Sequence record: NC_106721.1
Reading direction: 5' to 3' (one strand)
Length of the DNA stretch: 64,000 nucleotides
From: Escherichia phage EC148
Shown: positions 1 through 64,000 of the stretch, one piece after another
Layout: each line of letters begins with the position of its first letter
How positions within the stretch are numbered: the first letter of the stretch is position 1
Made by a program: the position numbers and the translations under genes
Notes under the pieces: generated by a model
Told to the model about the DNA's origin: nothing
The model's database searches: none
The model's input: only the letters and a program-made list of their open reading frames with translations

Positions 1-19
1 ACAATTTCAACTTTAATTA

Positions 20-754
20 TTACGCAACTTTTAATTTCTCGATATATTGTTGCGGGCTGCAACTATATTCTGCGCGTTCTTCCTCGGTCATACCTTCCCA
101 ACATAATTTCAAACGATCAGCTAGGAATTGATAATCATTATCATCATCGAGGGATTCATCAATAAAGGTTTCACCTATCAATGCCACGCCGATTGATAGA
201 ATATCGTTAACGGCTTGCGCGTCCAGCGTTTTAAATCCGTATGATGCCGCCGCTGATAGTACACCCTTATGATCGTCAATCATTGTAAAATCAGCGTTCG
301 GATATAACTGTTTAAATAATTCAAAATAATAAGATTTATATACTGCGTCTTTGCTGTGGTATATTTCGCTAACTTTATCAGCTTCAAAATATTTGTGTAG
401 TGTATCACGGGAAAACACGCGGATATTACTATTACCACGACCGCGCAGACCTTGTTTACGCAAATAATAATAGTCCGACTTGCTCATTAGTCGAGCGGTA
501 CAAATAATGTTTAAAGTATTTGCGTCATTCATGCACTGGCGCATGTATTCAACTAATGGTAATAAAGTATCCTGCATTATTAAATGATGTTTGCAGGCTT
601 CATTTTTATACTTATTTAAATCTAAATTGCCCTCACTATCAAAGCAAGGCGCTACACGATGGAAAGAATTAACGATAGTGCCGTCTAAATCCCAAATCAT
701 GACGCGGGAAATATGCGGGAAGCTGCGGGAAAGATTCATGATAGCTTTATTCAT
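20..754 (-). CDS. dmp: 5'-deoxyribonucleotidase, HAD-family phosphatase (T5 dmp-like)
   Basis: 244 aa ORF with HAD motif I (WDLDGTIV) near the N-terminus; first gene of pre-early block. Confidence 0.65.
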   Translation of the reverse strand: MNKAIMNLSRSFPHISRVMIWDLDGTIVNSFHRVAPCFDSEGNLDLNKYKNEACKHHLIMQDTLLPLVEYMRQCMNDANTLNIICTARLMSKSDYYYLRKQGLRGRGNSNIRVFSRDTLHKYFEADKVSEIYHSKDAVYKSYYFELFKQLYPNADFTMIDDHKGVLSAAASYGFKTLDAQAVNDILSIGVALIGETFIDESLDDDNDYQFLADRLKLCWEGMTEEERAEYSCSPQQYIEKLKVA

Positions 755-833
755 TTGTTACGTTCTCCATTTAAGGGATTAGATTAATTCAGCATTACCC
801 GCTATTTATAAGCGGGTAATAATAAATTAACTA

Positions 834-1226
834 TTAAAGACCATAAGCCAACGCATCAGCGATAAAACTAACATCCTCACCGGATACGCTGGAACGAATA
901 CCCGCACAAGTATATACTTTCGCACTCGTTAGCTGATCATCAAGGCAAGCGGGGCAAGGCGCGACAACTGCAAAGGCTAGACCAGATTTTACCGCGTCAA
1001 TAATGATTGTTTCTTGTTTCATCGTGTCAACATAAACGCCTTTTGCTTTAATATGGCTTGTTAGTTTGCCTTGCATATATGCAAATGTTGTAACCTGCAT
1101 CGCATCATTGAAATCTAACAATTCATCAATAACGTGCCCCGCCTCGACGTGATAACGTTCACCATTAGAATAAACCAGAACAATGGAAGACTGAGCGCGA
1201 TCGAATGGAATATTTTGCTTTTTCAT
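834..1226 (-). CDS. hypothetical protein with HxE ... PCxxC zinc-binding signature
   Basis: 130 aa ORF; HVEAGH and APCPAC motifs resemble a deaminase-type zinc site but spacing (about 70 aa) is atypical. Confidence 0.4.
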   Translation of the reverse strand: MKKQNIPFDRAQSSIVLVYSNGERYHVEAGHVIDELLDFNDAMQVTTFAYMQGKLTSHIKAKGVYVDTMKQETIIIDAVKSGLAFAVVAPCPACLDDQLTSAKVYTCAGIRSSVSGEDVSFIADALAYGL

Positions 1227-1264
1227 ATTTATAAAACCCCAATTAGTTTAATAATGGATTTAAA

Positions 1265-1522
1265 TTATTTGATAATAATCTGCATCTGGTACGGCGTTAA
1301 TTCACCGTTTACGGGTAGATTATTATCACTTAGCCACTCATAAAAAGCGCTATCGTCATCAAAAGGAACAACATCATTATCACGGTAATCTACGGAAATA
1401 ACGCCATCAGTATTAGTTTTAGCGGCTAGGATAGGCCCGAAGCTGTAAACTTTATCAGATTCCATTTCATCCGGTGAAATGAATACTTTTTCGTCCAGTG
1501 TTTTGGGTAATGTAACTTTCAT
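1265..1522 (-). CDS. hypothetical protein
   Basis: 85 aa ORF co-directional with dmp/A1. Confidence 0.4.
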   Translation of the reverse strand: MKVTLPKTLDEKVFISPDEMESDKVYSFGPILAAKTNTDGVISVDYRDNDVVPFDDDSAFYEWLSDNNLPVNGELTPYQMQIIIK

Positions 1523-1577
1523 TTTTGTGACTCCTGAAATAGCGGCTATATTTCAAGCCGCTAGGGAAATAATTTAA

Positions 1578-3242
1578 TTACGCAAAGAATTTACCGTTTT
1601 TAAAGTCAATCAAAGTGCGCTGACCGTTTGCATAGGTAATTAAATGCGTCTGCGTCCAGCTTGACGCGCCAACGTTGTAACCCATATCCAGACTACCAGC
1701 TACGCCAGCGGTGTATACGCCGCCGTAAATGCTGGCGGTATGCGTATGCCCCGTGTTTAACTTGCCCAATTTCTTAAATTGTTTCGGGTTGCCACGGCTG
1801 CCGTTAATGCCGTTGTGACCGTGTACGCCGCATTCAATACCTGCAATCTTGAAAGATTGGTCAGTGGTTAGGAAAATGGCGTTAAACTCACAACCTGCAA
1901 CCTTGCGCAACGCATAATCTAGCACGTTGAAAGTATCGTCATGCTCACCGATTGCCGCGTAAATTGCAGCATTTAGGCGGTGATATAGTTCGGCGTTGGC
2001 GGGATCGTCTTTAATGTTAGCATTACGATCATCAAGCCAGCGGGATAGCGCCAAATCGTGATTCGATTCTACGATGATTGTTTGACTAAAATCACGTTCC
2101 ATTGATTCCAGCACGCGCCCCGTATCGATAAGATCATCCAGAACTTTATCACGTCCGGCGGCATACTGTTTCGCTAGGAATACACCGGATGCACGGTTAT
2201 GATGATTGCGCGATGTAAAATCATGCACGTCATGAATAAGCTGATATTTTGGTTTAAGAATATCAAGCAAACTATTCTCGCCAGCCCATGACGCAACGGC
2301 ACAATCATCATCTAATTTTTCGGCGTGAATATCGCCATACTGCAAGCCTAAAACATGCCCCGATGTTTCATAGCATCCGGCAGGAGTAGCGCAAACGTTC
2401 AGATCATAAAACACCCCGCTTTCGTCCATCGTTTCAAGCTGGCGTACAAAAAATTCCCCGTCGTCGTCGAACTCAACAATAAGCGCACCGAAGTTATGCA
2501 GCGCCTCGGCCTTTTGTCCTGCTTTCTGCTGAATGTAGTTTTTGAGCGTTGCCGTTCCGGTTGAATACATACGGCGCACTACTTCACCTTTTAAAGCTGG
2601 CACACTTTCAGCGGTGATTTTAGCGTGACCAATTGCCAGACCTTCAATATTTAAAGCCGTTGCAGTTTCTGCGAATCCAGAAAGCGGATAATCTGCGGTT
2701 GGCAAAACATTAATTTCAGCCATGAAAGCGAAACGGCGGTTATTTAAAAACACGTTTTTGCTGCAAATATATTTATCAAACGCGGAATCATATTTGATTC
2801 CATCCGCACCTTCCCCATTTTGAAAACCGTTTTTATTATAAATATACTTAGAAACGAGCAAATCAGCGCCGATAAATTTGGCATATTGTTCAAGTGAGGC
2901 CAAAAAGTTTTTATGCGGGAAAGTATTATTCTGAATCGATGTAATAATAAAGCGTTTGCCTTGTTTTACTTCCCACTGTTCAACCGTGCTAGAAACAACC
3001 CCCGCCGCTTCTGGGCGCTCGTCGTTTTTAATGGCTTTTGCTACTTTCGCCGCTTTCGGTTTCGCTGGTTTATTTGCTTCCAACCAATCACAAATGGCGG
3101 TGGAGTGTTTCGTTGTATCGTAGACCGCTTTTGATATATCGTCGCAGACTTCCAGTTTAGTAGCGCGCAGACGTTTACCATAGAAATTAAAGTCAGCGGC
3201 CATTTTCAGGATAACGGTTTGTTTTTCTGCGGAAATAATCAT
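1578..3242 (-). CDS. A1: A1-like pre-early protein, calcineurin-type metallophosphoesterase
   Basis: 554 aa ORF; phosphoesterase motifs GDIH, HDVHDF, ESNHD, GHNG/GHTH; position after dmp matches T5 pre-early order. Confidence 0.65.
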   Translation of the reverse strand: MIISAEKQTVILKMAADFNFYGKRLRATKLEVCDDISKAVYDTTKHSTAICDWLEANKPAKPKAAKVAKAIKNDERPEAAGVVSSTVEQWEVKQGKRFIITSIQNNTFPHKNFLASLEQYAKFIGADLLVSKYIYNKNGFQNGEGADGIKYDSAFDKYICSKNVFLNNRRFAFMAEINVLPTADYPLSGFAETATALNIEGLAIGHAKITAESVPALKGEVVRRMYSTGTATLKNYIQQKAGQKAEALHNFGALIVEFDDDGEFFVRQLETMDESGVFYDLNVCATPAGCYETSGHVLGLQYGDIHAEKLDDDCAVASWAGENSLLDILKPKYQLIHDVHDFTSRNHHNRASGVFLAKQYAAGRDKVLDDLIDTGRVLESMERDFSQTIIVESNHDLALSRWLDDRNANIKDDPANAELYHRLNAAIYAAIGEHDDTFNVLDYALRKVAGCEFNAIFLTTDQSFKIAGIECGVHGHNGINGSRGNPKQFKKLGKLNTGHTHTASIYGGVYTAGVAGSLDMGYNVGASSWTQTHLITYANGQRTLIDFKNGKFFA

Positions 3243-3581
3243 GATAATAAAACTCCATTAAAGGGATTAGATTAATAACGGCAATATTGCCAAATATAAC
3301 GCCTCGAATAATAGGCGTTATAATTTGCAACATTAATTTAAAGGCATAAGGCTAGAACTAACACCACAAGCAACGGCGGCAATAAAACAAATAATACGAA
3401 TCTAAATCATTTTGAAAATAAGCGAACAATAACGAGGCCGCCATAATAAACAAGCCTAGAATTAATGATTCAGTAGGATAAAAGATCATTTTAAAAACTC
3501 CTGATTTAAGGGAAGAAAATAACTATCGCTAAACAGTTATATTATTGCCCCCTCACTAAAAAAGGGGGCAAGGTATAACTA

Positions 3582-3989
3582 TTATTCGCCTGCGGCTTGT
3601 TTTACTTCATCGGCAACGCCTAACAATTGCGCTACTGCGTCCAGCGTTTCAAGTTTTGCACTTTCAAGGCTTGCCAGATCATCGGCATCTTTGATAATGC
3701 CGGAATCGATAGCGTGTTTTGCAATAACGCGTACATAATGAGCTTTGCGGATTGAACTACCGCCGCCAACTTTGCGAGGCTTATCGCTTTTTTGATATGC
3801 TTTTGCGCTGGTCAATTTTGACCGAACGGATACGGGAGAAGCCGCGCCCACTGCTTTTGCAATCTCTTTTAAACCGTCGCTATTTGCGAAATCTAAACCG
3901 TTTTCATTAATTAACTGTTGATACATGGAAACAGCTTTCTGAGTGTTTTCTTCATTCCATGCGAATTTTGCGATTTTAGCGTTAGTCAT
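3582..3989 (-). CDS. A2: A2-like pre-early protein
   Basis: 135 aa ORF downstream of A1 with the same conserved upstream leader motif as dmp and A1; size and position fit T5 A2. Confidence 0.45.
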   Translation of the reverse strand: MTNAKIAKFAWNEENTQKAVSMYQQLINENGLDFANSDGLKEIAKAVGAASPVSVRSKLTSAKAYQKSDKPRKVGGGSSIRKAHYVRVIAKHAIDSGIIKDADDLASLESAKLETLDAVAQLLGVADEVKQAAGE

Positions 3990-4085
3990 GATGTAACTCC
4001 TATTAGTTTAATTTAAGGGATTAGATTAACTTAATGTTAATCGTTATATCCCCCTGAAATAAGGGGATATAAAGTTAACACTAAT

Positions 4086-4337
4086 TTACAATACAGCTTC
4101 CCATTTTTCGTTGCGTTGAACAACCTTTACAACATCGCCGGATTTAACGCGAACGCTAAAAACGGGCTTGCCGTTGTTACTACGTTCATTTTCAGCGTAT
4201 ACCGCGTCGATTGTATCGAACGGCATAAGCGCCGCACCTTTAATACGTTCGGCCTTTCCGGTTAATTCATCCGTTTTAGTAACGAAAGGAATGAAGACGG
4301 ATTGACCAACTTTCGGCGCGGTAATAACGTTTTGCAT
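4086..4337 (-). CDS. hypothetical protein
   Basis: 83 aa ORF, co-directional pre-early block. Confidence 0.4.
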   Translation of the reverse strand: MQNVITAPKVGQSVFIPFVTKTDELTGKAERIKGAALMPFDTIDAVYAENERSNNGKPVFSVRVKSGDVVKVVQRNEKWEAVL

Positions 4338-5218
4338 AATATAAACTCCTAGTTATTTGGGGATTGTTCCGCATTACCTGCTAGAAAGTAACAGCAGGTA
4401 ATAAGTAACAATCCGCTCGCCAATATAATCAATTTTAAAGAACTCCACGTAGGCCGCTATATCCCGTTAGGGGGCGGGATGCATTATGGTAAGCACCGAC
4501 CGTCAAATTTTATCAAGTTATCGCTCTTATCGAACTGGGTACATCTTAAAACCTATCGGCTAGGTTGTCAAACAATTTTTTGCAATTTTTTATGATTTTC
4601 TTTTAGGTCAATCATAATATTTCGCCAGATCATTTCCAGACCTTGCTGGCGACCTTTCTTGTACTGCGTGAATCTATATCTTACTGATCTTTGAGCTACT
4701 GTCAACAAATTTTTTGTTTTGCTATCTAGTGCCTTAATAGGCTTGCCAGTGATCAAAAGCGTTTGTTTCATATCGTCGATTCCTTATAATGAATAAGTTT
4801 ACCGCCGATAGGCTTTAAGATGTACCCAATTTTTAAAGAGCGTGGCGGTAAACTTCCCGCCGTGTAGTTCGTCATTGCCGCCCTACGAGATAAATAATAG
4901 GGGATTCCCGAAAATGGCGCAACCTTATTTTTGTAAAGAAATGTAAAGGTAAAACTCACCGGACACCGTGCGGCGACGGCCTAAAATTAAAAGAAACGGG
5001 CGCGCGAATACCACAAAATAAAGCAAATAGGCAAGTAATTTTTTCATTTATATTTGCTTTGCCCTACTTGACAAAATCTAAAAAGCTCGTGGTAATGATA
5101 AACGGCTTATCCCCTTATGATGGGATGGCTAAAAACTTTATTGCGTTCTGGAGCGTTTTAGGCGCATTCTAGCCTTGTTGATAACTTATCCCCAAAAGCA
5201 AAAATGAAATTTTCCTAG

Positions 5219-5251
5219 TTATCCACTTGACTTTTATTTTCCAGTGGATAA
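5219..5251. promoter_or_regulatory. inverted pair of DnaA-box-like 9-mers (TTATCCACT / AGTGGATAA)
   Basis: 8/9 matches to TTATCCACA on both strands, 15 bp apart, in an ORF-free AT-rich region. Confidence 0.45.
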
Positions 5252-5505
5252 CTACTTATTTTATGAAATAAATTAATTGACTTTTATTTGTTAGTATGCA
5301 TCGGAAAGATAGCAGACTAATAATTGCTAGAATGATAATCATGCTGGTGGATTGTAACGACCTGAATTATTAGCAGACTATTAATCACGGAAAAATCTCA
5401 TTAGCCAACTAACTATTTCATGATATATAATATACATATAAATTAATGAGAAATAATAACTATAAGAAATCATCTAGCTAAGTGAGAACCACTATCATTT
5501 AAGTT

Positions 5506-5514
5506 ATACACAAA
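5506..5514 (+). promoter_or_regulatory. DnaA box (TTATCCACA)
   Basis: perfect 9-mer consensus read directly. Confidence 0.5.
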
Positions 5515-5576
5515 GTTATCCACAGCACTTTTTGACTTGACACGATAGGCGGCGATATAAGGACTTTTACACAGAC

Positions 5577-5585
5577 TTATCCACA
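5577..5585 (+). promoter_or_regulatory. DnaA box (TTATCCACA)
   Basis: perfect 9-mer consensus read directly. Confidence 0.5.
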
Positions 5586-5877
5586 GGTTATCCTACTGTA
5601 TATTTATACAGGGTAAAAAGGTAGTGTTAACAACTGCAATCAATTTTAAGCGGCTTAAATCGCATTCTAACGAGCTAAACGCTGTAAGGTAATATTAAAG
5701 TAAAGCCTCAATGCGTCGGCCTGGTGGCTTCGCCGTGGTTTGCTCTTTATTGCACCGCTGCGCGGTTATCATAAAAATAGGCGCTAGGCAAGGAAAATAA
5801 AAAGGTAAAATAATATTTGCCTATGCTAGAAATTTACCTTTATCATTCACTCACCGATTAACGAGGAGGCCGAACAA

Positions 5878-6888
5878 ATGAGGCTGTATAAACCTGATAA
5901 TGCCACCGTATTAAAGGGTGCATTGCGCAACCTGCTAGACGGTAGCAAGTCAACCAGCATTAAACATTTTATTAACAAGATTGAAACTATTCATCAAAAC
6001 TTTTTTGATGATTATGACGCTTATGATATGGATAGTTTTCTACCCTTATATAGACAAGGGGCAACGCTAGTTTTATATAATCGGGATTGCCATATCTTTA
6101 CAGGCAGGGGAGCGGGGCCGGATACCGATTTTATTGTTGCGCAGGGTAATAATATTGTTGCGTATCATAGCAATTCAGGCCGTCAATCATTTAATATAAA
6201 TAGTTTTGAGCTTATTGGACTTGATCTGATAAATGGACTTTCTAGCATTGAGGGATTTTTAGATGTTATCTGGAAGTATTTACCCGCTGGATGGCATAAG
6301 CCGGATAACGACGGATCTCAATATACCGGTATAATGGCTTTTGATGGCGACGGTAATTTTTTGTTACCACGGGAGCTATACCCATATATTTATGATGGGG
6401 ATATAGAAAGCGCTGGTTTTTCTTTCTGGAAAGATGAAGATCAGATTATTGACAGCGTAGAAAACCATGCTGTAAATTCTAACACTCAAAGCGTTAACAC
6501 TCAAACTACTGAAAACAAAGGAAAAAACACCATGACCAAGATTGCTAACATCGTTGCCGCCAATAAATCCGCTGTTGTAAATGCTGCAAAACTGGAGGCG
6601 GGTAAAATTGCATTAACTCAAATTACGAAAGTAGCGGCTAAAAAAGCACCATTCATGATCAAAGGTTATATCGATACACCTATTGGTCGTGTAGTGATCG
6701 CTAACCTGCTGAGTGTAGCGGTTGACCAGTACGCACCGACTAACCAAAAGGCGAAAGCGGTAGCGGGGGCGGCTATGGAAGCGGCAATGCTGGAAATGGT
6801 GCAAAGTTTTAACATCGCTGAAATGATTGATGAAATGGTGAAAGGTATTGATATTTCTACTTTTACCACTAACACCGAAAGCGAGTAA
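5878..6888 (+). CDS. hypothetical protein
   Basis: 336 aa ORF preceded by GAGGAGG RBS; Ala/Lys-rich C-terminal half; hairpin terminator follows. Confidence 0.5.
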   Translation: MRLYKPDNATVLKGALRNLLDGSKSTSIKHFINKIETIHQNFFDDYDAYDMDSFLPLYRQGATLVLYNRDCHIFTGRGAGPDTDFIVAQGNNIVAYHSNSGRQSFNINSFELIGLDLINGLSSIEGFLDVIWKYLPAGWHKPDNDGSQYTGIMAFDGDGNFLLPRELYPYIYDGDIESAGFSFWKDEDQIIDSVENHAVNSNTQSVNTQTTENKGKNTMTKIANIVAANKSAVVNAAKLEAGKIALTQITKVAAKKAPFMIKGYIDTPIGRVVIANLLSVAVDQYAPTNQKAKAVAGAAMEAAMLEMVQSFNIAEMIDEMVKGIDISTFTTNTESE

Positions 6889-6896
6889 TAATATTT

Positions 6897-6925
6897 AGCG
6901 GGGATTATTTCCCCGCTTTACTACT
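6897..6925 (+). terminator. hairpin terminator candidate
   Basis: stem AGCGGGGA/TCCCCGCT followed by T-rich tract directly after the 336 aa ORF. Confidence 0.45.
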
Positions 6926-6953
6926 CCCTTGTTAATTAATAGGAGGCTAATAA

Positions 6954-7448
6954 ATGGCTGAGGAAAAATACGGCTTCTCGCTAGGGGAAGTGAGCACGGC
7001 TAAACATGATATGATCATTTTAGTCGATTGTCATACTGGCTATTGCGGGGAAGGGAATACCGAGGAATACTTTGTTCCTGCTGGTACGGATCTGGACGCT
7101 TTCGCTCATGAAATGGCTATTGATAATGCTTCTCGTTTTGGTAGCGATGGCTATGAAGACGAAGAAACTGGCGAATGGTATGAAAATGAAAACGTATATG
7201 CTGGCCTTTATCATTATCAATTAAGTAAATCCGGCACATATGTAAACGGCGGCGATCCTATTAATTCCGTCATGAAATTAATTATTAAATATGGTGGCGT
7301 CGAAATAATTGATAATAAAGCGGTAATATACGCAAATCGATTAAAACAGCTTGTTTATATTCCTGATAATACCCGATGGGAGGAATACGCTGTTTTACAT
7401 GATGAATTAAAACGATGTTTCAATGTTGAATCCTTACAGGTAGTTTAA
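6954..7448 (+). CDS. hypothetical acidic protein
   Basis: 164 aa ORF with AGGAGG RBS. Confidence 0.5.
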   Translation: MAEEKYGFSLGEVSTAKHDMIILVDCHTGYCGEGNTEEYFVPAGTDLDAFAHEMAIDNASRFGSDGYEDEETGEWYENENVYAGLYHYQLSKSGTYVNGGDPINSVMKLIIKYGGVEIIDNKAVIYANRLKQLVYIPDNTRWEEYAVLHDELKRCFNVESLQVV

Positions 7449-7552
7449 TGTAAAGTTTTGTAAAGGTCGCCTTTTATGGTGGCCTTTTTTGTTATAATGC
7501 TTTTACACCAAAACGGTGGATTAAAAATTTCCCAAAAATTTGGAGGCTTAAA

Positions 7553-7783
7553 ATGGTTGCTTACTCTTCTGCTACTCATCTGTTCACCGCTCAAGGCTGG
7601 GTATCTAACCGCGCCATTATTCATGAAATGGTGCAGGAGTTCGGCATTGCTAAAACTTATAACACCATCCAAGAACTATACAACGCCGATAAAATCGATC
7701 AGCAAACGGCGGGCTTTTTGCTGGACACGCTGAAAGCGGAACACTGTACTAAAAAACAAGCTGCAAAAATTGTTTTAATGTAA
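7553..7783 (+). CDS. hypothetical protein
   Basis: 76 aa ORF with GGAGG RBS. Confidence 0.4.
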   Translation: MVAYSSATHLFTAQGWVSNRAIIHEMVQEFGIAKTYNTIQELYNADKIDQQTAGFLLDTLKAEHCTKKQAAKIVLM

Positions 7784-7830
7784 TTAGTAACGGGGGATAT
7801 TATATCCCCCACTGACTAGGAGAATAAAAA

Positions 7831-7980
7831 ATGGTTATTTTTCGAGCTATTCTGGCGGGTATCTTGGGCGCTATTTTATCGTTGTTTGCAATAGCTTTTG
7901 GCGTTCACGCCGTTATTATTGGCGCTGGCATTGCTGCGTTTTCTTATCTGCTGGGCTGCATGACTAGTAAAGGAGAATAA
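7831..7980 (+). CDS. small hydrophobic membrane peptide (49 aa)
   Basis: own translation: MVIFRAILAGILGAILSLFAIAFGVHAVIIGAGIAAFSYLLGCMTSKGE; RBS AGGAGAA upstream; below the 60 aa cutoff of the ORF track. Confidence 0.4.
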   Translation: MVIFRAILAGILGAILSLFAIAFGVHAVIIGAGIAAFSYLLGCMTSKGE

Positions 7981-7982
7981 AA

Positions 7983-8195
7983 ATGATCCGCAACGTTTCC
8001 CTTGCACGTTCGAAAGGCTTTAAGCTGGTGGATGTTAACACGTTCGAGCGGGAAGATTGTAAAATCGAATATGTAGCACGTAACAAAAATGCCTTTCGTG
8101 TTACCGAGAAAAAATTTGATAAGCGCGGCAACGTGATAGCTGAAACAGTTAAACACTTTGCCACCTTTTACGCTGCGTTTCGTGGGGTACTATGA
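7983..8195 (+). CDS. hypothetical protein
   Basis: 70 aa ORF, start 3 nt after previous stop. Confidence 0.4.
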   Translation: MIRNVSLARSKGFKLVDVNTFEREDCKIEYVARNKNAFRVTEKKFDKRGNVIAETVKHFATFYAAFRGVL

Positions 8196-8335
8196 AAAGC
8201 GTTATTGTTATTATCCTTGCAATGGCTGGCGGTTTTATCGCCACCTTATTTAAAAATGACCCCATTTCATTGGGGATCTTTATGCTTTTATCTGGCTATC
8301 TAATCGGGAGGCTAACAAATGATTCAGCAAATTAA
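8192..8335 (+). CDS. small hydrophobic membrane peptide (47 aa)
   Basis: own translation MKSVIVIILAMAGGFIATLFKND...; ATGA start/stop overlap with upstream gene. Confidence 0.4.
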   Translation: MKSVIVIILAMAGGFIATLFKNDPISLGIFMLLSGYLIGRLTNDSAN

Positions 8336-8441
8336 AACGGCTTTTCGTTTTTGGGGCGTCCTGCCTTCAATTGGTTTTATTCTGATAATTATTAGTCAGC
8401 TAATGATCATCGGCGGAACTATTTGGGAGCTATGCAAATGA
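8319..8441 (+). CDS. small hydrophobic membrane peptide (40 aa)
   Basis: own translation MIQQIKTAFRFWGVLPSIGFILIIISQLMIIGGTIWELCK; overlaps the previous peptide gene in another frame. Confidence 0.35.
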   Translation: MIQQIKTAFRFWGVLPSIGFILIIISQLMIIGGTIWELCK

Positions 8442-8782
8442 TAATTTATGAAGGCAATCGTTTTGTTGCTAATTGCCGCCCAGCATTATTAGCAAACTAT
8501 TTAAATCAGCTTTCCCCAGCTTATAAGGGCGTTATTAATATTTATGAGGGCAAGGCACATTATAAAATTAATGCGGTCGTTGCCCGTGAACTAGCGTTTC
8601 AATTTTTGACCTTTGCATCTTGTGACGTTCAGGTTATGGGTGAAGCATTAATTGCAGAAAATGAAGATGATTTTATTAATATTTTCCGCAAGGTATGTAC
8701 CGAGCGCCTGATAATGAAAGGCGCATATATTCAATCCACTGCGGATAGTATTGAAACAGCGTTTCGAAAGGTGGCGCAATGA
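8438..8782 (+). CDS. hypothetical protein
   Basis: ORF track 8423..8782; start moved to ATG at 8438 (ATGA overlap with upstream stop). Confidence 0.45.
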   Translation: MIIYEGNRFVANCRPALLANYLNQLSPAYKGVINIYEGKAHYKINAVVARELAFQFLTFASCDVQVMGEALIAENEDDFINIFRKVCTERLIMKGAYIQSTADSIETAFRKVAQ

Positions 8783-8883
8783 GATTATATATTTTCGTTG
8801 GTAATAGTAAGGCCGCTAATGATTCCGCTGGTGGCGATAACATTCGCCACTATTGGCAAAAATATATTTACTAGGGAGTTATT

Positions 8884-9078
8884 ATGAGTAATAAAATAGT
8901 TGTAACCAAGATCAGTACAATGGTTGATGTTTTTTACGTGCCAGATACGCCGGAGAATCGGCAAGCGGTCGAGCGTGGCGAATATGATAAAGTGATTTAT
9001 GATCACGATGGTTATTATCAGTATTTGGTGGATTCCTACGGGGAGGAGGAAAAAATCACGCATCGACTACCAGACTAA
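8884..9078 (+). CDS. hypothetical protein
   Basis: 64 aa ORF with GGGAG RBS. Confidence 0.4.
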   Translation: MSNKIVVTKISTMVDVFYVPDTPENRQAVERGEYDKVIYDHDGYYQYLVDSYGEEEKITHRLPD

Positions 9079-9119
9079 TAATCACGGGGCGCAACTATCA
9101 GGGAGTGCCCCCAATTTTC

Positions 9120-9140
9120 AAATGAGAATGATTCTCATTT
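9120..9140. repeat. palindrome AAATGAGAATGATTCTCATTT
   Basis: near-perfect 21 bp inverted repeat; second copy at 9616-9635. Confidence 0.6.
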
Positions 9141-9435
9141 AACCGCGCCCGCGATGGTTAGCCTGCTAATGATTAGGGTGTTACGTGTCGCCTTGTGTGA
9201 TCGTTAGCTCGCTAACTAATTTCTAAGCCTCCTCCAATTTTACCCGTGTTTTAGTATCCCCAACAAAATTAAACGCGTTAGAATGCGTTTGAGAGCGTTT
9301 TAGCTGTATATTAGAATTATTCACTGCATAGGAATACTGTATATTTATACAGTAGGATAAGCTGTTGATAAGTCTGTTGATAACGCCTCAAAATGGCTAG
9401 GATTTTGTCAAGTCAAATCGTGCTGTTGATAAGTC

Positions 9436-9444
9436 TGTGGATAA
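9436..9444 (-). promoter_or_regulatory. DnaA box (TGTGGATAA, reverse orientation)
   Basis: perfect reverse complement of TTATCCACA next to two TGTTGATAA half-matches. Confidence 0.45.
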
Positions 9445-9615
9445 CTTAAATAATAGTGTTTCTCACTTCCATTCTTAAATACGAATCAGTATCATTCGCA
9501 TTTCACTATCTAACTAATAATCATTCCACTTTTTAAATGAGAATCGTTTCACTTCCTGAATAATTCTCATTTCCATTCTTAAATGCGAATTATTATCATT
9601 CACATTCCGCTTTTT

Positions 9616-9635
9616 AAATGAGAATGATTCTCATT
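9616..9635. repeat. palindrome AAATGAGAATGATTCTCATT (copy 2)
   Basis: same inverted repeat as 9120-9140, inside a block of tandem 30-50 bp repeats (9440-9650). Confidence 0.6.
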
Positions 9636-9677
9636 ATCATTCGTATTCAGGCAAGCAGGGCAATTGCCCTGCGCTTT

Positions 9678-10278
9678 TGTGCAAATCCGACATTTGCCCC
9701 CATGGATTACGCGTGGGCGTGTATGTGCGAATCCGACAATTTTTGGTAGTGTGCAAATCCGACCCGAAAAATTTTTATAATGTGCGGATCCGACAATGAA
9801 TTTTCCTAAAAACTCCAGCAATCCGATGCTGCGCATCAATCCTGTGGAATTAACTAGAATATGTGCAAATCCGACATGGGTTTATTTGTGCGAATCCGAC
9901 AAGATTTTTGTGACTTCGATTGGAGAGTGTGTGATTGTAAGAGTTTGGGGAGAAGTTGAGAGATCGAGAAAAATTTGAGGGAACTGCGAGAGGGGCGCAT
10001 GTTTGGTGCGTAGCACCTGATTTGCGGGGATTTTGGGGAAGAGTTGAGAAGATTTGGGTTAATTTGAGATTAGTGCAGATAAAGTAAAATCTTATTAGCT
10101 AAATGGGGCAAAATAGCTTGACAAGTGAAAGTTTCTGTGGCTCTAAAAACTCAGGCAATCATGGGCCTTCGGCCCGAAATAATGCTGCCATTTTCAAGAG
10201 ATTATATGTTCCTAAAAACTTAGGCAATTGTGCAAATCCGACCATAAATTTCTAGAAACACAATGTGCAAATCCGACA
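9678..10278 (+). repeat. dispersed direct repeats TGTGCRRATCCGACA, 8 copies
   Basis: copies read at about 9678, 9724, 9751, 9781, 9862, 9887, 10229 and 10264; irregular spacing, no ORF. Confidence 0.7.
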
Positions 10279-10320
10279 GTAATTTCTGGAAATGTGTTTT
10301 CAAAAAATGTCTCCTAGAAA

Positions 10321-10400
10321 TAACCGCCCTCCCCATAACCGCCCTGTATTAAACCGCCTAGTATATGTTCCTAGAAACTTAGGAGAACCGCCCTAGAAAG
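10321..10400 (+). repeat. short direct repeats AACCGCCCT (x4) interleaved with CTAGAAA motifs
   Basis: read directly; same ORF-free repeat region. Confidence 0.5.
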
Positions 10401-10814
10401 AGTGAGTATTTCGTGAGAACTCTGGAGTTTCTAGGAAAGTGTTGTGCCATCCTAGCAGATGAGCGGCAACAGGTGTATCATCTTGAATGTAAATTATGTG
10501 GTCAAAAGTTTTACTTTTATTTTAAATATAAGATCCCCCAGGGTTCTCATATAGAGCTTTGCCCCCGCCAGAAGGTCTCGTGATGTTTCTAGCAATTTAT
10601 ATTAAATTACTTATTAACTTGTCCTGTCGCTCCGTATCCTCCGCTACAAGTTAGTAATTTTAAATTACTGAACCACCACACCTTCTGTGTGGCAACTCTA
10701 AATGGTTAATTCTATTAACTCATAGAGTTATGATAACATACATTTAGCTATCTGTCAACGAGAGTTTGTATTTGAGTCTCGGTACAGGTATTGTGCACCG
10801 AGACATGCAGGATC

Positions 10815-11699
10815 TTACAGTAACTCTTGGTATGCTTTTTGGTACGCCTCAGTGTCAGTAGGTGTATCTTTTGCTAGTGCAATTAGTTCATCTGTTATCT
10901 GAATGTTCGTATTATAACGTGTGTGGAACTCGTTAGGAATTTCTAGGTATCTATTGATGAATGCTGCAGCAAGCGGTGTGACTAAACCAATCTCTAGAGA
11001 TAGCTTAACTTGTTTTTCGTAGATTAAATATTGAGAATCAGATGGGGTTGGTGGGGTTACATCAATTTTCTCGGGTTCTTTTTCTGGAAGCAATGGATTA
11101 TTATATAATGCTTCATCTGGAAGCACAGATTTACGCTCTTTAAATATATAAGTTTCTAGATCCGATGCTTTAGATCCTGAGTATACCGCAAAGATGCTAG
11201 CTTTACCCTGTGATGCCCTAACTGGTAAATAACTAGTAGGATAGCTTCTTAATGCATCATGGAATGGACTTCCTGAGTACTTGTATGTATCTCCATAGAG
11301 ATCATCAATATTCATTCGTTCATCTTCAAAGATGTGAAATGACTTAAATGGTGGAATGGTGAAGTATTCCATCTGTAACCCATAAACTAAGAAACGATGT
11401 GCATATGCACTGATTTTTAAGACTGTGAATGCTTTTTCACCTTCTTTATGGGCGTTGCCTTTTGAAGTAACTTGGTAACGTTTACAAAACATCTCTACTA
11501 GACGTTTCTCATTAATACTAAGGGTGGAGTACAGTCGTCCACTTAATCCTATAAGTGCATCGAACATAAATGCTAGTTTATCTTTTTCTTCCTGGGTTAG
11601 TTCAGGAAATGGAAGTACTTTAGCATCAGGAACACTATTATTTTCCTTAGGTTTTGTTTTACCAGCGTTTTGTCTTAGTTTATCTTTAAAGTTATACAT
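10815..11699 (-). CDS. hypothetical protein
   Basis: 294 aa ORF, first gene of the minus-strand early block. Confidence 0.5.
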   Translation of the reverse strand: MYNFKDKLRQNAGKTKPKENNSVPDAKVLPFPELTQEEKDKLAFMFDALIGLSGRLYSTLSINEKRLVEMFCKRYQVTSKGNAHKEGEKAFTVLKISAYAHRFLVYGLQMEYFTIPPFKSFHIFEDERMNIDDLYGDTYKYSGSPFHDALRSYPTSYLPVRASQGKASIFAVYSGSKASDLETYIFKERKSVLPDEALYNNPLLPEKEPEKIDVTPPTPSDSQYLIYEKQVKLSLEIGLVTPLAAAFINRYLEIPNEFHTRYNTNIQITDELIALAKDTPTDTEAYQKAYQELL

Positions 11700-11776
11700 T
11701 ATTATCTCCCATTTTTAAGGTCTGGATGACCTTCTTTTTATTTTAGAGCCTCCGTAGAGGCTCATGTATTAGAGGA

Positions 11777-12391
11777 TTAGCTACCTCTCTTATCTTCATT
11801 AATAGCAGCTCCCAACGCCTCCATAATAGCATCCTCTAAACTTCCATGTTTACCAGGATTATTAAAATGAATAGTACAAACAGAACTCCTAGAAACTCCA
11901 GCATCCGCAGGTGCTACGCTTCGCATATCAGATTCAAAAGCTTCTTGAGTATGTTTTAGCTGTACAGATGGGCCGTAATCTTCCACAAACTTATATGACT
12001 GCGTACTACTTACCACACCCCCACAAGGAATATTGTGCATATCCGACATTAATCTTTTATCGGAGTTATTCAGCATTGCGATTGGTCCGGACGGCCATGA
12101 ATCTCGAATAGTTACTGGAGCACTAGGACGGTTCACCTCAGTCTTCACGAGTTTATAACCAGCGTCTATTAGTGCATTAATCAGGTTATCAGCCGGGATG
12201 CGAGCCGTGCCAAAAATCTTACGAGCATCTTCGAGCTTACTCTCAAGATCTTTACAGGCTTTAAGGTCGGTGTGTGCAAATGTTAGCTTCATAGATTTGA
12301 ATTGTACAGTAGCAGTTAAATCTTTAAAGCTGTAATCCCATGTGTTCAGTTCATGGTCTGGTACTACTTGAATAGGCTGTTGTGTAAACAT
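11777..12391 (-). CDS. hypothetical protein
   Basis: 204 aa ORF. Confidence 0.5.
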   Translation of the reverse strand: MFTQQPIQVVPDHELNTWDYSFKDLTATVQFKSMKLTFAHTDLKACKDLESKLEDARKIFGTARIPADNLINALIDAGYKLVKTEVNRPSAPVTIRDSWPSGPIAMLNNSDKRLMSDMHNIPCGGVVSSTQSYKFVEDYGPSVQLKHTQEAFESDMRSVAPADAGVSRSSVCTIHFNNPGKHGSLEDAIMEALGAAINEDKRGS

Positions 12392-12576
12392 TATTTATTC
12401 TCCAGTTTGTCTAACAGTTTATGGGCTGCTAGATTATATTGTTTAAGTTCACGGTTAAGGATTTGGTTCTCACACTTTAACTCTAGATTCTTGTTGTTAA
12501 GAATGTTGCAGATTAGTAGAAGTGCTAGTATTAGTAACAGAGAACCTACGAGCATTAAAAGAAAAAGAGTTTCCAT
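12391..12576 (-). CDS. small membrane protein
   Basis: 61 aa, single hydrophobic helix. Confidence 0.35.
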   Translation of the reverse strand: METLFLLMLVGSLLLILALLLICNILNNKNLELKCENQILNRELKQYNLAAHKLLDKLENK

Positions 12577-12809
12577 TATTTGATTCCCATGTAACGTTTA
12601 AGATATACGATGAAGTCTTCTGCTGTATGCTCTACACTACCTTGAGCTACGAATAGCTTGAGAGCTTCACGTTGTAGTTTGAGCCCCGCTACCTCACCAC
12701 GTAATTTTACTACATCTTCTGCTAATTCTCTGGCTCTACGCATAATAGCAAAAGATACAAGTACTATGATGAATAACATAACTACTAAAATAATTGCTAT
12801 GATTTCCAT
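12576..12809 (-). CDS. small membrane protein
   Basis: 77 aa, N-terminal hydrophobic helix. Confidence 0.4.
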   Translation of the reverse strand: MEIIAIILVVMLFIIVLVSFAIMRRARELAEDVVKLRGEVAGLKLQREALKLFVAQGSVEHTAEDFIVYLKRYMGIK

Positions 12810-13087
12810 ACTAACATCCAGCTTTTATCACACATTTGGGCATGATCTATCAATTCATTCATTGATGTATTGTTATCATAAATGCACTCTAGTATATACC
12901 TTCTGTCAAATTCGTCAACCAAATATTCTACGTTATTTATTACTACTTTATACAGATCTGGGACTAGAGAGCATGTATTTGGTATGGGGCGGCTGCTTAA
13001 TTCTATTTCATTATAGCCCCATGTTGTTTTAAATAGTTTGTTACTAAGTGCTGCTAATGGATTTGACCATATAATATAGCTACTCAC
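12797..13087 (-). CDS. hypothetical protein
   Basis: 96 aa ORF. Confidence 0.4.
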   Translation of the reverse strand: MSSYIIWSNPLAALSNKLFKTTWGYNEIELSSRPIPNTCSLVPDLYKVVINNVEYLVDEFDRRYILECIYDNNTSMNELIDHAQMCDKSWMLVWKS

Positions 13088-13526
13088 TATTTATCTCCAT
13101 TCTTAACTTTGAAAACTTATTATACCAAACTATATGATTATCGTCAATTACAAATTTATGATAACATGCTGGTACGGTATAAGTTCCATAATCCGTGACA
13201 CGCTGCACAACCTTGTGTGCGCACAGTCGACAACCATGCCCTTCTAAATGAGATCTAGCAGTTTGCCAGTAATAACCATCATGATCTGGACAATAGATCT
13301 CGACTTGCTGTTGCATTGTTTTATAATTTACATGCTCATATCCAAAGAAAGCTCCATGAACTGCAACAGCTTTCTTGATAAATATAATATTTAGTGCTTC
13401 TTGTTGAAAGTCGGGATGTAGCTGCTTAATCTTGGTTCTATTAATAGACCCATCCGATTTGATAAACCTATTTATTGGGAAGTTGTTAGCTTCCTCGATT
13501 AATAATTCATTTATTTTATCACGCAT
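13080..13526 (-). CDS. hypothetical Cys/His-rich protein
   Basis: 148 aa; cluster YCPDH ... HGCRLCAH ... PAC suggests a zinc site; nuclease identity not established. Confidence 0.4.
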   Translation of the reverse strand: MRDKINELLIEEANNFPINRFIKSDGSINRTKIKQLHPDFQQEALNIIFIKKAVAVHGAFFGYEHVNYKTMQQQVEIYCPDHDGYYWQTARSHLEGHGCRLCAHKVVQRVTDYGTYTVPACYHKFVIDDNHIVWYNKFSKLRMEINSE

Positions 13527-13527
13527 G

Positions 13528-13746
13528 TTACTTATTAAATAACTTATTTAGTTTGCAGTATAAGTCTTTTGCTTGTTCTTCGGATAGCCAAATAATATTG
13601 GGGGATGTTCCTCCACCTTTTTGAGCTAATCGTACTGTTTTATTTTTGCTTATTTCACAGGTTACAGCAGATTGATCTTCCGTAGGGCTATATCTAGCCT
13701 TTAGGTAGTTATCTAATGTTTTCATACTAAGTTCCTTGAAACACAA
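13528..13746 (-). CDS. hypothetical protein
   Basis: 72 aa ORF. Confidence 0.35.
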   Translation of the reverse strand: MCFKELSMKTLDNYLKARYSPTEDQSAVTCEISKNKTVRLAQKGGGTSPNIIWLSEEQAKDLYCKLNKLFNK

Positions 13747-13776
13747 AAGGCCAGAACAATTAAGTCCTGGCCTCTA
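13745..13776 (-). terminator. rho-independent terminator candidate
   Basis: stem AGGCCAG/CTGGCCT; minus-strand reading gives U-tract after the stem. Confidence 0.5.
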
Positions 13777-13779
13777 GAA

Positions 13780-14151
13780 TTAGTGGAGTTGTTTACCACT
13801 TCTTAAAATAGTGGCCGTTTCCATAAGATTTAACGTTATATCACGCTTTTTGATTTGTTTGTCCAGTTCATCGGTACGTTTGCCAATGTAAGCGTTAATA
13901 GCCATATTCATAGCTGAGGCGAGATCTTCTTTGGTTATCTCTTCATTATCTAAAGCTAATTTAGCTAAAGAATCGAAAGTACTAGAAAGTCCTATAAGAT
14001 CTGAGGTTTCACTGGCCAAAATAGGGTTAATATTATCTATTGTTACTTCCAACATAGAGTTAACAATATCTTCTCCGTCTACTAGACCAGATTCAATATT
14101 ACTCTCCCATTCCTTCATCTGCTCCAGCAATGGATTTTTCTTTTCTGTCAT
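13780..14151 (-). CDS. hypothetical protein
   Basis: ORF track 13780..14217; start probably the internal Met (MTEKKNP) to limit overlap with the upstream gene. Confidence 0.4.
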   Translation of the reverse strand: MTEKKNPLLEQMKEWESNIESGLVDGEDIVNSMLEVTIDNINPILASETSDLIGLSSTFDSLAKLALDNEEITKEDLASAMNMAINAYIGKRTDELDKQIKKRDITLNLMETATILRSGKQLH

Positions 14152-14560
14152 GGTAGAGGTTTCCTGTGTCAGTTGGTAAGAAAGCCGATTGAGCTTTAGG
14201 TGGATGTTGTTTAGCAATCCAGTTAAGAATCAGTACACGACTAGGAACAATATCGGTATTATACCAGAAATCATGAACCCATTGACGAGCATCCTCAAAC
14301 TTACCAAATTTATACGCTTTCTTAAACAATTCAAACCCAAAACAATCTGGTGTAAAATCTACTTCACGATATTGAATTACTTTAGAACCAGTTAAATCTT
14401 GGATAGCTGCATTAATTTCTGTATGGGAGAATTTTGTTTCGTGAAACTTATTAAAGAATCGGTAGTTGAAACGTCCGTTCGTTTCGACAAATAACTGGAT
14501 AAAGAGATCGTTAAATTGGTTATCAAACCAGTAATTCTGTAGTTGTTGTAGTGCTGTCAT
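14099..14560 (-). CDS. hypothetical protein
   Basis: 153 aa ORF. Confidence 0.45.
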   Translation of the reverse strand: MTALQQLQNYWFDNQFNDLFIQLFVETNGRFNYRFFNKFHETKFSHTEINAAIQDLTGSKVIQYREVDFTPDCFGFELFKKAYKFGKFEDARQWVHDFWYNTDIVPSRVLILNWIAKQHPPKAQSAFLPTDTGNLYHDRKEKSIAGADEGMGE

Positions 14561-14757
14561 TTACGAACTCCGTTAATTGCCACGATGATGCCTTCGTACA
14601 TAAAAGGAAGTAGTTTAGAAGTGTAGAAGATATTTTCCGTTATTCCTAGATGTCGAAAAAGTATATTAAATAATGCTGTTAGAAATACAATCTGAGGCAG
14701 TAATACAAAATACTCAGTTACAATCTTTGGTGCCTGATAAACAAGACGTTTTATCAT
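14557..14757 (-). CDS. small membrane protein
   Basis: 66 aa, hydrophobic. Confidence 0.3.
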   Translation of the reverse strand: MIKRLVYQAPKIVTEYFVLLPQIVFLTALFNILFRHLGITENIFYTSKLLPFMYEGIIVAINGVRK

Positions 14758-14856
14758 TGTTTTTAAGTCTCCTTATTACTTTGGCCTGCTCCACAATAAT
14801 AAAAACTGCGAGCACTAATAGTGCTAGTAGCCCCGCAGTAATTGGTACTAAATCAA

Positions 14857-15183
14857 TCATGGGAGACGCCATACGTAATTAGCTGTCTGTAGGATCTTAG
14901 GTGTGTCATCATGATACATTACTACAGACTTTGGTGAATAACTATCAGCTAGTTCTTTACGAATCATTTCACACTCTTCACCAGTATCAATATTTTTAAC
15001 TATCACTTTCATATTAAGTGGTGTTAATACAGAAAGTGGTTTCCAAGAGTCCTCAATCTCAATTCCTACCTTTTTCTCAATTATCATGAGAACTTCCAAT
15101 GTATCATCTGGAATACTAATATTATTATTCACAAACTGTAATATCTCATGTAAGGTATTTAATTCATTAAAATTAAGCTTCAT
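14857..15183 (-). CDS. hypothetical protein
   Basis: 108 aa ORF. Confidence 0.4.
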   Translation of the reverse strand: MKLNFNELNTLHEILQFVNNNISIPDDTLEVLMIIEKKVGIEIEDSWKPLSVLTPLNMKVIVKNIDTGEECEMIRKELADSYSPKSVVMYHDDTPKILQTANYVWRLP

Positions 15184-15418
15184 CTTTAATAATATCCTCT
15201 ACCATATCACAAGACTGTTGCAATTCATCAGCAATACGTTTAACATCGGTTTTTGTTACTTTACCGATTAGCATTACCAGTAACATAGAAAAGATAATAA
15301 AAGGTACTGGAATAACAAATAATGCTACCTTAGCTACATTCTTTGGTGTCCATGTATGGTACTTAGTAACTAGTACACCAACCACAACTAAATAAAATGC
15401 GAGAATAAACATCATCAT
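15173..15418 (-). CDS. membrane protein
   Basis: 81 aa, two hydrophobic helices. Confidence 0.4.
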   Translation of the reverse strand: MMMFILAFYLVVVGVLVTKYHTWTPKNVAKVALFVIPVPFIIFSMLLVMLIGKVTKTDVKRIADELQQSCDMVEDIIKDEA

Positions 15419-15696
15419 TTTTTAATCTCCGTAATTATCTGTGCACGCATTACTTTATTAGGTAGTTTTGTATTCCCAGCTATTGCTTCAATATTGTTTA
15501 GTTTTTCTTTTAGAATATCTGAGCGTCTTTGCGTTAGCTCAATATCTTGTTCTTGTTCTATTAAGCGACAGTGGAGTCCACTATTAGTAATACGCATACT
15601 CTCCATATTTTTTCGTATGCTTACAATACCAATAACCCCACCAATCGCTGCTAGTGTCATAAGCACTAGCAGTCCAATAAGAATTTCTATAATCAT
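15415..15696 (-). CDS. membrane protein
   Basis: 93 aa, N-terminal helix then charged coiled region. Confidence 0.4.
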   Translation of the reverse strand: MIIEILIGLLVLMTLAAIGGVIGIVSIRKNMESMRITNSGLHCRLIEQEQDIELTQRRSDILKEKLNNIEAIAGNTKLPNKVMRAQIITEIKK

Positions 15697-16118
15697 TTGT
15701 CCGTTACTCCATTACTACATTTAATGTAGGGGCTTACAGTTTCGTAGAATTTAATCTTGACTAAAGATCCGTTAACTGCTCTACAAAATCTCTTACCCTC
15801 TTCAATTTGAAGTTTGGCCTCAATTGAATCTTCCATTTTGTAGGCATCTACTACTTCAACCCCAGAATCTTTAGATAAGGCTTCATCTAGTTTTATTTGC
15901 CTGAGCACAAGGTCTGCTTCTGCAAGCATTATTTTATGTTTTGATAGTAACTTATTGCTTTCTGCCCTAGCTTTAATTTCTGGACTGATATGTTCCTCTA
16001 TTACAACTTCCTTCACTTCGTCACGTTGATTAAGTATATAGTCGGTAACACCAATCGATATTGCTAAAGAAAGCAGCGAGTTAACTGCTATAGTATAGAA
16101 AAATTGGCCATTAGTCAT
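15693..16118 (-). CDS. membrane-anchored protein
   Basis: 141 aa, N-terminal hydrophobic segment. Confidence 0.4.
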   Translation of the reverse strand: MTNGQFFYTIAVNSLLSLAISIGVTDYILNQRDEVKEVVIEEHISPEIKARAESNKLLSKHKIMLAEADLVLRQIKLDEALSKDSGVEVVDAYKMEDSIEAKLQIEEGKRFCRAVNGSLVKIKFYETVSPYIKCSNGVTDK

Positions 16119-16369
16119 TATTTCTTACCTTTCAGTTGCTTAACTTCACGCTCAAAAGATGCTGCACGACGTTCGGCAGTTGCCTGATGCTCTTTCGCAA
16201 AACGTGCTTCCTGTTTTGCGAGGTTGAACGCCATAGCATTCTTATTCAGAGAATCATACATCTTTTTCATTGCCGGAATAGACATCTTCATGAGCTGACC
16301 CTCAAAACCCTGCATGTCGAGGAGAATTGCCAGAACGTTAGCCATTTCATTTTTAGTCATGTTTTCCAT
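16118..16369 (-). CDS. hypothetical protein
   Basis: ORF track 16118..16387 starts at an ATG inside the conserved leader; true start taken as the next Met (MENMTKNEM). Confidence 0.4.
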   Translation of the reverse strand: MENMTKNEMANVLAILLDMQGFEGQLMKMSIPAMKKMYDSLNKNAMAFNLAKQEARFAKEHQATAERRAASFEREVKQLKGKK

Positions 16370-16401
16370 TAGAATTTCCTCTCTCATTAATTTATGAACT
16401 T

Positions 16402-16430
16402 ATTATACAGAATTTTAAGGCTTAAAGCAA
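16402..16430 (-). promoter_or_regulatory. early promoter, TTGCTT-17-TATAAT
   Basis: minus-strand hexamers with 17 bp spacer, followed by conserved leader AATTAATGAGAGAGG. Confidence 0.6.
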
Positions 16431-16447
16431 CTGAATTTTTTAATTAC

Positions 16448-16879
16448 TTACCAATCGTTAACAACGCCGGAGAACTCAGAAGCAAAAACCTTTTCAAATT
16501 TCTCTGCAATTTCAGGATGATCTTTGCAGATCAGCTCAATACATGCTTCTGGAGTCATTCCTTCATCTTCAGGATCACCGTAGTATTTGTCCCAAAGATC
16601 ATCAGGGATGATATGCTCCGCCAAATCTTGGAAAGAGATTAACTGATAACGTTCTGCTTCCTCAGCGATAAGAATTTCGCACAGATCTTTATCTATATCG
16701 CTACGATAATCCGCAATTAATAGGGCATTGCAAGCATGGCATTCCCAGACCATCAAACGTTCAGAGATAGGATTAGACTTATCTTGAACGTAAGACTGGA
16801 ACAAGGTTCGGAAAGTTGCCTTAACTTGTTCAAACTTATCTGCTGCTGCGAAAACTAGAGCTTTATCAACTTTGTTCAT
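16448..16879 (-). CDS. hypothetical acidic protein
   Basis: 143 aa ORF. Confidence 0.45.
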   Translation of the reverse strand: MNKVDKALVFAAADKFEQVKATFRTLFQSYVQDKSNPISERLMVWECHACNALLIADYRSDIDKDLCEILIAEEAERYQLISFQDLAEHIIPDDLWDKYYGDPEDEGMTPEACIELICKDHPEIAEKFEKVFASEFSGVVNDW

Positions 16880-16909
16880 TTTGATTCCTTCTCATCAATT
16901 TATAAAGTA

Positions 16910-16938
16910 ATTATACAGAAACTTAGGCATTTTAGCAA
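16910..16938 (-). promoter_or_regulatory. early promoter, TTGCTA-17-TATAAT
   Basis: same cassette architecture as 16402-16430. Confidence 0.55.
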
Positions 16939-17046
16939 ATAAAACTTTTAATTAAAATGCCTAATCCTGTACCAATAGCAATACAAATGATTATAAGTAT
17001 TGCTATCGCTTGTATAATTCGTTTAATAATAGCCTCAGCTATATAC

Positions 17047-17637
17047 TCAGACATTTATATCACCACGCAATACAGCAGCTACGTCTTCCCCTATTTGTAA
17101 TACCTCGCCGGTAGTACAATTAACTACTCTATCGTAACTAGTAAACTTACCAGACACAATATCTTCTAGTGGAATTGGAGTTTTACTCATTTCAAATGAG
17201 ACATTGATATAACGTGGATCACGTAGAGAAGTAGTATGTACGTGTCCGTGAATATTTAGTTTGCCACGAAGTTCATTAGGGTGCAAAGGGCAGTGAGATA
17301 GCCAAAACTTTTTGCCACCTCCAGTCTGTTTACCTAGAGCCTGAATATCGTCATAAACTTCCGCCAAGTCCCTAATGCTCAGTCCCTGACGTTCTGCATC
17401 ATGATTACCCATAATCAGTTGATTAGGAACATTGTGGATAACCGACTTTAATTTAGCTAGACCTTCACGACCTACTGCAATATCTCCTAGCAAAATAAGT
17501 TTTGTTCGTTTACCAATATGCTTGGACAAAGTATCTAGAATATACTCATCGTGCTCTTTCATGTTCTTAAACCACGGACGGAAACGTAACGCTCCAGGGT
17601 GGTCTAGGTGCAAGTCTGACCAGAATTTAACTTTCAT
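17047..17637 (-). CDS. calcineurin-like metallophosphoesterase
   Basis: 196 aa; motifs SDLHLD, GDIA, GNHD, GHVH. Confidence 0.6.
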   Translation of the reverse strand: MKVKFWSDLHLDHPGALRFRPWFKNMKEHDEYILDTLSKHIGKRTKLILLGDIAVGREGLAKLKSVIHNVPNQLIMGNHDAERQGLSIRDLAEVYDDIQALGKQTGGGKKFWLSHCPLHPNELRGKLNIHGHVHTTSLRDPRYINVSFEMSKTPIPLEDIVSGKFTSYDRVVNCTTGEVLQIGEDVAAVLRGDINV

Positions 17638-17926
17638 TACTCTTTTCCTTATTCTGTATTAAACTATCAACCCAAGAGGTTAACACTTTGGTTTTAAACT
17701 CCTCGGAAGTCTCTCCTTCCTTAAGGTCTACCTCATTAAGATAGGTAGTAAGCCTTGTTTCTACCTCTATTTCAGTAGGAGAATTAAAACAAAAATTGAC
17801 TGCTATCCCAGAATATATTACCCCCGTATCTCCTTTGACGAAAGCATTAACTAATGCCCTCCAACGAAGGGCATCAATACGCATTGCTCGTAATTCTTCT
17901 CGTACTTCTTTCATTCTATCATTCAT
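17627..17926 (-). CDS. hypothetical protein
   Basis: 99 aa ORF. Confidence 0.4.
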   Translation of the reverse strand: MNDRMKEVREELRAMRIDALRWRALVNAFVKGDTGVIYSGIAVNFCFNSPTEIEVETRLTTYLNEVDLKEGETSEEFKTKVLTSWVDSLIQNKEKSNES

Positions 17927-18801
17927 TAAAGAATCCTCTGTACACCACAGCTATCTTCCCGGAGTGTAGTAAATGTGGTGATTTTGCCCGTTTCATCATT
18001 AACTTGCGCAACCGTCAACTGCCCGTTGAAAACACCGCCAGTATCAAGGTAAACACGGTTTTTATAAAGAAGTGGGTAAGGTACTCCAGTATGCCCATGA
18101 AACACGAAATCTACCCCTTTAACTTCTGGCACTTCTACCATATATTTTTCTTTAAATCCTGAATAACGCTGGAAATACGGGTGTTCCTCACCATTTTTGG
18201 ACAAGTAGAAGCCTATTTCTTGGATTACATCTCGATCCCATAAATATGGTTCAATATGGTATCCAGGATGGTCATGTGGGTCTTCCTTAGCTGCTTCTAC
18301 TTGTGCAATAAGATTATCCCATACTGGGGTTTCTACTTCATTACCACATTCTTTGTACGTAAAAGGTACACCACCATGAACAACACCATACTTCTTACCA
18401 CGATGCCTAACAGTTAGGAATACTGGCATTTTTTCAGCCATATCTTCGGCGATATTTTTAATGGTGTCTGCATCCAGCTCTTCCATAGCCCATATACCAC
18501 CGTTATACATCCAATTAGCCCAATCTCCTGCAATCATAAATTGGTCGTGATTACCACGGACACTGATAAAATGTGGATTATACAGGAATTGGGCTAAAAC
18601 TTGTAGGTTTTGTGTGCCTCGGTCAATTAAGTCACCAACACATACTAAGCAATCTTTCTTGCTATTATACCCAGCTAATTTCAACGCATCTTCCAGCAAA
18701 TCATTGCATCCATGAATATCACCAACGAAAAACAAGTTGGCATCATCTGGCACTACTAGAGTTTTATGTACATTAAATTCTTTTTTCATAATTATTCCCA
18801 A
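17926..18801 (-). CDS. Ser/Thr protein phosphatase (PPP family)
   Basis: 291 aa; motifs GDIHGC, GDLIDRG, GNHD, HGG. Confidence 0.7.
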   Translation of the reverse strand: MGIIMKKEFNVHKTLVVPDDANLFFVGDIHGCNDLLEDALKLAGYNSKKDCLVCVGDLIDRGTQNLQVLAQFLYNPHFISVRGNHDQFMIAGDWANWMYNGGIWAMEELDADTIKNIAEDMAEKMPVFLTVRHRGKKYGVVHGGVPFTYKECGNEVETPVWDNLIAQVEAAKEDPHDHPGYHIEPYLWDRDVIQEIGFYLSKNGEEHPYFQRYSGFKEKYMVEVPEVKGVDFVFHGHTGVPYPLLYKNRVYLDTGGVFNGQLTVAQVNDETGKITTFTTLREDSCGVQRIL

Positions 18802-19037
18802 ATAACAGTTAAAATAGTTGTGCCATACTCATTAGATAGTTGGAGAGTATAACCCTCTTTATAGAGGGCTTTTATAGCTTCATAACTAATTTCATCACGA
18901 TTAAACTGTACAAAAGAACCTCCAATCTCCACAGAAGAAACTATTCTCTTTTTAACATACTTATATGGTTTCTTTCTGCTCTTAAGAATTGCAGCTCTAT
19001 TTATCCTAGCTAAACGTTTTGCTTGTTCCGCTAACAT
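18792..19037 (-). CDS. hypothetical protein
   Basis: 81 aa ORF. Confidence 0.4.
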   Translation of the reverse strand: MLAEQAKRLARINRAAILKSRKKPYKYVKKRIVSSVEIGGSFVQFNRDEISYEAIKALYKEGYTLQLSNEYGTTILTVIWE

Positions 19038-19041
19038 TTAA

Positions 19042-19419
19042 TTATCTCCAGTGGTTAGTATGCTTCTCAGCTTCCTCATCGTTAGGCTCAAAGACAACAT
19101 GGCAGTCAACTGCTTCCCAAAAAGCCTCACGGATTAAAGAGTTTTTAGCTGAAATGTCTAATTCTCCCCACTCTTCTAAAGTCTCTAGGTCTGTATCAAC
19201 TTCGGTATCACAGCCAACCAGCCCCAAAGAGACAACAATAGTAACGCGATCTTCACGCTGTTCGGGATAAACATCAGCATATTCCCAAGCAGCTTCTTCA
19301 ACATAATATTGTTGTTCCTTTTCTGGAAGTGACTTATACTTTTCTTCTGTAATACCCATCTCAACGGCGCGAGTACCACAAACTACATTGTTATTAATAA
19401 TTAGATATGCATAGTTCAT
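19042..19419 (-). CDS. hypothetical acidic protein
   Basis: 125 aa ORF. Confidence 0.4.
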   Translation of the reverse strand: MNYAYLIINNNVVCGTRAVEMGITEEKYKSLPEKEQQYYVEEAAWEYADVYPEQREDRVTIVVSLGLVGCDTEVDTDLETLEEWGELDISAKNSLIREAFWEAVDCHVVFEPNDEEAEKHTNHWR

Positions 19420-19530
19420 CGTAATACTCCTATTTCTTGAGTGGCAAAGATGTCCATTAATATGGCTAAAATCCCTGCAAAGATAGGTGGCGTAAGCATA
19501 TTAATGGCTCTCTTATCAATTTATATAAGT

Positions 19531-19559
19531 ATTATACCAAAATTTTTAGCAAAAAGCAA
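19531..19559 (-). promoter_or_regulatory. early promoter, TTGCTT-17-TATAAT
   Basis: conserved cassette; a 26 aa hydrophobic mini-ORF lies between it and the 125 aa gene. Confidence 0.5.
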
Positions 19560-19561
19560 GT

Positions 19562-19602
19562 AAAATAAAAGCCTGATCTGCTAAGATCAGGCTTTGTTTA
19601 TT
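19562..19602. terminator. bidirectional hairpin terminator candidate
   Basis: stem AAGCCTGATC/GATCAGGCTT with T-rich tracts on both sides. Confidence 0.5.
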
Positions 19603-19891
19603 AGTCCTCTGGATTATCATCCAGGAAATTTTTAATAGCTTCGTGCATAGTTTCTTTACGAAGCTGACGTCCAATCAAAATATGGTTAGCTTCTACTCGA
19701 CCATTAGGTAAGCGATCTGCCAGAACTACTACAGGAACTTGGCGCACACCAAATTTCTGCATTAATTCTGTATTATCAGTCTCTTTATGGATTTCCAAAT
19801 TATAGTCATTGACTACTTTATCAAATACTGGCTCAAACATTTTGCAAGGATTGCAAGTGGAACCTTTTAATAGGTATACTAATTTACTCAT
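19601..19891 (-). CDS. thioredoxin/glutaredoxin-like redoxin
   Basis: 96 aa with CNPC active-site-like motif. Confidence 0.5.
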   Translation of the reverse strand: MSKLVYLLKGSTCNPCKMFEPVFDKVVNDYNLEIHKETDNTELMQKFGVRQVPVVVLADRLPNGRVEANHILIGRQLRKETMHEAIKNFLDDNPED

Positions 19892-20315
19892 AGTTATTAA
19901 TGGCCTCTAAGAAGTTTTTCATAGTTTTTACGGTTGCGGTGCTCAGATCAAGATTTACACCCAAACACTCGGTTAATGCTTCCTGATAAGGAGCTTTTAA
20001 TCTGCCTTCCGGGACTTCTACCTTCTTATATTCTTTATTTTTGACCTTTTTAATCATAGTCTCTAGTACAAGAAGCGGTAATTTAGCACCTTCAATATCA
20101 GTACCCAAAAGTTCAGTTAAAATTTTATTAAGATCAAGACGAGTTAACTTTTTGCCCTTAGACATAGATGCACCTACCTTTGTATCAATAGATTTTTCCG
20201 CTTTCTTTTCGAGCTTTTTGTACTCAGGAGAGTCATGATCACGGAGTGCAATGTTTAGCTCGTAATGTGGTATACGAAAATGTTCCGCCATTTGAGTATA
20301 GAAACGATCAGACAT
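19884..20315 (-). CDS. hypothetical protein
   Basis: 143 aa ORF. Confidence 0.45.
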   Translation of the reverse strand: MSDRFYTQMAEHFRIPHYELNIALRDHDSPEYKKLEKKAEKSIDTKVGASMSKGKKLTRLDLNKILTELLGTDIEGAKLPLLVLETMIKKVKNKEYKKVEVPEGRLKAPYQEALTECLGVNLDLSTATVKTMKNFLEAINNYE

Positions 20316-20390
20316 AATATATACCTCTCTTAACTAATTTATGTATATATAATATAATAACTAGGGCTAAAAGTCAACTACTTTTTTATC

Positions 20391-20807
20391 TTAATCTACT
20401 GCATGTATAAATTTTTTCCTAACTAGATACATAGTTATTGGGTAAATTGAGTACATAAGTATCGGGGAGAAAAGGGTGAAATACGCTGTAACTCCCCCAG
20501 CTAACATCAAAGGTATTAATGCTAGAGTAAGGGCCATAAGAATCATACCGAATGAAACAGCCAAAGCTATGGATATAGGATTCTCTAGTTCCATCCATAA
20601 CCAACAATATTTCGTATCTCTATGGCAATTGCATTTACAAACGCCGAATGAACCCATAATTATATACTCTAGTCCGTGAATAACCTTTATTAATAAGCTA
20701 TTTCGGGTAGTTAATGCAATGATAGTAAAGACTATCATTAAAACGAATACTACTAGACTTATTTTCCAGATACCTAGCAGCATCATAGTGAATAGTTCTG
20801 CAAACAT
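20391..20807 (-). CDS. multi-pass membrane protein
   Basis: 138 aa with 3-4 hydrophobic segments. Confidence 0.45.
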   Translation of the reverse strand: MFAELFTMMLLGIWKISLVVFVLMIVFTIIALTTRNSLLIKVIHGLEYIIMGSFGVCKCNCHRDTKYCWLWMELENPISIALAVSFGMILMALTLALIPLMLAGGVTAYFTLFSPILMYSIYPITMYLVRKKFIHAVD

Positions 20808-20835
20808 GGCTTTCTCCTATCTTCAAAAATTATTA

Positions 20836-20874
20836 AAGCCCCCTTTGCCTAAAAAGGCGGGAATATTCCCGCCT
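20836..20874 (-). terminator. rho-independent terminator candidate
   Basis: stem GCGGGAATATTCCCGC followed by U-tract on the minus strand, directly after the endolysin stop. Confidence 0.5.
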
Positions 20875-20884
20875 CAGTTATTAA

Positions 20885-21298
20885 TTAAACTAGTTCGACA
20901 TGACCGCCATCATAGGTACCACGTTTTATTTCGTCGTGATAATCTCCCGAAGCATTCCAATCAGCACCAAAACGAAGTTTAATGCCTAGTTCTTTACCCG
21001 CTTGTTCAAAAGCCTTTTTAACTGCCCAAAATGCTTCTAAATCATTCCAATCAATTTTGCCATTAATGTATGGAGCAAAATCAAGGGCATCCCCAGTAAT
21101 ATGCTTGCTTTTACTAGGATCTTTTAAAAATGAAGTACCATTAGCAATATTCTGGGCACTTTGTGCTACTGTACGAATACCCTGTACGATCGTGAAATCA
21201 TATGGAGATAATTCTAAAGCTCTACGAGCTACTTTTTGTAGCTCTGGCTTAACGGTAGCTAATTGTTTTTCGCTATTTTTACCAAATTTAAAACTCAT
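20885..21298 (-). CDS. lys: endolysin, L-alanyl-D-glutamate peptidase (M15 family)
   Basis: 137 aa; H...D...H zinc-peptidase pattern (SKHITGD ... DGGHVEL); from memory the sequence looks near-identical to the T5 endolysin. Confidence 0.8.
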   Translation of the reverse strand: MSFKFGKNSEKQLATVKPELQKVARRALELSPYDFTIVQGIRTVAQSAQNIANGTSFLKDPSKSKHITGDALDFAPYINGKIDWNDLEAFWAVKKAFEQAGKELGIKLRFGADWNASGDYHDEIKRGTYDGGHVELV

Positions 21299-21951
21299 AT
21301 TGATCTACCTAAAGATCTCTGTTGTGGGGAACAGAGCTTTGTTAAATATTCCTTAAATTTCTCAGAATCGGCTGCATCTACAGGATTATCTTTCCAAGCA
21401 ATACCAATATATCCAGCATAGATATTGTTTAGATTGAAATATGGACAAGTGTATATGTAATTAAAAGTAACGTTCTTAAACGCAGGTATATTTAACCCCG
21501 TATATTTATTTACTCTTACACTTAAATCCGATGCGTAGTTAAAGCCCTCTAAGTGACGTCTGTATAGCTCAGACGTTTTATTTACTGCTTTATCGGCCAA
21601 GTCAGCCCTATCTAATTGCGCATTGCTTTCCCATGCAATAATGTTAGAATAATCATTAATGGCATCGGGTTTATACTTGACTACAAAAACAGCATCCGCA
21701 CCCGTTTGAGAAAAGAGTACCATGCTCTTTTCTCTAGCTACATTAGGAAAGTTATCTATCCTTTGAGTTTGAACATCCTGTAGAACCGCAGACGTGGAGA
21801 AAGTCTTTAAGAATGACATCACCTCGCTAGTATTACTAACAAATAAGAAAATAATGACAGCAACTAAGATAGTTAGCAGACGTTTAAGAAGCGATGCTGG
21901 ATCTTTCGCTTCTTGGAGCAGTACCGTTAATAATTGTAAGAACTTTTCCAA
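21295..21951 (-). CDS. hol: holin
   Basis: 218 aa with N-terminal TM helix, immediately upstream of and overlapping the endolysin gene. Confidence 0.6.
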   Translation of the reverse strand: MEKFLQLLTVLLQEAKDPASLLKRLLTILVAVIIFLFVSNTSEVMSFLKTFSTSAVLQDVQTQRIDNFPNVAREKSMVLFSQTGADAVFVVKYKPDAINDYSNIIAWESNAQLDRADLADKAVNKTSELYRRHLEGFNYASDLSVRVNKYTGLNIPAFKNVTFNYIYTCPYFNLNNIYAGYIGIAWKDNPVDAADSEKFKEYLTKLCSPQQRSLGRSI

Positions 21952-22065
21952 TTGTAACCTCCTCTAACCAGTACCATTATACTAATTTTGGAGGAAAATT
22001 ACAATGTGTTTTTAAAGATTTTCTTTGGAGCACAAAATTTTGTCGTTGTCAAGAAGAATTTTAGA

Positions 22066-22099
22066 TAAAAGAAAAGCCAGGGTCGTTAAACCCTGGCTT
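22066..22099 (-). terminator. rho-independent terminator candidate
   Basis: stem AGCCAGGGT/ACCCTGGCT with U-tract on minus strand. Confidence 0.55.
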
Positions 22100-22107
22100 A
22101 AAACTAC

Positions 22108-22707
22108 TTACTCTTCTTTATGCTCCTCTGATTGAGGTAACTGGGCTTTATTATACTGCTCAGATCGATATTTTGCCAAGATTTCAATACGCTTATGGAT
22201 TTCTTTGCTATCTAGATAGATATTTTTGTTGTCTTTTACCATCTCATCGATTTCGTCTATTGAGAAAAACGGATAGTAGACATCTAGCATCATATCTTCT
22301 ACGAACTTGTTGTAAGATTCATAGGCTTTCTTGATTTCTTGACCCTTCTCACAGAATCCGCCAGAGAACGTGTGTCCCATTAGTGTAGCATGTGGATGTA
22401 CTACCCACCCATGACAGGATAGGAAAATTGTGCAGTAAGCAGAAGCACTAGGACCAACCAGATGTCCTATAACTGTTCCACGGCAATTAGCAATTAAGTT
22501 AGATAACTGTGCAGCAGTATCAACATAACCACCAGGGCCATTAATCATCAGATTAATTTCGTCGTCCTCATTTGCTTGCATAAGTACCATTGATAAATCA
22601 CGGTATTCATCCGGCGGGCCTAATTCTTCATCAAAGAAAAAGGTATACTCATTAGATTGGCGAATGGAGTGAAACAGGTTAGTCTTTTCTTCTTTTTTAT
22701 TAGTCAT
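22108..22707 (-). CDS. ClpP-like serine peptidase (putative)
   Basis: 199 aa; GPGGYVD ... GPSASAY ... H pattern resembles S14/S49 peptidases. Confidence 0.4.
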   Translation of the reverse strand: MTNKKEEKTNLFHSIRQSNEYTFFFDEELGPPDEYRDLSMVLMQANEDDEINLMINGPGGYVDTAAQLSNLIANCRGTVIGHLVGPSASAYCTIFLSCHGWVVHPHATLMGHTFSGGFCEKGQEIKKAYESYNKFVEDMMLDVYYPFFSIDEIDEMVKDNKNIYLDSKEIHKRIEILAKYRSEQYNKAQLPQSEEHKEE

Positions 22708-22719
22708 AGTGATCCTTGA

Positions 22720-23472
22720 TTATCCAACTAGTGGTTCTAGCTCTAAGTCACAGAAGTTATAAACTTCTAGTTTAAGGTTATTGATACCATCGAATTTATT
22801 AACTAATTCGTGAGTAATATATTTTGCAGGAATACCACTTTCAGATGGATGATCTGATTTAATAGTGAACTTCTGCTCAGCGGGTACTACATTTACTATC
22901 AAAGAATCCATATCTAAATGGTTTGTTTCTCTGAGTAACTCTCCTTCATTGGGGAATCTAACATCTGTTATTACGGCGACATCTGGGTCGTCTTTAGCGA
23001 TGGATTGCTCCAGAATTATGAGCCAAATGCGTTCATGCACCAGCTGCCTTCCTAGCTCTGTCCCTACGAGCTGTAACATTTTTCTCGGAGAAATAAATAA
23101 GCTATAAAGACCGTCTTCTTTATTCTCTGATATAAGTTGTTGAGGATTAAGATATTTTTCCTCAAAAATAGGCCAAACGTACGAGAAGTCTTCAAACTTA
23201 TCGATACCGTACTTAAACCACACATCCCTGGCTCGTTCCAACTGAGATTGTGTGACCGTAAACCATTGGTCAATCTCTTTTCCCCTGCGCTCTCCTAGAA
23301 ACTCTGGAGTTACACCGAGGATTACGGATGCAAGTTCATAAACGGGCTTAGCAAAACTATAACGACGAGATAAACACGTTGGATACGTGTCATTACACCA
23401 ATCGATAATTAATTTTGCAACGGTATCTTTTCCCGAACCAGCTTCACCATGTAAACCGACTAATACTGACAT
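22720..23472 (-). CDS. dnk: deoxynucleoside monophosphate kinase (P-loop)
   Basis: 250 aa; N-terminal Walker A GLHGEAGSGKDT. Confidence 0.55.
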   Translation of the reverse strand: MSVLVGLHGEAGSGKDTVAKLIIDWCNDTYPTCLSRRYSFAKPVYELASVILGVTPEFLGERRGKEIDQWFTVTQSQLERARDVWFKYGIDKFEDFSYVWPIFEEKYLNPQQLISENKEDGLYSLFISPRKMLQLVGTELGRQLVHERIWLIILEQSIAKDDPDVAVITDVRFPNEGELLRETNHLDMDSLIVNVVPAEQKFTIKSDHPSESGIPAKYITHELVNKFDGINNLKLEVYNFCDLELEPLVG

Positions 23473-23825
23473 TAATCTTTCCTATTGTTAATTGGTGGAT
23501 AGTAAACTAAGCAACGTTTTTCTTGTAAATCTTGACGATAGAAGCAGACCATACCAGTCAGTCGTGAAATGTAAGAGTAAACTGCTTCCTCACATTTTGC
23601 TTTTGCATTCCAATCTTTGTATGGTATAACAACTACTACGCCATCTTCTCCATTTGTAGCTAATTTCTTTTCAAACTTAAAGTCAAAGCTACAAGGTTGA
23701 AGTCCTTTAGGCCAGTCTACATGAGCTTGCTTTAACTCATGAGATGGCTCTGGTTTTATTTCTTCTGCACAGCCTGTGATTGTGATTGTGGCTGCGAGCA
23801 GTACTCCAAGTTTCCAGTTAAACAC
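23472..23825 (-). CDS. lipoprotein, outer-membrane spanin candidate
   Basis: 117 aa; signal peptide plus lipobox ITGC; overlaps upstream membrane protein gene. Confidence 0.45.
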   Translation of the reverse strand: MFNWKLGVLLAATITITGCAEEIKPEPSHELKQAHVDWPKGLQPCSFDFKFEKKLATNGEDGVVVVIPYKDWNAKAKCEEAVYSYISRLTGMVCFYRQDLQEKRCLVYYPPINNRKD

Positions 23826-24205
23826 GCTAATCTTTCCTCGAACTCTTTATTCTGCTTTTTAGCAATCAATGTTACCAATCCAGGTTTTGCAGCGATAACA
23901 TCTTGACGACTAAGAGCTTTATCTAGCTGCTTAATCTTTTTGTCTAGATCTGCTTGAGAAATATTATTCATCGTGAAATACTGATTCATTCTAGTCTCAC
24001 GAAGTTCACTTTCAGCTTTCACCTTATTAAGGGAAGTCTCTAGAGAAGAGATCTTTTTAGTAGCTACTGCAAGATCTCCCGCTAAAGTCTCCACTTTATC
24101 TACTAAGTGATAAGCACCGAATCCGATGCCTATCGCTAGACCTGCTCCCAGGATATACCACTTACCGTGCCATATTCCTGAAAGAAGTTTTTGTATCAAA
24201 TCCAT
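23756..24205 (-). CDS. inner-membrane spanin candidate
   Basis: 149 aa; N-terminal TM helix then coiled-coil; 3' end overlaps the lipoprotein gene. Confidence 0.45.
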   Translation of the reverse strand: MDLIQKLLSGIWHGKWYILGAGLAIGIGFGAYHLVDKVETLAGDLAVATKKISSLETSLNKVKAESELRETRMNQYFTMNNISQADLDKKIKQLDKALSRQDVIAAKPGLVTLIAKKQNKEFEERLACLTGNLEYCSQPQSQSQAVQKK

Positions 24206-24860
24206 GCGCTGCTAACCTGTCTTTATCTGATACTTTAATCATATCAGGCTCACCAGTTCCTAGTACTCCAAAGATATACTGTTCGAGAACTTGGTGTAAA
24301 CGGTATAAGTTACTTTCAATTTCCTGCCACGGAATACCTGATTGATGGAAACGAATGTTAGTCTGAATCACGAAGTTACGAACATCATCGTTATCGTTCT
24401 TTTTAATACCTTTCACATATGCAATCGGTACACGCAGTTCGGATAAGATACGTTCTGCTTTAGGTTTTGCTTCCGCGAGCAAATCACGCATTGTTTCACG
24501 AACATCTCCGCGACTCTTATCCATTAAATAAGAGCGAGCATGCAATCCCATCTCTTCCATTTTATCGAACATAGTGTCGAGGTTGAACGTTTTGAAGCTA
24601 AATGCTGGATGCCAGCAGTACAGCTCGTGTAACCAGTAAACTTCACCTGCAACAAATAGTGGGTTTACAAAATATTCGAAATCACCACGGAAAGATAGCG
24701 AACCATCACGAAATACCTGGCGAGTATGCACAATGTTCTTTTCTGCATCATCGGTTACTTTGACCAGCAACTCTTCAGTTTTACGTTCCCAAACACGATC
24801 TGGGTCGAACAAACTGTTCTGCAAGTCATACACATCGGCGAACTTAGAAATAATCCTCAT
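24162..24860 (-). CDS. hypothetical protein
   Basis: 232 aa ORF. Confidence 0.5.
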   Translation of the reverse strand: MRIISKFADVYDLQNSLFDPDRVWERKTEELLVKVTDDAEKNIVHTRQVFRDGSLSFRGDFEYFVNPLFVAGEVYWLHELYCWHPAFSFKTFNLDTMFDKMEEMGLHARSYLMDKSRGDVRETMRDLLAEAKPKAERILSELRVPIAYVKGIKKNDNDDVRNFVIQTNIRFHQSGIPWQEIESNLYRLHQVLEQYIFGVLGTGEPDMIKVSDKDRLAAHGFDTKTSFRNMAR

Positions 24861-24891
24861 ATTTAATCCTCTTGCCTCAATCTATAAACAT

Positions 24892-24920
24892 ATTATACAA
24901 AAGTTTGGGCATCTAAGCAA
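24892..24920 (-). promoter_or_regulatory. early promoter, TTGCTT-17-TATAAT
   Basis: conserved cassette. Confidence 0.55.
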
Positions 24921-25014
24921 CTAAAATTTTATTATAAAAATAGCCCAGTCGCAAAAGTGCAGGCTGGGCTTTGTCATTATTTGCTTTTGCTAGTAAGTTG
25001 ATTTAGTATCAATC

Positions 25015-25395
25015 TTATGTAATATTAGTTTCTCTAGCTTTGCGTAGTACCCCTGCGTTTCTCCACAATTTGATGTCGGCAACTGTTTCTTTATATGGAG
25101 CAATGGTAGAACCAATTGGGCCAGCAACTAATAGTCCAAAGAACCCTACAATACGCATGTAGAACAAGCATTCTTTGGCTGTCATATTATTTACTGCTTT
25201 TTTCTGCTTTTCATCTTTAAACTTCTGTTCTTGATCATCAATACGTAGATACTTAACAAACCATTCAGCAGAATGTTCATCCAAATGTCTAATAATAGCT
25301 ATCGCATATCCAGCACCGATTAAAAACCAAGTTGTAACAAGAATTAGTAATATAGTCATATTATCTCCAGTTATGGCTAGCAGCCACCTCACCAC
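25015..25395 (-). CDS. membrane protein
   Basis: 126 aa, several hydrophobic segments. Confidence 0.4.
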   Translation of the reverse strand: MVRWLLAITGDNMTILLILVTTWFLIGAGYAIAIIRHLDEHSAEWFVKYLRIDDQEQKFKDEKQKKAVNNMTAKECLFYMRIVGFFGLLVAGPIGSTIAPYKETVADIKLWRNAGVLRKARETNIT

Positions 25396-25469
25396 TTACC
25401 GCACTAAGGGGCACGACTCCCTTATCCGTAACAGTTGCAGGTGACGCAACTCGGTCCTACGCGAGTTCT

Positions 25470-25754
25470 TTAGGTATTCTGCATTTCAGCTTTAAATTTT
25501 TTCATATTACGAGTCTTTCTATAAAAGAAAAACACAGATGTTGGGCCTAGAAGAATATCCACAATAAATATCATAGATCTAGCACATCTGAGTAATGTTT
25601 TATCATCAAGAGGAGGCAGATCTAACGGTCGAGTTTTATGTATAACGTATAATATTACATCTTTATTCTTAGAAATATACAGATCATCAACCAAGCTGTA
25701 AATAGCTACTATAGATCCAATGACGAACCAAAGGGCAAATGGAGAGATAATCAT
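25470..25754 (-). CDS. membrane protein
   Basis: 94 aa, hydrophobic. Confidence 0.4.
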   Translation of the reverse strand: MIISPFALWFVIGSIVAIYSLVDDLYISKNKDVILYVIHKTRPLDLPPLDDKTLLRCARSMIFIVDILLGPTSVFFFYRKTRNMKKFKAEMQNT

Positions 25755-26047
25755 TTCAGATCCTTTTCATTAATTAGAATATTAGTAAACAGTGGAGTAA
25801 CTCCTAGACTCATAGTAGGTCCAAACGTATTCATGGCTACCCACAATTGCATAGTAATCATCCCATCTTTAATCTCTGGATCTTTATATTCTTCGATACG
25901 TTTTTTAGCAAAGGCAACTACATCTGGAGTACTACCGTTCTTTACAACATGATCATGCCAAAACTGAGCGTTTTCACTCCGTAGGAATGTTAAAACATCC
26001 TTAGTTGCTGGAATCTGCACTGTGCTATTGATGTTTAGTCTTTTCAC
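25751..26047 (-). CDS. hypothetical protein
   Basis: 98 aa ORF. Confidence 0.4.
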   Translation of the reverse strand: MKRLNINSTVQIPATKDVLTFLRSENAQFWHDHVVKNGSTPDVVAFAKKRIEEYKDPEIKDGMITMQLWVAMNTFGPTMSLGVTPLFTNILINEKDLK

Positions 26048-26444
26048 GTTCTTCTCTCCGACGTTTAGATTCTTTCATCATATGAGCTGCTACAACTTCG
26101 TGGTAGTAGTCATTAATGTTATCTTCTGGCAAGAAATGCTTAATAGTCTCTAGCTGACAAATAACTCGATGAAGATGGTTATTTGGTAGACACAATTTTA
26201 TGCCTGCAACAAATCCAGAGAAGCCTGGAACACTGAACATGGGTTGGGCTTCTACTCTACCTTCAGGGTTGATATTAAGCTCAATTGAGATACCCATTTT
26301 CATACTATAAAGCTGGCAATATTCTCCATTACCAGACCTTGACCAAACAGTGAAATCCTCATCAATTTGATCTTGGATTTCTGTAATTGCAAATTTAATT
26401 CTAGGGTCTAAATTATTCATCTTCACCTTCAAAGTCGCAATCAT
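26025..26444 (-). CDS. hypothetical protein
   Basis: 139 aa ORF. Confidence 0.45.
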   Translation of the reverse strand: MIATLKVKMNNLDPRIKFAITEIQDQIDEDFTVWSRSGNGEYCQLYSMKMGISIELNINPEGRVEAQPMFSVPGFSGFVAGIKLCLPNNHLHRVICQLETIKHFLPEDNINDYYHEVVAAHMMKESKRRREEREKTKHQ

Positions 26445-26715
26445 AACGACAAGTAAAAGAACTGGAGCTATTAGTACGTTGGGTGGTTATTTCACCGCGT
26501 TTGCTAATAGTAATGGCTGGAGTAGAGAAGTTTTTATTAGTATAGATTTCTACTTTACCATTACGTTCCTTAACATCACGAACTTTACCATACTCGGTAA
26601 TAATGCCGTTCTGTTGGACTTTAACATTACCATTTTTCATAGAAACTTTGGTAGACGCCAGAGAACCGAAACTAACTGCGGAGATCATCAGTGCAATAAT
26701 AAACTTATTCATCTT
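26413..26715 (-). CDS. secreted protein (signal peptide)
   Basis: start taken at MKMNKFIIALMISAVSFGSLA, a typical signal peptide. Confidence 0.4.
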   Translation of the reverse strand, partial: KMNKFIIALMISAVSFGSLASTKVSMKNGNVKVQQNGIITEYGKVRDVKERNGKVEIYTNKNFSTPAITISKRGEITTQRTNSSSSFTCRYDCDFEGEDE

Positions 26716-26986
26716 CATCCTCCCCACTACAATCACGACATACATCATAATCATTGAAAGAACGTTCGTGAGCTTCACACCACCAAGAACAAGAATTGCA
26801 GAGGAACATTTCGGTTTTCTCCAGTGCTTGACCTAAAAGATCATCAGCTTCCTCAGCAGTAATCTTCAATCCGCACACATCTGCCACACGTTCTTTAATT
26901 AAACGACCTGCTTCGTGGTAAGACATACAGGTTCCAGCAACATCATGCTCAAGAACATGAACAGCACAGTCTAGACGAGTTTTCAT
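26705..26986 (-). CDS. Cys-rich zinc-ribbon-like protein
   Basis: 93 aa; CNSCSWWC ... CRDC. Confidence 0.4.
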   Translation of the reverse strand: MKTRLDCAVHVLEHDVAGTCMSYHEAGRLIKERVADVCGLKITAEEADDLLGQALEKTEMFLCNSCSWWCEAHERSFNDYDVCRDCSGEDEDE

Positions 26987-27016
26987 TTCAAACCTCTCTC
27001 ATCAATTTATAAACAT

Positions 27017-27045
27017 ATTATAGCAAGAAAAGAGAGGTTTAGCAA
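27017..27045 (-). promoter_or_regulatory. early promoter, TTGCTA-17-TATAAT
   Basis: conserved cassette. Confidence 0.55.
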
Positions 27046-27062
27046 ATGAATTATTTCAGAAT

Positions 27063-27410
27063 TTAGTCATAGCACCACCATAACCCACGCTTACGCATGT
27101 CATGATCGCGATTATAGTCGTAATTTTCTGGATCTTTCATCACGCGGTGAAGTTCTTGACGATTCCCTTGACGAACCATTTTATTAGAGTGCCACTTAAC
27201 ATTCTTACTAATGGAATTCCAGTTATAACCATCCTTTTTCTCATTACGAATGGTTGCTTCCTTCATTTCTTTTTTGATGTCGTCCCAGGATTTGGCATAA
27301 ATAACACGAATCCAGTAGCCATTTTCTTTGAAGAAAGAATATTCTTGAGAGAAGTGTTCTTTAGACTTCCACCACTGATCACCAGATTGTTTACGATAAG
27401 TACGGCTCAT
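27063..27410 (-). CDS. hypothetical basic protein
   Basis: 115 aa, Trp/Lys-rich. Confidence 0.4.
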   Translation of the reverse strand: MSRTYRKQSGDQWWKSKEHFSQEYSFFKENGYWIRVIYAKSWDDIKKEMKEATIRNEKKDGYNWNSISKNVKWHSNKMVRQGNRQELHRVMKDPENYDYNRDHDMRKRGLWWCYD

Positions 27411-27531
27411 ATTACCTCCATTAAGTCTTTTAAATTAACCTAATGTGGATGAATTTTATTATACATATATTATGTACCTTTATACAGAAAAACCCCAGAC
27501 TACTTATTCAATAGCTGGGGTTTGTTATTAA

Positions 27532-27846
27532 TTACAGATCGGGGCGTTCATCTTCGGAATAGCCTGAGCTGATTCCTTCTCCGAATCCTACAAAGCCATC
27601 AAATTCATCATTTGAGATGCCCATAATCATTGCTTCCATTTTCCTAATCTCCGAAATTTTCATGCCTGCTTTACTATTCTTATAATATTTGCGAGGGTTC
27701 CCGCACATCCAACAAGAACAGATGCAAGGAGTAGTAATGATAATACCTAACCGCTTAGGGCTTTCTTCATGTGGAAAGACTGTCCAATACTTCTTGCGGT
27801 TGTTCTTCACACGTTGCCGGTGATGGCGTCTTAATGCTCGATCCAC
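27532..27846 (-). CDS. hypothetical protein
   Basis: 104 aa, basic N-terminus and Cys cluster. Confidence 0.4.
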   Translation of the reverse strand: MDRALRRHHRQRVKNNRKKYWTVFPHEESPKRLGIIITTPCICSCWMCGNPRKYYKNSKAGMKISEIRKMEAMIMGISNDEFDGFVGFGEGISSGYSEDERPDL

Positions 27847-27927
27847 ACATTTCTCCTAAAACTTGGGAGATAAACGGAGTTTGCTCGACTACCTCACGTA
27901 GTTCGGAGAAATCGTACCCAAACCCCA

Positions 27928-28296
27928 TTACATCGCCTGAGTAAATGTACGACTAATAACGTCGTTCTGTTGTTCACGAGTCAGTGCGTTAAATCGAACA
28001 GCGTAGCCAGAGACACGGATGGTCAACTGAGGATATTTTTCAGGATGTTTCTGCGCATCCAAAAGCTGATCACAGCTTAACACATTGACATTTAGGTGCT
28101 GACCACCTTCGATTTGAGGGGCGACTTCCACTTTGACTTCACGGAAGGCTTCGGGATCGAATTGTGGTGTGATACCTTCTAGATCTTCAACTAGAACTTT
28201 CTGTTTAAGTTCACCGTTGTCGGAGTATAGCTGAATAATCTGATTTTCATGAACAAGGTTAATTACGCCAGATTTAAGATTTTGATATGCTTTCAT
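27928..28296 (-). CDS. grcA: autonomous glycyl-radical cofactor (GrcA/YfiD-like)
   Basis: 122 aa; C-terminal [10 protein letters not shown] ... [24 protein letters not shown] ... RTF matches the GrcA / PFL C-terminal glycyl-radical signature (RVSGY). Confidence 0.75.
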
Positions 28297-28338
28297 TAGA
28301 TCTCCCCGATGTTAGAATTTGGCTCAGCTATTTATTCT

Positions 28339-28533
28339 TTATACTTTTCCATAGTATACGGAAACTGTCTTACCAGTTTGGTTCATGACATATGCTACTT
28401 CATCTTCTTTTAAAAAGATGGCTTGGTCTACTCCAACTATAGCCAATCTTTTATTTCTAGGATTAAAGCTTACACTTTTGCCTGTATGAATCTGTTCCCC
28501 ATTCTTGGCTGACATTATTTTAATTGTTAACAT
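28339..28533 (-). CDS. hypothetical protein
   Basis: 64 aa ORF. Confidence 0.35.
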   Translation of the reverse strand: MLTIKIMSAKNGEQIHTGKSVSFNPRNKRLAIVGVDQAIFLKEDEVAYVMNQTGKTVSVYYGKV

Positions 28534-28570
28534 AGCTGCTCCTAAAGTTAGCTATCTCTAGCTCTTTTAA

Positions 28571-28646
28571 TGGTAGTTAGTAGTGGATTTGAACCACTGT
28601 AGTCGCTCCGTATGAAGGAGGTGCATAACCACTCTGCCAACTAACT
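28571..28646 (-). tRNA. tRNA, anticodon CAU (Met or Ile-lysidine)
   Basis: 76 nt; paired acceptor ends, T-arm GGATTTGAACC, anticodon loop TTCATAC, encoded CCA. Confidence 0.6.
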
Positions 28647-28813
28647 AGTTAATTCTTTATAGGTTAGATCTAGAAGATCTTTCTTACTGATAAGTCCTTC
28701 TCTATATTGGTCAATAAACATATCTATTCTAGAGTTCTCTGAGACTTCTATATCAGAAAGTTCAGCAAATATTTTTGCAAGTTTATCAATATCTTCCATA
28801 CATAACCTTAATT

Positions 28814-28890
28814 TGGTACTCCGGGAGGGATTTAAACCCCCGGTCTCTCGGTTATCAGCCGAGTGCTTTAGCTCGCTAAGCTACCGAAGC
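28814..28890 (-). tRNA. tRNA-Ile (GAU)
   Basis: 77 nt cloverleaf by hand; anticodon loop CTGATAA; encoded CCA. Confidence 0.6.
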
Positions 28891-28891
28891 A

Positions 28892-29119
28892 TTAACATTT
28901 TGCAGCAGAACGTTTGCCATTTCTAGGTGCACCTGGAAGTCGTGCACGTTCTGCCATTCTTCGCTTAATCTTTGAGATATTTTCTAGTGTTTGTTCTTCA
29001 GGCTTAATACCTGAAACACTACACCACTGATTACCATCCCATGCGGTAATGATCATAACACCATTACTCATGATCTTTTCTGTAAAAGTAATCCTCATTA
29101 TAGCAACTCGTCTAAGCAA
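28892..29119 (-). CDS. hypothetical protein
   Basis: 75 aa ORF between tRNAs. Confidence 0.3.
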   Translation of the reverse strand: MLRRVAIMRITFTEKIMSNGVMIITAWDGNQWCSVSGIKPEEQTLENISKIKRRMAERARLPGAPRNGKRSAAKC

Positions 29120-29391
29120 GAGGTATATTTAAGTTTACCATCTTTATCTACTTTGATTTCGACTTCCGCTCGTGGTACTTGACGAACTACACCATGAATC
29201 ATCTTATAGCGAATGCCTTTAGCTGGTTCATGCTCTTTTGGAAATACTTGCTTAACCGTTACTACCTTAAAACCCTCACGCGGTGTTAACACTACTACTT
29301 GATCACCTTCTTTGATCTTCCAAGAGCCAGGAAATTCATAGGTATAGCGTTGACCACCAGTTTGGAACACAACAGAAAGATAACGTTTCAT
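29098..29391 (-). CDS. hypothetical protein
   Basis: 97 aa ORF directly downstream of a conserved promoter/leader. Confidence 0.45.
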   Translation of the reverse strand: MKRYLSVVFQTGGQRYTYEFPGSWKIKEGDQVVVLTPREGFKVVTVKQVFPKEHEPAKGIRYKMIHGVVRQVPRAEVEIKVDKDGKLKYTSCLDELL

Positions 29392-29421
29392 TTGGCTTCC
29401 CTCTCATTAATTTATATAAAT

Positions 29422-29450
29422 ATTATAACAATAAATAAGAGAGAAAGCAA
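29422..29450 (-). promoter_or_regulatory. early promoter, TTGCTT-17-TATAAT
   Basis: conserved cassette; leader ...AATTAATGAGAGGGAAGCCAAATG. Confidence 0.6.
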
Positions 29451-29640
29451 ATGAATTTTTAATAAAGTTTAGTCACTTCATAAACTATACTACGAGATTC
29501 TTTATTACGTTCTATTAAATTAGAATATGCTTTTTCAGCTTCATTTTTAGTATTAAAGTCTATAACGTGGGAGGTATTCGCTCTATTTGATTGACTATAC
29601 CAGATAACTACTAATAATTTAAACATAATAGTCCTTAAGT

Positions 29641-29727
29641 TGGTGCTGGGCACAGGATTCGAACCTGTAACGGGATTACTCCTCCTGATTACAAATCAGG
29701 TGCATTCAACCATTCTGCCAACCCAGC
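29641..29727 (-). tRNA. type II tRNA (long variable arm), anticodon loop TTTGTAA (reads as UGU), identity unresolved
   Basis: 87 nt; Ser/Leu-like body (3 bp D-stem, 15 nt variable arm) but anticodon not Ser/Leu/Tyr. Confidence 0.45.
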
Positions 29728-29892
29728 AGAACCCGTTATTTCAACGGGATTTCTTTTTCAATAACAGGAGACTTATCAGTCATAACCGCCATTGCCATTT
29801 GTTGTAGAAATTCAAAGGTGAAGGCTACACGTTCTTCACCAATCTCTACTTCTACACGTTTCTTTTGTTTATCGATCTTGACTTTTAGGTTA

Positions 29893-30144
29893 TCAGCCAT
29901 TAGAGAGTACAGTACTGGTAGTTGGCAATACTACAGATGAAGCAACAGTGTTTAAATGCTTTCTCCAGTCTAGGTTAAATTGTTTTCGAAACTCTTCATA
30001 AGGTTCTTCTGGATAAAAGCTAAAACCTCCTTTCTCATCATTCAGGATAACAGAGCCGTCAGTTTGTTCGTATGCTCGGTATGTTTCTCCAATAACAATA
30101 ACTCGTTTTTCGGTACTTTTATTACGAAACTCAAAAACGTGCAT
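29893..30144 (-). CDS. hypothetical protein
   Basis: 83 aa ORF. Confidence 0.4.
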   Translation of the reverse strand: MHVFEFRNKSTEKRVIVIGETYRAYEQTDGSVILNDEKGGFSFYPEEPYEEFRKQFNLDWRKHLNTVASSVVLPTTSTVLSNG

Positions 30145-30160
30145 AATGTTTCCTTAAAGT

Positions 30161-30236
30161 TGGAGCGGCTAGAGGGAATCGAACCCTACTCAGCGAGGCT
30201 TGGAAGGCCTGCGGCACAACCCGTGTGCTTAACCGC
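30161..30236 (-). tRNA. tRNA-Gly (UCC)
   Basis: 76 nt; anticodon loop CTTCCAA; T-arm GGGAATCGAACCC. Confidence 0.6.
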
Positions 30237-30244
30237 TTATTGTT

Positions 30245-30320
30245 TGGCTGGAGAAGGAGGAATCGAACCTACCATTAACGGAGTCAAAGGCCGTTGTGCT
30301 AACCGTTACACTACTCTCCA
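30245..30320 (-). tRNA. tRNA-Gln (UUG)
   Basis: 76 nt; anticodon loop CTTTGAC. Confidence 0.55.
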
Positions 30321-30326
30321 ATTATT

Positions 30327-30402
30327 TGGCTGGGATGCCACGGATCGAACGTGGAACCTTCGGAGTCAGAGGCCGACGATCTGCCAATTGATCTACATCC
30401 CA
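30327..30402 (-). tRNA. tRNA-Gln (CUG)
   Basis: 76 nt; anticodon loop CTCTGAC. Confidence 0.55.
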
Positions 30403-30414
30403 ATAATTTTTATT

Positions 30415-30609
30415 CTACGGAAAAATTGTTGTTGGCTCAGATTCTTCCAAACGTTTGCCTTCATGATCAACACGAATAACGCCGCATCCTTCGCAAATCA
30501 CAACTGCACCATAACCTTCTTTGACCTCAGCTTCTGTAATCAAACCAGAAAGATCACCAGTATCTTTACCCCACATATCAATGGAGCATTGTTTGCAGAA
30601 ATCAGCCAT
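30415..30609 (-). CDS. small Cys-rich protein
   Basis: 64 aa; CxxC ... CxxC. Confidence 0.35.
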   Translation of the reverse strand: MADFCKQCSIDMWGKDTGDLSGLITEAEVKEGYGAVVICEGCGVIRVDHEGKRLEESEPTTIFP

Positions 30610-30632
30610 ATTTTATTTCCTATTTAAGTTAA

Positions 30633-30709
30633 TTTGGGGTGGCTAGTGGAATTCGAATCCACATAGGCCTGATTCACAATCAGGATCATTAACCAATTAT
30701 GATATAGCC
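30633..30709 (-). tRNA. tRNA-His (GUG)
   Basis: 77 nt (extra 5' G typical of His); anticodon loop TTGTGAA. Confidence 0.65.
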
Positions 30710-31077
30710 ACAATTGAAAACTCGCAGGGTTAGCGAAACCTTCCTCAATTAGCATGTTCTAGAATACTAATCAAGTTATCTCCTATTGCACGCAGCTCAA
30801 GACGAGTACGAATTTTCAATTGTGGCGGCTCTCAGAAACTCTTCTACTCTAGTCTTAGCAGCTTACTCCCGAACGCATGTCGGGGAAGTCTTACTAAGCG
30901 CATCAAATAGCACCGTTACACTTTGAGCCATTGGTGTATCAAGAAGCAGAAGGACTTGAACCTTCACGAGATAGACCATTTATCTCAGCCGCTTTATGAG
31001 GTATGTTGCAGGGAGTGGATGTTCCCTATAAACCTTTTAGGCAGCCCCGTCTACCGATTCCGGCATACTTCAGGATT

Positions 31078-31172
31078 TGGAGGTAGGTAAGGGGATCGAA
31101 CCCTTACACCGTATCACTACGATCAACCGATTTCAAGTCGGAGTCCAGCGCCAGCCATTGGATTGACCTACC
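31078..31172 (-). tRNA. tRNA-Ser (UGA), type II
   Basis: 95 nt; anticodon loop CTTGAAA; long variable arm. Confidence 0.5.
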
Positions 31173-31184
31173 ATATAAATTGTT

Positions 31185-31275
31185 TGGCGGAAGAGGAGAG
31201 ATTTGAACTCTCAAGCCGTTTTACCAGTCAGCCACTTTCCAAGCGGTTTTCGTCACCAATTCGATTTGCTCTTCC
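31185..31275 (-). tRNA. type II tRNA-like, anticodon unresolved
   Basis: 91 nt; perfect acceptor pairing and T-arm GAGAG-TTCAAAT-CTCTC but no canonical anticodon arm found by hand. Confidence 0.35.
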
Positions 31276-31311
31276 AATAACAAGATGATGCCTCTATCAC
31301 ACCAGGCAGTT

Positions 31312-31387
31312 ACGCCTCGCTGGGATTCGAACCCATTAAAACAGCTCAACCGAGATAGTAGGTTTAATTTACTCTGACCATCAAATT
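31312..31387 (-). tRNA. tRNA-like element, non-canonical
   Basis: T-arm GGGATTCGAACCC present but acceptor stem cannot be paired. Confidence 0.2.
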
Positions 31388-31464
31388 TGGTGCGTGACAA
31401 GGGATTCGAACCCTCAAAACCCGACTTCTAAGGACGGTATGTATGCCAATTCCATCAATCACGC
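31388..31464 (-). tRNA. tRNA, anticodon loop CTTAGAA (UAG, Leu by anticodon) on a class I body
   Basis: 77 nt; acceptor and T-arm clean; anticodon stem has one mismatch. Confidence 0.4.
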
Positions 31465-31469
31465 GTATT

Positions 31470-31548
31470 TGGTGGAGAATAACGGAATCGAACCGTTCTG
31501 ATGTCCTCGGTGCAAGCGAGGTGTCCACTCCATGCAGACCCATTCCCC
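31470..31548 (-). tRNA. tRNA-Ala (UGC)
   Basis: 79 nt; anticodon stem CCTCG/CGAGG, loop CTTGCAC. Confidence 0.55.
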
Positions 31549-31567
31549 AAATTATTTAGTTTACTAA

Positions 31568-31741
31568 GGCTATTAGCTCGGCGTAACTACAGCACCTTCG
31601 CTTCGAGCGGAAGGAACCGCGTCATCTCGCAAACCCGATACACTATTCAGTTGCCACTGAATCTAGTGGACTAATCTAGAACTTCTCCCGAATCGTAGGG
31701 ATCGTGCTTTTTGGCAGCCAGTCCTAGGTCGAGCTAATACC
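31568..31741 (-). ncRNA. structured RNA candidate closed by a 12 bp long-range stem
   Basis: GGCTATTAGCTCG at 31568 pairs with CGAGCTAATACC at 31730; internal GC-rich hairpins; no ORF; directly downstream of promoter 31787-31815. Confidence 0.3.
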
Positions 31742-31786
31742 TTAGTGAACTATGATGAGGATTTCTCCTCATCAATTTATATAAAT

Positions 31787-31815
31787 ATTATAACAAGAAA
31801 TTAAGCATTAAGCAA
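31787..31815 (-). promoter_or_regulatory. early promoter, TTGCTT-17-TATAAT, feeding the tRNA/structured-RNA unit
   Basis: conserved cassette; leader contains palindrome GATGAGGAGAAATCCTCATC. Confidence 0.55.
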
Positions 31816-31833
31816 CTGCGTTTTTCTTGAAAT

Positions 31834-31912
31834 TGGTAGATCGCCTGGGACTCGAACCCAGAACCTTCCGATTAAAAGTCGGATGCTACTAAACCTATTG
31901 AGCTAGCGATCT
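31834..31912 (-). tRNA. tRNA-Lys (UUU)
   Basis: 79 nt; anticodon stem TCCGA/TCGGA, loop CTTTTAA. Confidence 0.6.
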
Positions 31913-32101
31913 ATTAGTAACCATTATACACTTCTTTAATAGAGTGGACTTTTAAGTAAGGGTGATTAGTACTAAACTCTACCATTACTTCATCCCAATT
32001 TTTACCATAATGAGCGAGTAAGGATTTTGATGTATTCTTACCTAACCGTTTGTCACTTACTACTAATCGAAATACTTTCATTTCGAAATCCTCTATTAAA
32101 A

Positions 32102-32179
32102 TGGAAGCGGGTGCAGGAATCGAACCTACCTCTTTCTAGCTTATGAGACTAGCGATCTCTACCAGAGATCTAACCCGCA
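32102..32179 (-). tRNA. tRNA, anticodon CAU (Met or Ile-lysidine)
   Basis: 78 nt; D-stem GATC/GATC, anticodon loop CTCATAA. Confidence 0.6.
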
Positions 32180-32185
32180 ATTGTT

Positions 32186-32261
32186 TGGTCAGTGCGGCAG
32201 GACTCGAACCTGCGACCCGAAGCATCCAAGGCTCCCACGCTACCAACTGCGCTACGCACTG
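32186..32261 (-). tRNA. tRNA-Pro (UGG)
   Basis: 76 nt; anticodon loop CTTGGAT; T-arm GCAGG-TTCGAGT-CCTGC. Confidence 0.6.
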
Positions 32262-32270
32262 TTAATTCTT

Positions 32271-32468
32271 TTATTGTGGAGGAATATTAATAATTCGTCC
32301 GTCTACACAATAAACGGTACTAGGAATTGTACTATATATGTAGAAATTCTTTATATTACTCTCTCCGCCACAGAAATTTTTAGCAAATTCATACTCTTTA
32401 TTAATGGTTGAGTCAAGTTTAAAACAACCAGTAAGTAGGAATACAGACAGCAGTAAAACTTTTTTCAT
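32271..32468 (-). CDS. small lipoprotein
   Basis: 65 aa; signal peptide with lipobox LLTGC; own promoter upstream. Confidence 0.5.
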   Translation of the reverse strand: MKKVLLLSVFLLTGCFKLDSTINKEYEFAKNFCGGESNIKNFYIYSTIPSTVYCVDGRIINIPPQ

Positions 32469-32500
32469 TTTGCTTTCCTTCTCAACACTTTATAAGGTAT

Positions 32501-32529
32501 ATTATACAGAGAATTAAGCATAATAGCAA
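32501..32529 (-). promoter_or_regulatory. early promoter, TTGCTA-17-TATAAT
   Basis: conserved cassette upstream of the lipoprotein gene. Confidence 0.55.
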
Positions 32530-32679
32530 ATGAATTTTTAATAAATTTACTTATTGTGTAGGCCACCTGGAGGCTACCAACCCCACGGCTGACAAAGAAG
32601 TTTGCGAGACCTCTCTTAAGTGCCAGAATAGACCCGCCGATCTATCGGAACCTACATAATAAGTAAACTTTATAGTGTC

Positions 32680-32799
32680 ATTCTAGACAGGACTCGAACC
32701 TGTTATCACTTGTGCGGACTTACGAGAACCATTCTTTCACTCGAATCGAACGAGCTTCTGCCCTCGCCAAGCTGGTTTCCCCATCAACCACGCTAGAAT
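32680..32799 (-). tRNA. atypical 120 nt tRNA-like element (two T-arm-like hairpins)
   Basis: terminal 7 bp acceptor-like pairing ATTCTAG/CTAGAAT, T-arm ACAGG-TTCGAGT-CCTGT plus internal CTCG-TTCGATT-CGAG. Confidence 0.25.
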
Positions 32800-32810
32800 G
32801 TTTGATTGTT

Positions 32811-32915
32811 TTCAGTGCAAGAGTCCGAGTCTTGGACACGACCGCTTCGCAAGTACATAGGCAGCTTATCATGAGTCAGCACTTCCGAATTGCTAGCTCC
32901 GTGTTCTGCACTGAA
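32811..32915 (-). ncRNA. structured RNA candidate closed by TCAGTGCA/TGCACTGA
   Basis: 8 bp long-range inverted repeat enclosing about 85 nt of GC-richer sequence; overlapping plus-strand ORF looks spurious. Confidence 0.25.
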
Positions 32916-32921
32916 ATTTTA

Positions 32922-33269
32922 TTAGTTTAACCGTAAAGTATTATCTACTTCACCATTAATTGTTCGGCATTCTTCTGGGATTGCTGGTGTAGCCTTATAT
33001 TCCCACCATTCAGAACCGTCGTATTCACCACGTTCTAACCAAGTTCCATCAGTAAACCACACGTTACCATAAAGCAATTGCCCACCGAAACCAGAATCAT
33101 ATTTAAAGTCTAGATTATTTAGAAAATCTTCAATATCTTTTTCTGTATAACCTACGGGTAACACCCAAACTTCTTTGTCCCCATAATAACCGAATTCTAT
33201 CTTAATACACTTAACTTCAGAATTAATATTCTTTAAGGCAAGTAACAATTCTTCTTTAGCATTAATCAT
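32922..33269 (-). CDS. hypothetical protein
   Basis: 115 aa ORF. Confidence 0.45.
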   Translation of the reverse strand: MINAKEELLLALKNINSEVKCIKIEFGYYGDKEVWVLPVGYTEKDIEDFLNNLDFKYDSGFGGQLLYGNVWFTDGTWLERGEYDGSEWWEYKATPAIPEECRTINGEVDNTLRLN

Positions 33270-33295
33270 AGCATATTTCTCGTACTAGTTTAATT

Positions 33296-33372
33296 TGGCG
33301 CGACCGATGGGATTTGAACCCACATTCCCTCCCGTGACAGGGGAGTACCATTACCAAGCCAGCCCCGGTCGC
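33296..33372 (-). tRNA. tRNA-Asp (GUC)
   Basis: 77 nt; anticodon stem CTCCC/GGGAG, loop CTGTCAC. Confidence 0.65.
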
Positions 33373-33381
33373 ATAATTCAT

Positions 33382-33567
33382 TTACTCAGCTTTGAGTTTT
33401 TCAATAGCTGCATTAAGTTCTTTAAGAAACTTTTTTCGTACATTAAGACGGTTGAGACTTACTAGTATATCATGTTTAAGTTCTTCGATGTATTTCTTCT
33501 CAACTTCAATATTGTTGATAGTGCTATCACGATGAACTTCTAGCTGTGCAATTACATTCTTGGACAT
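33382..33567 (-). CDS. hypothetical coiled-coil protein
   Basis: 61 aa ORF. Confidence 0.3.
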   Translation of the reverse strand: MSKNVIAQLEVHRDSTINNIEVEKKYIEELKHDILVSLNRLNVRKKFLKELNAAIEKLKAE

Positions 33568-33669
33568 GCTTGTTTCCTCAGTTATTAATGAAAATGGTAT
33601 CTGTGACTGAATTCGATGTCAGCAATGATAGCTGGTTGGCTACCGGTTTACTTAACTCTACACAGAATT

Positions 33670-33752
33670 TGGCGGGCCGTGTAGGATTCGAACCTACGTT
33701 GTCTTTCGACATGGATTAACAGTCCACCGCCAAACCGCTTGGCTAACGACCC
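33670..33752 (-). tRNA. tRNA-Asn (GUU)
   Basis: 83 nt; anticodon loop CTGTTAA; unusually long (13 nt) variable region. Confidence 0.45.
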
Positions 33753-33904
33753 TAAATTTATATTGCTGACTAGGATTTTCACCTAGACGGAGTTAGCACC
33801 GTAGCGTGTAGCGGCATACCTCTCCAAACCGTGCCTCATCTTTCAATTACGGAGACAGTGTTCCTACGCGTGCCTGAATTGATTTAACAACTCTTTCAGC
33901 AAAT

Positions 33905-33980
33905 TGGACGACCGCATGAGATTTGAACTCACATAAAAAGGATTTGCAATCCTTCGCCTAAGCCATTCAGCCAACGGTCG
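33905..33980 (-). tRNA. tRNA-Cys (GCA)
   Basis: 76 nt; anticodon stem AAGGA/TCCTT, loop TTGCAAA. Confidence 0.6.
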
Positions 33981-34028
33981 ATTTATCTTGTTCTGTCATG
34001 TTGCTTCTCCAGTTCAATTTATGTAATT

Positions 34029-34057
34029 ATTATACAGAACTTTTGGAAACTAAGCAA
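34029..34057 (-). promoter_or_regulatory. early promoter, TTGCTT-17-TATAAT
   Basis: conserved cassette. Confidence 0.55.
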
Positions 34058-34337
34058 CTACATTTTTTAAAAATTTGATGCCTTTCTTTTTCTTCTTATA
34101 TTTCCACGTTAAGGGATTCTGTCGATTATGAACGCTTGAGATCTTTGTCTCGTCAAAGTTCTTCAATATCATGTAATCACAGGATAATTGTTCTAATGGA
34201 ATGTGATCACCGTCAAAAGCGTATACATAAGGCTGTTGACTAGCACGATAATGATAGACTTTGTTAATTCTACGCTTCAGCAACTTATCCGCGCAGTAAA
34301 TAAAGAAGTTTTCAGGATGCATCAGCAGCTCCCTCAA
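34050..34337 (-). CDS. hypothetical protein
   Basis: 95 aa ORF; 5' end may be shorter because the ORF start overlaps its own promoter. Confidence 0.3.
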   Translation of the reverse strand: MRELLMHPENFFIYCADKLLKRRINKVYHYRASQQPYVYAFDGDHIPLEQLSCDYMILKNFDETKISSVHNRQNPLTWKYKKKKKGIKFLKNVVA

Positions 34338-34339
34338 TT

Positions 34340-34414
34340 TGGTGCACCCTGTTCGTATCGAACGAACCTCTCAAGCTCTTCAGGCAAGCGCTAATCCATC
34401 TCAGCTAAAGGTGC
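34340..34414 (-). tRNA. tRNA-Phe (GAA), tentative
   Basis: 75 nt; anticodon loop CTGAAGA; anticodon stem has two U-U mismatches. Confidence 0.4.
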
Positions 34415-34420
34415 AAATTT

Positions 34421-34497
34421 TGGCAAACCTACTAGGACTCGAACCTAGACCGTACGGTTTTGGAGACCGACATGCTGTCCAGTAACACTCTAGGAAT
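34421..34497 (-). tRNA. tRNA-Trp (CCA)
   Basis: 77 nt; anticodon loop CTCCAAA; two acceptor mismatches. Confidence 0.45.
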
Positions 34498-34505
34498 GCA
34501 GGAAT

Positions 34506-34582
34506 TGGCGTCCTGTGCGGGGATCGAACCCACAAATCCTACCTTGAAAGGGTAGTGACTTTACCAGTTTGTCTAACAGGAC
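34506..34582 (-). tRNA. tRNA-Glu (UUC)
   Basis: 77 nt; anticodon stem CTACC/GGTAG, loop CTTTCAA. Confidence 0.6.
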
Positions 34583-34589
34583 TTAAATT

Positions 34590-34680
34590 TGGTGTTGGAT
34601 GATGGAGTCGAACCACCCGAGACCCTTCCGAGTCGGCAGATTTACAGTCTGCTTCGCTACCTCTACGATACTAATCCAAC
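34590..34680 (-). tRNA. tRNA-Tyr (GUA), type II
   Basis: 91 nt; anticodon stem GCAGA/TCTGC, loop CTGTAAA; long variable arm. Confidence 0.6.
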
Positions 34681-34761
34681 ATATTTAAAAGTATTCAAAT
34701 ACTAGTTTAAACACTTTTAGATATGTTTCCAAATTAGATAACTATTATATCAAGTTTTATG

Positions 34762-34800
34762 GCACTGAGCAAGTCAAATTTTAAAGAACTTGCTCAGTGC
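34762..34800 (-). terminator. 13 bp perfect hairpin (terminator or processing site)
   Basis: GCACTGAGCAAGT ... ACTTGCTCAGTGC immediately downstream of the TGA-containing ORF; no clear U-tract. Confidence 0.4.
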
Positions 34801-34808
34801 TGTATTAG

Positions 34809-35084
34809 TTAGTCGAACTTAGGAGCGACAGTTAAGGAGAATGGAAGTTCGAAAACTTCTTCGCCCTCATCACTAACAGTAATTACACGACCTTTAAGTT
34901 CAGACATTGAAATATCAATATCAGCTTTTGCATCTGGAGCCATGCCAGCTTCAATACATTTAGCTTTAACTTCCGGCAGAAGTTCTACATCGTAGAAATA
35001 AAGCCATTCAATCTCACCTTCCCAGCCTTCTCAGGATTTACAGATTGCACTTTCAATACCAGTTGCTATAACACGATTTTGCAT
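34809..35084 (-). CDS. early ORF interrupted by an in-frame TGA at codon 18
   Basis: promoter and conserved leader abut the ATG at 35084; 17 codons, then TGA (35031-35033), then 73 in-frame sense codons to TAA at 34809. Confidence 0.35.
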
Positions 35085-35114
35085 TCGTTAACTCCTTCAT
35101 CAATTTATATAACT

Positions 35115-35144
35115 ATTATACCAGAAATTTAAAGCAAAAGGCAA
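35115..35144 (-). promoter_or_regulatory. early promoter, TTGCCT-18-TATAAT
   Basis: conserved cassette with variant -35. Confidence 0.5.
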
Positions 35145-35174
35145 GTACATTTTTAAAAATTCTGTTTGGAGGAG

Positions 35175-35381
35175 CTAAACTCCAGATTCTTCAGCTAAGT
35201 CTAGGCTAATAAGAGATATAGCCATAATTGCTGCTCCGTGTTCTCTTTCTCCTGTCTCTTTAGCTAGGGTTATAATATCAAGAAATTGCTTATGAAAGTC
35301 TGCAACCTCTTGAGTCATACCTGCCTCAGCAATCATGCCTTTAAGCATGAAACGTTGTGCGGTAATTTCGGGATTAGCCAT
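35175..35381 (-). CDS. hypothetical protein
   Basis: 68 aa ORF. Confidence 0.4.
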   Translation of the reverse strand: MANPEITAQRFMLKGMIAEAGMTQEVADFHKQFLDIITLAKETGEREHGAAIMAISLISLDLAEESGV

Positions 35382-35556
35382 GTTGTTTCTCCAGTTTCAT
35401 GTTTAATAGTCTACAAATAAAATCAATGTCTTCATCTGTGCCTAGATCTCTATCTTCAAGAGTTGCCTTGAAGTTTTTCGTCAATTCCATGAGGATAACT
35501 TCTCTAGAACGACGTGTTGGCGGAGGTGGATGTCTATACATCTTATTTCCTTAAGT

Positions 35557-35633
35557 TGGTAGGGGTGGTGGGATTCGAACCCACAAAACCTGAATTTTAA
35601 GTCCAGTACCTATACCAATTCGATTACACCCCC
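35557..35633 (-). tRNA. tRNA, anticodon loop CTTAAAA (UAA, Leu by anticodon) on a class I body
   Basis: 77 nt; acceptor GGGGGTG, T-arm GTGGG-TTCGAAT-CCCAC; 5 nt variable loop. Confidence 0.4.
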
Positions 35634-35734
35634 ATGTAATCAGTTTATTAGTTGATACATATTATAGCCTAGTGAAAATCCTACTACTAGTCCCACAAAC
35701 CAACCAATATAATAATCTTTTAGTTTCACAGGTA

Positions 35735-35920
35735 TTATCCTCGTTCAATATCTAGGGAAACACCGCAGTTAGGATTAATACCTGTACCGTTGCAATTTGA
35801 ACAAATCCAGATATTGCAAAAAGTATCTCCTGCTTCTGCATCAGAACTTTCACCAATTCCCCTACACTCAGGGCAGGCACATTCTTCTAGCTCTTGCTTG
35901 AGTTCTTGAAACTTGGACAT
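35735..35920 (-). CDS. small Cys-rich protein
   Basis: 61 aa; CACPEC ... CSNCNG. Confidence 0.4.
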   Translation of the reverse strand: MSKFQELKQELEECACPECRGIGESSDAEAGDTFCNIWICSNCNGTGINPNCGVSLDIERG

Positions 35921-35929
35921 ATAGTCTCC

Positions 35930-36118
35930 TTAGTCAATTACTTTTGAGGCTTCAAGGGAGTCGATATAGTATACGTTTTCTACCATAATCATATAATCTG
36001 CCACTTTATCCATAGCTTGGGCCTCAGAGGTAGCTCTGGCTAACCTATATCCTTTTTTATATTCATCCGGGTATTCTCTATCTTGAATAAATACAACATA
36101 AACTATGTATAATTCCAC
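35930..36118 (-). CDS. hypothetical protein
   Basis: ORF track 35930..36265 runs into tRNA genes; start moved to a GTG with AGGGG RBS near 36118. Confidence 0.3.
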   Translation of the reverse strand: MELYIVYVVFIQDREYPDEYKKGYRLARATSEAQAMDKVADYMIMVENVYYIDSLEASKVID

Positions 36119-36138
36119 TTGTAATCCCCTAATTAAGT

Positions 36139-36216
36139 TGGTGGCTCCCCGAGGATTCGAACCTACGTACCTTCCGGTTATGAGCCGGGTGCTCATACCA
36201 TATGAGCTTGAGAACC
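36139..36216 (-). tRNA. tRNA, anticodon CAU (Met/fMet or Ile-lysidine)
   Basis: 78 nt; anticodon loop CTCATAA; third CAU tRNA in the cluster. Confidence 0.5.
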
Positions 36217-36222
36217 AGAATT

Positions 36223-36311
36223 TGGCGGAAGAAGTGGGAATCGAACCCACAAGGCTATATTTCAAACCGACAGATTAGCAATCTGCTGCAATACCGTTAT
36301 GCTATTCTTCC
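36223..36311 (-). tRNA. tRNA-Ser (GCU), type II
   Basis: 89 nt; anticodon loop TTGCTAA; long variable arm. Confidence 0.55.
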
Positions 36312-36332
36312 GAATTTATAAGATATATTATA

Positions 36333-36851
36333 TTAGAAATTTAGCTTCATAGCAAGAAAATTTTTCAAGTTTTCGGTAGACATCTCATCCACATCTACGG
36401 GAGAAACAAAGCCGTTTAATTTTCTAGCAAATTTTTCACCCGCAGGATCGTTGTCTCCGACAGCTACCAATTTAAAAGGTAATAATTTCAGTTGCTTTAA
36501 TAACGCTTTTCCTGGAGAAGAACCTAACATTGCCAGGGCTGGATAACCAGCGTTATGTAGCGCAACTGCCTTAAATACAGATTCAGCGATCAATACTACT
36601 TTTTCATCTCCATTGAGAGTTTCTAGTCCCCATACACACTGGGTAGTAGAATAAGTAAAATATTTAGCTTCAAAGGGACACTTACCATGACCTTTTGGAG
36701 CAGAAGGATTATACGTCTGATAGCCTCGCAACATCCCGGAGAAGTCATACAACGGGACTGTTAGCCATCCTTCCGGACTTAACCAGCAATGATATTTATC
36801 TGTATCAAATCCTCTGGATAAGAGGTGCTGTGTTAGCTCATCAACATTCAT
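36333..36851 (-). CDS. Toprim-like domain protein (putative)
   Basis: start taken at MNVDELT; C-terminal E ... VGDNDPAG resembles a Toprim acidic motif. Confidence 0.3.
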   Translation of the reverse strand: MNVDELTQHLLSRGFDTDKYHCWLSPEGWLTVPLYDFSGMLRGYQTYNPSAPKGHGKCPFEAKYFTYSTTQCVWGLETLNGDEKVVLIAESVFKAVALHNAGYPALAMLGSSPGKALLKQLKLLPFKLVAVGDNDPAGEKFARKLNGFVSPVDVDEMSTENLKNFLAMKLNF

Positions 36852-36881
36852 ATTTGGTTCCTCTCTCAAATTTATAGATAT

Positions 36882-36910
36882 ATTATACAGAGAATTTAGC
36901 ATTCAAGCAA
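36882..36910 (-). promoter_or_regulatory. early promoter, TTGCTT-17-TATAAT
   Basis: conserved cassette. Confidence 0.55.
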
Positions 36911-37026
36911 TCAAATTTTTTAACTTTTTAGAGGAAAATCATAGGGCACTTAAGGGTAGCAGATAAGTGGGGAGGACCAAAATTTGTGACCCCACTAAAA
37001 ATCCGGGGGCAATTTTTAAAGACCCC

Positions 37027-37055
37027 TTGACATTTTCGCTGGGGTAGTGTAAAGT
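37027..37055 (+). promoter_or_regulatory. plus-strand sigma70-type promoter (TTGACA-17-TAAAGT)
   Basis: consensus -35; differs from the TTGCTT-TATAAT early cassette; precedes the plus-strand three-gene cassette. Confidence 0.45.
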
Positions 37056-37117
37056 ATATGTTATGGATGAGTGATCAAAGAGACACACATTTTCTATATA
37101 CTAGGAGGTGTCAAAAT

Positions 37118-38107
37118 ATGACAGAAGAAGTAGCTAAGAGTCCTGAGACCGTCGCTAGCGTTGCAGCAGAACTGCACAGTCACGAGGAATCAGATAAGAA
37201 AAAGTGGGAGAAGGTCAGAGCCTACGAAGAAAAACATCGTGAACACGATGATGAAGAAGAAGATGACGATGATGAACATTGTCATAAATATGGAAAACAT
37301 AAAATGCAAGAACCAGTAAACGTATTCACTAGTGGCTTCCCTGGCCTACTGGGTGGTTACCCAGCAAACGCAGGTGCTTTCGGTGGTGAAGGTATGGGAC
37401 TATTCGGAGCTATCCTAATCGGTGCTCTATTAACCGGCGGATTCGGTGGTTTCGGTGGATTCGGTGGACGTGGTGTAGTTGGTGAAGGTACCGCAGTTGA
37501 TGCAGTACTTCAGAACCAAGATACCGCTAGTATTCTAGCAGCTATCAACACTACTCGTACAGAGGCTAACCAGGGTACTGGAGCTGTTTTAAGCGCAGTT
37601 AACAATGGTTTTAGCCAGACAACCCAAAACCAGAGCCGTGATACTCAGTCTGTACTAACTACGATCTACGGTACAGGTGCTAATCTGTCTAATCAGATCT
37701 GCCAGGAAACTCGCAACGTTATTCAGGGTCAGTTCGATCTTTCTCGCCAGATTGATCAATCTTTCGCAGCTAACCAGATAGCTCGTGCACAAGATAAGTT
37801 TGATTCTGCACAGATCGCTTTCCAGCAGACTTTACAAACTAATAACCAGTTTGCCGCTGTTCAGGCTCAGATGTGTGCTAACCAGAACTCTCTGGAACGT
37901 CAGATCGCTGAATGTTGCTGTGAACTTCAGACTGCGATCGCTGGTGTAACTACTGCGCGTATCCAGGATGAGTTAGACGCATGTCGCCTACGTGAAGCAA
38001 TCGCTGCGGGTAGCGGTGCTAACGGTCAGGTAATTAATCAAATCGCTTTAAGTCTTGGTGCTATCACTCAGACTCTGGCTGGTCTGCAGGCTAAACTGCC
38101 GGCTTAA
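37118..38107 (+). CDS. membrane-anchored Gly-zipper / Gln-Asn-rich protein
   Basis: start moved to ATG with AGGAGG RBS; acidic N-terminus, GLFGAILIGALLTGGFGGFGGFGG hydrophobic Gly-rich segment, then Q/N/T-rich repeats and a CCC motif. Confidence 0.55.
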   Translation: MTEEVAKSPETVASVAAELHSHEESDKKKWEKVRAYEEKHREHDDEEEDDDDEHCHKYGKHKMQEPVNVFTSGFPGLLGGYPANAGAFGGEGMGLFGAILIGALLTGGFGGFGGFGGRGVVGEGTAVDAVLQNQDTASILAAINTTRTEANQGTGAVLSAVNNGFSQTTQNQSRDTQSVLTTIYGTGANLSNQICQETRNVIQGQFDLSRQIDQSFAANQIARAQDKFDSAQIAFQQTLQTNNQFAAVQAQMCANQNSLERQIAECCCELQTAIAGVTTARIQDELDACRLREAIAAGSGANGQVINQIALSLGAITQTLAGLQAKLPA

Positions 38108-38128
38108 TATTAAGGGGAGGAGCCCATT

Positions 38129-38545
38129 ATGAGTAAATATGGTTTTGTAAATAACGGACTTAATCAAAGTATGGGCTCCCAGCAGCCCATTCCGGGTCTG
38201 GATAACCCCTACTTACAACAGTTGCAACAGCGTTTAGCAGAAGCGCAACAGATGCAGCAACAACTCCAGCAAAACCCTGGAAGTGTGAGTCCTATGCAAA
38301 TGATGCAGCAAATGAGCGGGCAGTCGCAAATGCCTCAACAAATGCAGCAACAGGTGCCTCAGCAGCAAGTTCAGCAACAAACCCAACAACCGCAGGTTTC
38401 TGCGGAAGGACAGGCAGTACTAGCCCTTTTCGAAGACTTCGCAAAGACAGAGGATGGGAAACAGCTTGTATCACTTATGGGTAAGTTTAATAGCTTCTGC
38501 CAAAGCCAAGTTGCAAAAGCTCAAAATGGGGGTAGTAACTCCTAA
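38129..38545 (+). CDS. Gln-rich low-complexity protein
   Basis: 138 aa; GGGGAGG RBS; poly-Q/M tracts. Confidence 0.5.
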   Translation: MSKYGFVNNGLNQSMGSQQPIPGLDNPYLQQLQQRLAEAQQMQQQLQQNPGSVSPMQMMQQMSGQSQMPQQMQQQVPQQQVQQQTQQPQVSAEGQAVLALFEDFAKTEDGKQLVSLMGKFNSFCQSQVAKAQNGGSNS

Positions 38546-38554
38546 GGAGGAAAT

Positions 38555-38749
38555 ATGTGTTGCAGAAAATCTGTTTCGTGCTGCCCAGTGCCTGTAGCAC
38601 GTTGTTGCTCTCCAGCAATGTTTACGCAAATACCGGCGTTCAATCCCTTTGCCTTTAAGCCTACTCTTATCCTGCCCCCTAGAGTAGATTTTCAGTCAAG
38701 ATTGGCCTCCCGTATGGGTGGTTGCTGTACACCGAGAGTATGGTTCTAA
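38555..38749 (+). CDS. Cys-rich peptide with four CC doublets
   Basis: 64 aa; AAGGAGG RBS; MCCRKSVSCCPVPVARCCSP ... GGCCTPRVWF. Confidence 0.45.
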   Translation: MCCRKSVSCCPVPVARCCSPAMFTQIPAFNPFAFKPTLILPPRVDFQSRLASRMGGCCTPRVWF

Positions 38750-38757
38750 ACCAAAAA

Positions 38758-38796
38758 CAAAAGCCCCTGCCGAAAGGTAAGGGGCTTTTTCTTTTG
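38758..38796 (+). terminator. rho-independent terminator
   Basis: stem AGCCCCT/AGGGGCT followed by TTTTTCTTTT. Confidence 0.65.
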
Positions 38797-38804
38797 CCTT
38801 AAAT

Positions 38805-38842
38805 ACAGAAAAGCCCGCGCTCTCGTAGGAAACGCGGGCTTG
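38805..38842 (-). terminator. rho-independent terminator
   Basis: stem AGCCCGCG/CGCGGGCT with U-tract on the minus strand after the SPFH gene stop. Confidence 0.6.
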
Positions 38843-38864
38843 GTTCGAAGATTACGTGTAACTA

Positions 38865-39812
38865 TTACTTGTTACGCATATCCATGATCATTTGACCATC
38901 GTAGCCAGTACCTACCACAGTCTGAGGTACACCACCTTGATACTTCTGAGCACGGATCATTTCAACTTCCAGTTGTTTCCAACGAATCATTTCAGGAGTA
39001 ATGGTACGTTGCAATGCGGCGTTAGCTTCAGCTTCTTTCTTAGCTGCGTACAGTTTAGCATCTGCGTCACGTTCATTAGCAATAGCTTGGTTGTTACGAG
39101 CTTCACGATCTGCTTCTGCTTGTTTAACTTTTTGCTGTGCTTCCTGTTCAACGCGAGCAAGTTCAGCTTTCGCAGCATTAACTTGCTCTTCACGAACTTT
39201 GGTATTCTGTACCTGTTCCATGATTACTGGCGGCAAGGTAATATCCTGAAGGAATACCTGCTTAACTGTGTAACCATATGGGCGCGCATACTCTTCAACT
39301 TCCTGTTGAATTGCAGTTTGCAATTGAGCCTGAATTTTAGCATCAAATAAATCTTGTGCTTTAGGTACAGACTTACCAAACTCACGAATAGTAGACAGTA
39401 ATTTTTCAGTTACATACTTGTCTAGTGCCTGATCCTGAGTACCTGCGTTAATACGGTTAATCGGTGCTTTAGAACCATCAAACTGCAACATAACAGTCAG
39501 GTCAACAGTGGATTTAAACTTATCCTGGCTAGGAACCTGAAGTTTATCTAATTTTACAGCAATATCTTTTGTACTAAAAGTATCGAAAGATGCAAACGGG
39601 TTTACAAGATGGAAGCCCGGCAATACTGGATTAGGGTCTACTTTACCCAGGAATGTTTGGGTTTTAACCGTACCATCAGAAACAATAGTATATGAATTAA
39701 AAGCTAGGATTAAACCTGCTAAACCAACTACAGCACCAATACCCCAACGTTTAATAGTACGAATTACTTTCTGCTCAGAAGTCAGTTCTTTCATATTTTT
39801 AGTAGCAAACAT
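38865..39812 (-). CDS. SPFH/band-7 (prohibitin/HflKC-like) membrane protein
   Basis: 315 aa; N-terminal TM helix, SPFH-like core, Ala/Glu/Gln coiled coil, prohibitin-like C-terminus. Confidence 0.55.
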   Translation of the reverse strand: MFATKNMKELTSEQKVIRTIKRWGIGAVVGLAGLILAFNSYTIVSDGTVKTQTFLGKVDPNPVLPGFHLVNPFASFDTFSTKDIAVKLDKLQVPSQDKFKSTVDLTVMLQFDGSKAPINRINAGTQDQALDKYVTEKLLSTIREFGKSVPKAQDLFDAKIQAQLQTAIQQEVEEYARPYGYTVKQVFLQDITLPPVIMEQVQNTKVREEQVNAAKAELARVEQEAQQKVKQAEADREARNNQAIANERDADAKLYAAKKEAEANAALQRTITPEMIRWKQLEVEMIRAQKYQGGVPQTVVGTGYDGQMIMDMRNK

Positions 39813-39846
39813 ATATTTCCTTTGTTTTAGTTACAGTTAATAAAAT

Positions 39847-39921
39847 TGGCCGAGGTGACAGGATTCGAACCTGCATAAAGGAATTTAGAAGACTCCTGCC
39901 TCTCCCTTAGACTACACCCCG
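39847..39921 (-). tRNA. tRNA-Arg (UCU)
   Basis: 75 nt; anticodon loop CTTCTAA; T-arm ACAGG-TTCGAAT-CCTGC. Confidence 0.5.
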
Positions 39922-40423
39922 TTTAAGTATTTTTAAGAACTCTCGTAAAAACTCTTAAAAATACAGACGATACCGGGAGAGTCATAAGTCTCACTCATTA
40001 AGTATTTCAAGACAAAATACAGTAACGTCTATTATTTTCCAGTTTAAGTCAGGGTGACTTAGTGGTTATGTCCTGCGGTATATTGAGGACTCGGTTAGGC
40101 TTGGGGTCATGACTTCCCACCTTTTGCTGCTACTCAACAGGAGTTATCGCGAATTACCTGTGCTATTGTGCACCATTAGTGACATCTCTCATGTCAGCAT
40201 TTCCCACTTTGTGGATAGCTTGAAAAACTACTCCGATATGGAGAAAGAACTTCACTATCCTAGAATACCTTCTAAAGTTCTTCTTTAGCCTGGACATAGT
40301 TAAATCGTAATAAAACTATTCAGCAGACTGGTTGGTTAGTCTGGAACCAACTACCGCGTGGTTTAGGCAGTGCGCAACTAACCTCGGAAGCTTTTATGTT
40401 AAAAGCATCAGTTATCCAGTTCT

Positions 40424-40493
40424 TACCGACCGTAGGATTCGAACCTACATCTTCCACCAGTTACGGCTTGATAATACCAATTATACTAGGACG
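40424..40493 (-). tRNA. tRNA-like element, anticodon unresolved
   Basis: T-arm GTAGG-ATTCGAA-CCTAC and plausible acceptor pairing; internal arms not resolved. Confidence 0.25.
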
Positions 40494-40718
40494 GCAGTGT
40501 TACTACATAAGTGATTTCCACACCCCACTATTTATAAATCAGAGAAGAGTTTAGGGGAGAGGTTTCAGACGCCTCATTTTACACGTTCTAGCCACTAACC
40601 GGGATTGCCGCCCCCTGTGTACTAGTTTTACAACTAACCCACCGACTCTATTCAATGCGCTCCGGTTGGGATTCTGCACTCAGCGTAATCGGCTCGCTGT
40701 TCCCTAATTTATGAATAT

Positions 40719-40747
40719 ATTATACAGAATTTATAAGCATTTAGCAA
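40719..40747 (-). promoter_or_regulatory. early promoter, TTGCTA-17-TATAAT
   Basis: conserved cassette. Confidence 0.55.
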
Positions 40748-40755
40748 ATGAATTT

Positions 40756-41190
40756 TTAGAAAAATTCACTAGCAATCAAAGCAGTTGTTTTACCGTCATA
40801 ACGTCCGGGAAATTCTGCCTTAATAGTTTTCATTAATAGAGCTTTGGTAATACCTGGGTTTAATTTAACCAGTTCTGCAAAATACTCACGAATCTGAACC
40901 TCAGTCAGTTGACTTGGCTGATACTCTTGCAGCATGGAATAAAGCAGTTGCTCATAGTCTACATCAGTAGGAACTTCCATACCAACTTTAATAGCGCGTT
41001 GTTTTGCATTTTCTAGAGCCTTAATCTGAGCTTTCAGATAGGCTACGAACTCGGTTCGAGTAACAATGTCTTTATCAATACGTTGCAGATCACCAATCAT
41101 GGTCTGAAGATTAAGTGCCCGTTCCTTATCACCGTGAGTACGTGCTAGACTAAGTAGTCCACGAAGGGTCATTAGAATATTTTCACCCAT
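40756..41190 (-). CDS. hypothetical protein
   Basis: 144 aa ORF. Confidence 0.45.
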   Translation of the reverse strand: MGENILMTLRGLLSLARTHGDKERALNLQTMIGDLQRIDKDIVTRTEFVAYLKAQIKALENAKQRAIKVGMEVPTDVDYEQLLYSMLQEYQPSQLTEVQIREYFAELVKLNPGITKALLMKTIKAEFPGRYDGKTTALIASEFF

Positions 41191-41194
41191 TATT

Positions 41195-41362
41195 TCATCC
41201 CCAATGCTTGGTTAAAAGATTGTTCTGTCATAACTGCTGAGACTTTGGCGAAATCAAACTTTTTAGGGTTCGTAGTTATTTCAGCAACGTTAGAAGTTTT
41301 AACAGTTTTCGTAGTACGAATACCGCGAGTGTTAACACCAATAATTACAACTGATTTCATAT
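41195..41362 (-). CDS. hypothetical small protein (55 aa)
   Basis: own translation MKSVVIIGVNTRGIRTTKTVK...; directly behind promoter 41392-41420; stop overlaps next start. Confidence 0.35.
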
Positions 41363-41391
41363 TTCGCTTCCTCTCATTAATTTATGAAAGT

Positions 41392-41420
41392 ATTATACAG
41401 AAATTTAAGTAGCTAAGCAA
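41392..41420 (-). promoter_or_regulatory. early promoter, TTGCTT-17-TATAAT
   Basis: conserved cassette. Confidence 0.55.
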
Positions 41421-41428
41421 GTAAATTT

Positions 41429-41896
41429 TTAAGTTTTAGTGACAACAGGTTTATAGAATGTATGTCCCTTAATCTTAGTTGTTTTCTTAAACTTCTTTGT
41501 CCAGTAAGGTTTATCTTTACCACTATGGAAGTATAGTGCTCCATATGTAGGATCTTGTGGTAAATCAACGTAGTATATCACTCTAGCTAAATTCTTAGCA
41601 GTTTGCCAAGCCTCATCAGTTTTATCAACTTTTGGTCTCTTAGATACCCAAGAGAACTGGTTAGACTGATATACTACTTTACAGTAGGAATCTGGGAATT
41701 TACCGGAGTTTACACGGTTTTTAGTAACATGTGCAATCGCCGTCATTCCCTTTATGCCCTCACCACGACTTTCGAAATAGATATTTTTAGCAATGCAATC
41801 TATTTCTTTTGCATCGTGCGATGCCTGACTACTAAAGCTGAAGGTAAGGGCAGCTACTAAAAGCAAAGCTGCCTTCATTCTTTTTACTCCTGCCAA
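41429..41896 (-). CDS. secreted cell-wall hydrolase, SleB/Hydrolase_2-like
   Basis: 155 aa; signal peptide; ESRGEG ... AIAHVTKNRVNSGKFP ... QSNQFSW matches the SleB-family signature. Confidence 0.5.
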   Translation of the reverse strand: MAGVKRMKAALLLVAALTFSFSSQASHDAKEIDCIAKNIYFESRGEGIKGMTAIAHVTKNRVNSGKFPDSYCKVVYQSNQFSWVSKRPKVDKTDEAWQTAKNLARVIYYVDLPQDPTYGALYFHSGKDKPYWTKKFKKTTKIKGHTFYKPVVTKT

Positions 41897-42201
41897 TCAT
41901 ATTCAACACGATTGGGATTTTCTTTATACCCTAAGTCAAGCAAATCATTACGCATATTTTGCTTAGCTACTGGGTTCGAGGTTACTAGTACCACTTTCTT
42001 TGGTCTCTGCCCAAATTCTAAGAGTAAACGAAGAATTTGATAACCTTCCATACCATCTACAGCCAAGTCATTATCCATATAAACGAAATGGCCGGTGGTA
42101 TCAGTTTTATTCAGAAACTCTACAGCGGCTTCTGGGGTTCGAATGATAATGTCCATTCCGTGAAGATTACGCACATCATCAATCAAAATATGAAAAGTCA
42201 T
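41884..42201 (-). CDS. CheY-like receiver-domain protein (tentative)
   Basis: 105 aa; HILIDDV, YMDNDL, VVLVTS pattern resembles receiver beta1/beta3/beta4 motifs. Confidence 0.3.
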   Translation of the reverse strand: MTFHILIDDVRNLHGMDIIIRTPEAAVEFLNKTDTTGHFVYMDNDLAVDGMEGYQILRLLLEFGQRPKKVVLVTSNPVAKQNMRNDLLDLGYKENPNRVEYDWQE

Positions 42202-42231
42202 AATAGCCTCGTTTCATCAATTTAAAAATAT

Positions 42232-42260
42232 ATTATACAGATAACTTAGTAAATTAGCAA
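42232..42260 (-). promoter_or_regulatory. early promoter, TTGCTA-17-TATAAT
   Basis: conserved cassette. Confidence 0.55.
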
Positions 42261-42643
42261 ATACATTTTTAAATTGTGAAACTAGTAAACCGATAAACAG
42301 CCTAGAGGCGCCACAGGCCATATCTTATGAGCCATGTACCTTTGATCTAGGGTTTGAATCATCAACGAATACTTTGCATCTTTTAGCTTTAGAAGTTTAG
42401 AAGTTTGAGTTCTTTAAACTTTTCAGCTTTCATACTTAAATGTTGATCTTTGAAGTTGTGTCGGTAATATCAACGACGCTTTGTTCTTACGTGTCAGCTT
42501 AAAAGGCTGGTGTAATAAACATAATCTCCAATAGATTATACTTTATAGTATGGTCAGCGGTCTTATTTAACCTCGTATTTCAACCGCTGCTGCGAGGTAA
42601 GATGCTTGGGCTTTCGTCTACCGATTTACTAGCTTTTAAATTA

Positions 42644-43282
42644 TTACTCTACTTCAATGAAGGTAGAGGCGTTAGACTCGGACAGAACAAAGTCAACATT
42701 TGTTGCAAAGTCCTGGTATTCCTCGTCATGCTGCTTAATCAACTTCTCCAGTTCCAGCGGATCAATCAAGAATGGAGTATTCTTGAGTTCCAGCAGGTTG
42801 AGTTGCATTTTAACTTCATCTTCGGAAGTTTTCTTATCACGGGTAGCCATGCTATCCTGCAAACGCTCATATTTAGCATCAAACTGTGCTTTCTGCGTAT
42901 TAAACTTAACCGTAGCGGCATGGAACTGCTTACGCATGTTAGCCAGCAGTTGAGCTTTAAGCTCCATAGAACGCTTAGCTTCAATTGCTTCCGCAACAGT
43001 CATTTTACGAGAACCGATCTCAACGATTGTTTCTGCATTGCTCTTAATCAGAGCAGATTTAATACGATCACGCTGAGACATCATATCCAGCAGAGACTGG
43101 AAATCAGTCTTAATACGAGTAGACAGATCAGCTACTTCGATTGCAGCGCCAACTACAACCTGGTTTTTATCCTTACCTTCACCAACAGCGATCAGAAGCT
43201 GCTGTTCAGTAGCTTTACGGATTTTAGCTTCCAGAGATTTGATAGTTGCTAGAGCGCGAGTTTTAGAAATACGAGTAGTCAT
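42644..43282 (-). CDS. hypothetical protein
   Basis: 212 aa; strongly biased codons (CGT, CTG, GGT); overlapping plus-strand ORF 42602..43252 judged spurious. Confidence 0.5.
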   Translation of the reverse strand: MTTRISKTRALATIKSLEAKIRKATEQQLLIAVGEGKDKNQVVVGAAIEVADLSTRIKTDFQSLLDMMSQRDRIKSALIKSNAETIVEIGSRKMTVAEAIEAKRSMELKAQLLANMRKQFHAATVKFNTQKAQFDAKYERLQDSMATRDKKTSEDEVKMQLNLLELKNTPFLIDPLELEKLIKQHDEEYQDFATNVDFVLSESNASTFIEVE

Positions 43283-43335
43283 TATTTGTTTCCTTATATG
43301 AGGTTTGAGATTTGAATTTGTTTAAAGTTGGTCTA

Positions 43336-43518
43336 TTACAGACCAATTGCCAGCAGAGTGCGCAGAACAGTATCGTTACTGTTATCAATTTTAGGATTAG
43401 CACGATTTAGCAGATCAAAGATTTTCTGGACACCTGATTGACGTTCAGCCATACGACGGATACCCAGATTACGAGTAGCTTTCTTACCATTTTTACGAAC
43501 ATTTTTAGATACTGGCAT
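43336..43518 (-). CDS. small basic protein
   Basis: 60 aa, Lys/Arg-rich. Confidence 0.4.
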   Translation of the reverse strand: MPVSKNVRKNGKKATRNLGIRRMAERQSGVQKIFDLLNRANPKIDNSNDTVLRTLLAIGL

Positions 43519-43558
43519 ATTTGTTTTCCTTTTATTGTTTTCTCAAATTTATGAATAT

Positions 43559-43587
43559 ATTATACAGAATTTTGGAGCCGGAAGCAA
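43559..43587 (-). promoter_or_regulatory. early promoter, TTGCTT-17-TATAAT
   Basis: conserved cassette. Confidence 0.55.
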
Positions 43588-43588
43588 A

Positions 43589-44290
43589 TCAAATTTTCAT
43601 TTTTTCGATCATAGCTGCAACACAATAGCTTTCAACTAAGGCATCAAATGCAGGATCATGCTTAACCGGATAGATCCCATAACGAATGGTGTCCATCTTC
43701 TCCATTTTAGCTTTTGCCCAGCTAATACCTTCAGCCTCTAGATCTTTGTAACTATAATCAGCTTGCATCCAGAGATTACGAAGAGATCGAACATTGCCCA
43801 AATTCCAGAATTTCCACGGAACTACCTCTTCATTGGTTCCAGCATGGAATGTGTTTGCAGAGTAGATAGTCATATCAAACTCTGGGCCATTACCATAATA
43901 CAAAGCATTTTCGCCTAGAGCCAACTCCATAATATTTTGAGCCATAGAGAAGGCAGCATAGTTTGAGCCAAATTTATTAGTGCAATGATGTTTACCATTT
44001 TGGAAGGCAATCAGTTTTGGATTACGTTCCTTCATAGCTTCCATAATGTGAATAGCAGACGGGCTATTTTTAGCTTGATCCATCCAGAATGCTAGAGTAG
44101 ATGCTGTAACTTTAGCACCAGAATTAAGCTGATCTTGTACATCCAAAGTAACAAATACTAGATCAGGGTCTTTATCAATTCCATGCATAGCCACAAAAGC
44201 GAAAGAAGGCATTGCGATATGAGTAGTACCACAATCTCCTGGAGTTCCCAGAGATTCAATATCTAGCATACCAAATGGTTTTACTTTCAT
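43589..44290 (-). CDS. hypothetical protein, possible DEDD-type exonuclease
   Basis: 233 aa; N-terminal MLDIESLGT resembles Exo I motif (D-x-E); other motifs not confirmed. Confidence 0.3.
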   Translation of the reverse strand: MKVKPFGMLDIESLGTPGDCGTTHIAMPSFAFVAMHGIDKDPDLVFVTLDVQDQLNSGAKVTASTLAFWMDQAKNSPSAIHIMEAMKERNPKLIAFQNGKHHCTNKFGSNYAAFSMAQNIMELALGENALYYGNGPEFDMTIYSANTFHAGTNEEVVPWKFWNLGNVRSLRNLWMQADYSYKDLEAEGISWAKAKMEKMDTIRYGIYPVKHDPAFDALVESYCVAAMIEKMKI

Positions 44291-44318
44291 AAGTTATCCT
44301 TTATTGTGTAGAAAACTA

Positions 44319-44555
44319 TTAAAGAGCTGTCTCTTTAATAGACTCCCACTTCTTGGGGTCTTTAAAACCAGGGAGCATATCCTCACTGACATCCCAGTTC
44401 TCTTCCATAGAGAAGTCGGGCCATTCATCCCAACTACCTTCCAACTCTTCATAACAGGTATCCATTACCTCATGACTAGAAAGTCGTGTATAATCCCTAG
44501 CTGACTTATGGGTGGTAGCACGGTTAAAATCATTCTTTGCCACAAAATTACGCAT
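44319..44555 (-). CDS. hypothetical acidic protein
   Basis: 78 aa ORF. Confidence 0.4.
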   Translation of the reverse strand: MRNFVAKNDFNRATTHKSARDYTRLSSHEVMDTCYEELEGSWDEWPDFSMEENWDVSEDMLPGFKDPKKWESIKETAL

Positions 44556-44561
44556 AGTTTC

Positions 44562-44590
44562 TCCAAATAAGAGGGGCTTTCGCCCCCTGA
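44562..44590 (-). terminator. rho-independent terminator candidate
   Basis: stem AGGGGC/GCCCCT with UUCG-like loop and U-tract on minus strand. Confidence 0.5.
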
Positions 44591-44596
44591 TTTAAA

Positions 44597-44812
44597 TCAC
44601 TTGCCCAGCAGTTTAAGGATATTTTCCATAATAGTTTGGGCAGATTTTTCACTCTTGTTGGTTTCAGCCAACTTTAAAGCGAGTTCTTCCTGCTGTTTCT
44701 GAATATCAGCTGCGATTTTTTGATCAGCCTCAATACGAGCTTGAAGCTCATCAGTGATAGTGGTAAAGGAAGCAACGATTTCAGTAACAGAACGTGGTTT
44801 CTTAGAGAACAT
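44597..44812 (-). CDS. hypothetical coiled-coil protein
   Basis: 71 aa ORF. Confidence 0.4.
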   Translation of the reverse strand: MFSKKPRSVTEIVASFTTITDELQARIEADQKIAADIQKQQEELALKLAETNKSEKSAQTIMENILKLLGK

Positions 44813-44876
44813 AAAAAATATCCTTGATTAGTTAGAGAATTAGTGGATTGTAGGGGCTTCTGCCCCTATTTATCTA

Positions 44877-45392
44877 TTACTTCGCTTTACGCTTGCGAGC
44901 TGGTTTAGCAGATTTACGAGCAGAATCACCAGTGAACTTAATGCCTACACCGTAACACAGAGCGCGAACATTATCTTTACTATACTCTACGCCAAAGATA
45001 TTTGGCTTAACAGAACCAAACTGTCCACGAGTATCGCGCAATACATCTGCTGTTGGTTTACGCTTCTGGTTAACTGCCTTCTCGTAGTCTTTCATAGACA
45101 TACCATTACGAGAGAACAATTCAGCCCCAGCGTTGAAACTCAAAGATACTGGGACAGATTTGTGGCCGTAATTTTCTACATACATAACCATTTTGTAGGA
45201 TTTACGGGTGGCATTTTTAGCTTTAGGCTTCTTACGAATCGGAGCCGGATTATTCAATGCTTGCGCAGCCTGAGCATCGGTAGGATGCTTACGCAGGTGA
45301 CGTTCCAGACGAGCTTTGCGATTAGCCTCGGTCTGCGGGAAAGTTTTAACTGCCGGGGCTGCTTGAGTTTTTGCGTTTTTCTGCTTAGCCAT
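44877..45392 (-). CDS. basic protein, possible nucleic-acid-binding
   Basis: 171 aa; Lys/Arg-rich termini. Confidence 0.45.
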   Translation of the reverse strand: MAKQKNAKTQAAPAVKTFPQTEANRKARLERHLRKHPTDAQAAQALNNPAPIRKKPKAKNATRKSYKMVMYVENYGHKSVPVSLSFNAGAELFSRNGMSMKDYEKAVNQKRKPTADVLRDTRGQFGSVKPNIFGVEYSKDNVRALCYGVGIKFTGDSARKSAKPARKRKAK

Positions 45393-45430
45393 TATTTGTT
45401 TTCCTTTTTGTTTATCAATTTATGAAGTAT

Positions 45431-45459
45431 ATTATACGAGAATTTGAAGCGTTTAGCAA
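45431..45459 (-). promoter_or_regulatory. early promoter, TTGCTA-17-TATAAT
   Basis: conserved cassette. Confidence 0.55.
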
Positions 45460-45467
45460 ATGAATTT

Positions 45468-45917
45468 TTAATTTATTAACTGTAAGCTTCTTTTAATTTC
45501 AGACCTTACTTGCATCAAAAGGACTCCTAAAGTATTATCCCCGATGCCTCGGCAAACACCCCAATATGTATCTCCCCAGGTATTTCCTTCGATCAAAGTT
45601 GCATTTTCTGTTGCTAACAGTTTATCTCTTAAATCAGGAATTGCAAACTTTAATCGTAAAAGCTCTAGCATTACATCATCTTTTACTTTATCCCAGTCAG
45701 AGCGTAGGGTTAATTTACGTCCTCTACGTTTAGCAACTCCTGCATTTAGGGAGCGGAGTACATGAGCTACATCATCTTTTTGGTCGGATTTCATAGCCTG
45801 AAAAGCATGTTCTACAGTATCAGCATGCCATATCTCATTTAGATATTCGAAAGTAATTGGTGATAAATAAAAGTTAGATAAGAAACTATAAGTACCTTTA
45901 AATTCAGTAATCTTCAT
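45468..45917 (-). CDS. NADAR / YbiA-like (DUF1768) domain protein
   Basis: 149 aa; LSNFY ... EHAFQA ... GR ... W ... ENxWGDxxWG ... G.GxNxLG ... VR matches the NADAR family pattern. Confidence 0.65.
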   Translation of the reverse strand: MKITEFKGTYSFLSNFYLSPITFEYLNEIWHADTVEHAFQAMKSDQKDDVAHVLRSLNAGVAKRRGRKLTLRSDWDKVKDDVMLELLRLKFAIPDLRDKLLATENATLIEGNTWGDTYWGVCRGIGDNTLGVLLMQVRSEIKRSLQLIN

Positions 45918-46198
45918 TTTTTACGCCCCGCATCTTTAGCCTCCTCGGCTGTATAGATATACTGATAAGCCCCTTTGGAGTAGGCTGGAGCAGTACACAT
46001 TTTCTTACGCTCAATCTCTTCTTGAGCTTTTCTTTCGCGTTCCGCTAATTCTTCGTCCAAATAAACTAAACGTTGTTCTGGAGGAGGTGGAAGACGTGTT
46101 TCTGGCTCGCCAATATTAGCCTTTCTTATTTGACGAGGTGATTGTGCACGTTTTCTCAATGGTTTAAATCCTAATGAATTTGAGTTATAGATCCGCAT
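45914..46198 (-). CDS. hypothetical protein
   Basis: 94 aa ORF. Confidence 0.4.
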   Translation of the reverse strand: MRIYNSNSLGFKPLRKRAQSPRQIRKANIGEPETRLPPPPEQRLVYLDEELAERERKAQEEIERKKMCTAPAYSKGAYQYIYTAEEAKDAGRKK

Positions 46199-46225
46199 AA
46201 AGCCCTCCTCACTTTCAATACGAAT

Positions 46226-46254
46226 ATTATACTAAATTATAGGGCTTTAAGCAA
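46226..46254 (-). promoter_or_regulatory. early promoter, TTGCTT-17-TATAAT
   Basis: conserved cassette. Confidence 0.55.
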
Positions 46255-46275
46255 GAGAATTTTTTAATTTATTTA

Positions 46276-46764
46276 TCACATCTCAGCCATTTCAGCTTCA
46301 GTAATAACTGTATTACATAAGGCGTCTACAGCCTCATTACCACTAATACCAGAATGTCCTTTAACCTTAATAAAGGTAGGGTTAGTATTATGAAAGTTGA
46401 TATACTGCTGTGTTAATTTAAATGCTTCCTGCCAAAGTTCTAGATTAAGAGGAACTTCACCATCTGCTTTCTTCCAGCCTTTCCTTTGCCAAGAAAACAT
46501 CCAACTTTCCATGCCATTTTTGCAATAAGCAGAGTCAGTATAGATAGCAATTGGTCTATTATCTTTTTTAACAGACCAACGTAGGGCTTCTACGATAGCT
46601 GTGAGTTCCATCTCATTATTTGTAGTTTTAGGATTATAACCAGATTTAGAACCTAAACGATCGTCGTTATCATCATAGACAATAAAACCCCAAGCACCTG
46701 GACCTGGATTAGACTTACAAGCACCATCTGTGTAAATGTGGAAAACCGACATTATACCTCCCAA
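46276..46764 (-). CDS. rnh: ribonuclease H
   Basis: 162 aa; RNase HI motifs YTDGAC, GPG, TNNxxEL, YTDS, KVKGHSG..GNE..D. Confidence 0.7.
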   Translation of the reverse strand: MGGIMSVFHIYTDGACKSNPGPGAWGFIVYDDNDDRLGSKSGYNPKTTNNEMELTAIVEALRWSVKKDNRPIAIYTDSAYCKNGMESWMFSWQRKGWKKADGEVPLNLELWQEAFKLTQQYINFHNTNPTFIKVKGHSGISGNEAVDALCNTVITEAEMAEM

Positions 46765-47033
46765 CTAATTTTAAGACCCATGTCTACAAAGGCGGCTTCT
46801 CGGTAGTATTGAGAGAGATGATACCCCTTATCCGATAAGGTTTTTAGTACCGATTTAGCGGCTCCTGGCATTTCTCTAGGATTATATAGCCACCTAGCGT
46901 AAGGATTATCTCGAATAATTACTTCTGTATTTCCAGACTTAGCAGCTTCTACAATCTTTTCTTCTATAAACTTTAGAAAAGCGGGTACTTCTGTTAATCC
47001 TGCAAGTTCTTGGGCTTCTTTGGCTGAAATCAT
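46752..47033 (-). CDS. hypothetical protein
   Basis: 93 aa ORF. Confidence 0.4.
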   Translation of the reverse strand: MISAKEAQELAGLTEVPAFLKFIEEKIVEAAKSGNTEVIIRDNPYARWLYNPREMPGAAKSVLKTLSDKGYHLSQYYREAAFVDMGLKISWEV

Positions 47034-47233
47034 GGCTTTTCACCTTCTGCTACACTTCTGGTTTTTGGTGGGATGGGAGGGTTAGGTTTTATAGCCGCTA
47101 ATTCCCTATCTAAGAATTCCTCTATTGCTCTATCTACAAAGTAGTCATAGGGTAAATGATAATGTTCTGATAGAGTAAGAAGTTTGTGCTCTTGGCTTTC
47201 TGTTAAATAAACTTTCTTTCTAAAGAGTCCCAT
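47030..47233 (-). CDS. hypothetical protein
   Basis: 67 aa ORF. Confidence 0.35.
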   Translation of the reverse strand: MGLFRKKVYLTESQEHKLLTLSEHYHLPYDYFVDRAIEEFLDRELAAIKPNPPIPPKTRSVAEGEKP

Positions 47234-47280
47234 ATGTGTATCTCCAATCTATAAAATATATTATATTTAAATTTCGAAAT

Positions 47281-47308
47281 TTAAATATAATAGCCCCGAA
47301 GGGCTATT
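47281..47308 (-). terminator. rho-independent terminator candidate
   Basis: stem TAGCCC/GGGCTA with CGAA loop and U-tract on minus strand after the thyA stop. Confidence 0.5.
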
Positions 47309-47312
47309 TAAA

Positions 47313-48167
47313 TTACACAGTGAATGGATATGCAATAGCAGGATGGTGTTCGTAACCACGAACAGTAAAATCATCCTTATTTACCCAGGTCAATACATCC
47401 TCCAGAGTTCGGATATTTGGATTGATTTCTAGAGTAGGAGGTGCAAAGGGTTCACGATCAAATTGCTTATGCTCCATCAAAACATTATACTGATCCTCAT
47501 AGATATGAAGATTGATAATCTTCTGGCGTGCAATCCCTGGTTTAAGGCCTGTAATCTGTGCCATTAATGCTAGAAGCGTATAGCACTGAACCATGTTAAA
47601 TACTTGGCCTAACAGGAAGTCATTAGATCTCTGGAAAGAGTTCAGATATAATGTATCTCCCAAAATAGAGAACTGATGAGTATGCATACATGGACGTAAG
47701 CAACCCTTTGAGAACTCCCCCGGATTCCAGAAGGTTAGAATTTCCCCACGATCATCAATGCCCTTTTTCAGATTATGATAAATCTTGGCTAGTTGGTCAA
47801 ACATAAGACCATCGGAATTAGTCCACTGACGTCCTTGAACACCATAGACTCGTCCCATATCATCCTCACCTTTACGGTATGGATTGTCTAGCCAAGCTAA
47901 GTTTTCATTTGCATTAGCATTCCATGTGTTAACACCAATAGCGCGGAATTGTGCTGCTGAATCATACCCACGTAGATACCCAATCATTTCCATTATTGCT
48001 TGTTTTGCAAACGCCTTACGAGTAGTAATAAGTGGGAATTCACCTGCACCTACGTTAAAAGTAAAATCTGCATCAATAATGGTGAGGCAACGAACCCCTG
48101 TTCTGGGATTCGTTACCCACTGACCTTCTGATAGAATACGTTTTCCAACTTCTATATACTGATCCAT
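47313..48167 (-). CDS. thyA: thymidylate synthase
   Basis: 284 aa; FPLITTRK and PCMHTHQF ... QRSNDFLLG ... FN ... Y.LL..M.AQ pattern typical of ThyA. Confidence 0.7.
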
Positions 48168-48700
48168 TAATAAGTAACCAATTCCTGTACAAATCGCAGG
48201 CTGTTATCACTGTTTGCGCCAGTTGCGTAAACTAAACGAGTAGATTCATAGTTGTAATCTAGAATCGTATTATCCAGATATACATCTGCCTCTAGTTTTT
48301 GATTACTAAAGATTGTGGATACAAAAGCACTTTCAATATGACCATATTGATACATTTCTAGAAGAAGGTTAGCACCACCTAGAACTACTGTCTGCTGATC
48401 TTTCAGAAATGTAGGTAAAGCATCCCCAATCTTAGAAATTGGGGTGTAAATATCATGTGTAATATCATCTGGCAGTGGACGATCAGCACGAATAAATAGG
48501 TCAGAAGCTCCAATCATACGTTCTCTAACGGCGTATGGAAGAGCTAAATAAGTACCCGCACCAATGATGATGTTATCTGGATTCAACACGTCCAGTTGAG
48601 AATAGAAAGCATCTAGTTCTTCTTTGAAGGAACCCCATGGAAGTTTACCGCGGAGGCCGAACTCCCCATTCGGCCCAACTGCATACATTGCTGTAATCAT
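48167..48700 (-). CDS. dihydrofolate reductase
   Basis: 177 aa; N-terminal [22 protein letters not shown] resembles the DHFR signature; adjacent to thyA. Confidence 0.55.
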
Positions 48701-49842
48701 AAGAAATCTCCAAATTCATTACCCAGATCTTTCAGAGTATCAGTAGAGGTCTCAGTTACCTGACCTACACGGTAGGCTGCACCAATCTGGATTTCTTGTG
48801 GAGCAGGCTGTAGAGAAGTAGTATCCAACCAGTTCATAATCCACGGAATAGGGTTTTTGGTGATTACTGGTAAATGACTAGGCCATTCTACACCGATGTG
48901 CATAAATGCATTACGTCCCACAAAATACAGATATTCTTCTAGAAGTTCTGCATTCAAGCCAATCAGACTACGACCTTTGAAAATGAAATGACCCCATTCA
49001 ATTTCAGTTTTCAGAGTTTTCAGGAGCTGTGCTGGTGCTTTAGCCACTGCTTCATCTACCAGATCTTTGTCAAATTGCTGAAACATAATCTGGATGATTG
49101 CTTTGGACATCTGAGTGTGCAGAGCTTCATCTTTAGCGATTAATTGCAGATTTTTAGCAATACCTTGCAGAATATCGTTCTCTGCTAATGCAAAGGTACA
49201 TGCAAAGGATGCGTAAAACTGCATTGCTTCCAGACCATAGATCGCAAAGTAAGCGTCTAATAGTTTAGCCTGAGTTTCACGTTTAACTTCAGGGAACTCA
49301 GTTTCTGGATATGTATTGTCGCCACGATGATCGCGTACTGCGATGAAATACTGACCTAACTGGTACAGTTCATCGAATAGTTCAACAGAATCAGCGATGC
49401 GCGCGAATGCTTCTTGGTTTTTGGTTACAGAATCAATAAATTCTGCTGGATCAGTCAGCACATTACGAATAATATTGCTATAAGCACGACTATGCAGGTC
49501 TTCAAAATAGCTCCACTGTTTGAGCATACCTTCCAATTCTGGACGACTTACAAGCGGCATAATAGCTGCTTCAGGGGCACGACTGATAAAGGAATCAGTT
49601 TGAGTTTGCCATGCTAAGTTCAGGAGTGTAATTTCCTGAATTTCTCGTGGGAGATTAGGCCATTGTTTCTTATCTGCTTCCAGACTGATTTCAGTTTCAG
49701 TCCAAAATTGAGAGCGCTGCAGAAGTGCCAGACGTTCTAGTTCTGGATGTGCTACACGTACATAATCTGCGATACCGAGAGAATCTCCCAGGAAAAGGTC
49801 GGCGTTAGTATGATCCCAATTCAGGTTTAGTAAAGTAGTCAT
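48697..49842 (-). CDS. nrdB: ribonucleotide reductase class I small subunit
   Basis: 381 aa immediately downstream of NrdA; size and position typical. Confidence 0.65.
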   Translation of the reverse strand: MTTLLNLNWDHTNADLFLGDSLGIADYVRVAHPELERLALLQRSQFWTETEISLEADKKQWPNLPREIQEITLLNLAWQTQTDSFISRAPEAAIMPLVSRPELEGMLKQWSYFEDLHSRAYSNIIRNVLTDPAEFIDSVTKNQEAFARIADSVELFDELYQLGQYFIAVRDHRGDNTYPETEFPEVKRETQAKLLDAYFAIYGLEAMQFYASFACTFALAENDILQGIAKNLQLIAKDEALHTQMSKAIIQIMFQQFDKDLVDEAVAKAPAQLLKTLKTEIEWGHFIFKGRSLIGLNAELLEEYLYFVGRNAFMHIGVEWPSHLPVITKNPIPWIMNWLDTTSLQPAPQEIQIGAAYRVGQVTETSTDTLKDLGNEFGDFL

Positions 49843-49873
49843 TGATTTTCCTCTTTCTCACTATTTCAGGAAT

Positions 49874-49902
49874 ATTATAGCAAATCTGGTAGCGATTAGC
49901 AA
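49874..49902 (-). promoter_or_regulatory. early promoter, TTGCTA-17-TATAAT
   Basis: conserved cassette between nrdA and nrdB. Confidence 0.5.
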
Positions 49903-49948
49903 GTAAAATTTCAAAGAAAAAGGAGACCCGAAGATCTCCTTGTTTTTA

Positions 49949-52384
49949 TTAAATAGTACAACCGCCTGATGCACAACCAGCTGCTTCTTCTCCAGCACCA
50001 CCACCATTTGCGGTGTTGAAGTTAGCATAATACCAAGTTTTCCACCCGTATTTAACAGCAGTCATGAAATCACGAACTACTACTGGGCCAGGAATAATTT
50101 CATTCTCAAACTTGGTGTAGTCGTAGTACATATTAGTACTAACAGACTGGCTGAAGAATTTCTGCATAGTTGCTACCCATTTGATCCACTCGATACGATC
50201 TACATCATAAGCCAATTTATAGCTCATTAACGTTTCCCAATCGGTTGCACCTGGAGCAATTGCAATTACTTTATTTACTGCACTACCCTTGATAGATACA
50301 ATCTTACGAGGTGGTTCGATAGAGTTAGTAACACCTAACAGAACAGAAGAACTTTCTCCCGGCATCTGAGCAGTCAGAACAGAGTTACGCATACCATATT
50401 TCAGAATATCTGCACGCAGAGACTCCCAGTCCATTTCTAGACCTACGGATACCAGCTCATCAACAGTTTTCTTGTACGTGTCGATTACCAGAATTCCTTT
50501 AGATGGTTTAGTACGATCAAACCACTCACATGCACCCTGTTCCTTAGCCAGGCGTACAGAGGCTTTATGCAGGAAGTAAGACAGTTTTTCAGCCTCACGG
50601 TGGATCCAGTTACGAGCTTCAATACCTTCGTAAGCCAGACCTTCTGCTGCCATTGCACCTGCTGCGTTCATTAGGCCAATACCGACATTACGACGTTTCT
50701 TAGCCGTATATTCCATAGTTGGGAACGGATAATCCTGAATTTCAATAATTGTATCAACGAATTTCAGAAGGATGTAGCAAGTTTTTTCCCACTCAGCCAG
50801 AGATTCCATGCGTCCAAGTACAACACCACCTAAGTTACACAGAGATACTTCACCAATATCCTCCGGCTTCATTTGATCAAGCTGCTCTTTTGTCTTGTAC
50901 AGCTCTGTAATGTGATGGAACGGGCGTGTAGGCTGAGTAATTTCAACACAAAGGTTTGTCATACGGATCGGATCAAGGAAGTTACCGTGACGATTAGATT
51001 CCCCAATGTGGTGAGCATACATACGTCCTGTTTCCATTCGGATACGTAGCCAAGTATCTAGGATTTCTTTTGCAGAGACTTTAGGAGCTGCAGGAACTGT
51101 TTTTCCTTCGTGGTCGATCTTTGTAAGAGATGCCACACGTTTCTCCGCTGCCACGTAGATTTCTTCAAATTTAGCCTCGTCATCACTATAAAACGCTTCA
51201 TGAACTTCTGGAGCATAGAAGTATGACATTAGCGTAATATCTTCGTTTTTAAGATAACGTTTTAACAAAAGATTGTTAAAGCTCAGAGAATAATCCATCT
51301 TATCGATTTTATTCTCATCTGTAGCACGTTGTTGCTTAACCTGCATCAATTGAATGATTTCAGGGTCGAAGTATGGATAAGACACTGTAGCAGAACCACC
51401 ACGAGTTTGCTGAGTATTGGCCTTTACTGAGCGGTCAATGTGTCGATAATACGGCAGTTTTCCGGAATGCGGGAATGCCCCATTTCGCACCGGATCAGCA
51501 ATTGATCGGCTTTCAAGATGATACCCGATTCCCGCTCTGGCTGCGACCATTTTGAAGACGATGTGCTCGGCGGTGTCGATTGAATCCAACGTGTCAGTGG
51601 AATCCACGAGACAGCAACTAGCAAATCCACGGTCACTAGAGCGCAGACCAACCAGTGGCGGCGTAGGAACGTTGATTTTGTGGAGCGACATTGCGTTGTA
51701 GAGGTCGATTGCATCTAGAATTGTCCAGTTAGGTTGAGATAACATCGCCATTGCCATACCCATGTAGGCGAATTGCGGGGTTTCATAAATTTCACCAGTG
51801 GCTATATTACGACGGGAATACTTATCAAAGAACTGCTTCAGCCCACCACTAGTAAAAAGACGGTCACGATCATGGTCGATAACCTGATTCAGAGCTTCAA
51901 ATTGCTCATCGGTAATCCATGCACTCATGTCTTCCCATGCACCTACGCTAACCATGTGGTCATGGAAGAAGCGTAAAGAAGGTGGTTCGAAAGAGTCATA
52001 AAGGCGTTTACGCATTTGCGCAAGACGTAATTCCTTTGCTGGCACATCGTATGCTGGATTATCTTTAATAAGACTTTCAGCAGCTTTAATTAATGCATCC
52101 ATCAGAGTGTCGGAATCTACAACCCCTTTAGGCAGAGTTTTTTGAGCAGCCATAGTAATGGCTGACCAGCTTACATCAACTGTTTTGCAACCATACTCTG
52201 CCCAACCATTGATTTTTTCAGGAGCAAAGTCTTCTACAGTACCGTCACGTTTAATTACTTTTTCAATGCGATGGCTCATTTGGCTTTCCTTTTTATAGTT
52301 ATCAGGATTTAAGGAATATTCTACTTTATTATCGGTCATTAGGCAAATAAAATTTTCTGATAGAAAAGGCCCGAGTATTTTCAT
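49949..52384 (-). CDS. nrdA: ribonucleotide reductase class I large subunit
   Basis: 811 aa (true start probably an internal Met); ATP-cone-like N-terminus, active-site NLCVEI, C-terminal Cys pair. Confidence 0.8.
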   Translation of the reverse strand: MKILGPFLSENFICLMTDNKVEYSLNPDNYKKESQMSHRIEKVIKRDGTVEDFAPEKINGWAEYGCKTVDVSWSAITMAAQKTLPKGVVDSDTLMDALIKAAESLIKDNPAYDVPAKELRLAQMRKRLYDSFEPPSLRFFHDHMVSVGAWEDMSAWITDEQFEALNQVIDHDRDRLFTSGGLKQFFDKYSRRNIATGEIYETPQFAYMGMAMAMLSQPNWTILDAIDLYNAMSLHKINVPTPPLVGLRSSDRGFASCCLVDSTDTLDSIDTAEHIVFKMVAARAGIGYHLESRSIADPVRNGAFPHSGKLPYYRHIDRSVKANTQQTRGGSATVSYPYFDPEIIQLMQVKQQRATDENKIDKMDYSLSFNNLLLKRYLKNEDITLMSYFYAPEVHEAFYSDDEAKFEEIYVAAEKRVASLTKIDHEGKTVPAAPKVSAKEILDTWLRIRMETGRMYAHHIGESNRHGNFLDPIRMTNLCVEITQPTRPFHHITELYKTKEQLDQMKPEDIGEVSLCNLGGVVLGRMESLAEWEKTCYILLKFVDTIIEIQDYPFPTMEYTAKKRRNVGIGLMNAAGAMAAEGLAYEGIEARNWIHREAEKLSYFLHKASVRLAKEQGACEWFDRTKPSKGILVIDTYKKTVDELVSVGLEMDWESLRADILKYGMRNSVLTAQMPGESSSVLLGVTNSIEPPRKIVSIKGSAVNKVIAIAPGATDWETLMSYKLAYDVDRIEWIKWVATMQKFFSQSVSTNMYYDYTKFENEIIPGPVVVRDFMTAVKYGWKTWYYANFNTANGGGAGEEAAGCASGGCTI

Positions 52385-52421
52385 ACCCAGGCCCTGTATA
52401 TTACCAGTCTAGCTTTTTAGC

Positions 52422-52644
52422 TTATTCAATTACTTTAGTTCTAGCTACTTCTTTTAATAGAATATCTATGGAGGTGCTCAACTCGTTATAATTGAATGGT
52501 TTATTTGGATTTGAGGTTACAATTTTCCACGCTAGGGTTGTCTTAGGACTTTCTTCCCCTTCCTTACGTGTAATCATATTAGCAGCACTCAGTGAAGTAC
52601 GATGTATTTTAGTTTTACGGCTCAGATGAACGACGTTTCCCATA
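52422..52644 (-). CDS. hypothetical protein
   Basis: ORF track 52422..52712 overlaps phoH; start moved to ATG at 52644 with GGAAGGTG RBS. Confidence 0.35.
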
Positions 52645-53406
52645 TTACACCTTCCCCATGTCTTTAAAGATGTCATAGAATGCTTTAGACTCAACAGAAC
52701 GAACGTTATCAATCAATTCGATCATTGAGAATGGGGCATTTTCGTATTTCTCATAGACTTCCATAAGGAGTGCTAGACCTGAGTCACCTTTAATGTCTTT
52801 CTGAGCTATATCTCCGCAGATAATTAAACGGCAGTCTTGCCCTACACGAGTTAGAAGACAAATCATTGCCTCAACGGAAATATTCTGAGCTTCATCGACA
52901 ATTACATAGGAGTTGTTGAAAGTTCTGCCACGAGCATGTTCGACAGCCAAAAATTTAATTTTCTGACGTTCGACATATCCCTTATAGGCATGATCGCCGA
53001 TGGCCCATTTCATACCATCAGCTATTGGCTCCAACCAAGGCTCTAGCTTTTCTGCTAGATCACCAGGAAGCATACCAAGAGACTTACCTAGAGGTTCATT
53101 AGGACGTACGAGGATCACTTGCTCAATATCTGAGTGAATGTCTACGAGTTCCTGAGCTGCAAGAACGGACGGAATAAAGGTTTTACCAGTACCTGGCTCA
53201 CCGATGCCCACAGTCACTGTGTTGTTCTTGATCATATTGATATATGATTTTTGCTCGCGGTTTTTACCTACTAGGGATTTAGCAACTGGGTTAGCGTAAT
53301 CATTAGAAAAATCAGCCTGAATTACGTTATTCTCATACTTGTTGCCACGCTTTCTTGAACCATTGCGGTTCTCTCTTTTTTGACGTGCTTTTCCCATAAA
53401 TAACAC
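52645..53406 (-). CDS. phoH: PhoH-like ATPase
   Basis: 253 aa; Walker A GEPGTGKTF and PhoH-like layout. Confidence 0.7.
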   Translation of the reverse strand: MLFMGKARQKRENRNGSRKRGNKYENNVIQADFSNDYANPVAKSLVGKNREQKSYINMIKNNTVTVGIGEPGTGKTFIPSVLAAQELVDIHSDIEQVILVRPNEPLGKSLGMLPGDLAEKLEPWLEPIADGMKWAIGDHAYKGYVERQKIKFLAVEHARGRTFNNSYVIVDEAQNISVEAMICLLTRVGQDCRLIICGDIAQKDIKGDSGLALLMEVYEKYENAPFSMIELIDNVRSVESKAFYDIFKDMGKV

Positions 53407-53470
53407 TCCTATAGTGTACTTCGCTAACAGAGGATCAACAAAAAGATCTTGTTTATCAACTTACAAATAT

Positions 53471-53499
53471 ATTATACCAATATATACAGTAAAAAGCAA
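53471..53499 (-). promoter_or_regulatory. early promoter, TTGCTT-17-TATAAT
   Basis: conserved cassette in the divergent intergenic region. Confidence 0.55.
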
Positions 53500-53691
53500 C
53501 TACAATTTTAAATAAGCCTATGATATTGCATTTAAATAAAAAATTTGCTTGCTTTTAACGTGAGATGTGTGATACTAGATAATCATTTTATATCGCGTGC
53601 ACGAGTGCGTGATTATACAATTTTTAATAGAGATTGGCAAATAAAATTTTTTGACTCAGATCATGTTACAGAACTTTATAGTAAAATATTG

Positions 53692-53720
53692 TTGACATCC
53701 ACCCTCGAATGAGTTATAAT
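53692..53720 (+). promoter_or_regulatory. plus-strand promoter, TTGACA-17-TATAAT
   Basis: perfect consensus hexamers 30 bp upstream of nrdD. Confidence 0.65.
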
Positions 53721-53749
53721 AGTAGTCTTAGTTAGAGAAGGAGAGTATA

Positions 53750-55624
53750 ATGAATCGCAATGAAGAACTAAAGTATAAAGAAATGCAGGCGTTAATTAGA
53801 AACTGCAAAGAGATTATCGAAGGGTCAGCAGATGAAGAGCTGCTGTTTAATAATGCCAATAAACCCTCAGAACGTTTCCCTACACAGAGGGATATGCTTG
53901 CAGGTGAATTGAGTAAGTATCTGATTCTAGAAGAAATGCCAATTCAGATTCGAAATGCTCATATGATTGGGGATATTCATTTCCATGATGCTGATTATGC
54001 TGCATTAGGCATGACTAATTGTTGTCTGGTAGCTCTGGAAGATATGTTGAAGAATGGTATGAAGGTTGGTAATGCTGAAATTAGCACTCCAAACTCTATC
54101 ACTACTGCGGCAGCTATTACAGCTCAGATTATCACACAGGTTAGCTCCCATCAGTATGGTGGTACTTCCGTGGATCGCCTTGATGAAGTATTAGCTCCTT
54201 ATGTTCGTAAATCCTATGACAAAAATCATGCGTTTGCAAAACGTTGGACTAAAGATGAGGCCAAAGCATCAGTAATGGCTACGGAGATGACTGAAAAAGA
54301 AGTTTATGATGCCTGTCAGGGTCTAGAATATGAAATCAATACCATGTTCAACTCTAATGGTCAGAGTCCATTTATTACCTTTGGTTTTGGTCTAGGAACT
54401 TCTTGGGAAGCACGTCTAGTACAGAAAGCAATACTGAAAGTACGCATGGATGGCTTAGGTATCAATAAACGTACAGCTATCTTCCCGAAACTGGTATTTG
54501 TACTTCGTGATGGCGTTAACATGAAACCAGGAGATGTTAATTATGACATCAAGAAGTTAGCTATGAAATGTACTGCTGAACGTATGTATCCAGATTATAT
54601 CAGCTATGATAAGGTTGTGGAAGTTACTGGTGACTATAAAGTTTCTATGGGCTGCCGTTCATTCCTAGCTGCTACAGAAGATGGTGAAACTGCCGGTCGT
54701 AATAACTTAGGTGTTGTTTCTGTAAACTTGCCTAGAATTGCTATCGAAGCTGAAGGAAATATTGATCTATTCTTTGATTTGCTTGAGCTACGTGTGGATA
54801 CAGCATTAAAAGCGTTGGAGTGGAGAGTTGATCGCTTAAAATACATTCAAGCTAAAGCTGCACCCATCCTCTATATGTCAGGAGCCTTTGGACTGCGCTT
54901 GGAGCCTGATGAATACGTATTCGATCATTTCTATAACCGTGCTTCTGTATCTCTAGGATATATTGGTTGTCATGAAATGCTACAGTTCATGTTTGGCAAA
55001 GATGTAGACACAATGTCCGAGACCAGCATCAAGTTTGTTCAGCGTGTATTGCAGTACATGCGAGATAGAGTCGATCAGAAGAAGGAAGAAACTAAGTTAG
55101 GTTATAGCCTGTATGCTACACCGTCAGAGTCCCTGTGTGATAGGTTTTGCCGTTTAGATCGTGAATATTTCCCGGAGCATGAAGATATTCTGTCCAAAGG
55201 ATACTACACTAACTCTCACCACCTTGATGTGGAACGTAAAGTTGCTCCCAATGTGAAATTTGATTATGAATCTAACTTTACTCCGATTGCTTCTGGTGGG
55301 TGTATTTCCTATGTAGAACTACCGGATATGAAACGATTCCCAGATGCACTAGAATGGGTTATTAATTATGCTGCTAGTAAAGTTCATTACTTCGGTATTA
55401 ATACTCCAGTGGATTCTTGTGGTAAATGTGGATTCTTAGGTGAAACAATAGCATCCGAAGATGGATTTAAGTGCCCTATCTGTGGTAATCATGACCCCGA
55501 AACTCTTGAAGTAACTCGTCGAGTTTGTGGGTATCTTGGAAATCCAGGTGCTCGTCCATTTAACCCAGGCAAACAGCATGAGGTTATGGGCAGGGTGAAA
55601 CATCAGGATATTCGAGCTAAGTAA
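53750..55624 (+). CDS. nrdD: anaerobic ribonucleoside-triphosphate reductase (class III)
   Basis: 624 aa; C-terminal zinc ribbon CGKCGF ... CPICG and glycyl-radical motif RVCGYLG. Confidence 0.8.
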   Translation: MNRNEELKYKEMQALIRNCKEIIEGSADEELLFNNANKPSERFPTQRDMLAGELSKYLILEEMPIQIRNAHMIGDIHFHDADYAALGMTNCCLVALEDMLKNGMKVGNAEISTPNSITTAAAITAQIITQVSSHQYGGTSVDRLDEVLAPYVRKSYDKNHAFAKRWTKDEAKASVMATEMTEKEVYDACQGLEYEINTMFNSNGQSPFITFGFGLGTSWEARLVQKAILKVRMDGLGINKRTAIFPKLVFVLRDGVNMKPGDVNYDIKKLAMKCTAERMYPDYISYDKVVEVTGDYKVSMGCRSFLAATEDGETAGRNNLGVVSVNLPRIAIEAEGNIDLFFDLLELRVDTALKALEWRVDRLKYIQAKAAPILYMSGAFGLRLEPDEYVFDHFYNRASVSLGYIGCHEMLQFMFGKDVDTMSETSIKFVQRVLQYMRDRVDQKKEETKLGYSLYATPSESLCDRFCRLDREYFPEHEDILSKGYYTNSHHLDVERKVAPNVKFDYESNFTPIASGGCISYVELPDMKRFPDALEWVINYAASKVHYFGINTPVDSCGKCGFLGETIASEDGFKCPICGNHDPETLEVTRRVCGYLGNPGARPFNPGKQHEVMGRVKHQDIRAK

Positions 55625-55630
55625 GCTAAT

Positions 55631-55666
55631 CAGCCGGGTTGCTAGTCGACCTGGCTTTTATTTTAT
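55631..55666 (+). terminator. terminator candidate
   Basis: imperfect stem AGCCGGG/CCTGGCT followed by TTTTATTTTATTT. Confidence 0.45.
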
Positions 55667-55695
55667 TTGCTTTCAGCCAAAAATTTATATATAAT
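55667..55695 (+). promoter_or_regulatory. plus-strand early promoter, TTGCTT-17-TATAAT
   Basis: same cassette as the minus-strand promoters, with leader ATTTATAAATTTGAGAGGAG. Confidence 0.55.
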
Positions 55696-55723
55696 AGATT
55701 TATAAATTTGAGAGGAGAAAGAT

Positions 55724-56104
55724 ATGGAATTAAAGCCCTATATAGTTGAATCTACATGTGGTAGTTTCCATCTGGGTGTAGATGATATTGCTGAGGCTGT
55801 CTTTGCTGCCACAGGTGATTACTCGCATATAGAGGGTGTTGGATACCCTACCATTATTGGCGATTGGGTGGGAACAAATCTAGATGTATCGCCTTATAAC
55901 CCATATTGCTTGTTTGATGAAGACAGAGATGAAGTAAAATGTAATCTTGAATTTGTGTATAATAGAGTGTTAAAAGTATACCAACGTAGCCCCAATGGGT
56001 ACGAAGATATTACTTGGAGTATTAAACAGTATCTTAAAGATGTATACTCTAGTTTTTCTGACGAAGACCTAGAAACAGTTGCAGTGGAGTTTAATAATGA
56101 CTAA
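55724..56104 (+). CDS. hypothetical protein
   Basis: 126 aa ORF. Confidence 0.45.
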   Translation: MELKPYIVESTCGSFHLGVDDIAEAVFAATGDYSHIEGVGYPTIIGDWVGTNLDVSPYNPYCLFDEDRDEVKCNLEFVYNRVLKVYQRSPNGYEDITWSIKQYLKDVYSSFSDEDLETVAVEFNND

Positions 56105-56303
56105 GAATGTGAAACACCTTAAATATCGCTTAATTTACAACGGACGTATGGAAACAGAAGATCTGGCCCAATTAGCTATTAACTCTAATGAGGTTACAGT
56201 GCGTGCACTGGCAATTGAAAAGTTGCGTGCCTCTTATGAAAATCGTGTTATGGAACTAGAGGAGAAACTTTATGGCATTCTCGAAGCCGATACTACCAGA
56301 TAA
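56079..56303 (+). CDS. hypothetical protein
   Basis: 74 aa ORF. Confidence 0.4.
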   Translation: MQWSLIMTKNVKHLKYRLIYNGRMETEDLAQLAINSNEVTVRALAIEKLRASYENRVMELEEKLYGILEADTTR

Positions 56304-56493
56304 GGGTTTAAACTCCGCTTTGGAAAATGCATTAATGCAGCAGTGGGAAACTGGCTATAAGGATGGTGTTGAATCCTGCGCTACTATGCTAGAAGTTATT
56401 GCTAATACCTTAATGGAGAAAGGCAATAAAGAATTAGCTGAGCTATTAGACAGTATTGGGCAAAACTTCAGAGAACAGGTGAAAAATGCGTAG
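56272..56493 (+). CDS. hypothetical protein
   Basis: 73 aa ORF. Confidence 0.4.
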   Translation: MAFSKPILPDKGLNSALENALMQQWETGYKDGVESCATMLEVIANTLMEKGNKELAELLDSIGQNFREQVKNA

Positions 56494-57322
56494 ATTAATT
56501 ATTATTAGTGGTGCGGGTTTGAGTGTTGAAAGTGGTGTACGAGCCTTCCGTACTGATACTGCTAGTGGTAAAGCATTGTGGGATGACTATGATCTAGAAG
56601 AAGTATGTAATATTCATGCCTTTCGTGGTAATTTTTATCATAAAACCCATATGTTTTACAACAAGCGTCGTGAAGAGCTAAAAACTGTTGAACCCAATCT
56701 TGCGCATTTGCGTATTGGTGAATGGTATAAACAATATCCAGGTCAAGTAGTAAACTTGACTACCAACGTTGATGACCTTATTGAGCGTGCTGGCGTTCCA
56801 CATAGTGACATTCTGCATATTCACGGATATTTAAAAGAGGTTGTTGTAGCTGATAGCTACAATAGTAGCAATAAACGGATTATTGATGTAGGATACAATT
56901 CTATTGATCCAGATGATTATAAATGGGTTAAACCTAATGTAATCTTCTTTGGAGAGCATGCTCCTGCATACGCAGAAATGTATAATGTTTTTGACGGTAT
57001 TACCAGTCAAGATATGATCATTGTGGTTGGTTGCTCTAACCAAGTAATTAACTTCTACTGGGAATTATTTCCTGTTCTTAATAGGACTGCTGCGAAATTT
57101 ATGGTAGTTAACTACTATGATAGTGCCCTCGCGGCGGAACCGGGCTATCAAGGTATGACTCGTAGTGAGATGTACCAGCTGGAAGAACGTGGTGTCCCTT
57201 ACTGGAGTAAAGGTGCGGTAGATGCTTTTAGTGATCCTGATTTTATTGCTCGTGTAGAAGCTCATTTAGAGGGTAGACCTTATGTGTCGAGAAGCAAGGG
57301 AAACAGATATGTCCATAGTTAA
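56486..57322 (+). CDS. Sir2-family (sirtuin-like) NAD-dependent enzyme lacking the zinc-ribbon module
   Basis: 278 aa; GAGLSVESGVRAFR, TTNVDDLIERAG, HIHG, VIFFGE match sirtuin NAD-binding motifs; no CxxC pairs. Confidence 0.6.
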   Translation: MRRLIIISGAGLSVESGVRAFRTDTASGKALWDDYDLEEVCNIHAFRGNFYHKTHMFYNKRREELKTVEPNLAHLRIGEWYKQYPGQVVNLTTNVDDLIERAGVPHSDILHIHGYLKEVVVADSYNSSNKRIIDVGYNSIDPDDYKWVKPNVIFFGEHAPAYAEMYNVFDGITSQDMIIVVGCSNQVINFYWELFPVLNRTAAKFMVVNYYDSALAAEPGYQGMTRSEMYQLEERGVPYWSKGAVDAFSDPDFIARVEAHLEGRPYVSRSKGNRYVHS

Positions 57323-57491
57323 ATCTGTGTATACACACCCCGATGATATATTTGTATGGGCGGATGGTAGTTGGTGCTATCGCTGTGAGCTGTGGGAGAT
57401 GGACTATAAATCCGATGACTATGGTGTTATATATGTTGATACGGTTGAGTATGATACGTTCTTAGAAAGGAACAAAAATGGAAATAAGTAA
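57282..57491 (+). CDS. hypothetical protein
   Basis: 69 aa ORF. Confidence 0.35.
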   Translation: MCREARETDMSIVKSVYTHPDDIFVWADGSWCYRCELWEMDYKSDDYGVIYVDTVEYDTFLERNKNGNK

Positions 57492-57984
57492 TACTCCAAT
57501 TATTTTTCTAGATATTGATGGGGTGCTCAATTCGAGCATCTCCCACCATCATGCACCTGATGACGAAAAGATTTTCTTTGGAAGTGATTGGGTTTTCAAA
57601 CCGCTTCTCAAGGCTTTTCAGGACTTTATTCGTCCTTCTCCGATAATGATTGTTGGAGTATCCTCATGGTTCTCTGTCAGGAATGAGATGGAGAACGTTC
57701 AGATTATGACCGGATTAGGTCTTATCGATCGTTTTCTTGGTACAACGGATTTTACTGGGGGTGGATTATCTAGGGGTAATTCTGTTCTTCGCTTCGTTGA
57801 AAAGCATAAGCTCAAACATTGGTGTGTTCTGGATGACGCTGGTGCTATGATGTACCAGTATCCAACGGTTATAGTCAACGGTAGAACTGGAATAAATCTT
57901 CAAGATTTAATGGCTGTTAGCTATATGCTAGAATTTAGTCCAGATCTTGAAATGTGTAAAGCCCTACAACAATTTAAGGTGTAA
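57478..57984 (+). CDS. HAD-superfamily phosphatase
   Basis: 168 aa; motif I FLDIDGVLN. Confidence 0.5.
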   Translation: MEISNTPIIFLDIDGVLNSSISHHHAPDDEKIFFGSDWVFKPLLKAFQDFIRPSPIMIVGVSSWFSVRNEMENVQIMTGLGLIDRFLGTTDFTGGGLSRGNSVLRFVEKHKLKHWCVLDDAGAMMYQYPTVIVNGRTGINLQDLMAVSYMLEFSPDLEMCKALQQFKV

Positions 57985-57986
57985 AT

Positions 57987-58415
57987 ATGTTCAATAATGT
58001 ATTCTCTAAAGAAGCTAACCCAATTTTGGTTAACTTTTGGCGTACTCTACCGGCTAGCCTGTATAATGAGGCTATTAACTCCTTGAAAATATGGTGTGAG
58101 AATAACGAAATCTCCTTTGCTTTTAAAGATGATATTGATGAGGCCCCCTGTATTGGTTTAATTGTGCAGGTAGAGGATGGTCTTGAAGAGATTGTGGGCT
58201 GGAAAGAGTTAGACGAAATGGGCTTAGTTTTTGCGTTAAATTATAAGCTGTTTATGCCTGCTAAGCATCGCCTTGTTGTTAACTATAAAACTAGTGAATC
58301 TCCTGGTTTTCAGGTTAATGAACGTTATGGTTGGTCTTACTCACCGGAAGAAGTAAATGAGGGGATTCAGAAACTTCGACGTTTCGGGTATATGATCCCA
58401 GGTTTAACTGCTTAA
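57987..58415 (+). CDS. hypothetical protein (paralog A)
   Basis: 142 aa; shares a domain with the next gene (C-x-G-[LV] ... W-x-ELD ... MGL[VI]-x-ALN ... P-GL). Confidence 0.45.
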   Translation: MFNNVFSKEANPILVNFWRTLPASLYNEAINSLKIWCENNEISFAFKDDIDEAPCIGLIVQVEDGLEEIVGWKELDEMGLVFALNYKLFMPAKHRLVVNYKTSESPGFQVNERYGWSYSPEEVNEGIQKLRRFGYMIPGLTA

Positions 58416-58424
58416 GGAGGCAGA

Positions 58425-58817
58425 ATGGAACAAGTATATTGGCGTCAGATTGATCCTAGTTTGGTGAAACGTGCGGAGAAGCTGCTACAACGTTGGTTGG
58501 GGGTAAGACAAGCCTCCTTCACTTTTCCGGAGCAGCAAATAGATGATCCCTGTGTTGGTGTTTTCCTATCCGGCTACGCGGGGGAATGGGAGTTGGATTG
58601 GAATGAGTTGTCTGCTATGGGTTTAATTGTTGCCCTAAATTTCTCTTTGTTCCACCCACGTGGTTTGGCCATATGTCGTGTGTCGGATGATGGTTGTTCG
58701 CCCCATCTTTTACAGGTGGAAGATGATATTTGGGAGTACACTCCAGATATTCTCAAAGAAGCTAAAGAACAATTAAACCGTGTTGGGATTTATGTTCCAG
58801 GCTTAAATGATGAATGA
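58425..58817 (+). CDS. hypothetical protein (paralog B)
   Basis: 130 aa tandem paralog of 57987..58415. Confidence 0.45.
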   Translation: MEQVYWRQIDPSLVKRAEKLLQRWLGVRQASFTFPEQQIDDPCVGVFLSGYAGEWELDWNELSAMGLIVALNFSLFHPRGLAICRVSDDGCSPHLLQVEDDIWEYTPDILKEAKEQLNRVGIYVPGLNDE

Positions 58818-58837
58818 TTTTTATTAGCTGAACTCTG

Positions 58838-58868
58838 ATTACCGAGTCATTTTGGCTCGGTTTTATCC
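58838..58868 (+). terminator. rho-independent terminator
   Basis: stem ACCGAG/CTCGGT followed by TTTTATCC. Confidence 0.55.
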
Positions 58869-58908
58869 GTACTCAAGACCAATGATAGCACCATCCGGAA
58901 AATTTTAC

Positions 58909-58937
58909 TTGCAGGATGCCCAAAATCTTGATATAAT
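58909..58937 (+). promoter_or_regulatory. plus-strand early promoter, TTGCAG-17-TATAAT
   Basis: conserved cassette and leader, but no ORF follows for about 480 nt. Confidence 0.5.
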
Positions 58938-58944
58938 ATTTATA

Positions 58945-59430
58945 TTGAATTGAGAGACATTAGTAAAAATTGATTTTGCTAATTTTTCTTGTTTACAATC
59001 CGCGATACGGAACAGTTAGGCTGCCCCATTAAGGGTTGTTTTAACTGTTACGTGTTAGTTTTTAAACAAATAGTTAATAGAATACTTAGCGATCTGCGTC
59101 CCATAGGAACCCTGGTAAGGCCTCGAAGCAACCTAGTATGAGGTGGTTGTGAAGTGAGATGGGAGGAGTGAAAAACTCCGAGACGTGATTCTGTAAGTTA
59201 TATTGCATCTAGTATGAGCTAGTATATGAAGCATTAGGTGAGCAAATCTGGCTTAGCGGCCATCCTCAAGGATTTGTGCGATATAGCAAAGCAGCAGCGC
59301 AGCGTGAAAGTGGAAGTTGCCACCCCCCTTCAGTATTTGCGATTAATTTGTTGAGAAATTGACAGTAACAGTTGTTCTATTCTTTCTGAATAGTCCTAAA
59401 GAAAACTTATTTTATTTCCAACACAGGAGT
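58945..59430 (+). ncRNA. promoter-driven ORF-free transcript (candidate ncRNA or long structured leader)
   Basis: only 4-10 codon ORFs in any frame; GC-richer than surroundings. Confidence 0.3.
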
Positions 59431-59436
59431 ATTGTT

Positions 59437-62226
59437 GTGTTCTCAATCCTACAAGGTCATGCAGGATTTCATCGCGATTTAGCCACAGGCAATTGGCGAG
59501 AAGTTAAAGCAGAAGACTATCTTTTTGCTAAAAGATTTTCCTCAAAGCATCCTGAAGGTAAACCAGCCTCAATGCCCTTCAAGTTTGATGTAATTGATGA
59601 AGTTGATCCTCAAACCCTAGTAGAAATGCTTCCTCTTATGAGACGTTTAACGTCTGACCCTCATATCGTTGCGGTACGAGGTCGATGTCTTGCACCTAAA
59701 AATAATGTGCGACGTAAGAAGGGCAACTTTAATGTATCTAATCCAAGTCATATAATTGCAATGGACGTGGATGGTATTGTAGATACAGGTGGTTGTAACA
59801 AGTTTGATCTTGTTGGCATGGCTCGACATATTATTAGGATGTTAAATAGTATTAGTGAGGATATGTTTCCTCTTGATGCAGGGTTTATCGCTCATGCATC
59901 GTCTTCGGCTGGGCTAAAACCAGGTATCCGAATGCACTTAATACTAGAATCTAATGTTAAAGTAACTCAGGGTCAAATCAAATTCTTATTTACATCTATC
60001 AATGAAAGTAGTAGACAAAAGTACGGCTTTGATATTGCCGACTTAGCTTATTACTCTTCCGTACAGCTCCATTATTTTGCAGATCCGTTATTTACTGATG
60101 GTATAGTAGATCCGTTTAAGGCGGAGGGTGCTTCACGTCTGGTATTTGTTAAAGGTTCTAAAGTAAATTTACCAAATAATCTGGTTGACTATGAAACAAC
60201 TAGAGGTGAGTTTAAGGAGGAGTTTTACTCTTTACTCGATCAAATTAAAGGTAAAAAAGCTGCCTCTGATAAAGTAGAGGAAACTATCAGCGAACTAGAA
60301 GAAGCTGAGGATGGGGTGTACTTGCGTATTATCCCCAAACTATACCATAGAGCATTAGAGGATGGTGTTGATTTTGCATGGCTAGAAAAAGAAATCCGTC
60401 CAGCCTTATCAGAATATATCGCAACTAAAGATAACAGTCGTAATATTCAAGATTATTTTAATAACGGTCGTAAGCAGGCTCTGAAAGCGTTTGTTAATAA
60501 TTCTAAACGCGATATACCCGATATTTTAAAAGGTATTCCACTTAAAAAGCTAGAAACTAATTCTCTAGAAACTGATAATTTCTTGAAACTAAATACTGTG
60601 CCACCAGAAGGTTATATGACTTTTGTAAAAGCGAGTTTAGGCACAGGTAAAACCACGGCGGTTGTGCGTTGGTTAGATTCAGGAGTTATTAAAGGTAATT
60701 TTTTAGCAATTACCAATACTAGAGCACTGGTATCTTCAAATGCTAAGAAATTTAGTGCAGGACAATACGATAAGTCTGTAGATATGCTTAATTTTAAGCG
60801 TGGTGCTATTGACCGTATGTCCACAACTATTCACTCTTTGCATAAGTTCAAGAGTTTTATTGGTCAAATTGATGCAATCTTTATCGATGAATGTGATGCA
60901 GTAATGAACGACCTATTATTCGCCCCGGTTGTTAAACAACGTCGTGAATGTATTCAGGTTCTTCGGGATATTCTTGCAACTGCAAAAATCATTATATTAT
61001 CTGATGGGGATATTAGTGCAGAAACAATTGAAGCATATGGTTCTTTGATTGAGTTTGATAAACCGGTTGCATTTTATAATCATCACCGTAAAATGCTATC
61101 AAAAGCTCATGCTTATGAGTTCCCTGATGAATCCAGTATTTGGGTTGCACTTCAGACTTCTCTAGAGATGGGTGAGAAATCTATCCTAGTATCTGACTGT
61201 GGGCCAGATGAACTGAATGAGAAGGGCATGGCATTGCGTCGTAATACGGGTGCGTTAGTTAAGGAAATCCACTCAAACTCTACATCTGATGTGGATATTA
61301 GACGTATTCTGGATTATACAACTAATGAGCTAATTGACCAACAAATTGATTGCTTATTATGTAGTCCATCCGTAACGAGTGGAGTTGACTTCAACTATTT
61401 TGATAACGTATTTGTTATTACTAGAACTAGTAACCAGGCGCCAAACATGCGTTTCCAAGCAATCAGGCGCGACCGTGGTGCTCAGAATATTTATTATTTT
61501 ATTGATAAATCTACGAGTGGATTCTCCGCAGGTTCTGAACAATATAACATTGATGAAGGTTGGCTGGAATTAGCACAGCAATTATACGCACGTCGTAGGG
61601 AGCTGGAGTCTAGGAACTATACTAGTACTTTACGTTATTACTTGCTTGATCAGGGTGCAACTATTGATATTTTCAGTGAAAGCTGGGGAAATATCGAAGG
61701 TGCAGGAAAAGAGTACACGGAAGAGCGAATCAAAGCCATTTTGTATTCAACTCCTGATTATTGTGCTCCACGCCATGCAGATGCGTATGAAGCTAAACTA
61801 CTTCTTGTTCGCTACTATCATCTTGAGTCTATCAAAGATGTAACAGTTGAGCATGTTGAACAATATATCAAGGATAAACCGAATGATCGAGCGGCATTCT
61901 TCCATAAGATGCACGAGATGTTCTGGGAGGATATTAAGAAGTGTTCAAATGTCACTATCAAACCATTCATAGAAGCTCTGAAAGGTAAGAAGAAAGATTT
62001 CTTCCTTAAAACAGGTCAAAGTGCTAACCCAAAATATGCCAGAATGTATCTTGGTATGATGGGTATTGGTAAGGATATGAACACGGAGAATATTGTAGAC
62101 TGGTACAGAACTTATTGTAAAATCGAGTGTATGCCAATCCCATATAAGTTTATGACTGATGAGGAAAAACATATGCATGATGAAGCAATGGCAGAGCTAG
62201 GTGCTAGAAATGACAGTGAAGAATAA
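59437..62226 (+). CDS. primase-helicase candidate (prim-pol-like N-terminus plus P-loop ATPase)
   Basis: ORF track 59359..62226; start moved to GTG with AGGAG RBS; IIAMDVDGI (D-x-D), Walker A GTGKTT, Walker B IFIDECDAV. Confidence 0.45.
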   Translation: MFSILQGHAGFHRDLATGNWREVKAEDYLFAKRFSSKHPEGKPASMPFKFDVIDEVDPQTLVEMLPLMRRLTSDPHIVAVRGRCLAPKNNVRRKKGNFNVSNPSHIIAMDVDGIVDTGGCNKFDLVGMARHIIRMLNSISEDMFPLDAGFIAHASSSAGLKPGIRMHLILESNVKVTQGQIKFLFTSINESSRQKYGFDIADLAYYSSVQLHYFADPLFTDGIVDPFKAEGASRLVFVKGSKVNLPNNLVDYETTRGEFKEEFYSLLDQIKGKKAASDKVEETISELEEAEDGVYLRIIPKLYHRALEDGVDFAWLEKEIRPALSEYIATKDNSRNIQDYFNNGRKQALKAFVNNSKRDIPDILKGIPLKKLETNSLETDNFLKLNTVPPEGYMTFVKASLGTGKTTAVVRWLDSGVIKGNFLAITNTRALVSSNAKKFSAGQYDKSVDMLNFKRGAIDRMSTTIHSLHKFKSFIGQIDAIFIDECDAVMNDLLFAPVVKQRRECIQVLRDILATAKIIILSDGDISAETIEAYGSLIEFDKPVAFYNHHRKMLSKAHAYEFPDESSIWVALQTSLEMGEKSILVSDCGPDELNEKGMALRRNTGALVKEIHSNSTSDVDIRRILDYTTNELIDQQIDCLLCSPSVTSGVDFNYFDNVFVITRTSNQAPNMRFQAIRRDRGAQNIYYFIDKSTSGFSAGSEQYNIDEGWLELAQQLYARRRELESRNYTSTLRYYLLDQGATIDIFSESWGNIEGAGKEYTEERIKAILYSTPDYCAPRHADAYEAKLLLVRYYHLESIKDVTVEHVEQYIKDKPNDRAAFFHKMHEMFWEDIKKCSNVTIKPFIEALKGKKKDFFLKTGQSANPKYARMYLGMMGIGKDMNTENIVDWYRTYCKIECMPIPYKFMTDEEKHMHDEAMAELGARNDSEE

Positions 62227-62443
62227 AAAATGGGAAACAAGGAAGTTCCCAGTAAAAGAACGTAAAGTTCCTGTTTACGACACTTCGGAAAAGCTATGTA
62301 GGGTGGTACCGCATAGATTAGCTGGCATCCCTAATATATCCGAATGGTTACTTAAACAACGGAAAACAAACGTGTCTCTTCGCATCGGCTTTGAGTTAGA
62401 TAAAGTCTATGCTGAACTTGCTTCTTTGCTCAAGGAATCGTAA
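62201..62443 (+). CDS. hypothetical protein
   Basis: 80 aa ORF. Confidence 0.4.
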   Translation: MLEMTVKNKKWETRKFPVKERKVPVYDTSEKLCRVVPHRLAGIPNISEWLLKQRKTNVSLRIGFELDKVYAELASLLKES

Positions 62444-62451
62444 AAATTTAT

Positions 62452-62480
62452 TTGCATAGTGCAAAAAATTTCTGTATAAT
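62452..62480 (+). promoter_or_regulatory. plus-strand early promoter, TTGCAT-17-TATAAT
   Basis: conserved cassette, leader ATTCATAAATTTGAGAGAGGAG before ATG 62512. Confidence 0.55.
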
Positions 62481-62511
62481 AGATTCATAAATTTGAGAGA
62501 GGAGTTTAAAT

Positions 62512-63216
62512 ATGGCTGGTTCTCGTAGAAAGAAACATATCCATGAAATCCCGGATGAAGTCTTTAAAAAGGTTATAGAGCATCTGGAGAACGGTGGTAC
62601 CAAGAAAGCAGCATGTGAAATGCTCGGCGTATCATCCAATCCAACTATGGAAAGGATGATTGAAGAATGGCAAGACCGCCAGATTCAAGTGGCTGAAATG
62701 AAGAAAAAGAAACGTGGCACACTCATTGAAGGCATTGAGTTAGCTAACGTTATTGAACAGTATTTGTCTGGTGATTCTTTTGAAGAAATTGCCGATCGTA
62801 ATTACCGCTCTGTAGCAATGGTTAAATCTGTTCTGGAACGATATGGTGCTCTGCTTCGTTTGAATGATATTGTAGATCCATTGAATCCTCCAATTATTCC
62901 TGATGATGCTGTAGCAGAAGAATTTGCAGTTGGTGAGCTTGTTTGGGTTCCTGGATACCAGTGTATCGGTGAAATCAAAAAAGCAATGGATAACCCTGTT
63001 GGTTGTTACCGTGTATGGCTTCTATCAGAAGGCAAACAACAGAACGTTCATTATATGAATTACGAGCTGGCTTCTGTTAAACATCTGGAAAAGTTAGGGG
63101 TAGACGTAAAATCTCTAGGATATAAGTGGACTCGTGAAGAAATTATTACGTTGATTAACGAAGCTGTTAAGGCTGCCCTGAAACTTGATAAAGAAAAAGG
63201 AAAACGCCGTGAGTAA
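62512..63216 (+). CDS. helix-turn-helix DNA-binding protein
   Basis: 234 aa; HTH-like GGTKKAACEMLGVSSN near N-terminus; could correspond to a D5-like regulator but unverified. Confidence 0.45.
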   Translation: MAGSRRKKHIHEIPDEVFKKVIEHLENGGTKKAACEMLGVSSNPTMERMIEEWQDRQIQVAEMKKKKRGTLIEGIELANVIEQYLSGDSFEEIADRNYRSVAMVKSVLERYGALLRLNDIVDPLNPPIIPDDAVAEEFAVGELVWVPGYQCIGEIKKAMDNPVGCYRVWLLSEGKQQNVHYMNYELASVKHLEKLGVDVKSLGYKWTREEIITLINEAVKAALKLDKEKGKRRE

Positions 63217-63460
63217 GCTAACAGATTTGCTTAAAGATGGGGAAGTAAAAACTCTATATCGTAGAAGCTGGGATAATGACAATAATGGCTTAGTGTTACT
63301 AACTTTAGACGCTGACTCAGATGTAGTTACCCAACATACCTGGGTAGCTGGTAATTATCCCTATAGTGAGGTTGTTACGTTAACAGTATGCGAAGCTATT
63401 GCTGACGATTGGGAGATTGCCAGCATTGATGATATGCTTGCTGTTGGCCTGGTGGAGTAA
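63185..63460 (+). CDS. hypothetical protein
   Basis: 91 aa ORF. Confidence 0.4.
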   Translation: MIKKKENAVSKLTDLLKDGEVKTLYRRSWDNDNNGLVLLTLDADSDVVTQHTWVAGNYPYSEVVTLTVCEAIADDWEIASIDDMLAVGLVE

Positions 63461-63477
63461 CTACAGAAAAATTTCAG

Positions 63478-63506
63478 TTGCTTAATCCTATAATTCTTGA
63501 TATAAT
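63478..63506 (+). promoter_or_regulatory. plus-strand early promoter, TTGCTT-17-TATAAT
   Basis: conserved cassette. Confidence 0.5.
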
Positions 63507-63563
63507 ATTCTCATAGTTTGAAAGAACTATTCTGTTTAATTCTTAATTAAGGAAATATAAAAT

Positions 63564-63974
63564 ATGACTACTCCAACTCAGTGGACTGATGAACTGTTCG
63601 AAAAAATGTCTTCCGAATACGTTGCTCGTATGGAGCAATTCCCAGAGGATGAACGTCCGGGTGTTAGCATGGAAATTGTTAGCGAAATTGCTCAGGAAAA
63701 TGGTGTAACTCCGAACGGTTTTCGTATGAAGTTGACCAAAGCAGGTGTATATATCAAGAAAGCTGCTGGCTCTGCTTCTAAATCTAGTGCATCTACTGGA
63801 GAAAAAGCTTCTGGTGGTTCTCGCACTTCCAAAGCCCAAGCTCATGCCGATCTTCGTTCAGCATTCTCTGATGCTGGCCTAGCACCAGATTTTCTGGATG
63901 ATGCAATTATCGACAAACTGACCGGTAAAGCGGCTGCTCATCTGGCAGAAGCAATCCGAGCTATCACTAAGTAA
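63564..63974 (+). CDS. hypothetical protein
   Basis: 136 aa ORF, Ala/Ser-rich C-terminal half. Confidence 0.45.
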   Translation: MTTPTQWTDELFEKMSSEYVARMEQFPEDERPGVSMEIVSEIAQENGVTPNGFRMKLTKAGVYIKKAAGSASKSSASTGEKASGGSRTSKAQAHADLRSAFSDAGLAPDFLDDAIIDKLTGKAAAHLAEAIRAITK

Positions 63975-64000
63975 TTTTTAGATAAATCCACCAACAAAAG

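What the first reader, a model, noticed from the sequence alone, without database searches (positions are those of the whole stretch)
760..4030. Conserved motif TTAATCTAATCCCTTWAAT upstream of dmp, A1 and A2
The reverse complement of AAGGGATTAGATTAA lies 15-25 nt upstream of the start codons of all three pre-early minus-strand genes (at 770-790, 3250-3270 and 4008-4028). It is distinct from the early cassette, so it looks like a pre-early-specific promoter element or translational signal.
Basis: seen in the sequence. Interest (0 to 1): 0.4.

Follow-up and report, generated by a model that had tools for sequence, protein, structure and literature searches.

The report
Pre-early gene leader motif, T5-like phage
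A short C-containing, A/T-rich sequence sits just in front of the ribosome-binding sites of the first genes that a T5-like phage expresses; it is real and conserved across the phage family, but it lies inside an operon and looks like part of a translation-start signal, not a promoter.

Summary
AAGGGATTAGATTAA occurs three times exactly (773-787, 3261-3275, 4015-4029), always as TTAATCTAATCCCTTWAAT on the gene strand, 18-25 nt before the ATG of dmp, A1 and A2 of a T5-like phage.

The 19-mer is a lineage-specific long form. Across about 60 relatives (Escherichia, Salmonella, Klebsiella, Pectobacterium and Proteus phages) only (A/T)(T/C)CCC(T/A)(T/A)WA is kept. It is followed after 2-17 nt by a GGAG Shine-Dalgarno.

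Weaker copies precede 005, 007, 002, 003 and two rightward pre-early genes. Early genes use a different cassette.

The motif is not a promoter. There is no -35/-10 pair at the sites. The genes lie in one leftward operon driven by the P-H22 and P-D/E20 homologues (about 4705-4543).

Each copy follows a 20-23 bp stem-loop that has no U-tail and is supported by compensatory changes.

Best reading (about 0.45): a single-stranded, boxA-like A/U-rich translational enhancer or 30S/S1 landing pad in each intercistronic ribosome-binding region. Rivals are an RNA-processing leader, a weak anti-SD, Nus-factor binding, and a DNA operator.

In passing: a true rrn-type boxA (CGCTCTTTAAAAA, 4830-4842) heads the pre-early transcripts in all T5-like relatives.

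The parts
769..787 (-). Motif copy 1 (TTAATCTAATCCCTTAAAT), upstream of dmp. The 5' eight bases (UUAAUCUA) are predicted to be the 3' strand of the lower stem of the preceding hairpin.
765..768 (-). GGAG Shine-Dalgarno of dmp (ATG at 754-752).
   Evidence: invariant in 9/9 aligned relatives
780..833 (-). Intercistronic stem-loop between 002 and dmp: 11+11 bp, no U-tail.
   Evidence: z -6.8, 0/200 shuffles; 6 of 9 upper-stem pairs show compensatory changes
3257..3275 (-). Motif copy 2 (TTAATCTAATCCCTTTAAT), upstream of A1.
3253..3256 (-). GGAG Shine-Dalgarno of A1 (ATG at 3242-3240).
3282..3335 (-). Intercistronic stem-loop between 005 and A1, about 21 bp. Its sequence is invariant from E. coli to Klebsiella phages.
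   Evidence: z -4.4; I2
4011..4029 (-). Motif copy 3 (TTAATCTAATCCCTTAAAT), upstream of A2.
3997..4000 (-). GGAG Shine-Dalgarno of A2 (ATG at 3989-3987). It lies 17 nt after the CCC.
4027..4088 (-). Intercistronic stem-loop between 007 and A2, about 22 bp with an internal loop.
   Evidence: z -5.7; 7 of 20 pairs with compensatory changes
3504..3513 (-). Degenerate copy TCCCTTAAAT upstream of 005 (SD at 3498-3501, ATG at 3489).
   Evidence: D1
3532..3583 (-). Intercistronic stem-loop between A2 and 005: 10+10 bp.
   Evidence: z -5.5
4355..4365 (-). Related element AATCCCCAAAT upstream of 007. Here ACAAUCC is base-paired with GGAUUGU as the lower stem of the hairpin at 4362-4414.
   Evidence: z -5.8; I3
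1253..1261 (-). Weak copy AAATCCATT upstream of 002 (AAATCCCTT in T5). This ribosome-binding region is paralogous to that of A2.
   Evidence: D5
6925..6946 (+). The same signature on the + strand, before a rightward pre-early gene (TCCCTTGTTAATTAATAGGAGG; ATG at 6954).
7528..7546 (+). The same signature before the rightward pre-early gene at 7553 (TTTCCCAAAAATTTGGAGG).
4543..4705 (-). The two strong sigma-70 promoters that drive the leftward operon: TTGACA-16-TAAGAT at 4705-4678 (the P-H22 homologue) and TTGACA-17-TAAGAT at 4571-4543 (the P-D/E20 homologue).
   Evidence: D7

Best explanation
The motif is the upstream half of the ribosome-binding region of individual cistrons inside the leftward pre-early operon.

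Host RNA polymerase starts at the P-H22 and P-D/E20 homologues and makes one long mRNA. Each gene in it is preceded by a module: a stable 20-23 bp stem-loop without a U-tail, then a G-free stretch rich in pyrimidines and A/U, then a GGAG Shine-Dalgarno and the ATG. The invariant core of the G-free stretch is (A)AUCCCUUWAAU.

I infer that this stretch stays single-stranded and acts as a translational enhancer or standby site. It would be a landing pad for the 30S subunit, most likely through ribosomal protein S1. That would keep the Shine-Dalgarno clear of the neighbouring hairpin, so unmodified host ribosomes could start efficiently and independently at each cistron in the first minutes of infection. 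It resembles the rrnB boxA sequence (CUCUUUAA against CCCUUUAA), which is a documented strong A/U-rich enhancer when placed before an SD.

Shown: position, strand, conservation, class specificity, absence of a promoter, the hairpins. Inferred: S1/30S binding and the enhancement itself.
For: Position and strand:
- Every copy lies 2-17 nt 5' of GGAG on the gene strand, in both the leftward and the rightward pre-early operons.

Conservation beyond neutral expectation:
- CCC..GGAG is kept in 28/28 (A1), 27/29 (dmp) and 31/33 (A2) distinct upstream sequences.
- It persists in Klebsiella, Pectobacterium and Proteus phages with only 43-74% A1 identity, where the rest of the spacer cannot be aligned.

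Class specificity:
- 5/7 against 3/72 genes, p=5e-5.

Not a promoter:
-.

Accessibility:
- The core is predicted to be mostly unpaired (mean P(unpaired) 0.53-0.71). The 50 nt upstream, which hold the hairpins, give 0.28-0.44.
- The consensus folds leave the core unpaired except for two invariant CC:GG pairs in the dmp alignment; the A2 alignment leaves it fully unpaired.

Precedent:
- The rrnB boxA sequence placed before an SD is a strong A/U-rich enhancer that works cooperatively with the SD, and S1 binds boxA RNA (PMC2176067 and its references 19 and 33).
Against: - There is no experimental evidence of any kind.
- Generic A/U-rich enhancers do not explain why exactly CCC is invariant.
- The Shine-Dalgarno itself is predicted to be largely paired (P(unpaired) 0.20-0.36), in part with the CCC. 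That points to tuning rather than pure enhancement.
- At dmp the 5' 8 nt of the 19-mer, and at 007 the AAUCC itself, belong to the hairpin stems.
- The first rightward gene (5878) and the strongly expressed early genes do without the element.
Confidence: 0.45

Rival explanations
1. RNA processing or decay determinant. The 20-23 bp composite stem-loops would be RNase III-type (T7-early-like) processing sites, or 3' stabilisers. The motif would then be the conserved 5' leader of the resulting monocistronic mRNAs. In that role it could be an RNase E/G entry or protection site, or the target of a phage-directed, class-specific shut-off of pre-early mRNAs, by analogy with T4 RegB cutting GGAG in early ribosome-binding sites.
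For: - Five intercistronic hairpins of 20-23 bp with internal loops, z -4.4 to -6.8, none with a U-tail.
- Compensatory changes support them.
- The motif starts at or just after the 3' strand of the lower stem.
- Pre-early genes uniformly use GGAG, while the early cassette uses GAGAGG.
- A1 is required for shut-off of pre-early expression (T5 record note).
Against: - No cleavage data exist, and no paper linking T5 pre-early mRNA to RNase III was found.
- A processing site need not sit at a fixed short distance from the SD.
- The conserved part is single-stranded and lies outside the stems.
- No RegB-like gene was looked for.
Confidence: 0.2
2. Weak anti-Shine-Dalgarno. The CCC pairs with the GG of GGAG (UCCC/GG(A)GA or AAUCCC/GGAGUU) in a small hairpin. 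This would damp translation or make it temperature-dependent.
For: - The minimum-energy folds pair CCC with the SD at dmp, 005 and A2.
- The consensus fold keeps CC:GG in 9/9 sequences.
- The SD is predicted to be mostly paired.
- The window's 002 has AAAUCC with GGGGUUU, a fully complementary variant.
Against: - Only 2-4 pairs, with a C-A mismatch or a bulge. The true complement CUCC is never used.
- The loop length varies from 5 to 17 nt.
- There is no covariation, because both sides are invariant.
- dmp lacks the AAU:GUU extension.
Confidence: 0.1
3. Degenerate boxA sites. They would re-load NusB/S10 (or couple Nus factors to ribosomes) at each cistron, keeping transcription termination-resistant through the hairpins.
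For: - UCCCUUUAA matches 7 of 9 positions of GCUCUUUAA.
- A bona fide boxA heads the operon and is conserved in all T5-like relatives.
Against: - NusB reads boxA nucleotides 1-8 base-specifically (PMC3177189). The motif differs at 2-3 of these.
- Known antitermination systems need one promoter-proximal site, not one per gene.
- The tight link of the motif to the SD is not explained.
Confidence: 0.07
4. DNA-level operator for a pre-early protein (A2 is a DNA-binding protein; A1 associates with RNA polymerase), used to shut off or balance pre-early genes. Alternatively, an unconventional internal promoter element.
For: - The strongest copies precede A1, A2 and dmp.
- A1 is needed for pre-early shut-off.
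- TTTAAT and TTAAAT are weakly -10-like.
Against: - There is no dyad symmetry.
- The orientation is strictly tied to the gene strand in both operons.
- The sites are far from the mapped promoters.
- There is no -35 at a constant distance. In T5 the upstream spacing at A1 differs by 6 nt.
Confidence: 0.08

Closest known systems
A/U-rich, S1-dependent translational enhancers upstream of the SD; specifically the rrnB boxA sequence used as a strong enhancer (Komarova et al. 2002 as cited in, and Vimberg et al. 2007, PMC2176067)
   Same: It is a G-poor, U/A/C-rich tract directly 5' of a Shine-Dalgarno on the mRNA strand. The core CCCUUUAA differs by one base from the boxA core CUCUUUAA. It is combined with a moderately strong SD (GGAG).
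   Different: The invariant CCC is not a feature of that class. The element is repeated before most cistrons of one temporal class and is coupled to a preceding long hairpin. No binding or expression data exist.
Phage T7 gene 10 leader 'epsilon' enhancer (UUAACUUUA; recalled from Olins & Rangwala 1989, not re-read here)
   Same: It is a phage leader element with UUAA...CUUUAA immediately before the SD.
   Different: The sequence is not the same. The proposed 16S 458-466 complementarity is not above chance for this motif: 11/15 ungapped matches, a level reached by 93.5% of shuffles of the 19-mer.
T7 early-operon intercistronic RNase III sites (recalled from Dunn & Studier)
   Same: A polycistronic first-phase operon made by host polymerase from strong promoters. 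Each gene is preceded by a stem of about 20 bp with an internal loop and no U-tail.
   Different: Cleavage is unproven here. T7 sites carry no AAUCCCUU leader.
boxA / nut antitermination signals (lambda, rrn)
   Same: Partial sequence resemblance. A real boxA-like element is present at 4830-4842.
   Different: The motif fails 2-3 of the 8 base-specifically read positions, is not promoter-proximal, and is tied to ribosome-binding sites.
T5 early promoter/leader cassette (TTGCTw, 17-18 nt, TATAATA, TAAATT..GAGAGG; PMC3326045)
   Same: It is a repeated, class-specific 5' regulatory cassette in the same genome.
   Different: The early cassette contains a promoter and a GAGAGG-type SD. The pre-early module has no promoter, and has a hairpin, a CCC tract and a GGAG.
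T4 RegB target sites (GGAG in early ribosome-binding regions; recalled)
   Same: The earliest gene class is marked by GGAG Shine-Dalgarno sequences in intergenic regions.
   Different: No nuclease is known or was sought in T5. The conserved element lies upstream of the GGAG.

Membership tests
sigma-70 promoter | -35 and -10 hexamers 16-18 bp apart overlapping or just upstream of the element | tested here: not met
   The scan of 1-12000 lists no minus-strand site at 760-800, 3250-3290 or 4005-4045. Manual reading finds at best 8/12 matches, and those lie in the hairpin, not in the motif.
sigma-70 promoter | A primary (5'-triphosphate) transcript start downstream of the element | not testable with these tools
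   No transcript-start data for T5 pre-early intergenic regions were found. Known promoters lie elsewhere.
A/U-rich S1-type translational enhancer | Located in the 5' leader directly upstream of the SD, on the mRNA strand | tested here: met
   The CCC-to-GGAG spacer has a median of 6 nt (dmp, A1), 7 nt (005) and 14-15 nt (002, A2). All copies are on the gene strand.
A/U-rich S1-type translational enhancer | G-poor, single-stranded | tested here: inconclusive
   There is no G in the 19-mer. Mean P(unpaired) of the core is 0.53-0.71, against 0.28-0.44 upstream. But the CCC is partly predicted to pair with the SD, and parts of the 19-mer lie in stems at dmp and 007.
A/U-rich S1-type translational enhancer | Binds S1/30S and raises translation | not testable with these tools
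   Needs toeprinting, EMSA and reporter fusions.
T7 epsilon enhancer | UUAACUUUA with complementarity to 16S rRNA 458-466 | tested here: not met
   The best ungapped match to 16S 451-465 is 11/15, a level reached by 93.5% of shuffles of the 19-mer.
boxA (NusB-NusE binding site) | 8-nt GCUCUUUA, read base-specifically at positions 1-8 (PMC3177189) | tested here: not met
   The motif reads UCCCUUUA or UCCCUUAA, 2-3 mismatches. Exact GCTCTTTAA occurs elsewhere, at 4833-4841.
intrinsic (rho-independent) terminator | GC-rich hairpin followed by a U-run | tested here: not met
   The hairpins are followed by GCUGAAUUAAUC, ACGAUUAACAUU, UAAUAUAACUG and the like. Only the small GGCAAUAUUGCC palindrome at 3292-3279 is flagged.
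RNase III processing site (T7 early type) | About 20 bp of composite double-stranded stem, usually with an internal loop | tested here: met
   Stems of 22, 21, 20, about 22 and 20 bp, with z -4.4 to -6.8 and covariation.
RNase III processing site (T7 early type) | Cleavage by RNase III in vivo or in vitro | not testable with these tools
   No literature was found.
Rfam cis-regulatory RNA families | A match to a curated covariance model | tested here: not met
   Only chance-level hits, all far below gathering scores, in 1-10500.

The most novel reading that the evidence does not exclude
The CCC tract plus GGAG could be a recognition tag specific to one temporal class. All cistrons of the first-step-transfer DNA in Demerecviridae would carry it so that one factor can act on the whole class after transcription. 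That factor could be a host Nus/S10-S1 assembly seeded by the promoter-proximal boxA. It could instead be a phage pre-early protein responsible for the A1-dependent shut-off. It would either couple antiterminated transcription to translation or switch the class off, as RegB does in T4. On this reading, the regular 20-23 bp hairpins would make the operon a T7-like RNase III-processed unit.
Probability: 0.12. Interest if true: 0.6.

Novelty: new member of a known kind. Interest (0 to 1): 0.3.

Why it matters
Pre-early genes are all that a T5-like phage can express while 92% of its DNA is still outside the cell. How they are expressed so fast, and then shut off, is still unclear (PMC7472727).

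A conserved intercistronic module (hairpin, CCC tract, GGAG) gives concrete cis-elements to mutate. It helps place start codons in poorly annotated T5-like genomes. It tells people engineering T5 deletions which junctions to keep so as to avoid polar effects. It may also offer compact, portable ribosome-binding modules.

The boxA and inverted-repeat features seen alongside suggest that Nus-factor antitermination and RNA processing belong to the pre-early programme. That can be tested directly in nusB and rnc hosts.

Tried and rejected
1. Promoter reading. The sigma-70 scan and manual inspection find none at the motifs.

2. Pairing with 16S rRNA.
   - AUCUAAUCC is complementary to 16S 785-793. 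But 3.9% of shuffles do as well, and this part of the motif is not conserved in relatives.
   - The epsilon-like match to 16S 451-466 is at chance level.
   - Both were dropped.

3. Known RNA families. Rfam at E<=5 gave only noise.

4. Exact-pattern scan of IMG/VR with ATCCCTTWAATGGAG. It gave 120+ hits. Many lie on contigs not among the T5-like contigs already fetched, and I judged (from collection size, not computed) that a 15-mer would be found by chance at about this rate in a collection that large. So the scan says nothing about distribution outside T5-like phages.

5. Literal-sequence search of papers. Noise.

6. An alternative pairing of the motif with the 3' arm of the upstream hairpin (manual reading). 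Only 3-7 weak pairs, and not consistent between sites.

7. A mini-ORF starting at the AUG inside AAUGGAG. That AUG is not conserved (ACUGGAG, AUAGGAG, UCAGGAG elsewhere).

8. Prior description. No accessible paper mentions the motif, boxA, or RNase III in connection with T5 pre-early genes. Davison 2015 (PMC4743489) and Wang et al. 2005 are not held, so earlier mention cannot be excluded.

9. The late-gene half of the genome is not in the window. It was checked only in part, through 11 kb of SUT_E1520 late genes (39-50 kb of L070) and 61 kb of T5.
Full report
WHAT THE WINDOW IS

The first 6 kb are 98.8% identical to Escherichia phage SUT_E1520 and 80-93% identical to hundreds of T5-like phages. 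The annotations under the match are dmp, A1 and A2. Gene order and spacing match the left terminal repeat of T5.

On the minus strand lie these ORFs:
- dmp (20..754)
- 002 (834..1226)
- 003 (1265..1522)
- A1 (1578..3242)
- 005 (3358..3489)
- A2 (3582..3989)
- 007 (4086..4337)
- 008/hdi (4568..4771)

THE OBSERVATION

AAGGGATTAGATTAA occurs exactly three times, at 773-787, 3261-3275 and 4015-4029. With up to two mismatches there is one more hit in 64 kb, against 0.34 expected, and 0 of 100 shuffles reach four.

On the gene strand the shared stretch is TTAATCTAATCCCTT[A/T]AAT. It ends 14, 14 and 21 nt before the ATGs. The repeat finder finds the same family independently and adds a fourth, weaker copy before 005 (D1).

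'All three pre-early minus-strand genes' also understates the gene count.

WHERE IT SITS

No sigma-70-like -35/-10 pair is found at any of the three places. The consensus of T5-type promoters (TTGCTw, 17-18 nt, TATAATA, A-rich -43; PMC3326045) is absent.

The T5 record annotates promoters P-H22 and P-D/E20 upstream of 007 and within 008, and none before dmp, A1 or A2. Their homologues are the two TTGACA promoters at window 4705-4678 and 4571-4543 (D7). A recent T5 study treats dmp to 007 as one operon downstream of these promoters. The motif is thus intercistronic, inside a polycistronic mRNA.

ANATOMY

Each intergenic gap has the same build: stop codon, a strong stem-loop, a G-free A/U- and pyrimidine-rich stretch containing the motif, GGAG, 7-10 nt, then ATG.

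The five stem-loops (before dmp, A1, 005, A2 and 007) are composite stems of 20-23 bp with small internal loops. Their z-scores are -4.4 to -6.8, and none of 200 shuffles folds as well. None is followed by a U-run.

The stems before dmp and A2 are supported by compensatory changes among nine phages: 6 of 9 upper-stem pairs for dmp, and 7 of 20 pairs for A2.

At dmp the first eight bases of the 19-mer (UUAAUCUA) form the 3' strand of the lower stem. At 007 the AAUCC itself is paired with an upstream GGAUUGU. The CCCUUWAAU part before dmp, A1 and A2 lies outside the stems.

WHAT IS CONSERVED

Sources were alignments of orthologous upstream regions and about 60 loci fetched through A1.

- The 5' half (TTAATCT) is variable. 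T5 has AAACGTTTTTTAATCCC before A1; others have AAACTAAATCCC or TTAACCTAAATCCC.
- ATCCCTT(T/A)AA and GGAG are nearly invariant.
- CCC followed by GGAG is present in 28/28 distinct A1 leaders, 27/29 dmp leaders and 31/33 A2 leaders. It is less strict for 002 (22/27), 005 (18/23) and 007 (12/24).
- The signature survives where nothing else in the spacer can be aligned:
  - Klebsiella phages: TATCCCATTAACTGGAG, AACCCCGAAACCGGAG
  - Pectobacterium phages My1 and DU_PP_V: ATTCCCAAAAATTAATTTGGAG
  - Proteus phages Stubb and PM135 (43% A1 identity): TTTCCCTAATAAATAGGAG, TTTCCCTTTAATTAGGAG
- More distant metagenomic A1 relatives (37-48% identity) lack it before A1.

CLASS SPECIFICITY

TCCCTT[AT]AAT occurs four times in the window. 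All four are on the minus strand, just before the SD of dmp, A1, 005 and A2.

The pattern CCC, A/T-run, GGAG is found before 5 of 7 leftward pre-early genes against 3 of 72 other genes with a good SD. Fisher p is 5e-5.

Two rightward pre-early genes carry it on the + strand, at 6925-6946 and 7528-7546. So the orientation follows transcription.

Early genes carry a different cassette, TGTATAAT..TTCATAAATTGATGAGAGAGGA.

In T5 and SUT_E1520, loose matches elsewhere are not followed by an SD.

MECHANISM

Position next to the SD, strand dependence, presence inside an operon, and conservation far beyond the neighbouring bases point to an RNA-level role in translation initiation.

The core is predicted to be mostly unpaired (0.53-0.71), against 0.28-0.44 for the hairpin region.

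Its sequence is one base away from the core of boxA (CCCUUUAA against CUCUUUAA). The rrnB boxA placed before an SD is a published strong A/U-rich enhancer that acts cooperatively with the SD, and S1 is reported to bind boxA RNA (PMC2176067 and references therein).

I therefore take the motif to be an S1/30S landing pad that insulates each SD from the adjacent hairpin. My confidence is 0.45. Binding and enhancement are inferred, not shown.

Points against:
- The invariant CCC is not explained by a generic A/U-rich enhancer.
- The SD is predicted to be largely paired (0.20-0.36 unpaired), partly with the CCC.

RIVALS

(a) Processing or decay. The regular 20-23 bp stems look like T7-early RNase III sites, and the motif would be the 5' leader of the processed mRNAs. 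It could also be the handle for the A1-dependent shut-off of this class. Confidence 0.2. No cleavage data or literature were found.

(b) Weak anti-SD. CCC:GG pairs recur in the folds, but there are only 2-4 of them, with a mismatch, variable loops and no covariation. Confidence 0.1.

(c) Degenerate boxA for NusB/S10. The motif fails 2-3 of the 8 base-specifically read positions (PMC3177189) and is not promoter-proximal. Confidence 0.07.

(d) DNA operator or unconventional promoter. There is no symmetry, a strict strand rule, and variable upstream spacing. Confidence 0.08.

Complementarity to 16S rRNA was tested and dropped. Rfam has nothing.

COMPARISON AND NOVELTY

The element works most like the A/U-rich, boxA-type translational enhancers. 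The whole module resembles the intercistronic regions of the T7 early operon. It is not a member of the promoter, terminator, boxA or epsilon classes by the tests made here.

I found no description of it in the accessible literature. The two most relevant sources (Wang et al. 2005; Davison 2015) could not be read.

I rate it a new member of a known kind, of modest interest (0.3). It is real, conserved and class-specific, but probably an ordinary kind of signal.

SEEN IN PASSING

1. An rrn-type boxA (CGCTCTTTAAAAA, 4830-4842, minus strand), directly after a hairpin, lies upstream of 008. Its core GCTCTTTAA is present in operon orientation in all 53 T5-like loci. In Proteus, Klebsiella and Epseptimavirus phages it sits about 15-25 nt after strong TTGACA promoters, in up to four co-oriented promoter-proximal copies per locus. 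No paper pairs boxA with T5.

2. This boxA is part of a 39-nt inverted repeat flanking 008/hdi (4522-4560 and 4804-4842, 85% complementary; I1). There is a compensatory change in Epseptimavirus.

3. The hairpin before A1 is invariant in sequence across genera.

All three suggest that Nus-dependent antitermination and RNA processing are part of the pre-early programme.

Noticed in passing
window 4830-4842 (minus strand), with hairpin at 4844-4861: An rrn/lambda-type boxA, CGCTCTTTAAAAA, lies directly after the hairpin GGCGGGAAGTTTACCGCC, upstream of gene 008/hdi. The core GCTCTTTAA is present in operon orientation in all 53 T5-like loci. In Proteus, Klebsiella and Epseptimavirus phages it lies about 15-25 nt downstream of strong TTGACA promoters, in up to four co-oriented promoter-proximal copies per locus (e.g. 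CGCTCTTTAACAAT). This suggests Nus-factor antitermination of pre-early transcription. No paper in the library pairs boxA with phage T5.
   Followed up: partly
window 4522-4560 and 4804-4842: A 39-nt inverted repeat (85% complementary) flanks gene 008/hdi. One arm contains the boxA. The other overlaps the -10 and start of the P-D/E20-type promoter. Epseptimavirus shows a compensatory change (GGGAACATC/GATGTTCCC against GGGTACATC/GATGTACCC). It is reminiscent of the rrn leader-trailer helix.
   Followed up: partly
window 3282-3335 (minus strand): The stem-loop upstream of A1 (TTGCAAATTATAACGCC..GGCGTTATATTTGGCAATATTGCC) is sequence-invariant from E. coli to Klebsiella phages, while only its loop varies in length (9-25 nt). 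It is more conserved than a plain stem requires, and this is unexplained.
   Followed up: partly
window 780-833, 3282-3335, 3532-3583, 4027-4088, 4362-4414: Five intercistronic stem-loops have very regular length (20-23 bp, GC-rich top and AU-rich bottom, small internal loops, no U-tail). They look like RNase III substrates such as those of the T7 early operon.
   Followed up: partly
window 1235-1252 and 3995-4012: The ribosome-binding regions of 002 and A2 are paralogous (ATTAAACTAATTGGGGTT and ATTAAACTAATAGGAGTT). The long CCC-to-SD spacer of both appears to be the short form plus an inserted TAAAYTAAT (D5).
   Followed up: no
many early-gene starts, e.g. upstream of 16369, 16879, 24860, 26986, 36851, 41360, 62512: Early genes carry a repeated promoter-plus-leader cassette, TTCTGTATAATA..TTCATAAATTGATGAGAGAGGA, ending in a GAGAGG-type SD. 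It is clearly different from the pre-early module.
   Followed up: no
window 3358-3489: The 005 ORF is 43 aa here. T5.005, and the CDS annotated at the same place in the 98.8%-identical SUT_E1520, are 65 aa. SUT_E1520 also annotates a 46-aa ORF running through the A1 hairpin and motif, which is probably spurious.
   Followed up: no
window 776-787, 3264-3275, 4018-4029: In this phage the long form of the motif contains a tandem pentamer (TAATC TAATC CC). At A1, close relatives instead carry AAACGTTTTTTAATCCC. So the identical 5' halves of the three copies look like a recent homogenisation or exchange between intergenic modules.
   Followed up: no

What the first reader, a model, noticed from the sequence alone, without database searches (positions are those of the whole stretch)
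4960..5877. 900 bp ORF-free region with DnaA boxes between divergent pre-early gene sets
Two perfect TTATCCACA boxes (5506-5514, 5577-5585), an inverted near-consensus pair (5219-5251) and several TTGACA/TTGACT -35-like hexamers lie in an AT-rich stretch without ORFs. This suggests host DnaA recruitment or a replication or injection control element.
Basis: seen in the sequence. Interest (0 to 1): 0.45.

Follow-up and report, generated by a model that had tools for sequence, protein, structure and literature searches.

The report
T5 pre-early DnaA/LexA-box repeat module
This is the already-described non-coding "repeat region" in the first-injected DNA of a T5-like phage, whose conserved 132-base module carries paired binding sites for the host initiator DnaA and, apparently unreported, a near-perfect site for the SOS repressor LexA; what it does is still untested.

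Summary
The window is the left terminal repeat (first-step-transfer DNA) of a T5-like phage, 99.9% identical to Escherichia phage SUT_E1520. The flagged gap, 4960-5877, corresponds to T5 "Repeat Regions 1+2".

The DnaA boxes are real and far above chance. One coordinate is wrong: the first perfect box is at 5516-5524, not 5506-5514.

Both perfect boxes lie in a 132-nt module (5480-5611), the known IRC-spacer-IRD element. Its inverted copy (9337-9468) lies in the injection-stop region. Davison (bioRxiv 2020) already described the eight boxes in 3-bp-spaced pairs and proposed that DnaA mediates the injection stop. No experiment has tested this.

New here:
- The pairs match the "double DnaA box" that E. 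coli DnaA prefers in vivo.
- Each module ends in a near-consensus LexA box (9335-9354 is 19/20; 5594-5613 is 17/20). It is kept in all 50 unique modules examined and in Proteus, Vibrio and Aeromonas relatives.
- The cassette between the two modules is inverted in Klebsiella GZ8 and Pectobacterium My1.

The inverted box pair at 5219-5251 is a clade-specific hairpin, not a conserved DnaA site. A replication origin is not supported.

Verdict: a known element with inferred host-factor binding. The LexA component is a possibly new, testable lead.

The parts
4960..5877 (.). Untranslated region between the leftward (dmp-A1-A2-T5.007-009) and rightward (T5.011-like) pre-early operons. It equals T5 Repeat Regions 1+2 fused; T5's hegG HNH insert is absent.
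   Evidence: Window 4400-5281 matches T5 4547-5419 and window 5369-6892 matches T5 6018-7509.
5142..5179 (+). Direct-repeat copy of 9284-9321, the sequence just left of the iss-side LexA box.
   Evidence: family D9 (71% identity).
5176..5194 (.). Back-to-back DnaA-like 9-mers (TTATCAACA on -, TTATCCCCA on +). Not conserved as boxes outside the closest clade.
5216..5254 (.). Palindrome/hairpin whose arms carry TTATCCACT. It is clade-specific.
   Evidence: I12, 15-nt arms, 93% complementary. (RNA fold -17 kcal/mol, z = -5.45); absent in T5 and HildyBeyeler; only the left half is kept in Epseptimavirus and GZ8.
5390..5480 (.). Very AT-rich stretch (GC 0.21) on the outer side of the module.
5480..5611 (+). 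Central 132-nt module (IRC-spacer-IRD). It is an inverted repeat of 9337-9468.
   Evidence: I1, 132 nt, 79% complementary, 3725 nt apart. (79.5% identity to T5 6098-6228)..
5481..5493 (+). AGTGAGAAnCACT motif (short AGTG/CACT inverted repeat), near-invariant at the outer end of every module. Binding partner unknown.
5504..5524 (+). Double DnaA box 1: TTATACACA-AAG-TTATCCACA.
5537..5542 (+). TTGACA; the cTTGAC core is near-invariant in both arms. It looks like a -35 element, but no conserved -10 follows.
   Evidence: own reading.
5565..5585 (+). Double DnaA box 2: TTTTACACA-GAC-TTATCCACA. It starts 61 nt after double box 1.
   Evidence: (D19).
5594..5613 (.). LexA/SOS-box-like palindrome TACTGTATATTTATACAGGG (17/20 to TACTGTATATATATACAGTA).
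5658..5679 (.). Short inverted repeat with 9269-9290. It extends the symmetry of the two modules towards the interior.
   Evidence: I6.
5817..5846 (+). Promoter of the rightward operon: TTGCCT-N18-TATCAT with an A-rich upstream tract. Homologue of the annotated T5 promoter at 6411-6489. RBS at 5864-5870, ATG at 5878.
9337..9468 (-). Partner module in the injection-stop region (IRD'-spacer-IRC'), with double DnaA boxes at 9363-9383 and 9424-9444 on the minus strand.
9335..9354 (.). LexA/SOS-box-like palindrome TACTGTATATTTATACAGTA (19/20 to consensus).

Best explanation
Shown:
- The region is the central untranslated region of a T5-like phage's first-step-transfer DNA.
- It contains the promoter of the rightward pre-early operon (5817-5846).
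- Upstream of that promoter lies a conserved 132-nt module (5480-5611), one arm of an inverted repeat. The other arm (9337-9468) sits in the injection-stop region, so the two arms bracket the rightward operon.

Inferred from sequence:
- Each module is a docking site for host proteins. Two tandem double DnaA boxes, 61 nt apart, bind DnaA dimers or oligomers.
- The near-consensus SOS box on the interior-facing end binds a LexA dimer.

Proposed mechanism (inference; an extension of Davison's untested model):
- As soon as the first 8% of the genome enters, DnaA and LexA load on both modules.
- They form nucleoprotein anchors or boundaries on the otherwise free linear DNA. DnaA is largely membrane-associated according to Davison.
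- These complexes take part in holding or organising the first-step-transfer DNA during the pause before second-step transfer, and/or in confining pre-early transcription to the bracketed cassette.

The left-hand boxes (5176-5251) are not part of this conserved machinery.
For: Identity:
- 99.9% identical to a T5-like phage; 526 related phage records match.
- Collinear with the T5 left terminal repeat.
- 132-nt inverted repeat, 5480-5611 against 9337-9468. It is homologous to T5's IRC-spacer-IRD and IRD'-spacer-IRC', described.

DnaA:
- 8 boxes against 0.28 expected in the region. Only 5 double boxes in 64 kb, all in the two modules, against 0.15 expected.
- E. coli DnaA binds in vivo almost only to pairs spaced 2-3 bp apart (PMC11317965).
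- In 50 unique modules, box positions 1, 2, 4, 7, 8 and 9 are near-invariant. Variation sits at position 3 (A/T), position 5 (any base) and position 6 (C/A). Positions 3 and 5 match the TT(A/T)TNCACA consensus.
- Boxes carry 1.6-1.9 bits per position, against 1.2 in the spacer and 0.8 in the flanks.

LexA:
- Only two hits within 3 mismatches of the 20-mer consensus in 64 kb, against 0.01 expected. Both sit at the module ends.
- Two such sites occur in the window and in each of the 11 fetched loci that span both modules. Ob_P, whose locus stops before the injection-stop region, shows one.
- CTG-N10-CAG is kept in all 50 modules.

Both arms functional:
- The arms differ in the spacer, yet each is conserved with its orthologues. 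Boxes, TTGAC and the LexA box are shared between arms.

Family-wide:
- Proteus phage 1 and Vibrio phage Pontus (A1 proteins 31-41% identical) show the same layout. Aeromonas TS3 and Vibrio D124 (33-34%) show looser box-plus-LexA-box clusters.
- The module has no homologue in E. coli genomes.
Against: - There is no binding or genetic experiment for any T5-like phage.
- Many boxes carry A at position 6 (TTATCAACA), which lies outside the classical consensus.
- The conserved G after each box (TTATCCACAG) and the invariant AGTGAGAAnCACT and TTGAC motifs are not explained by DnaA or LexA. A phage protein such as A2 could be involved.
- A protein bound to DNA already inside the cell does not obviously stop further entry.
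- Davison's "Type 4" phages lack the central copy, so it is not universally required.
- To my knowledge (not tested here), T5 plates on recA laboratory strains. LexA cleavage therefore cannot be essential.
- Neither module overlaps the mapped promoters as a classical operator would. The LexA box lies about 200 nt (204-223) upstream of the P011 -35 hexamer.
Confidence: 0.55

Rival explanations
1. Transcriptional boundary or operator only. DnaA and LexA bound to the modules act as roadblocks or repressors that confine or modulate pre-early transcription. Examples are stopping read-through out of the bracketed operon, or repressing a weak promoter using the conserved TTGAC. They would have no role in DNA transfer.
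For: - The modules bracket the rightward operon symmetrically, with the LexA box facing the interior. This holds whichever way the cassette is oriented.
- The iss-side module follows terminator-like hairpins (T5 terminator annotation).
- DnaA and LexA jointly regulate E. coli uvrB (PMC6015884).
- cTTGAC is conserved in both arms.
Against: - No conserved -10 follows TTGAC (own reading).
- The central module is about 200 nt (204-223) upstream of P011, not at an operator position.
- No transcript mapping is available.
Confidence: 0.25
2. The motifs are recognised by a phage protein, for example the DNA-binding A2 protein or A1/A2, and only resemble host DnaA and LexA sites.
For: - Invariant features that DnaA and LexA do not require: G after each box, AGTGAGAAnCACT and TTGAC.
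- A2 is annotated as a DNA-binding protein needed for second-step transfer.
Against: - Two different host consensus motifs are matched almost perfectly (9/9 and 19/20).
- They stay matched in phages whose A1 proteins are only 31-41% identical. The host proteins' specificities are conserved across Gammaproteobacteria (established knowledge).
- The 3-bp pair spacing equals the in vivo DnaA requirement.
Confidence: 0.1
3. DnaA-dependent replication origin or replication-control element in the terminal repeat.
For: - A DnaA-box cluster lies next to a 21% GC stretch.
- The arrangement was called reminiscent of oriC.
Against: - No oriC-type 13-mers in or near the region.
- The element is duplicated in inverted orientation around a gene cassette, not beside replication genes.
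- T5 origins are reported near the genome centre, and replication genes are absent from the first-step-transfer DNA (Davison).
Confidence: 0.05
4. The central copy is mainly a recombination partner, or a relic of a duplication of the injection-stop module. Its boxes matter only in the iss copy.
For: - The cassette between the arms is inverted in Klebsiella phage GZ8 and Pectobacterium phage My1.
- Type 4 phages lack the central copy, and boxes are most often lost in IRC.
Against: - The arms have diverged in the spacer, so there has been no recent homogenisation. Yet the central copy keeps its boxes, TTGAC and LexA box across genera, often closer to consensus than the iss copy.
Confidence: 0.05

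Closest known systems
T5 Repeat Region 2 / IRC-spacer-IRD and its partner IRD'-spacer-IRC' in the injection-stop signal (nomenclature attributed to Wang et al. in Davison's preprint; Davison, bioRxiv 10.1101/866236)
   Same: - Same position in the left terminal repeat.
- Same 131-132-nt length.
- Same inverted partner 3.7 kb to the right.
- Same four boxes per arm, in pairs with a 3-bp gap.
- Same 61-nt spacing between pair starts.
- 76-80% identity to the T5 copies.
   Different: - All four central boxes fit TT(A/T)TNCACA, whereas T5 has lost one.
- T5's HNH endonuclease insert between Repeat Regions 1 and 2 is absent.
- The LexA-box reading of the terminal palindrome is not in that paper.
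E. coli double DnaA boxes (purH, polA, DARS2/mutH, mioC; Stringer, Fitzgerald and Wade 2024, PMC11317965)
   Same: - Two tandem 9-mers 3 bp apart.
- The downstream box is perfect and the upstream box is 7-8/9, as at purH.
   Different: - The phage has two such pairs 61 nt apart per module, and two modules per terminal repeat.
- Binding is not demonstrated.
E. coli uvrB control region, co-regulated by LexA and DnaA (PMC6015884)
   Same: LexA and DnaA sites are combined in one short control region (abstract).
   Different: In uvrB the sites overlap promoters. In the phage module no promoter overlap could be shown.
oriC / datA / DARS DnaA-box clusters
   Same: Clustered, oriented DnaA boxes beside AT-rich DNA.
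   Different: - No 13-mer unwinding element.
- Inverted duplicate arrangement around genes.
- A LexA box is present.
- No sequence homology to E. coli.

Membership tests
T5-type FST repeat element IRC-spacer-IRD | Lies in the untranslated gap between the leftward and rightward pre-early operons of the left terminal repeat. | tested here: met
T5-type FST repeat element IRC-spacer-IRD | Has an inverted copy of about 131 nt in the injection-stop region. | tested here: met
   (I1: 132 nt, 79% complementary).
T5-type FST repeat element IRC-spacer-IRD | Four DnaA-type boxes per arm, in pairs separated by 3 bp, at a fixed spacing. | tested here: met
   Pair starts at 5504 and 5565, and at 9363 and 9424, 61 nt apart in each case.
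T5-type FST repeat element IRC-spacer-IRD | Sequence homology to the T5 element. | tested here: met
   (79.5% identity over 131 nt); alignment.
DnaA binding site (double DnaA box) | Two tandem 9-mers close to TTATCCACA with a 2-3-bp gap. | tested here: met
   (1-2 mismatches over 18 nt). Criterion taken.
DnaA binding site (double DnaA box) | DnaA actually binds, in vitro or in vivo. | not testable with these tools
   No experiment is reported for T5-like phages.
LexA operator (SOS box) | CTGT-N8-ACAG palindrome close to TACTG(TA)5CAGTA. | tested here: met
   (19/20 and 17/20; expected 0.01). for conservation.
LexA operator (SOS box) | Overlaps or directly follows a promoter that it represses. 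| tested here: inconclusive
   Only weak consensus promoter matches lie nearby. None is conserved. P011 is about 200 nt (204-223) away.
LexA operator (SOS box) | LexA binds, and the target responds to SOS induction. | not testable with these tools
   No data found.
oriC-type replication origin | DnaA-box cluster. | tested here: met
oriC-type replication origin | Adjacent AT-rich 13-mer unwinding element. | tested here: not met
   no GATCTnTTnTTTT-like site in 4960-5877. An AT-rich stretch is present.
oriC-type replication origin | Replication initiates there. | not testable with these tools
   Davison states that origins map near the genome centre.
Divergent sigma-70 promoter region | Promoters for both flanking operons lie inside the gap. 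| tested here: inconclusive
   The rightward promoter P011 is present. The strong leftward promoter-like sites lie outside, at about 4543-4705. T5's annotated leftward promoter at 5938-6012 lies in the T5-specific insert.

The most novel reading that the evidence does not exclude
Each module is a composite docking site for two host proteins, DnaA (two double boxes) and LexA (one near-consensus SOS box). It is conserved across Demerecviridae from Escherichia to Vibrio phages.

The LexA component was not found in the papers held in the searchable library. It would tie the first-step-transfer DNA to the host SOS state. LexA plus DnaA would clamp or insulate the bracketed pre-early cassette, and perhaps the paused DNA. 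LexA self-cleavage after A1-triggered host DNA breakdown would loosen that clamp.
Probability: 0.2. Interest if true: 0.75.

Novelty: already known. Interest (0 to 1): 0.4.

Why it matters
How T5 halts DNA entry after 8% of its genome and later resumes is still unsolved. The flagged element is half of the only conserved bipartite cis-element proposed to take part in that pause.

The finding itself repeats published observations. Three points sharpen the hypothesis into clean experiments:
- The box pairs match the in vivo DnaA binding rule.
- Both arms are independently constrained.
- A LexA box accompanies the boxes across the whole family.

The experiments are DnaA and LexA footprints, ChIP in arrested infections, and box-mutant phages. 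If LexA binding is real, a strictly virulent phage would be reading the host SOS repressor on its very first injected DNA.

Tried and rejected
- Rfam scan of 4300-10700: only two sub-threshold chance hits, so no known RNA.
- oriC-type 13-mer search: none in the region and no enrichment in the window.
- Promoter in the module spacer: cTTGAC is conserved, but no -10 is conserved at 16-18 nt in either arm. Not accepted as a promoter.
- Left-hand boxes (5176-5251) as conserved DnaA sites: rejected. They are replaced or half-lost in T5, HildyBeyeler, Epseptimavirus and GZ8.
- Host origin of the module: no similarity in 5,426 E. coli genomes.
- Anchoring a collection scan on the 14-mer AAGTGAGAAACACT: mostly unrelated contigs. 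Six of the 57 unique sequences that passed my motif and offset filter were chance hits and were discarded.
- Literature on T5 plus LexA/SOS box: nothing relevant. Davison's 2015 review could not be opened. The 1987 and 2005 primary papers were not looked up. Prior mention of the SOS box there cannot be excluded.
- Orientation rule for DnaA-box transcription blocks (Schaefer and Messer): could not be retrieved. The roadblock direction was therefore not assessed.

Full report
**Where we are.** The window is the left end of a T5-like phage genome. Bases 4700-6100 are 99.9% identical to Escherichia phage SUT_E1520, and 526 phage records match, mostly Salmonella, Escherichia and Klebsiella phages. 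Comparison with the annotated T5 record shows collinearity with the left terminal repeat, the first-step-transfer (FST) DNA:
- dmp at 20-754 (-)
- A1 at 1578-3242 (-)
- A2 at 3582-3989 (-)
- a T5.011 homologue at 5878-6888 (+)

Window 4400-5281 matches T5 4547-5419, and window 5369-6892 matches T5 6018-7509. T5's HNH endonuclease gene hegG and its promoter are replaced by 87 bp here. In Davison's terms, the flagged gap is T5 Repeat Regions 1 and 2, unsplit.

**Checking the observation.**
- Perfect TTATCCACA boxes lie at 5516-5524 and 5577-5585.
- The inverted TTATCCACT pair at 5219-5227 and 5243-5251 is real and lies in a 15-nt-arm palindrome.
- Counting boxes within one mismatch of TTATCCACA or fitting TT(A/T)TNCACA gives 8 in 918 bp. 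Local dinucleotide shuffles give 0.28, with a maximum of 3 in 2000.
- No ORF of 60 aa or more lies in the gap.
- AT-richness is modest overall (GC 0.358 against 0.392) and strong only at 5200-5500 (0.269).
- Five TTGACA/TTGACT hexamers are present.

**What the boxes belong to.**
- The two perfect boxes sit in a 132-nt element, 5480-5611. Its reverse complement recurs at 9337-9468 (79% complementary, 3725 nt away).
- That second site carries the only other box cluster in the first 12 kb.
- Both copies are homologous to T5's IRC-spacer-IRD and IRD'-spacer-IRC'.
- Davison's preprint (10.1101/866236) describes exactly this. It reports eight DnaA or DnaA-like boxes per terminal repeat, in pairs 3 bp apart, conserved in 25 T5-like phages.
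- The preprint proposes that membrane-bound DnaA holds the DNA at the injection-stop signal, with the central copy as a possible second attachment point. It attributes the first report of DnaA boxes in the stop region to a 1987 study.
- Later papers say the role remains experimentally untested.

- Tandem pairs with a 2-3-bp gap and at most 3 mismatches over 18 nt occur 5 times in the 64-kb window. All are in the two modules, against 0.15 expected.
- A 2024 ChIP-seq study found that E. coli DnaA binds in vivo almost exclusively to such "double DnaA boxes" spaced 2 or 3 bp apart. Adding one base pair to the gap greatly reduced binding (PMC11317965).
- An alignment of 25 module copies from 13 phages, and 50 unique gapless modules pooled from the window, fetched loci and IMG/VR, show box positions 1, 2, 4, 7, 8 and 9 nearly invariant.
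- Variation falls at position 3 (A/T), position 5 (any base) and position 6 (C/A). The first two are the degenerate positions of the classical consensus.
- Boxes carry 1.6-1.9 bits per position, against 1.2 in the spacer and 0.8 in the flanks.
- The two arms differ from each other through most of the spacer. Each is conserved with its orthologues, and boxes, cTTGAC and the terminal palindrome are shared between arms. Both copies are therefore under their own constraint.

**A second host motif.**
- Each module ends, on the side facing the bracketed genes, in a palindrome that is a near-consensus LexA (SOS) box.
- 9335-9354 is TACTGTATATTTATACAGTA, 19/20 to TACTGTATATATATACAGTA. 5594-5613 is TACTGTATATTTATACAGGG, 17/20.
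- These are the only two hits within 3 mismatches in 64 kb, against 0.01 expected.
- The window and the 11 fetched loci that span both modules each have two CTG-N10-CAG sites of this kind. Ob_P, whose locus is cut before the stop region, has one.
- All 50 unique modules keep CTG-N10-CAG. Variation is mainly at the two central bases and the last base.
- From memory of the recA and sulA operators (not tested here), the 19/20 site is closer to consensus than either.
- Davison's preprint never mentions LexA or SOS. Three library searches found nothing linking T5-like phages to LexA boxes.

**Breadth across the family.** The layout is AGTGAGAAnCACT, then boxes, then a LexA-like box about 8-10 nt after the last box.
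- It recurs in Proteus phage 1 (Novosibvirus, L013 about 8270-8392).
- It recurs in Vibrio phage Pontus (Thalassavirus, L015 about 693-801), which also has an inverted box cluster at 4307-4473.
- Looser versions occur in Aeromonas phage TS3 and Vibrio phage D124.
- The A1 proteins of these phages are only 31-41% identical to the window's.
- The module has no similarity to E. coli genomes.

**The rest of the gap.**
- The left-hand boxes (5176-5194) and the palindrome (5216-5254) are not conserved as DnaA sites.
- The palindrome exists only in the window/SP15/HMD-P3 clade. T5 and HildyBeyeler have unrelated sequence there. Epseptimavirus and Klebsiella phage GZ8 keep only the left half.
- The palindrome folds well as a hairpin (-17 kcal/mol, z = -5.45).
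- The rightward promoter is TTGCCT-N18-TATCAT at 5817-5846. It is conserved and homologous to T5's annotated promoter.
- The strong leftward promoter-like sites lie outside the gap, at about 4543-4705. They probably correspond to T5's P_H22 and P_D/E20, which overlap the hdi gene.
- Rfam finds nothing.

**An evolutionary inversion.**
- In Klebsiella phage GZ8 (Sugarlandvirus) and Pectobacterium phage My1 (Myunavirus), the genes between the two modules are orthologous to those of the window. They lie in reversed order and on the opposite strand, while both flanks stay collinear.
- This is seen in tblastx and BLASTP (36% identity over 336 aa, E = 2e-45; 39% identity, E = 1e-14; 51% identity, E = 7e-20).
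- Davison read this as replacement by unrelated sequence read from the other strand.
- The modules keep their orientation, with the LexA box facing inward. They therefore behave as symmetric brackets whose role does not depend on the direction of the enclosed operon.

**Mechanism.**
- Best supported: the module is a host-factor docking element (DnaA dimers on two double boxes, LexA on the SOS box). The pair of modules forms anchors or boundaries on the newly injected linear DNA.
- Whether these serve the transfer pause (Davison's idea) or confine pre-early transcription cannot be decided from sequence.
- Against a classical operator: neither module overlaps a mapped promoter.
- Against an origin: no 13-mer unwinding element. 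In addition, Davison states that T5 origins map near the genome centre and that replication genes are not expressed at the FST stage.
- Against a purely phage-protein reader: two host consensus motifs stay near-perfect across very divergent phages. Even so, AGTGAGAAnCACT, TTGAC and the G after each box remain unexplained.
- To my knowledge T5 plates on recA strains, so LexA cleavage cannot be essential.

**Verdict.** The feature is real, already described and functionally untested. The replication idea is not supported. The LexA box, the match to the double-box rule and the invertible cassette are additions worth a specialist's attention.

Noticed in passing
window 5594-5613 and 9335-9354: Near-consensus LexA/SOS boxes (17/20 and 19/20) sit at the interior-facing end of each inverted-repeat module. 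They are the only two such sites in 64 kb. They are conserved in all 50 unique modules examined and were not mentioned in the accessible T5 literature.
   Followed up: yes
L004 (Klebsiella phage GZ8) 5739-9178; L006 (Pectobacterium phage My1) 6542-10476; compared with window 5612-9336: The gene cassette between the two modules is inverted in these two genera, in both order and strand, while the flanks stay collinear. Orthology was confirmed by BLASTP. Davison 2020 interpreted this as replacement by unrelated sequence.
   Followed up: yes
L013 8270-8392; L015 693-801 and 4307-4473; L014 7532-7580; L016 9088-9184: A DnaA-box plus LexA-box architecture recurs in distant Demerecviridae (Proteus, Vibrio and Aeromonas phages; A1 proteins 31-41% identical). 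The layout is closest in Proteus phage 1 and Vibrio Pontus, and looser in the other two.
   Followed up: partly
window 5481-5493 and 9455-9467 (-): AGTGAGAAnCACT, a short AGTG/CACT inverted repeat, is near-invariant at the outer end of every module, including in Proteus phage 1. Its binding partner is unknown.
   Followed up: no
window 5282-5368 against T5 NC_005859 5420-6017: T5's HNH homing endonuclease gene hegG and its annotated promoter are absent here and replaced by 87 bp. The insertion point lies between Repeat Regions 1 and 2.
   Followed up: partly
window 9668-10285: Seven or more copies of TGTGC(A/G)AATCCGAC lie near the right edge of the region corresponding to T5's terminal repeat (probably T5's DRD repeats, not checked). 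GC skew spikes to 0.62 at 9900-10100.
   Followed up: no
window 4522-4560 and 4804-4842: A 39-nt inverted repeat (85% complementary) flanks the T5.008 (hdi) homologue. It is close to the two strongest leftward promoter-like sites (TTGACA...TAAGAT at 4571-4543 and 4705-4678).
   Followed up: no
window 5310-5324, 5371-5385, 9068-9082; inverted at 8379-8402: A 15-nt motif, TAGCAGACTAATAAT, is repeated 61 nt apart in the gap. It recurs near the end of the rightward operon in both orientations.
   Followed up: no
search hits OR846838.1 ("Listeria phage LM 4-11-1") and MG065642.1 ("Campylobacter phage A148"): Records labelled as Listeria and Campylobacter phages carry this T5-like region at 78-95% identity. 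They are probably mislabelled or contaminated entries.
   Followed up: no

Follow-up and report, generated by a model that had tools for sequence, protein, structure and literature searches.

Predicted membrane mini-proteins encoded by a T5-like phage in its rightward pre-early operon

The pre-early locus and its genes

The window, the whole stretch of DNA analysed here (64,000 nucleotides of Escherichia phage EC148, NC_106721.1), belongs to a Tequintavirus and displays about 99.7% identity to SUT_E1520 and T5_ev212. Three small open reading frames, referred to as P1, P2 and P3, lie on the plus strand within the rightward pre-early (first-step-transfer) operon. This setting had been proposed in a preliminary description of the DNA and is borne out by homologs of the region, which are found inside the annotated left terminal repeat or first-step-transfer DNA of T5 and BF23, and likewise of Spc35. 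The unit is made of the following features, given 5′ to 3′.

7462-7487, plus strand: terminator-like hairpin with a T run (10-bp stem, then TTTTGTTATAA), 3′ of a gene encoding 164 aa
7553-7783, plus strand: T5.012 homolog, 76 aa, soluble, first gene of the unit (phrog_5145, E 1.8e-49; synteny with T5.012)
7792-7810, plus strand: GC-rich 8-bp hairpin GGGGGAUA/UAUCCCCC without a U tract, in the spacer 5′ of P1
7831-7980, plus strand: P1, predicted two-helix membrane hairpin, 49 aa (phrog_5607, E 1e-31, full length)
7983-8195, plus strand: T5.014 homolog, 70 aa, soluble, between P1 and P2 (phrog_4227, E 4e-50; GRAVY -0.35)
8192-8335, plus strand: P2, predicted two-helix membrane hairpin, 47 aa (phrog_19184, E 1.6e-30, residues 1-46)
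8319-8441, plus strand: P3, predicted single-pass membrane peptide, 40 aa (AlphaFold2 single helix, residues 2-39, pLDDT 83)
8438-8782, plus strand: T5.015 homolog, 114 aa, 3′ of a variable slot (phrog_4379, E 4e-64; synteny)
8779-8874, plus strand: conserved non-hydrophobic ORF, 31 aa, ATGA-coupled to the T5.015 homolog (phrog_22819, E 6e-26)
8884-9078, plus strand: T5.017 homolog, 64 aa, last gene of the unit (phrog_6973, E 2e-42)

The hairpin at 7462-7487 marks the start of the transcription unit holding the peptides. A TATAAT sequence found just 3′ of it (7493-7498) is a candidate promoter element; a terminator is annotated at the equivalent place in T5 and BF23, and BF23 also has a predicted pre-early promoter just downstream. 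Folding of the segment 7775-7835, which contains the GC-rich hairpin before P1, gave -15.8 kcal/mol (z -2.25). No Rfam family, and so no known RNA element, was detected in 7300-9400, where an uncatalogued antisense RNA may still be encoded. T5-like pre-early genes are mostly without an assigned function, and several early phenotypes are without an assigned gene. The T5.015 protein of T5 is an Ung-dependent nickase (Mahata et al. 2021, PMC8201957).

All three plus-strand ATG-to-stop frames called in the preliminary description (49, 47 and 40 aa) are present, and the strong hydrophobicity attributed to their products was confirmed by GRAVY values of 1.69 for P1, 1.03 for P2 and 1.17 for P3; the 109 ATG ORFs of 38-60 aa present over all six frames of the window average 0.13 (sd 0.60). 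The sequence also contains the ATGA stop/start overlaps reported for this region, at 8192, where the ATG of P2 overlaps the stop codon of the T5.014 homolog, and at 8438, where the stop codon of P3 overlaps the start of the T5.015 homolog, as well as an out-of-frame overlap of 17 nt between P2 and P3 (8319-8335). The arrangement differs from the one described in two respects. The genes had been placed back to back, but the T5.014 homolog (7983-8195), which encodes 70 aa and is non-hydrophobic, separates P1 from P2; P1 does not overlap this homolog, whose ATG begins at 7983, after the TAA stop codon of P1 (last base 7980). A single helix had been assigned to each peptide; this agrees with P3 and has to be revised for P1 and P2, which have two hydrophobic segments each.

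Anatomy and conservation of P1-P3

P1 is the short-loop ortholog of T5 gp013 and lies between the T5.012 and T5.014 homologs, which matches the synteny of T5.013. It has the same position and the same N- and C-terminal helices as T5 gp013, and matches the family profile. Its hydropathy profile contains two hydrophobic segments, and the annotation of T5.013 likewise gives two TM domains. Alignment against the long-loop forms of 59-61 aa indicated that length variants differ solely in the loop between both hydrophobic segments, which is GVHA in P1 and a sequence of about 16 residues (GIQDSYCGLVNTKPMV) in the T5 counterpart. Direct reading of the sequence revealed small-xxx-small faces on both helices. 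P1 relatives were assessed through profile and DNA evidence, with a pN/pS of about 0.1.

AlphaFold2 models P2 as a helix-turn-helix whose two helices span residues 2-19 and 24-46 (pLDDT 88.5). The conserved core is made of residues 1-41, with GGF..F-K-x-D-P forming the turn (K21, D23, P24) and GYLxGRL the end; TNDSAN, the final 6 residues, arises incidentally because the P2 frame runs on into the start of P3, and C-terminal tail variants were seen among P2 homologs. These homologs form 25 clusters, all from T5-like phages, with dN/dS values of 0.09-0.45, and a profile search run exhaustively against 1.84 billion representatives retrieved only 2 clusters at 50% identity. AKFV33 orf014, which shares 94% identity with P2, occupies the same position and has the same two-TM prediction, made for orf014 by independent TMHMM/SPLIT annotation; ORF14 is listed as completely novel in the AKFV33 paper. 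No function is described for the phrog_19184 family, and Foldseek comparison of the P2 model with viral and PDB libraries returned nothing below E 4.

P3 had no match in PHROG, Pfam, NCBIfam or PADLOC. A tblastn search of the phage collection retrieved identical copies only (E 5e-3), and the diverged copies came from a DNA search and manual analysis of the loci. A metagenome scan added only 5 P3 loci, and a second scan of viral contigs found none beyond contigs already counted. Across 10 distinct sequences the annotated frame was the sole frame open in all 10, and variable sites were distributed over the three codon positions as 15/11/27, a third-position bias; dN/dS was 0-0.22. W12, S26-Q27 and E37 are invariant. 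Several records leave P3 without annotation, making it a gene often missed or mislabelled by annotation pipelines.

Paralogy of P1 and P2 was rejected, with an hhalign probability of 6% and only a 12-residue C-terminal stretch (GYLIGRL/SYLLGCM) in common, and paralogy of P2 and P3 was rejected with an hhalign probability of 0.2%.

Near-identical genomes annotate all three frames as CDS, and each has a Shine-Dalgarno site or a coupled start: a GGAG sequence is located 8 nt 5′ of the P1 start, and GGGAGG is located 7 nt 5′ of the P3 start, within P2 codons. The frames are kept across relatives with low dN/dS. P1-P3 are all under purifying selection, with dN/dS at about 0.1-0.3 when the three are taken together. 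We considered it scarcely credible that these frames are open merely by chance, in T-rich DNA, without being genes. Short hydrophobic ORFs do arise easily, since 6-10 of the 109 background ORFs match P2 or P3 in hydrophobicity, and the missing annotation of P3 fits this idea; against it, the frames are maintained at 47-60% divergence and in differing gene orders, they have strong Shine-Dalgarno sites, and a phenotype has been demonstrated on expression for the P1 family. The comparative data effectively refute chance frames and establish P1-P3 as conserved genes with a predicted membrane topology.

In the Tequintavirus Bas33, RNA-seq gave about 540-590 TPM for bas33_0175, which is the P1 ortholog, and for the neighbouring bas33_0174 and bas33_0171. 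The P2 ortholog bas33_0173 (126 nt) was detected at about 1.6 TPM, versus about 500-600 for its neighbours, a low value that we read as a read-assignment artefact of a short gene. We infer that P1-P3 are translated in vivo and inserted into the membrane.

A variable slot flanked by the T5.014 and T5.015 homologs

A survey of 42 sequences (41 fetched loci and the window) indicated that the slot between T5.014 and T5.015 is either empty or contains P2, P3, P2-P3, an unrelated TM peptide of 35 aa, or P3-P2′, in which the two frames share a TTGA overlap. T5 itself has an empty slot, without P2 and P3. The P1 alleles, P2 and P3 occur in all combinations. Among phage records, T5.014 was found in 435, P2 in 158 and P3-like DNA in 50, which corresponds to about 36% of relatives for P2 and about 11% for P3. 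Across relatives, small TM peptides of at least eight unrelated families occupy this hot spot, using three or more slots within 1.5 kb. One locus (L027) carries a P3-deletion footprint. The P3 copy of NBSal005 is 100% identical to that of the window, versus 89-95% for the flanks, which we take as signs that P3 may have spread horizontally in recent times.

P2 and P3 behave as independent, mobile and accessory cassettes. The possibility that they form an obligate pair, of the toxin/antitoxin or holin/antiholin type, was rejected because each occurs without the other and both gene orders exist. Their distribution is confined to phages. Homolog searches retrieved proteins of T5-like phages only, and a host origin of P1-P3 was rejected, since 5,426 E. 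coli genomes and 72,556 plasmids contained no related DNA. No host-genus bias was observed, Salmonella phages making up 56% of P2 carriers, 64% of P3 carriers and 62% overall.

Stop/start coupling to the next gene is kept in every arrangement, and each cassette brings the Shine-Dalgarno site and start region for the gene that follows. This is what would be expected if the P2 and P3 frames were translated spacers or RNA elements tuning expression of the toxic nickase gene (the T5.015 homolog), the peptides themselves being functionless. A small hairpin inside P2 (8260-8275), followed by a U-rich run and with one pair supported by two compensatory changes, points in the same direction, but its z score is only -1.7 and slid controls were nearly as good. 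Low dN/dS and conserved residues show that the amino-acid sequence is selected, and T5 and many relatives manage without any spacer, T5.014 being coupled directly to T5.015. We consider such a purely regulatory function highly improbable.

The distribution also bears on whether P2, P3 or both could be counter-defence proteins. Their target would be a host immune sensor or effector embedded in the membrane, such as a transmembrane effector of an abortive infection system, which they would silence by binding. Their patchy, cassette-like occurrence in a hot spot of unrelated small TM families speaks for it, as do their earliest expression, their dispensability on a laboratory host and the signs of recent spread, a combination that would be typical of an arms race. 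Conversely, no similarity to catalogued defence-related proteins and no relevant literature were found, the presence of the genes is not linked to host genus, and we know of no precedent for counter-defence by peptides of this type. On balance, we regard this function as unlikely.

A broader proposal is that the rightward pre-early operon of T5-like phages serves as a dedicated shuffling site for membrane mini-protein cassettes, each of which would specifically inhibit, from within the membrane, a different host defence sensor or effector or the route by which a competitor phage's DNA enters; exchange would take place by recombination at the shared ribosome-binding-site/start junctions, and P3 would represent an uncatalogued inhibitor family. 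We give little credence to this proposal as a whole.

Membrane activity, possible roles and known systems

Effects of expression are reported for the T5 member of the P1 family. T5 gene 013 expressed from pBAD24 is toxic and leads to shrunken, DAPI-negative ghost cells in a lysis-like manner, and over-expressed gp013 was described as compromising membrane integrity (bioRxiv 10.64898/2026.04.02.716235). With pBAD33 as the vector and the native ribosome-binding site, T5.013 was not toxic (Mahata et al., PMC8201957), so the lysis reported in the preprint may be an over-expression effect common among small hydrophobic proteins. These toxicity data were obtained with the long-loop T5 protein, whereas P1 is the 49-aa short-loop allele. 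A T5 deletion of the hegG-017 block, 013 included, is viable on a laboratory host, and deletion of the whole right pre-early block has little extra effect on such a host (bioRxiv 10.64898/2026.04.02.716235). Since this deletion is nearly silent, any role is expected to be conditional. The interpretation offered in the preliminary description is supported in part: these are genuine, conserved plus-strand pre-early genes for small membrane proteins, and one of them belongs to a family toxic to E. coli, but the helix anatomy and the adjacency of the genes had to be revised.

The ghost cells produced by over-expressed gp013 and the small-xxx-small faces on both P1 helices raise the question of whether P1-P3 are generic membrane-damaging peptides. 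They would cause an early partial depolarisation or permeabilisation, to which P2 and P3 would add dose, and this might aid host shut-off or let the products of host-DNA breakdown leave the cell. The best match of the P1 profile in the PDB, the pore-forming type I toxin PepA1, fits with this but is non-significant (E 0.15). Entry of T5 DNA is reportedly independent of membrane energisation, and depolarisation could therefore be tolerated by the phage. Several observations weigh against generic damage: a core shut-off function should be conserved and should matter on laboratory hosts, where the right operon is dispensable; P2 and P3 are found in a minority of relatives and T5 has neither; T5.013 is non-toxic at lower expression; and the conserved polar S26 and Q27 in the middle of the P3 helix look more like a site of partner binding. 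We find generic damage as an explanation for all three peptides rather doubtful.

The reading that we favour, and consider slightly more probable than not on present evidence, is that P1-P3 are separate, real genes for accessory inner-membrane mini-proteins that confer a conditional benefit by inserting and acting in the bilayer. According to this model, the rightward pre-early operon would express the peptides during the first minutes of infection, their translation being coupled to that of neighbouring genes. They would enter the host inner membrane in the pause that follows first-step transfer and act within the bilayer, where P1 would oligomerise and loosen the membrane, and P2 and P3 would bind or perturb some membrane component. 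The orientation predicted is N-in/C-in for P1 and P2, and N-in/C-out for P3. The phage would benefit under certain conditions only, and not in an essential way.

The preliminary description had proposed inhibition of host membrane machinery or superinfection exclusion; neither this analysis nor the literature searched yielded support for such activities of P1-P3. The literature search retrieved no paper on P2 or P3, and comparisons by sequence and by fold gave no match to a known exclusion, holin, toxin or anti-defence family. Any biological role of P2 and P3 is one that we infer. For the peptides at large the most likely role would be a conditional one, in which they may exclude other phages, counter a host defence or perturb the membrane. 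Among these, blocking the DNA entry of competing or superinfecting phages is a possibility that we hold tentatively, a generic partial permeabilisation or depolarisation seems rather questionable, and neutralisation of a membrane-embedded host defence must be rated unlikely. As two of the three genes, all below 50 aa, are freely reassorting optional cassettes, they provide a short and concrete list of candidates for phage-phage exclusion, counter-defence and membrane perturbation. If specific targets exist, small phage peptides acting within the bacterial membrane would be of use as probes or as antibacterial leads.

T4 Imm and HK97 gp15 are small predicted inner-membrane superinfection-exclusion proteins that are early, non-essential and accessory. 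P1-P3 share all of these general properties (small size, predicted inner-membrane location, early timing, non-essential and accessory status) but are about half the size and have no similarity to them (Pfam, E ≤ 1). More generally, the search for a superinfection-exclusion family gave no Pfam match at E ≤ 1 beyond noise and no PHROG functional label. The known exclusion factor of T5 is the lipoprotein Llp, which is encoded elsewhere.

P1-P3 resemble pinholins and type I toxins (S21, TisB, PepA1) in their size, their 1-2 TM helices and their small-residue faces, and gp013 shares with these the membrane damage caused at high dose. They differ from pinholins by being located outside a lysis cassette and by not being late, and no match to a holin family was found in Pfam, PHROG or NCBIfam at E ≤ 1. 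In the relative AKFV33, holin and lysozyme are early-region genes. With regard to type I toxins, hydropathy and AlphaFold2 indicate small hydrophobic membrane peptides as in these systems; neither an antisense antitoxin (Rfam, 7300-9400) nor a chromosomal or plasmid locus (E. coli genomes and plasmids) was found.

The finding is fairly ordinary in that it adds to a known pattern and does not define a new one. Like the hyperplastic or moron regions of phage genomes, which contain many small membrane ORFs, the locus has a mosaic make-up: genes are present in some relatives and absent from others, and recombination falls at gene boundaries. Unlike them, its cassettes are accommodated inside a translationally coupled operon, each supplying the next ribosome-binding site.

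Three small hydrophobic genes in the pre-early operon

Over 7400-8900, the window shares 99.6-99.7% identity with Escherichia phages SUT_E1520, SUT_E420 and T5_ev212; many further Tequintavirus genomes match it at 90-94%. In T5, BF23 and Spc35, the homologous region lies within the left terminal repeat (the first-step-transfer DNA carrying the pre-early genes). P1, P2 and P3 are therefore part of a rightward pre-early operon, as the preliminary description had proposed, and the three ORFs were found exactly where it had placed them.

Genes of the operon segment and their coordinates
7831-7980, plus strand: P1, 49 aa; GGAG 8 nt upstream
7983-8195, plus strand: T5.014 homolog, soluble, 70 aa, GRAVY -0.35; phrog_4227, which carries the nickase product name
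8192-8335, plus strand: P2, 47 aa; ATG within an ATGA shared with the T5.014-homolog stop
8319-8441, plus strand: P3, 40 aa; GGGAGG 7 nt upstream, within P2 codons
8438-8782, plus strand: T5.015 homolog; nickase activity described for T5.015

The start context is plausible for each ORF. The last 17 nt of P2 also encode the beginning of P3, in another frame, and P3 in turn ends on an ATGA at 8438 that starts the following gene. A back-to-back arrangement of all three ORFs had been described; this holds for P2 and P3, while P1 is separated from P2 by the T5.014 homolog. With GRAVY values of 1.69 (P1), 1.03 (P2) and 1.17 (P3), the peptides lie at the hydrophobic end of the distribution for six-frame ORFs of their size in the window (mean 0.13, sd 0.60).

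All three ORFs are annotated CDS in near-identical genomes. The PHROG hits were phrog_5607 for P1 (E 1e-31) and phrog_19184 for P2 (E 1.6e-30); P3 has no PHROG family match. Across 41 fetched loci and the window, P1 displayed a pN/pS of ~0.1. For P2, pairwise dN/dS was 0.09-0.45, a copy of only ~50% protein identity being among those compared; P3 had a dN/dS of 0-0.22. Among 10 distinct P3 DNA sequences, variable sites at codon positions 1/2/3 numbered 15/11/27, and the annotated frame was the sole one of six free of stops in all of them. The reading frames, whose conservation had been put forward as the test of the proposal, are thus conserved in relatives. P1-P3 are selected, tightly coupled genes; that they are not genes can practically be dismissed, and a purely regulatory spacer role for P2 and P3 is very improbable. 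Direct evidence for transcription of the operon exists from the relative Bas33 (HildyBeyeler), where the P1 ortholog bas33_0175 and its neighbours reached ~540-590 TPM by RNA-seq. The 126-nt P2 ortholog bas33_0173 (1501-1626 of locus L041) stood at ~1.6 TPM in the published table, against ~325-590 TPM for the genes flanking it on either side; the low value is probably a read-assignment artefact, reads spanning two genes being unassigned to a gene shorter than the read.

Several annotations in this region deserve comment. P3 is present but unannotated in AKFV33 (7931-8053), SE11 and SE8; in ECOP18 and STG2 it is labelled 'iron ABC transporter permease', evidently an artefact of hydrophobicity. 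RefSeq NC_005859 and phrog_4227 name T5.014 (70 aa) 'endonuclease nicking abasic sites generated by host uracil glycosylase Ung', whereas the describing paper assigned this Ung-dependent nicking activity to T5.015 (114 aa; Mahata et al. 2021, PMC8201957). The nickase label appears to have shifted by one gene and spread to the annotations of many relatives. In NBSal005, a frameshift cuts the T5.014 homolog to 34 aa in both terminal-repeat copies (L039/L040 2001-2105); the gene is a pseudogene there unless the sequence is in error. A conserved, non-hydrophobic 31-aa ORF (8779-8874; phrog_22819) is ATGA-coupled to the T5.015 homolog; its T5 copy (L014 2556-2651) overlaps the 5' part of annotated T5.016 in another frame, and one of these two annotations may be wrong in T5. 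Upstream, the T5.011 homolog is followed, ahead of the terminator, by an acidic 164-aa ORF (6954-7448) that the window shares with BF23 (BF23_00011) and that T5 lacks. Ahead of P1, the spacer that follows the T5.012 homolog contains a GC-rich 8-bp hairpin without a U tract (7792-7810; GGGGGAUA/UAUCCCCC; folding energy z -2.25 versus shuffles), which could be a processing or stability element.

P2 and P3 as modular cassettes

P2 and P3 are modular and optional. T5 has neither; 1 nt separates its T5.014 stop from its T5.015 start. Across relatives, the junction between these two genes is a slot with variable content.

Content of the T5.014-T5.015 slot
Empty: 13 loci, T5 among them
P2 only: tails GRL*, GRLSNGYL* or GRLCK*
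P3 only: L028, L029 and metagenome loci L043, L047
P2 then P3: window, AKFV33, SE11, NBSal005
P3 then diverged P2: L025 (S124 type), P2 start a TTG overlapping the P3 stop
Unrelated hydrophobic 35-aa peptide: L021, L030

In the window, the six P2 residues past GRL (TNDSAN) are the P3 start read in the other frame; the functional core of P2 is therefore residues 1-41. The cassettes end in GGGAG-N7-9-ATG(A), the ribosome-binding site and start of the following gene, and these short shared junctions look like recombination points. In a Salmonella phage SP01-type locus (L027 2210-2341), the P2 tail is GRLCK* and the T5.015 homolog then begins with MQMIIYEG, a start seen elsewhere only where P3 precedes it. 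A P3 deletion, by recombination between two GGGAG...CAAATGAT junctions, appears to have left this footprint. The P3 DNA is 100% identical to the NBSal005, ECOP18 and MM-1 copies while flanking genes are at 89-95%, a sequence pattern indicating recent exchange. The phage collection held 435 records with T5.014 homologs, 158 with P2 and 50 with P3-like DNA; neither Salmonella nor Escherichia phages were favoured. Every combination of P1 allele type, P2 and P3 occurs, so no one depends on another. The P2 loop-coding region contains a short hairpin (CCCCA...UGGGG) with a U-rich run behind it (8260-8275); one pair changes from C-G to U-A in two relatives (L035, L025), and controls were not convincing.

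Relatives also carry unrelated small hydrophobic ORFs in two more slots, one preceding T5.014 and one following T5.015, so that the operon as a whole gathers membrane mini-protein genes. At least five additional ORFs of this kind were found across the three slots.

Additional small hydrophobic ORFs in relatives
L025 1905-2000: 31 aa
L021/L030 2213-2320: 35 aa
L005 2556-2714: 52 aa
L027 2684-2845: 53 aa
L028 2670-2807: 45 aa

The families are confined to T5-like phages. Among 5.8 billion proteins, word-indexed searches gave no matches beyond T5-like phage or unnamed metagenome proteins, and an exhaustive profile search with the P2 alignment (1.84 billion cluster representatives) returned two clusters, one of P2 and one of its diverged S124-type form. 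No related DNA was found in 5,426 complete E. coli genomes or 72,556 plasmids, and Pfam, NCBIfam, PADLOC, PDB sequence search and Foldseek gave nothing significant. Common ancestry of P1, P2 and P3 was unsupported by profile-profile comparison.

Predicted topology and the T5 gp013 family

P1-P3 are predicted to be bilayer-spanning helices. The AlphaFold2 model of P2 (26-sequence alignment; pLDDT 88.5) consists of helix 2-19, an F-K-N-D turn and helix 24-46, and that of P3 (pLDDT 83) of one helix, residues 2-39. Single-helix peptides had been anticipated throughout; this description suits P3, whereas P1 and P2 each have two hydrophobic segments. Two TM domains are annotated for AKFV33 orf014 (= P2), by TMHMM and SPLIT, and likewise in the T5.013 record.

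By sequence, P1 is an ortholog of T5 gp013. A 59-61-aa form, found in T5 and in roughly one in three of the relatives examined, has ~11 extra residues (IQDSYCGLVNTKPMV replacing VHAV) exactly between the two hydrophobic segments; the window has the 49-aa short-loop form. T5 gene 013 is among seven pre-early genes toxic from pBAD24, and its expression led to shrunken, flattened, DAPI-negative cells, consistent with lysis, a phenotype tied by the authors to its two predicted TM domains; T5 lacking hegG-017, 013 included, is viable (10.64898/2026.04.02.716235, 2026 preprint, Boulanger/Rossier laboratory). T5.013 with its own ribosome-binding site in pBAD33 showed no toxicity (Mahata et al. 2021, PMC8201957). 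Collectively, the T5 ortholog of P1 causes cell damage at high dose and is dispensable.

Small-residue faces on P1 helix 1 (A9/G13/S17 and G10/A14) and helix 2 (A27/G31/A35 and S38/G42) fit self-association and membrane loosening. P2 keeps a GG-[FY]-x-A-x-x-F-K-x-D-P turn and a G-Y-L-x-G-R-L end even in the 50%-identical copy, P3 keeps W12, S26, Q27 and E37 in copies down to 60% identity, and these patterns look more like partner recognition than bulk membrane damage.

Proposed role and relation to known systems

From the selected, coupled genes, the predicted helices, the modularity, the restriction to T5-like phages and the dispensability and high-dose damage of gp013, we infer that P1-P3 would enter the inner membrane in the pause that follows first-step transfer, and would act within it. 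Since these genes are optional, are freely reassorted among relatives and show no effect on a laboratory host, we favour a conditional role. Of the candidate roles, blocking the DNA entry of competing or superinfecting phages ranks first, and we advance it tentatively; generic partial permeabilisation follows closely but is rather unlikely, and counter-defence against a membrane-embedded immune component comes third and is unlikely. It is also doubtful that P1-P3 are specific in-membrane inhibitors of defence or competitor entry; if they were, the finding would gain interest.

The finding of three membrane mini-protein genes is real and, in the part that concerns P1, already known. The new part lies in P2, a member of the uncharacterised family phrog_19184, and especially in P3, a small phage-restricted family outside PHROGs; we found no literature on either beyond annotation, the AKFV33 paper terming ORF14 (= P2) completely novel. 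Cassettes within a translationally coupled operon are a neat example of phage mosaicism and introduce no new principle. With early exclusion proteins (T4 Imm, HK97 gp15), pinholins and type I toxins, P1-P3 share size and hydrophobicity but differ in the other features that could be compared; with the gp013 family, P1 shares every feature testable here.
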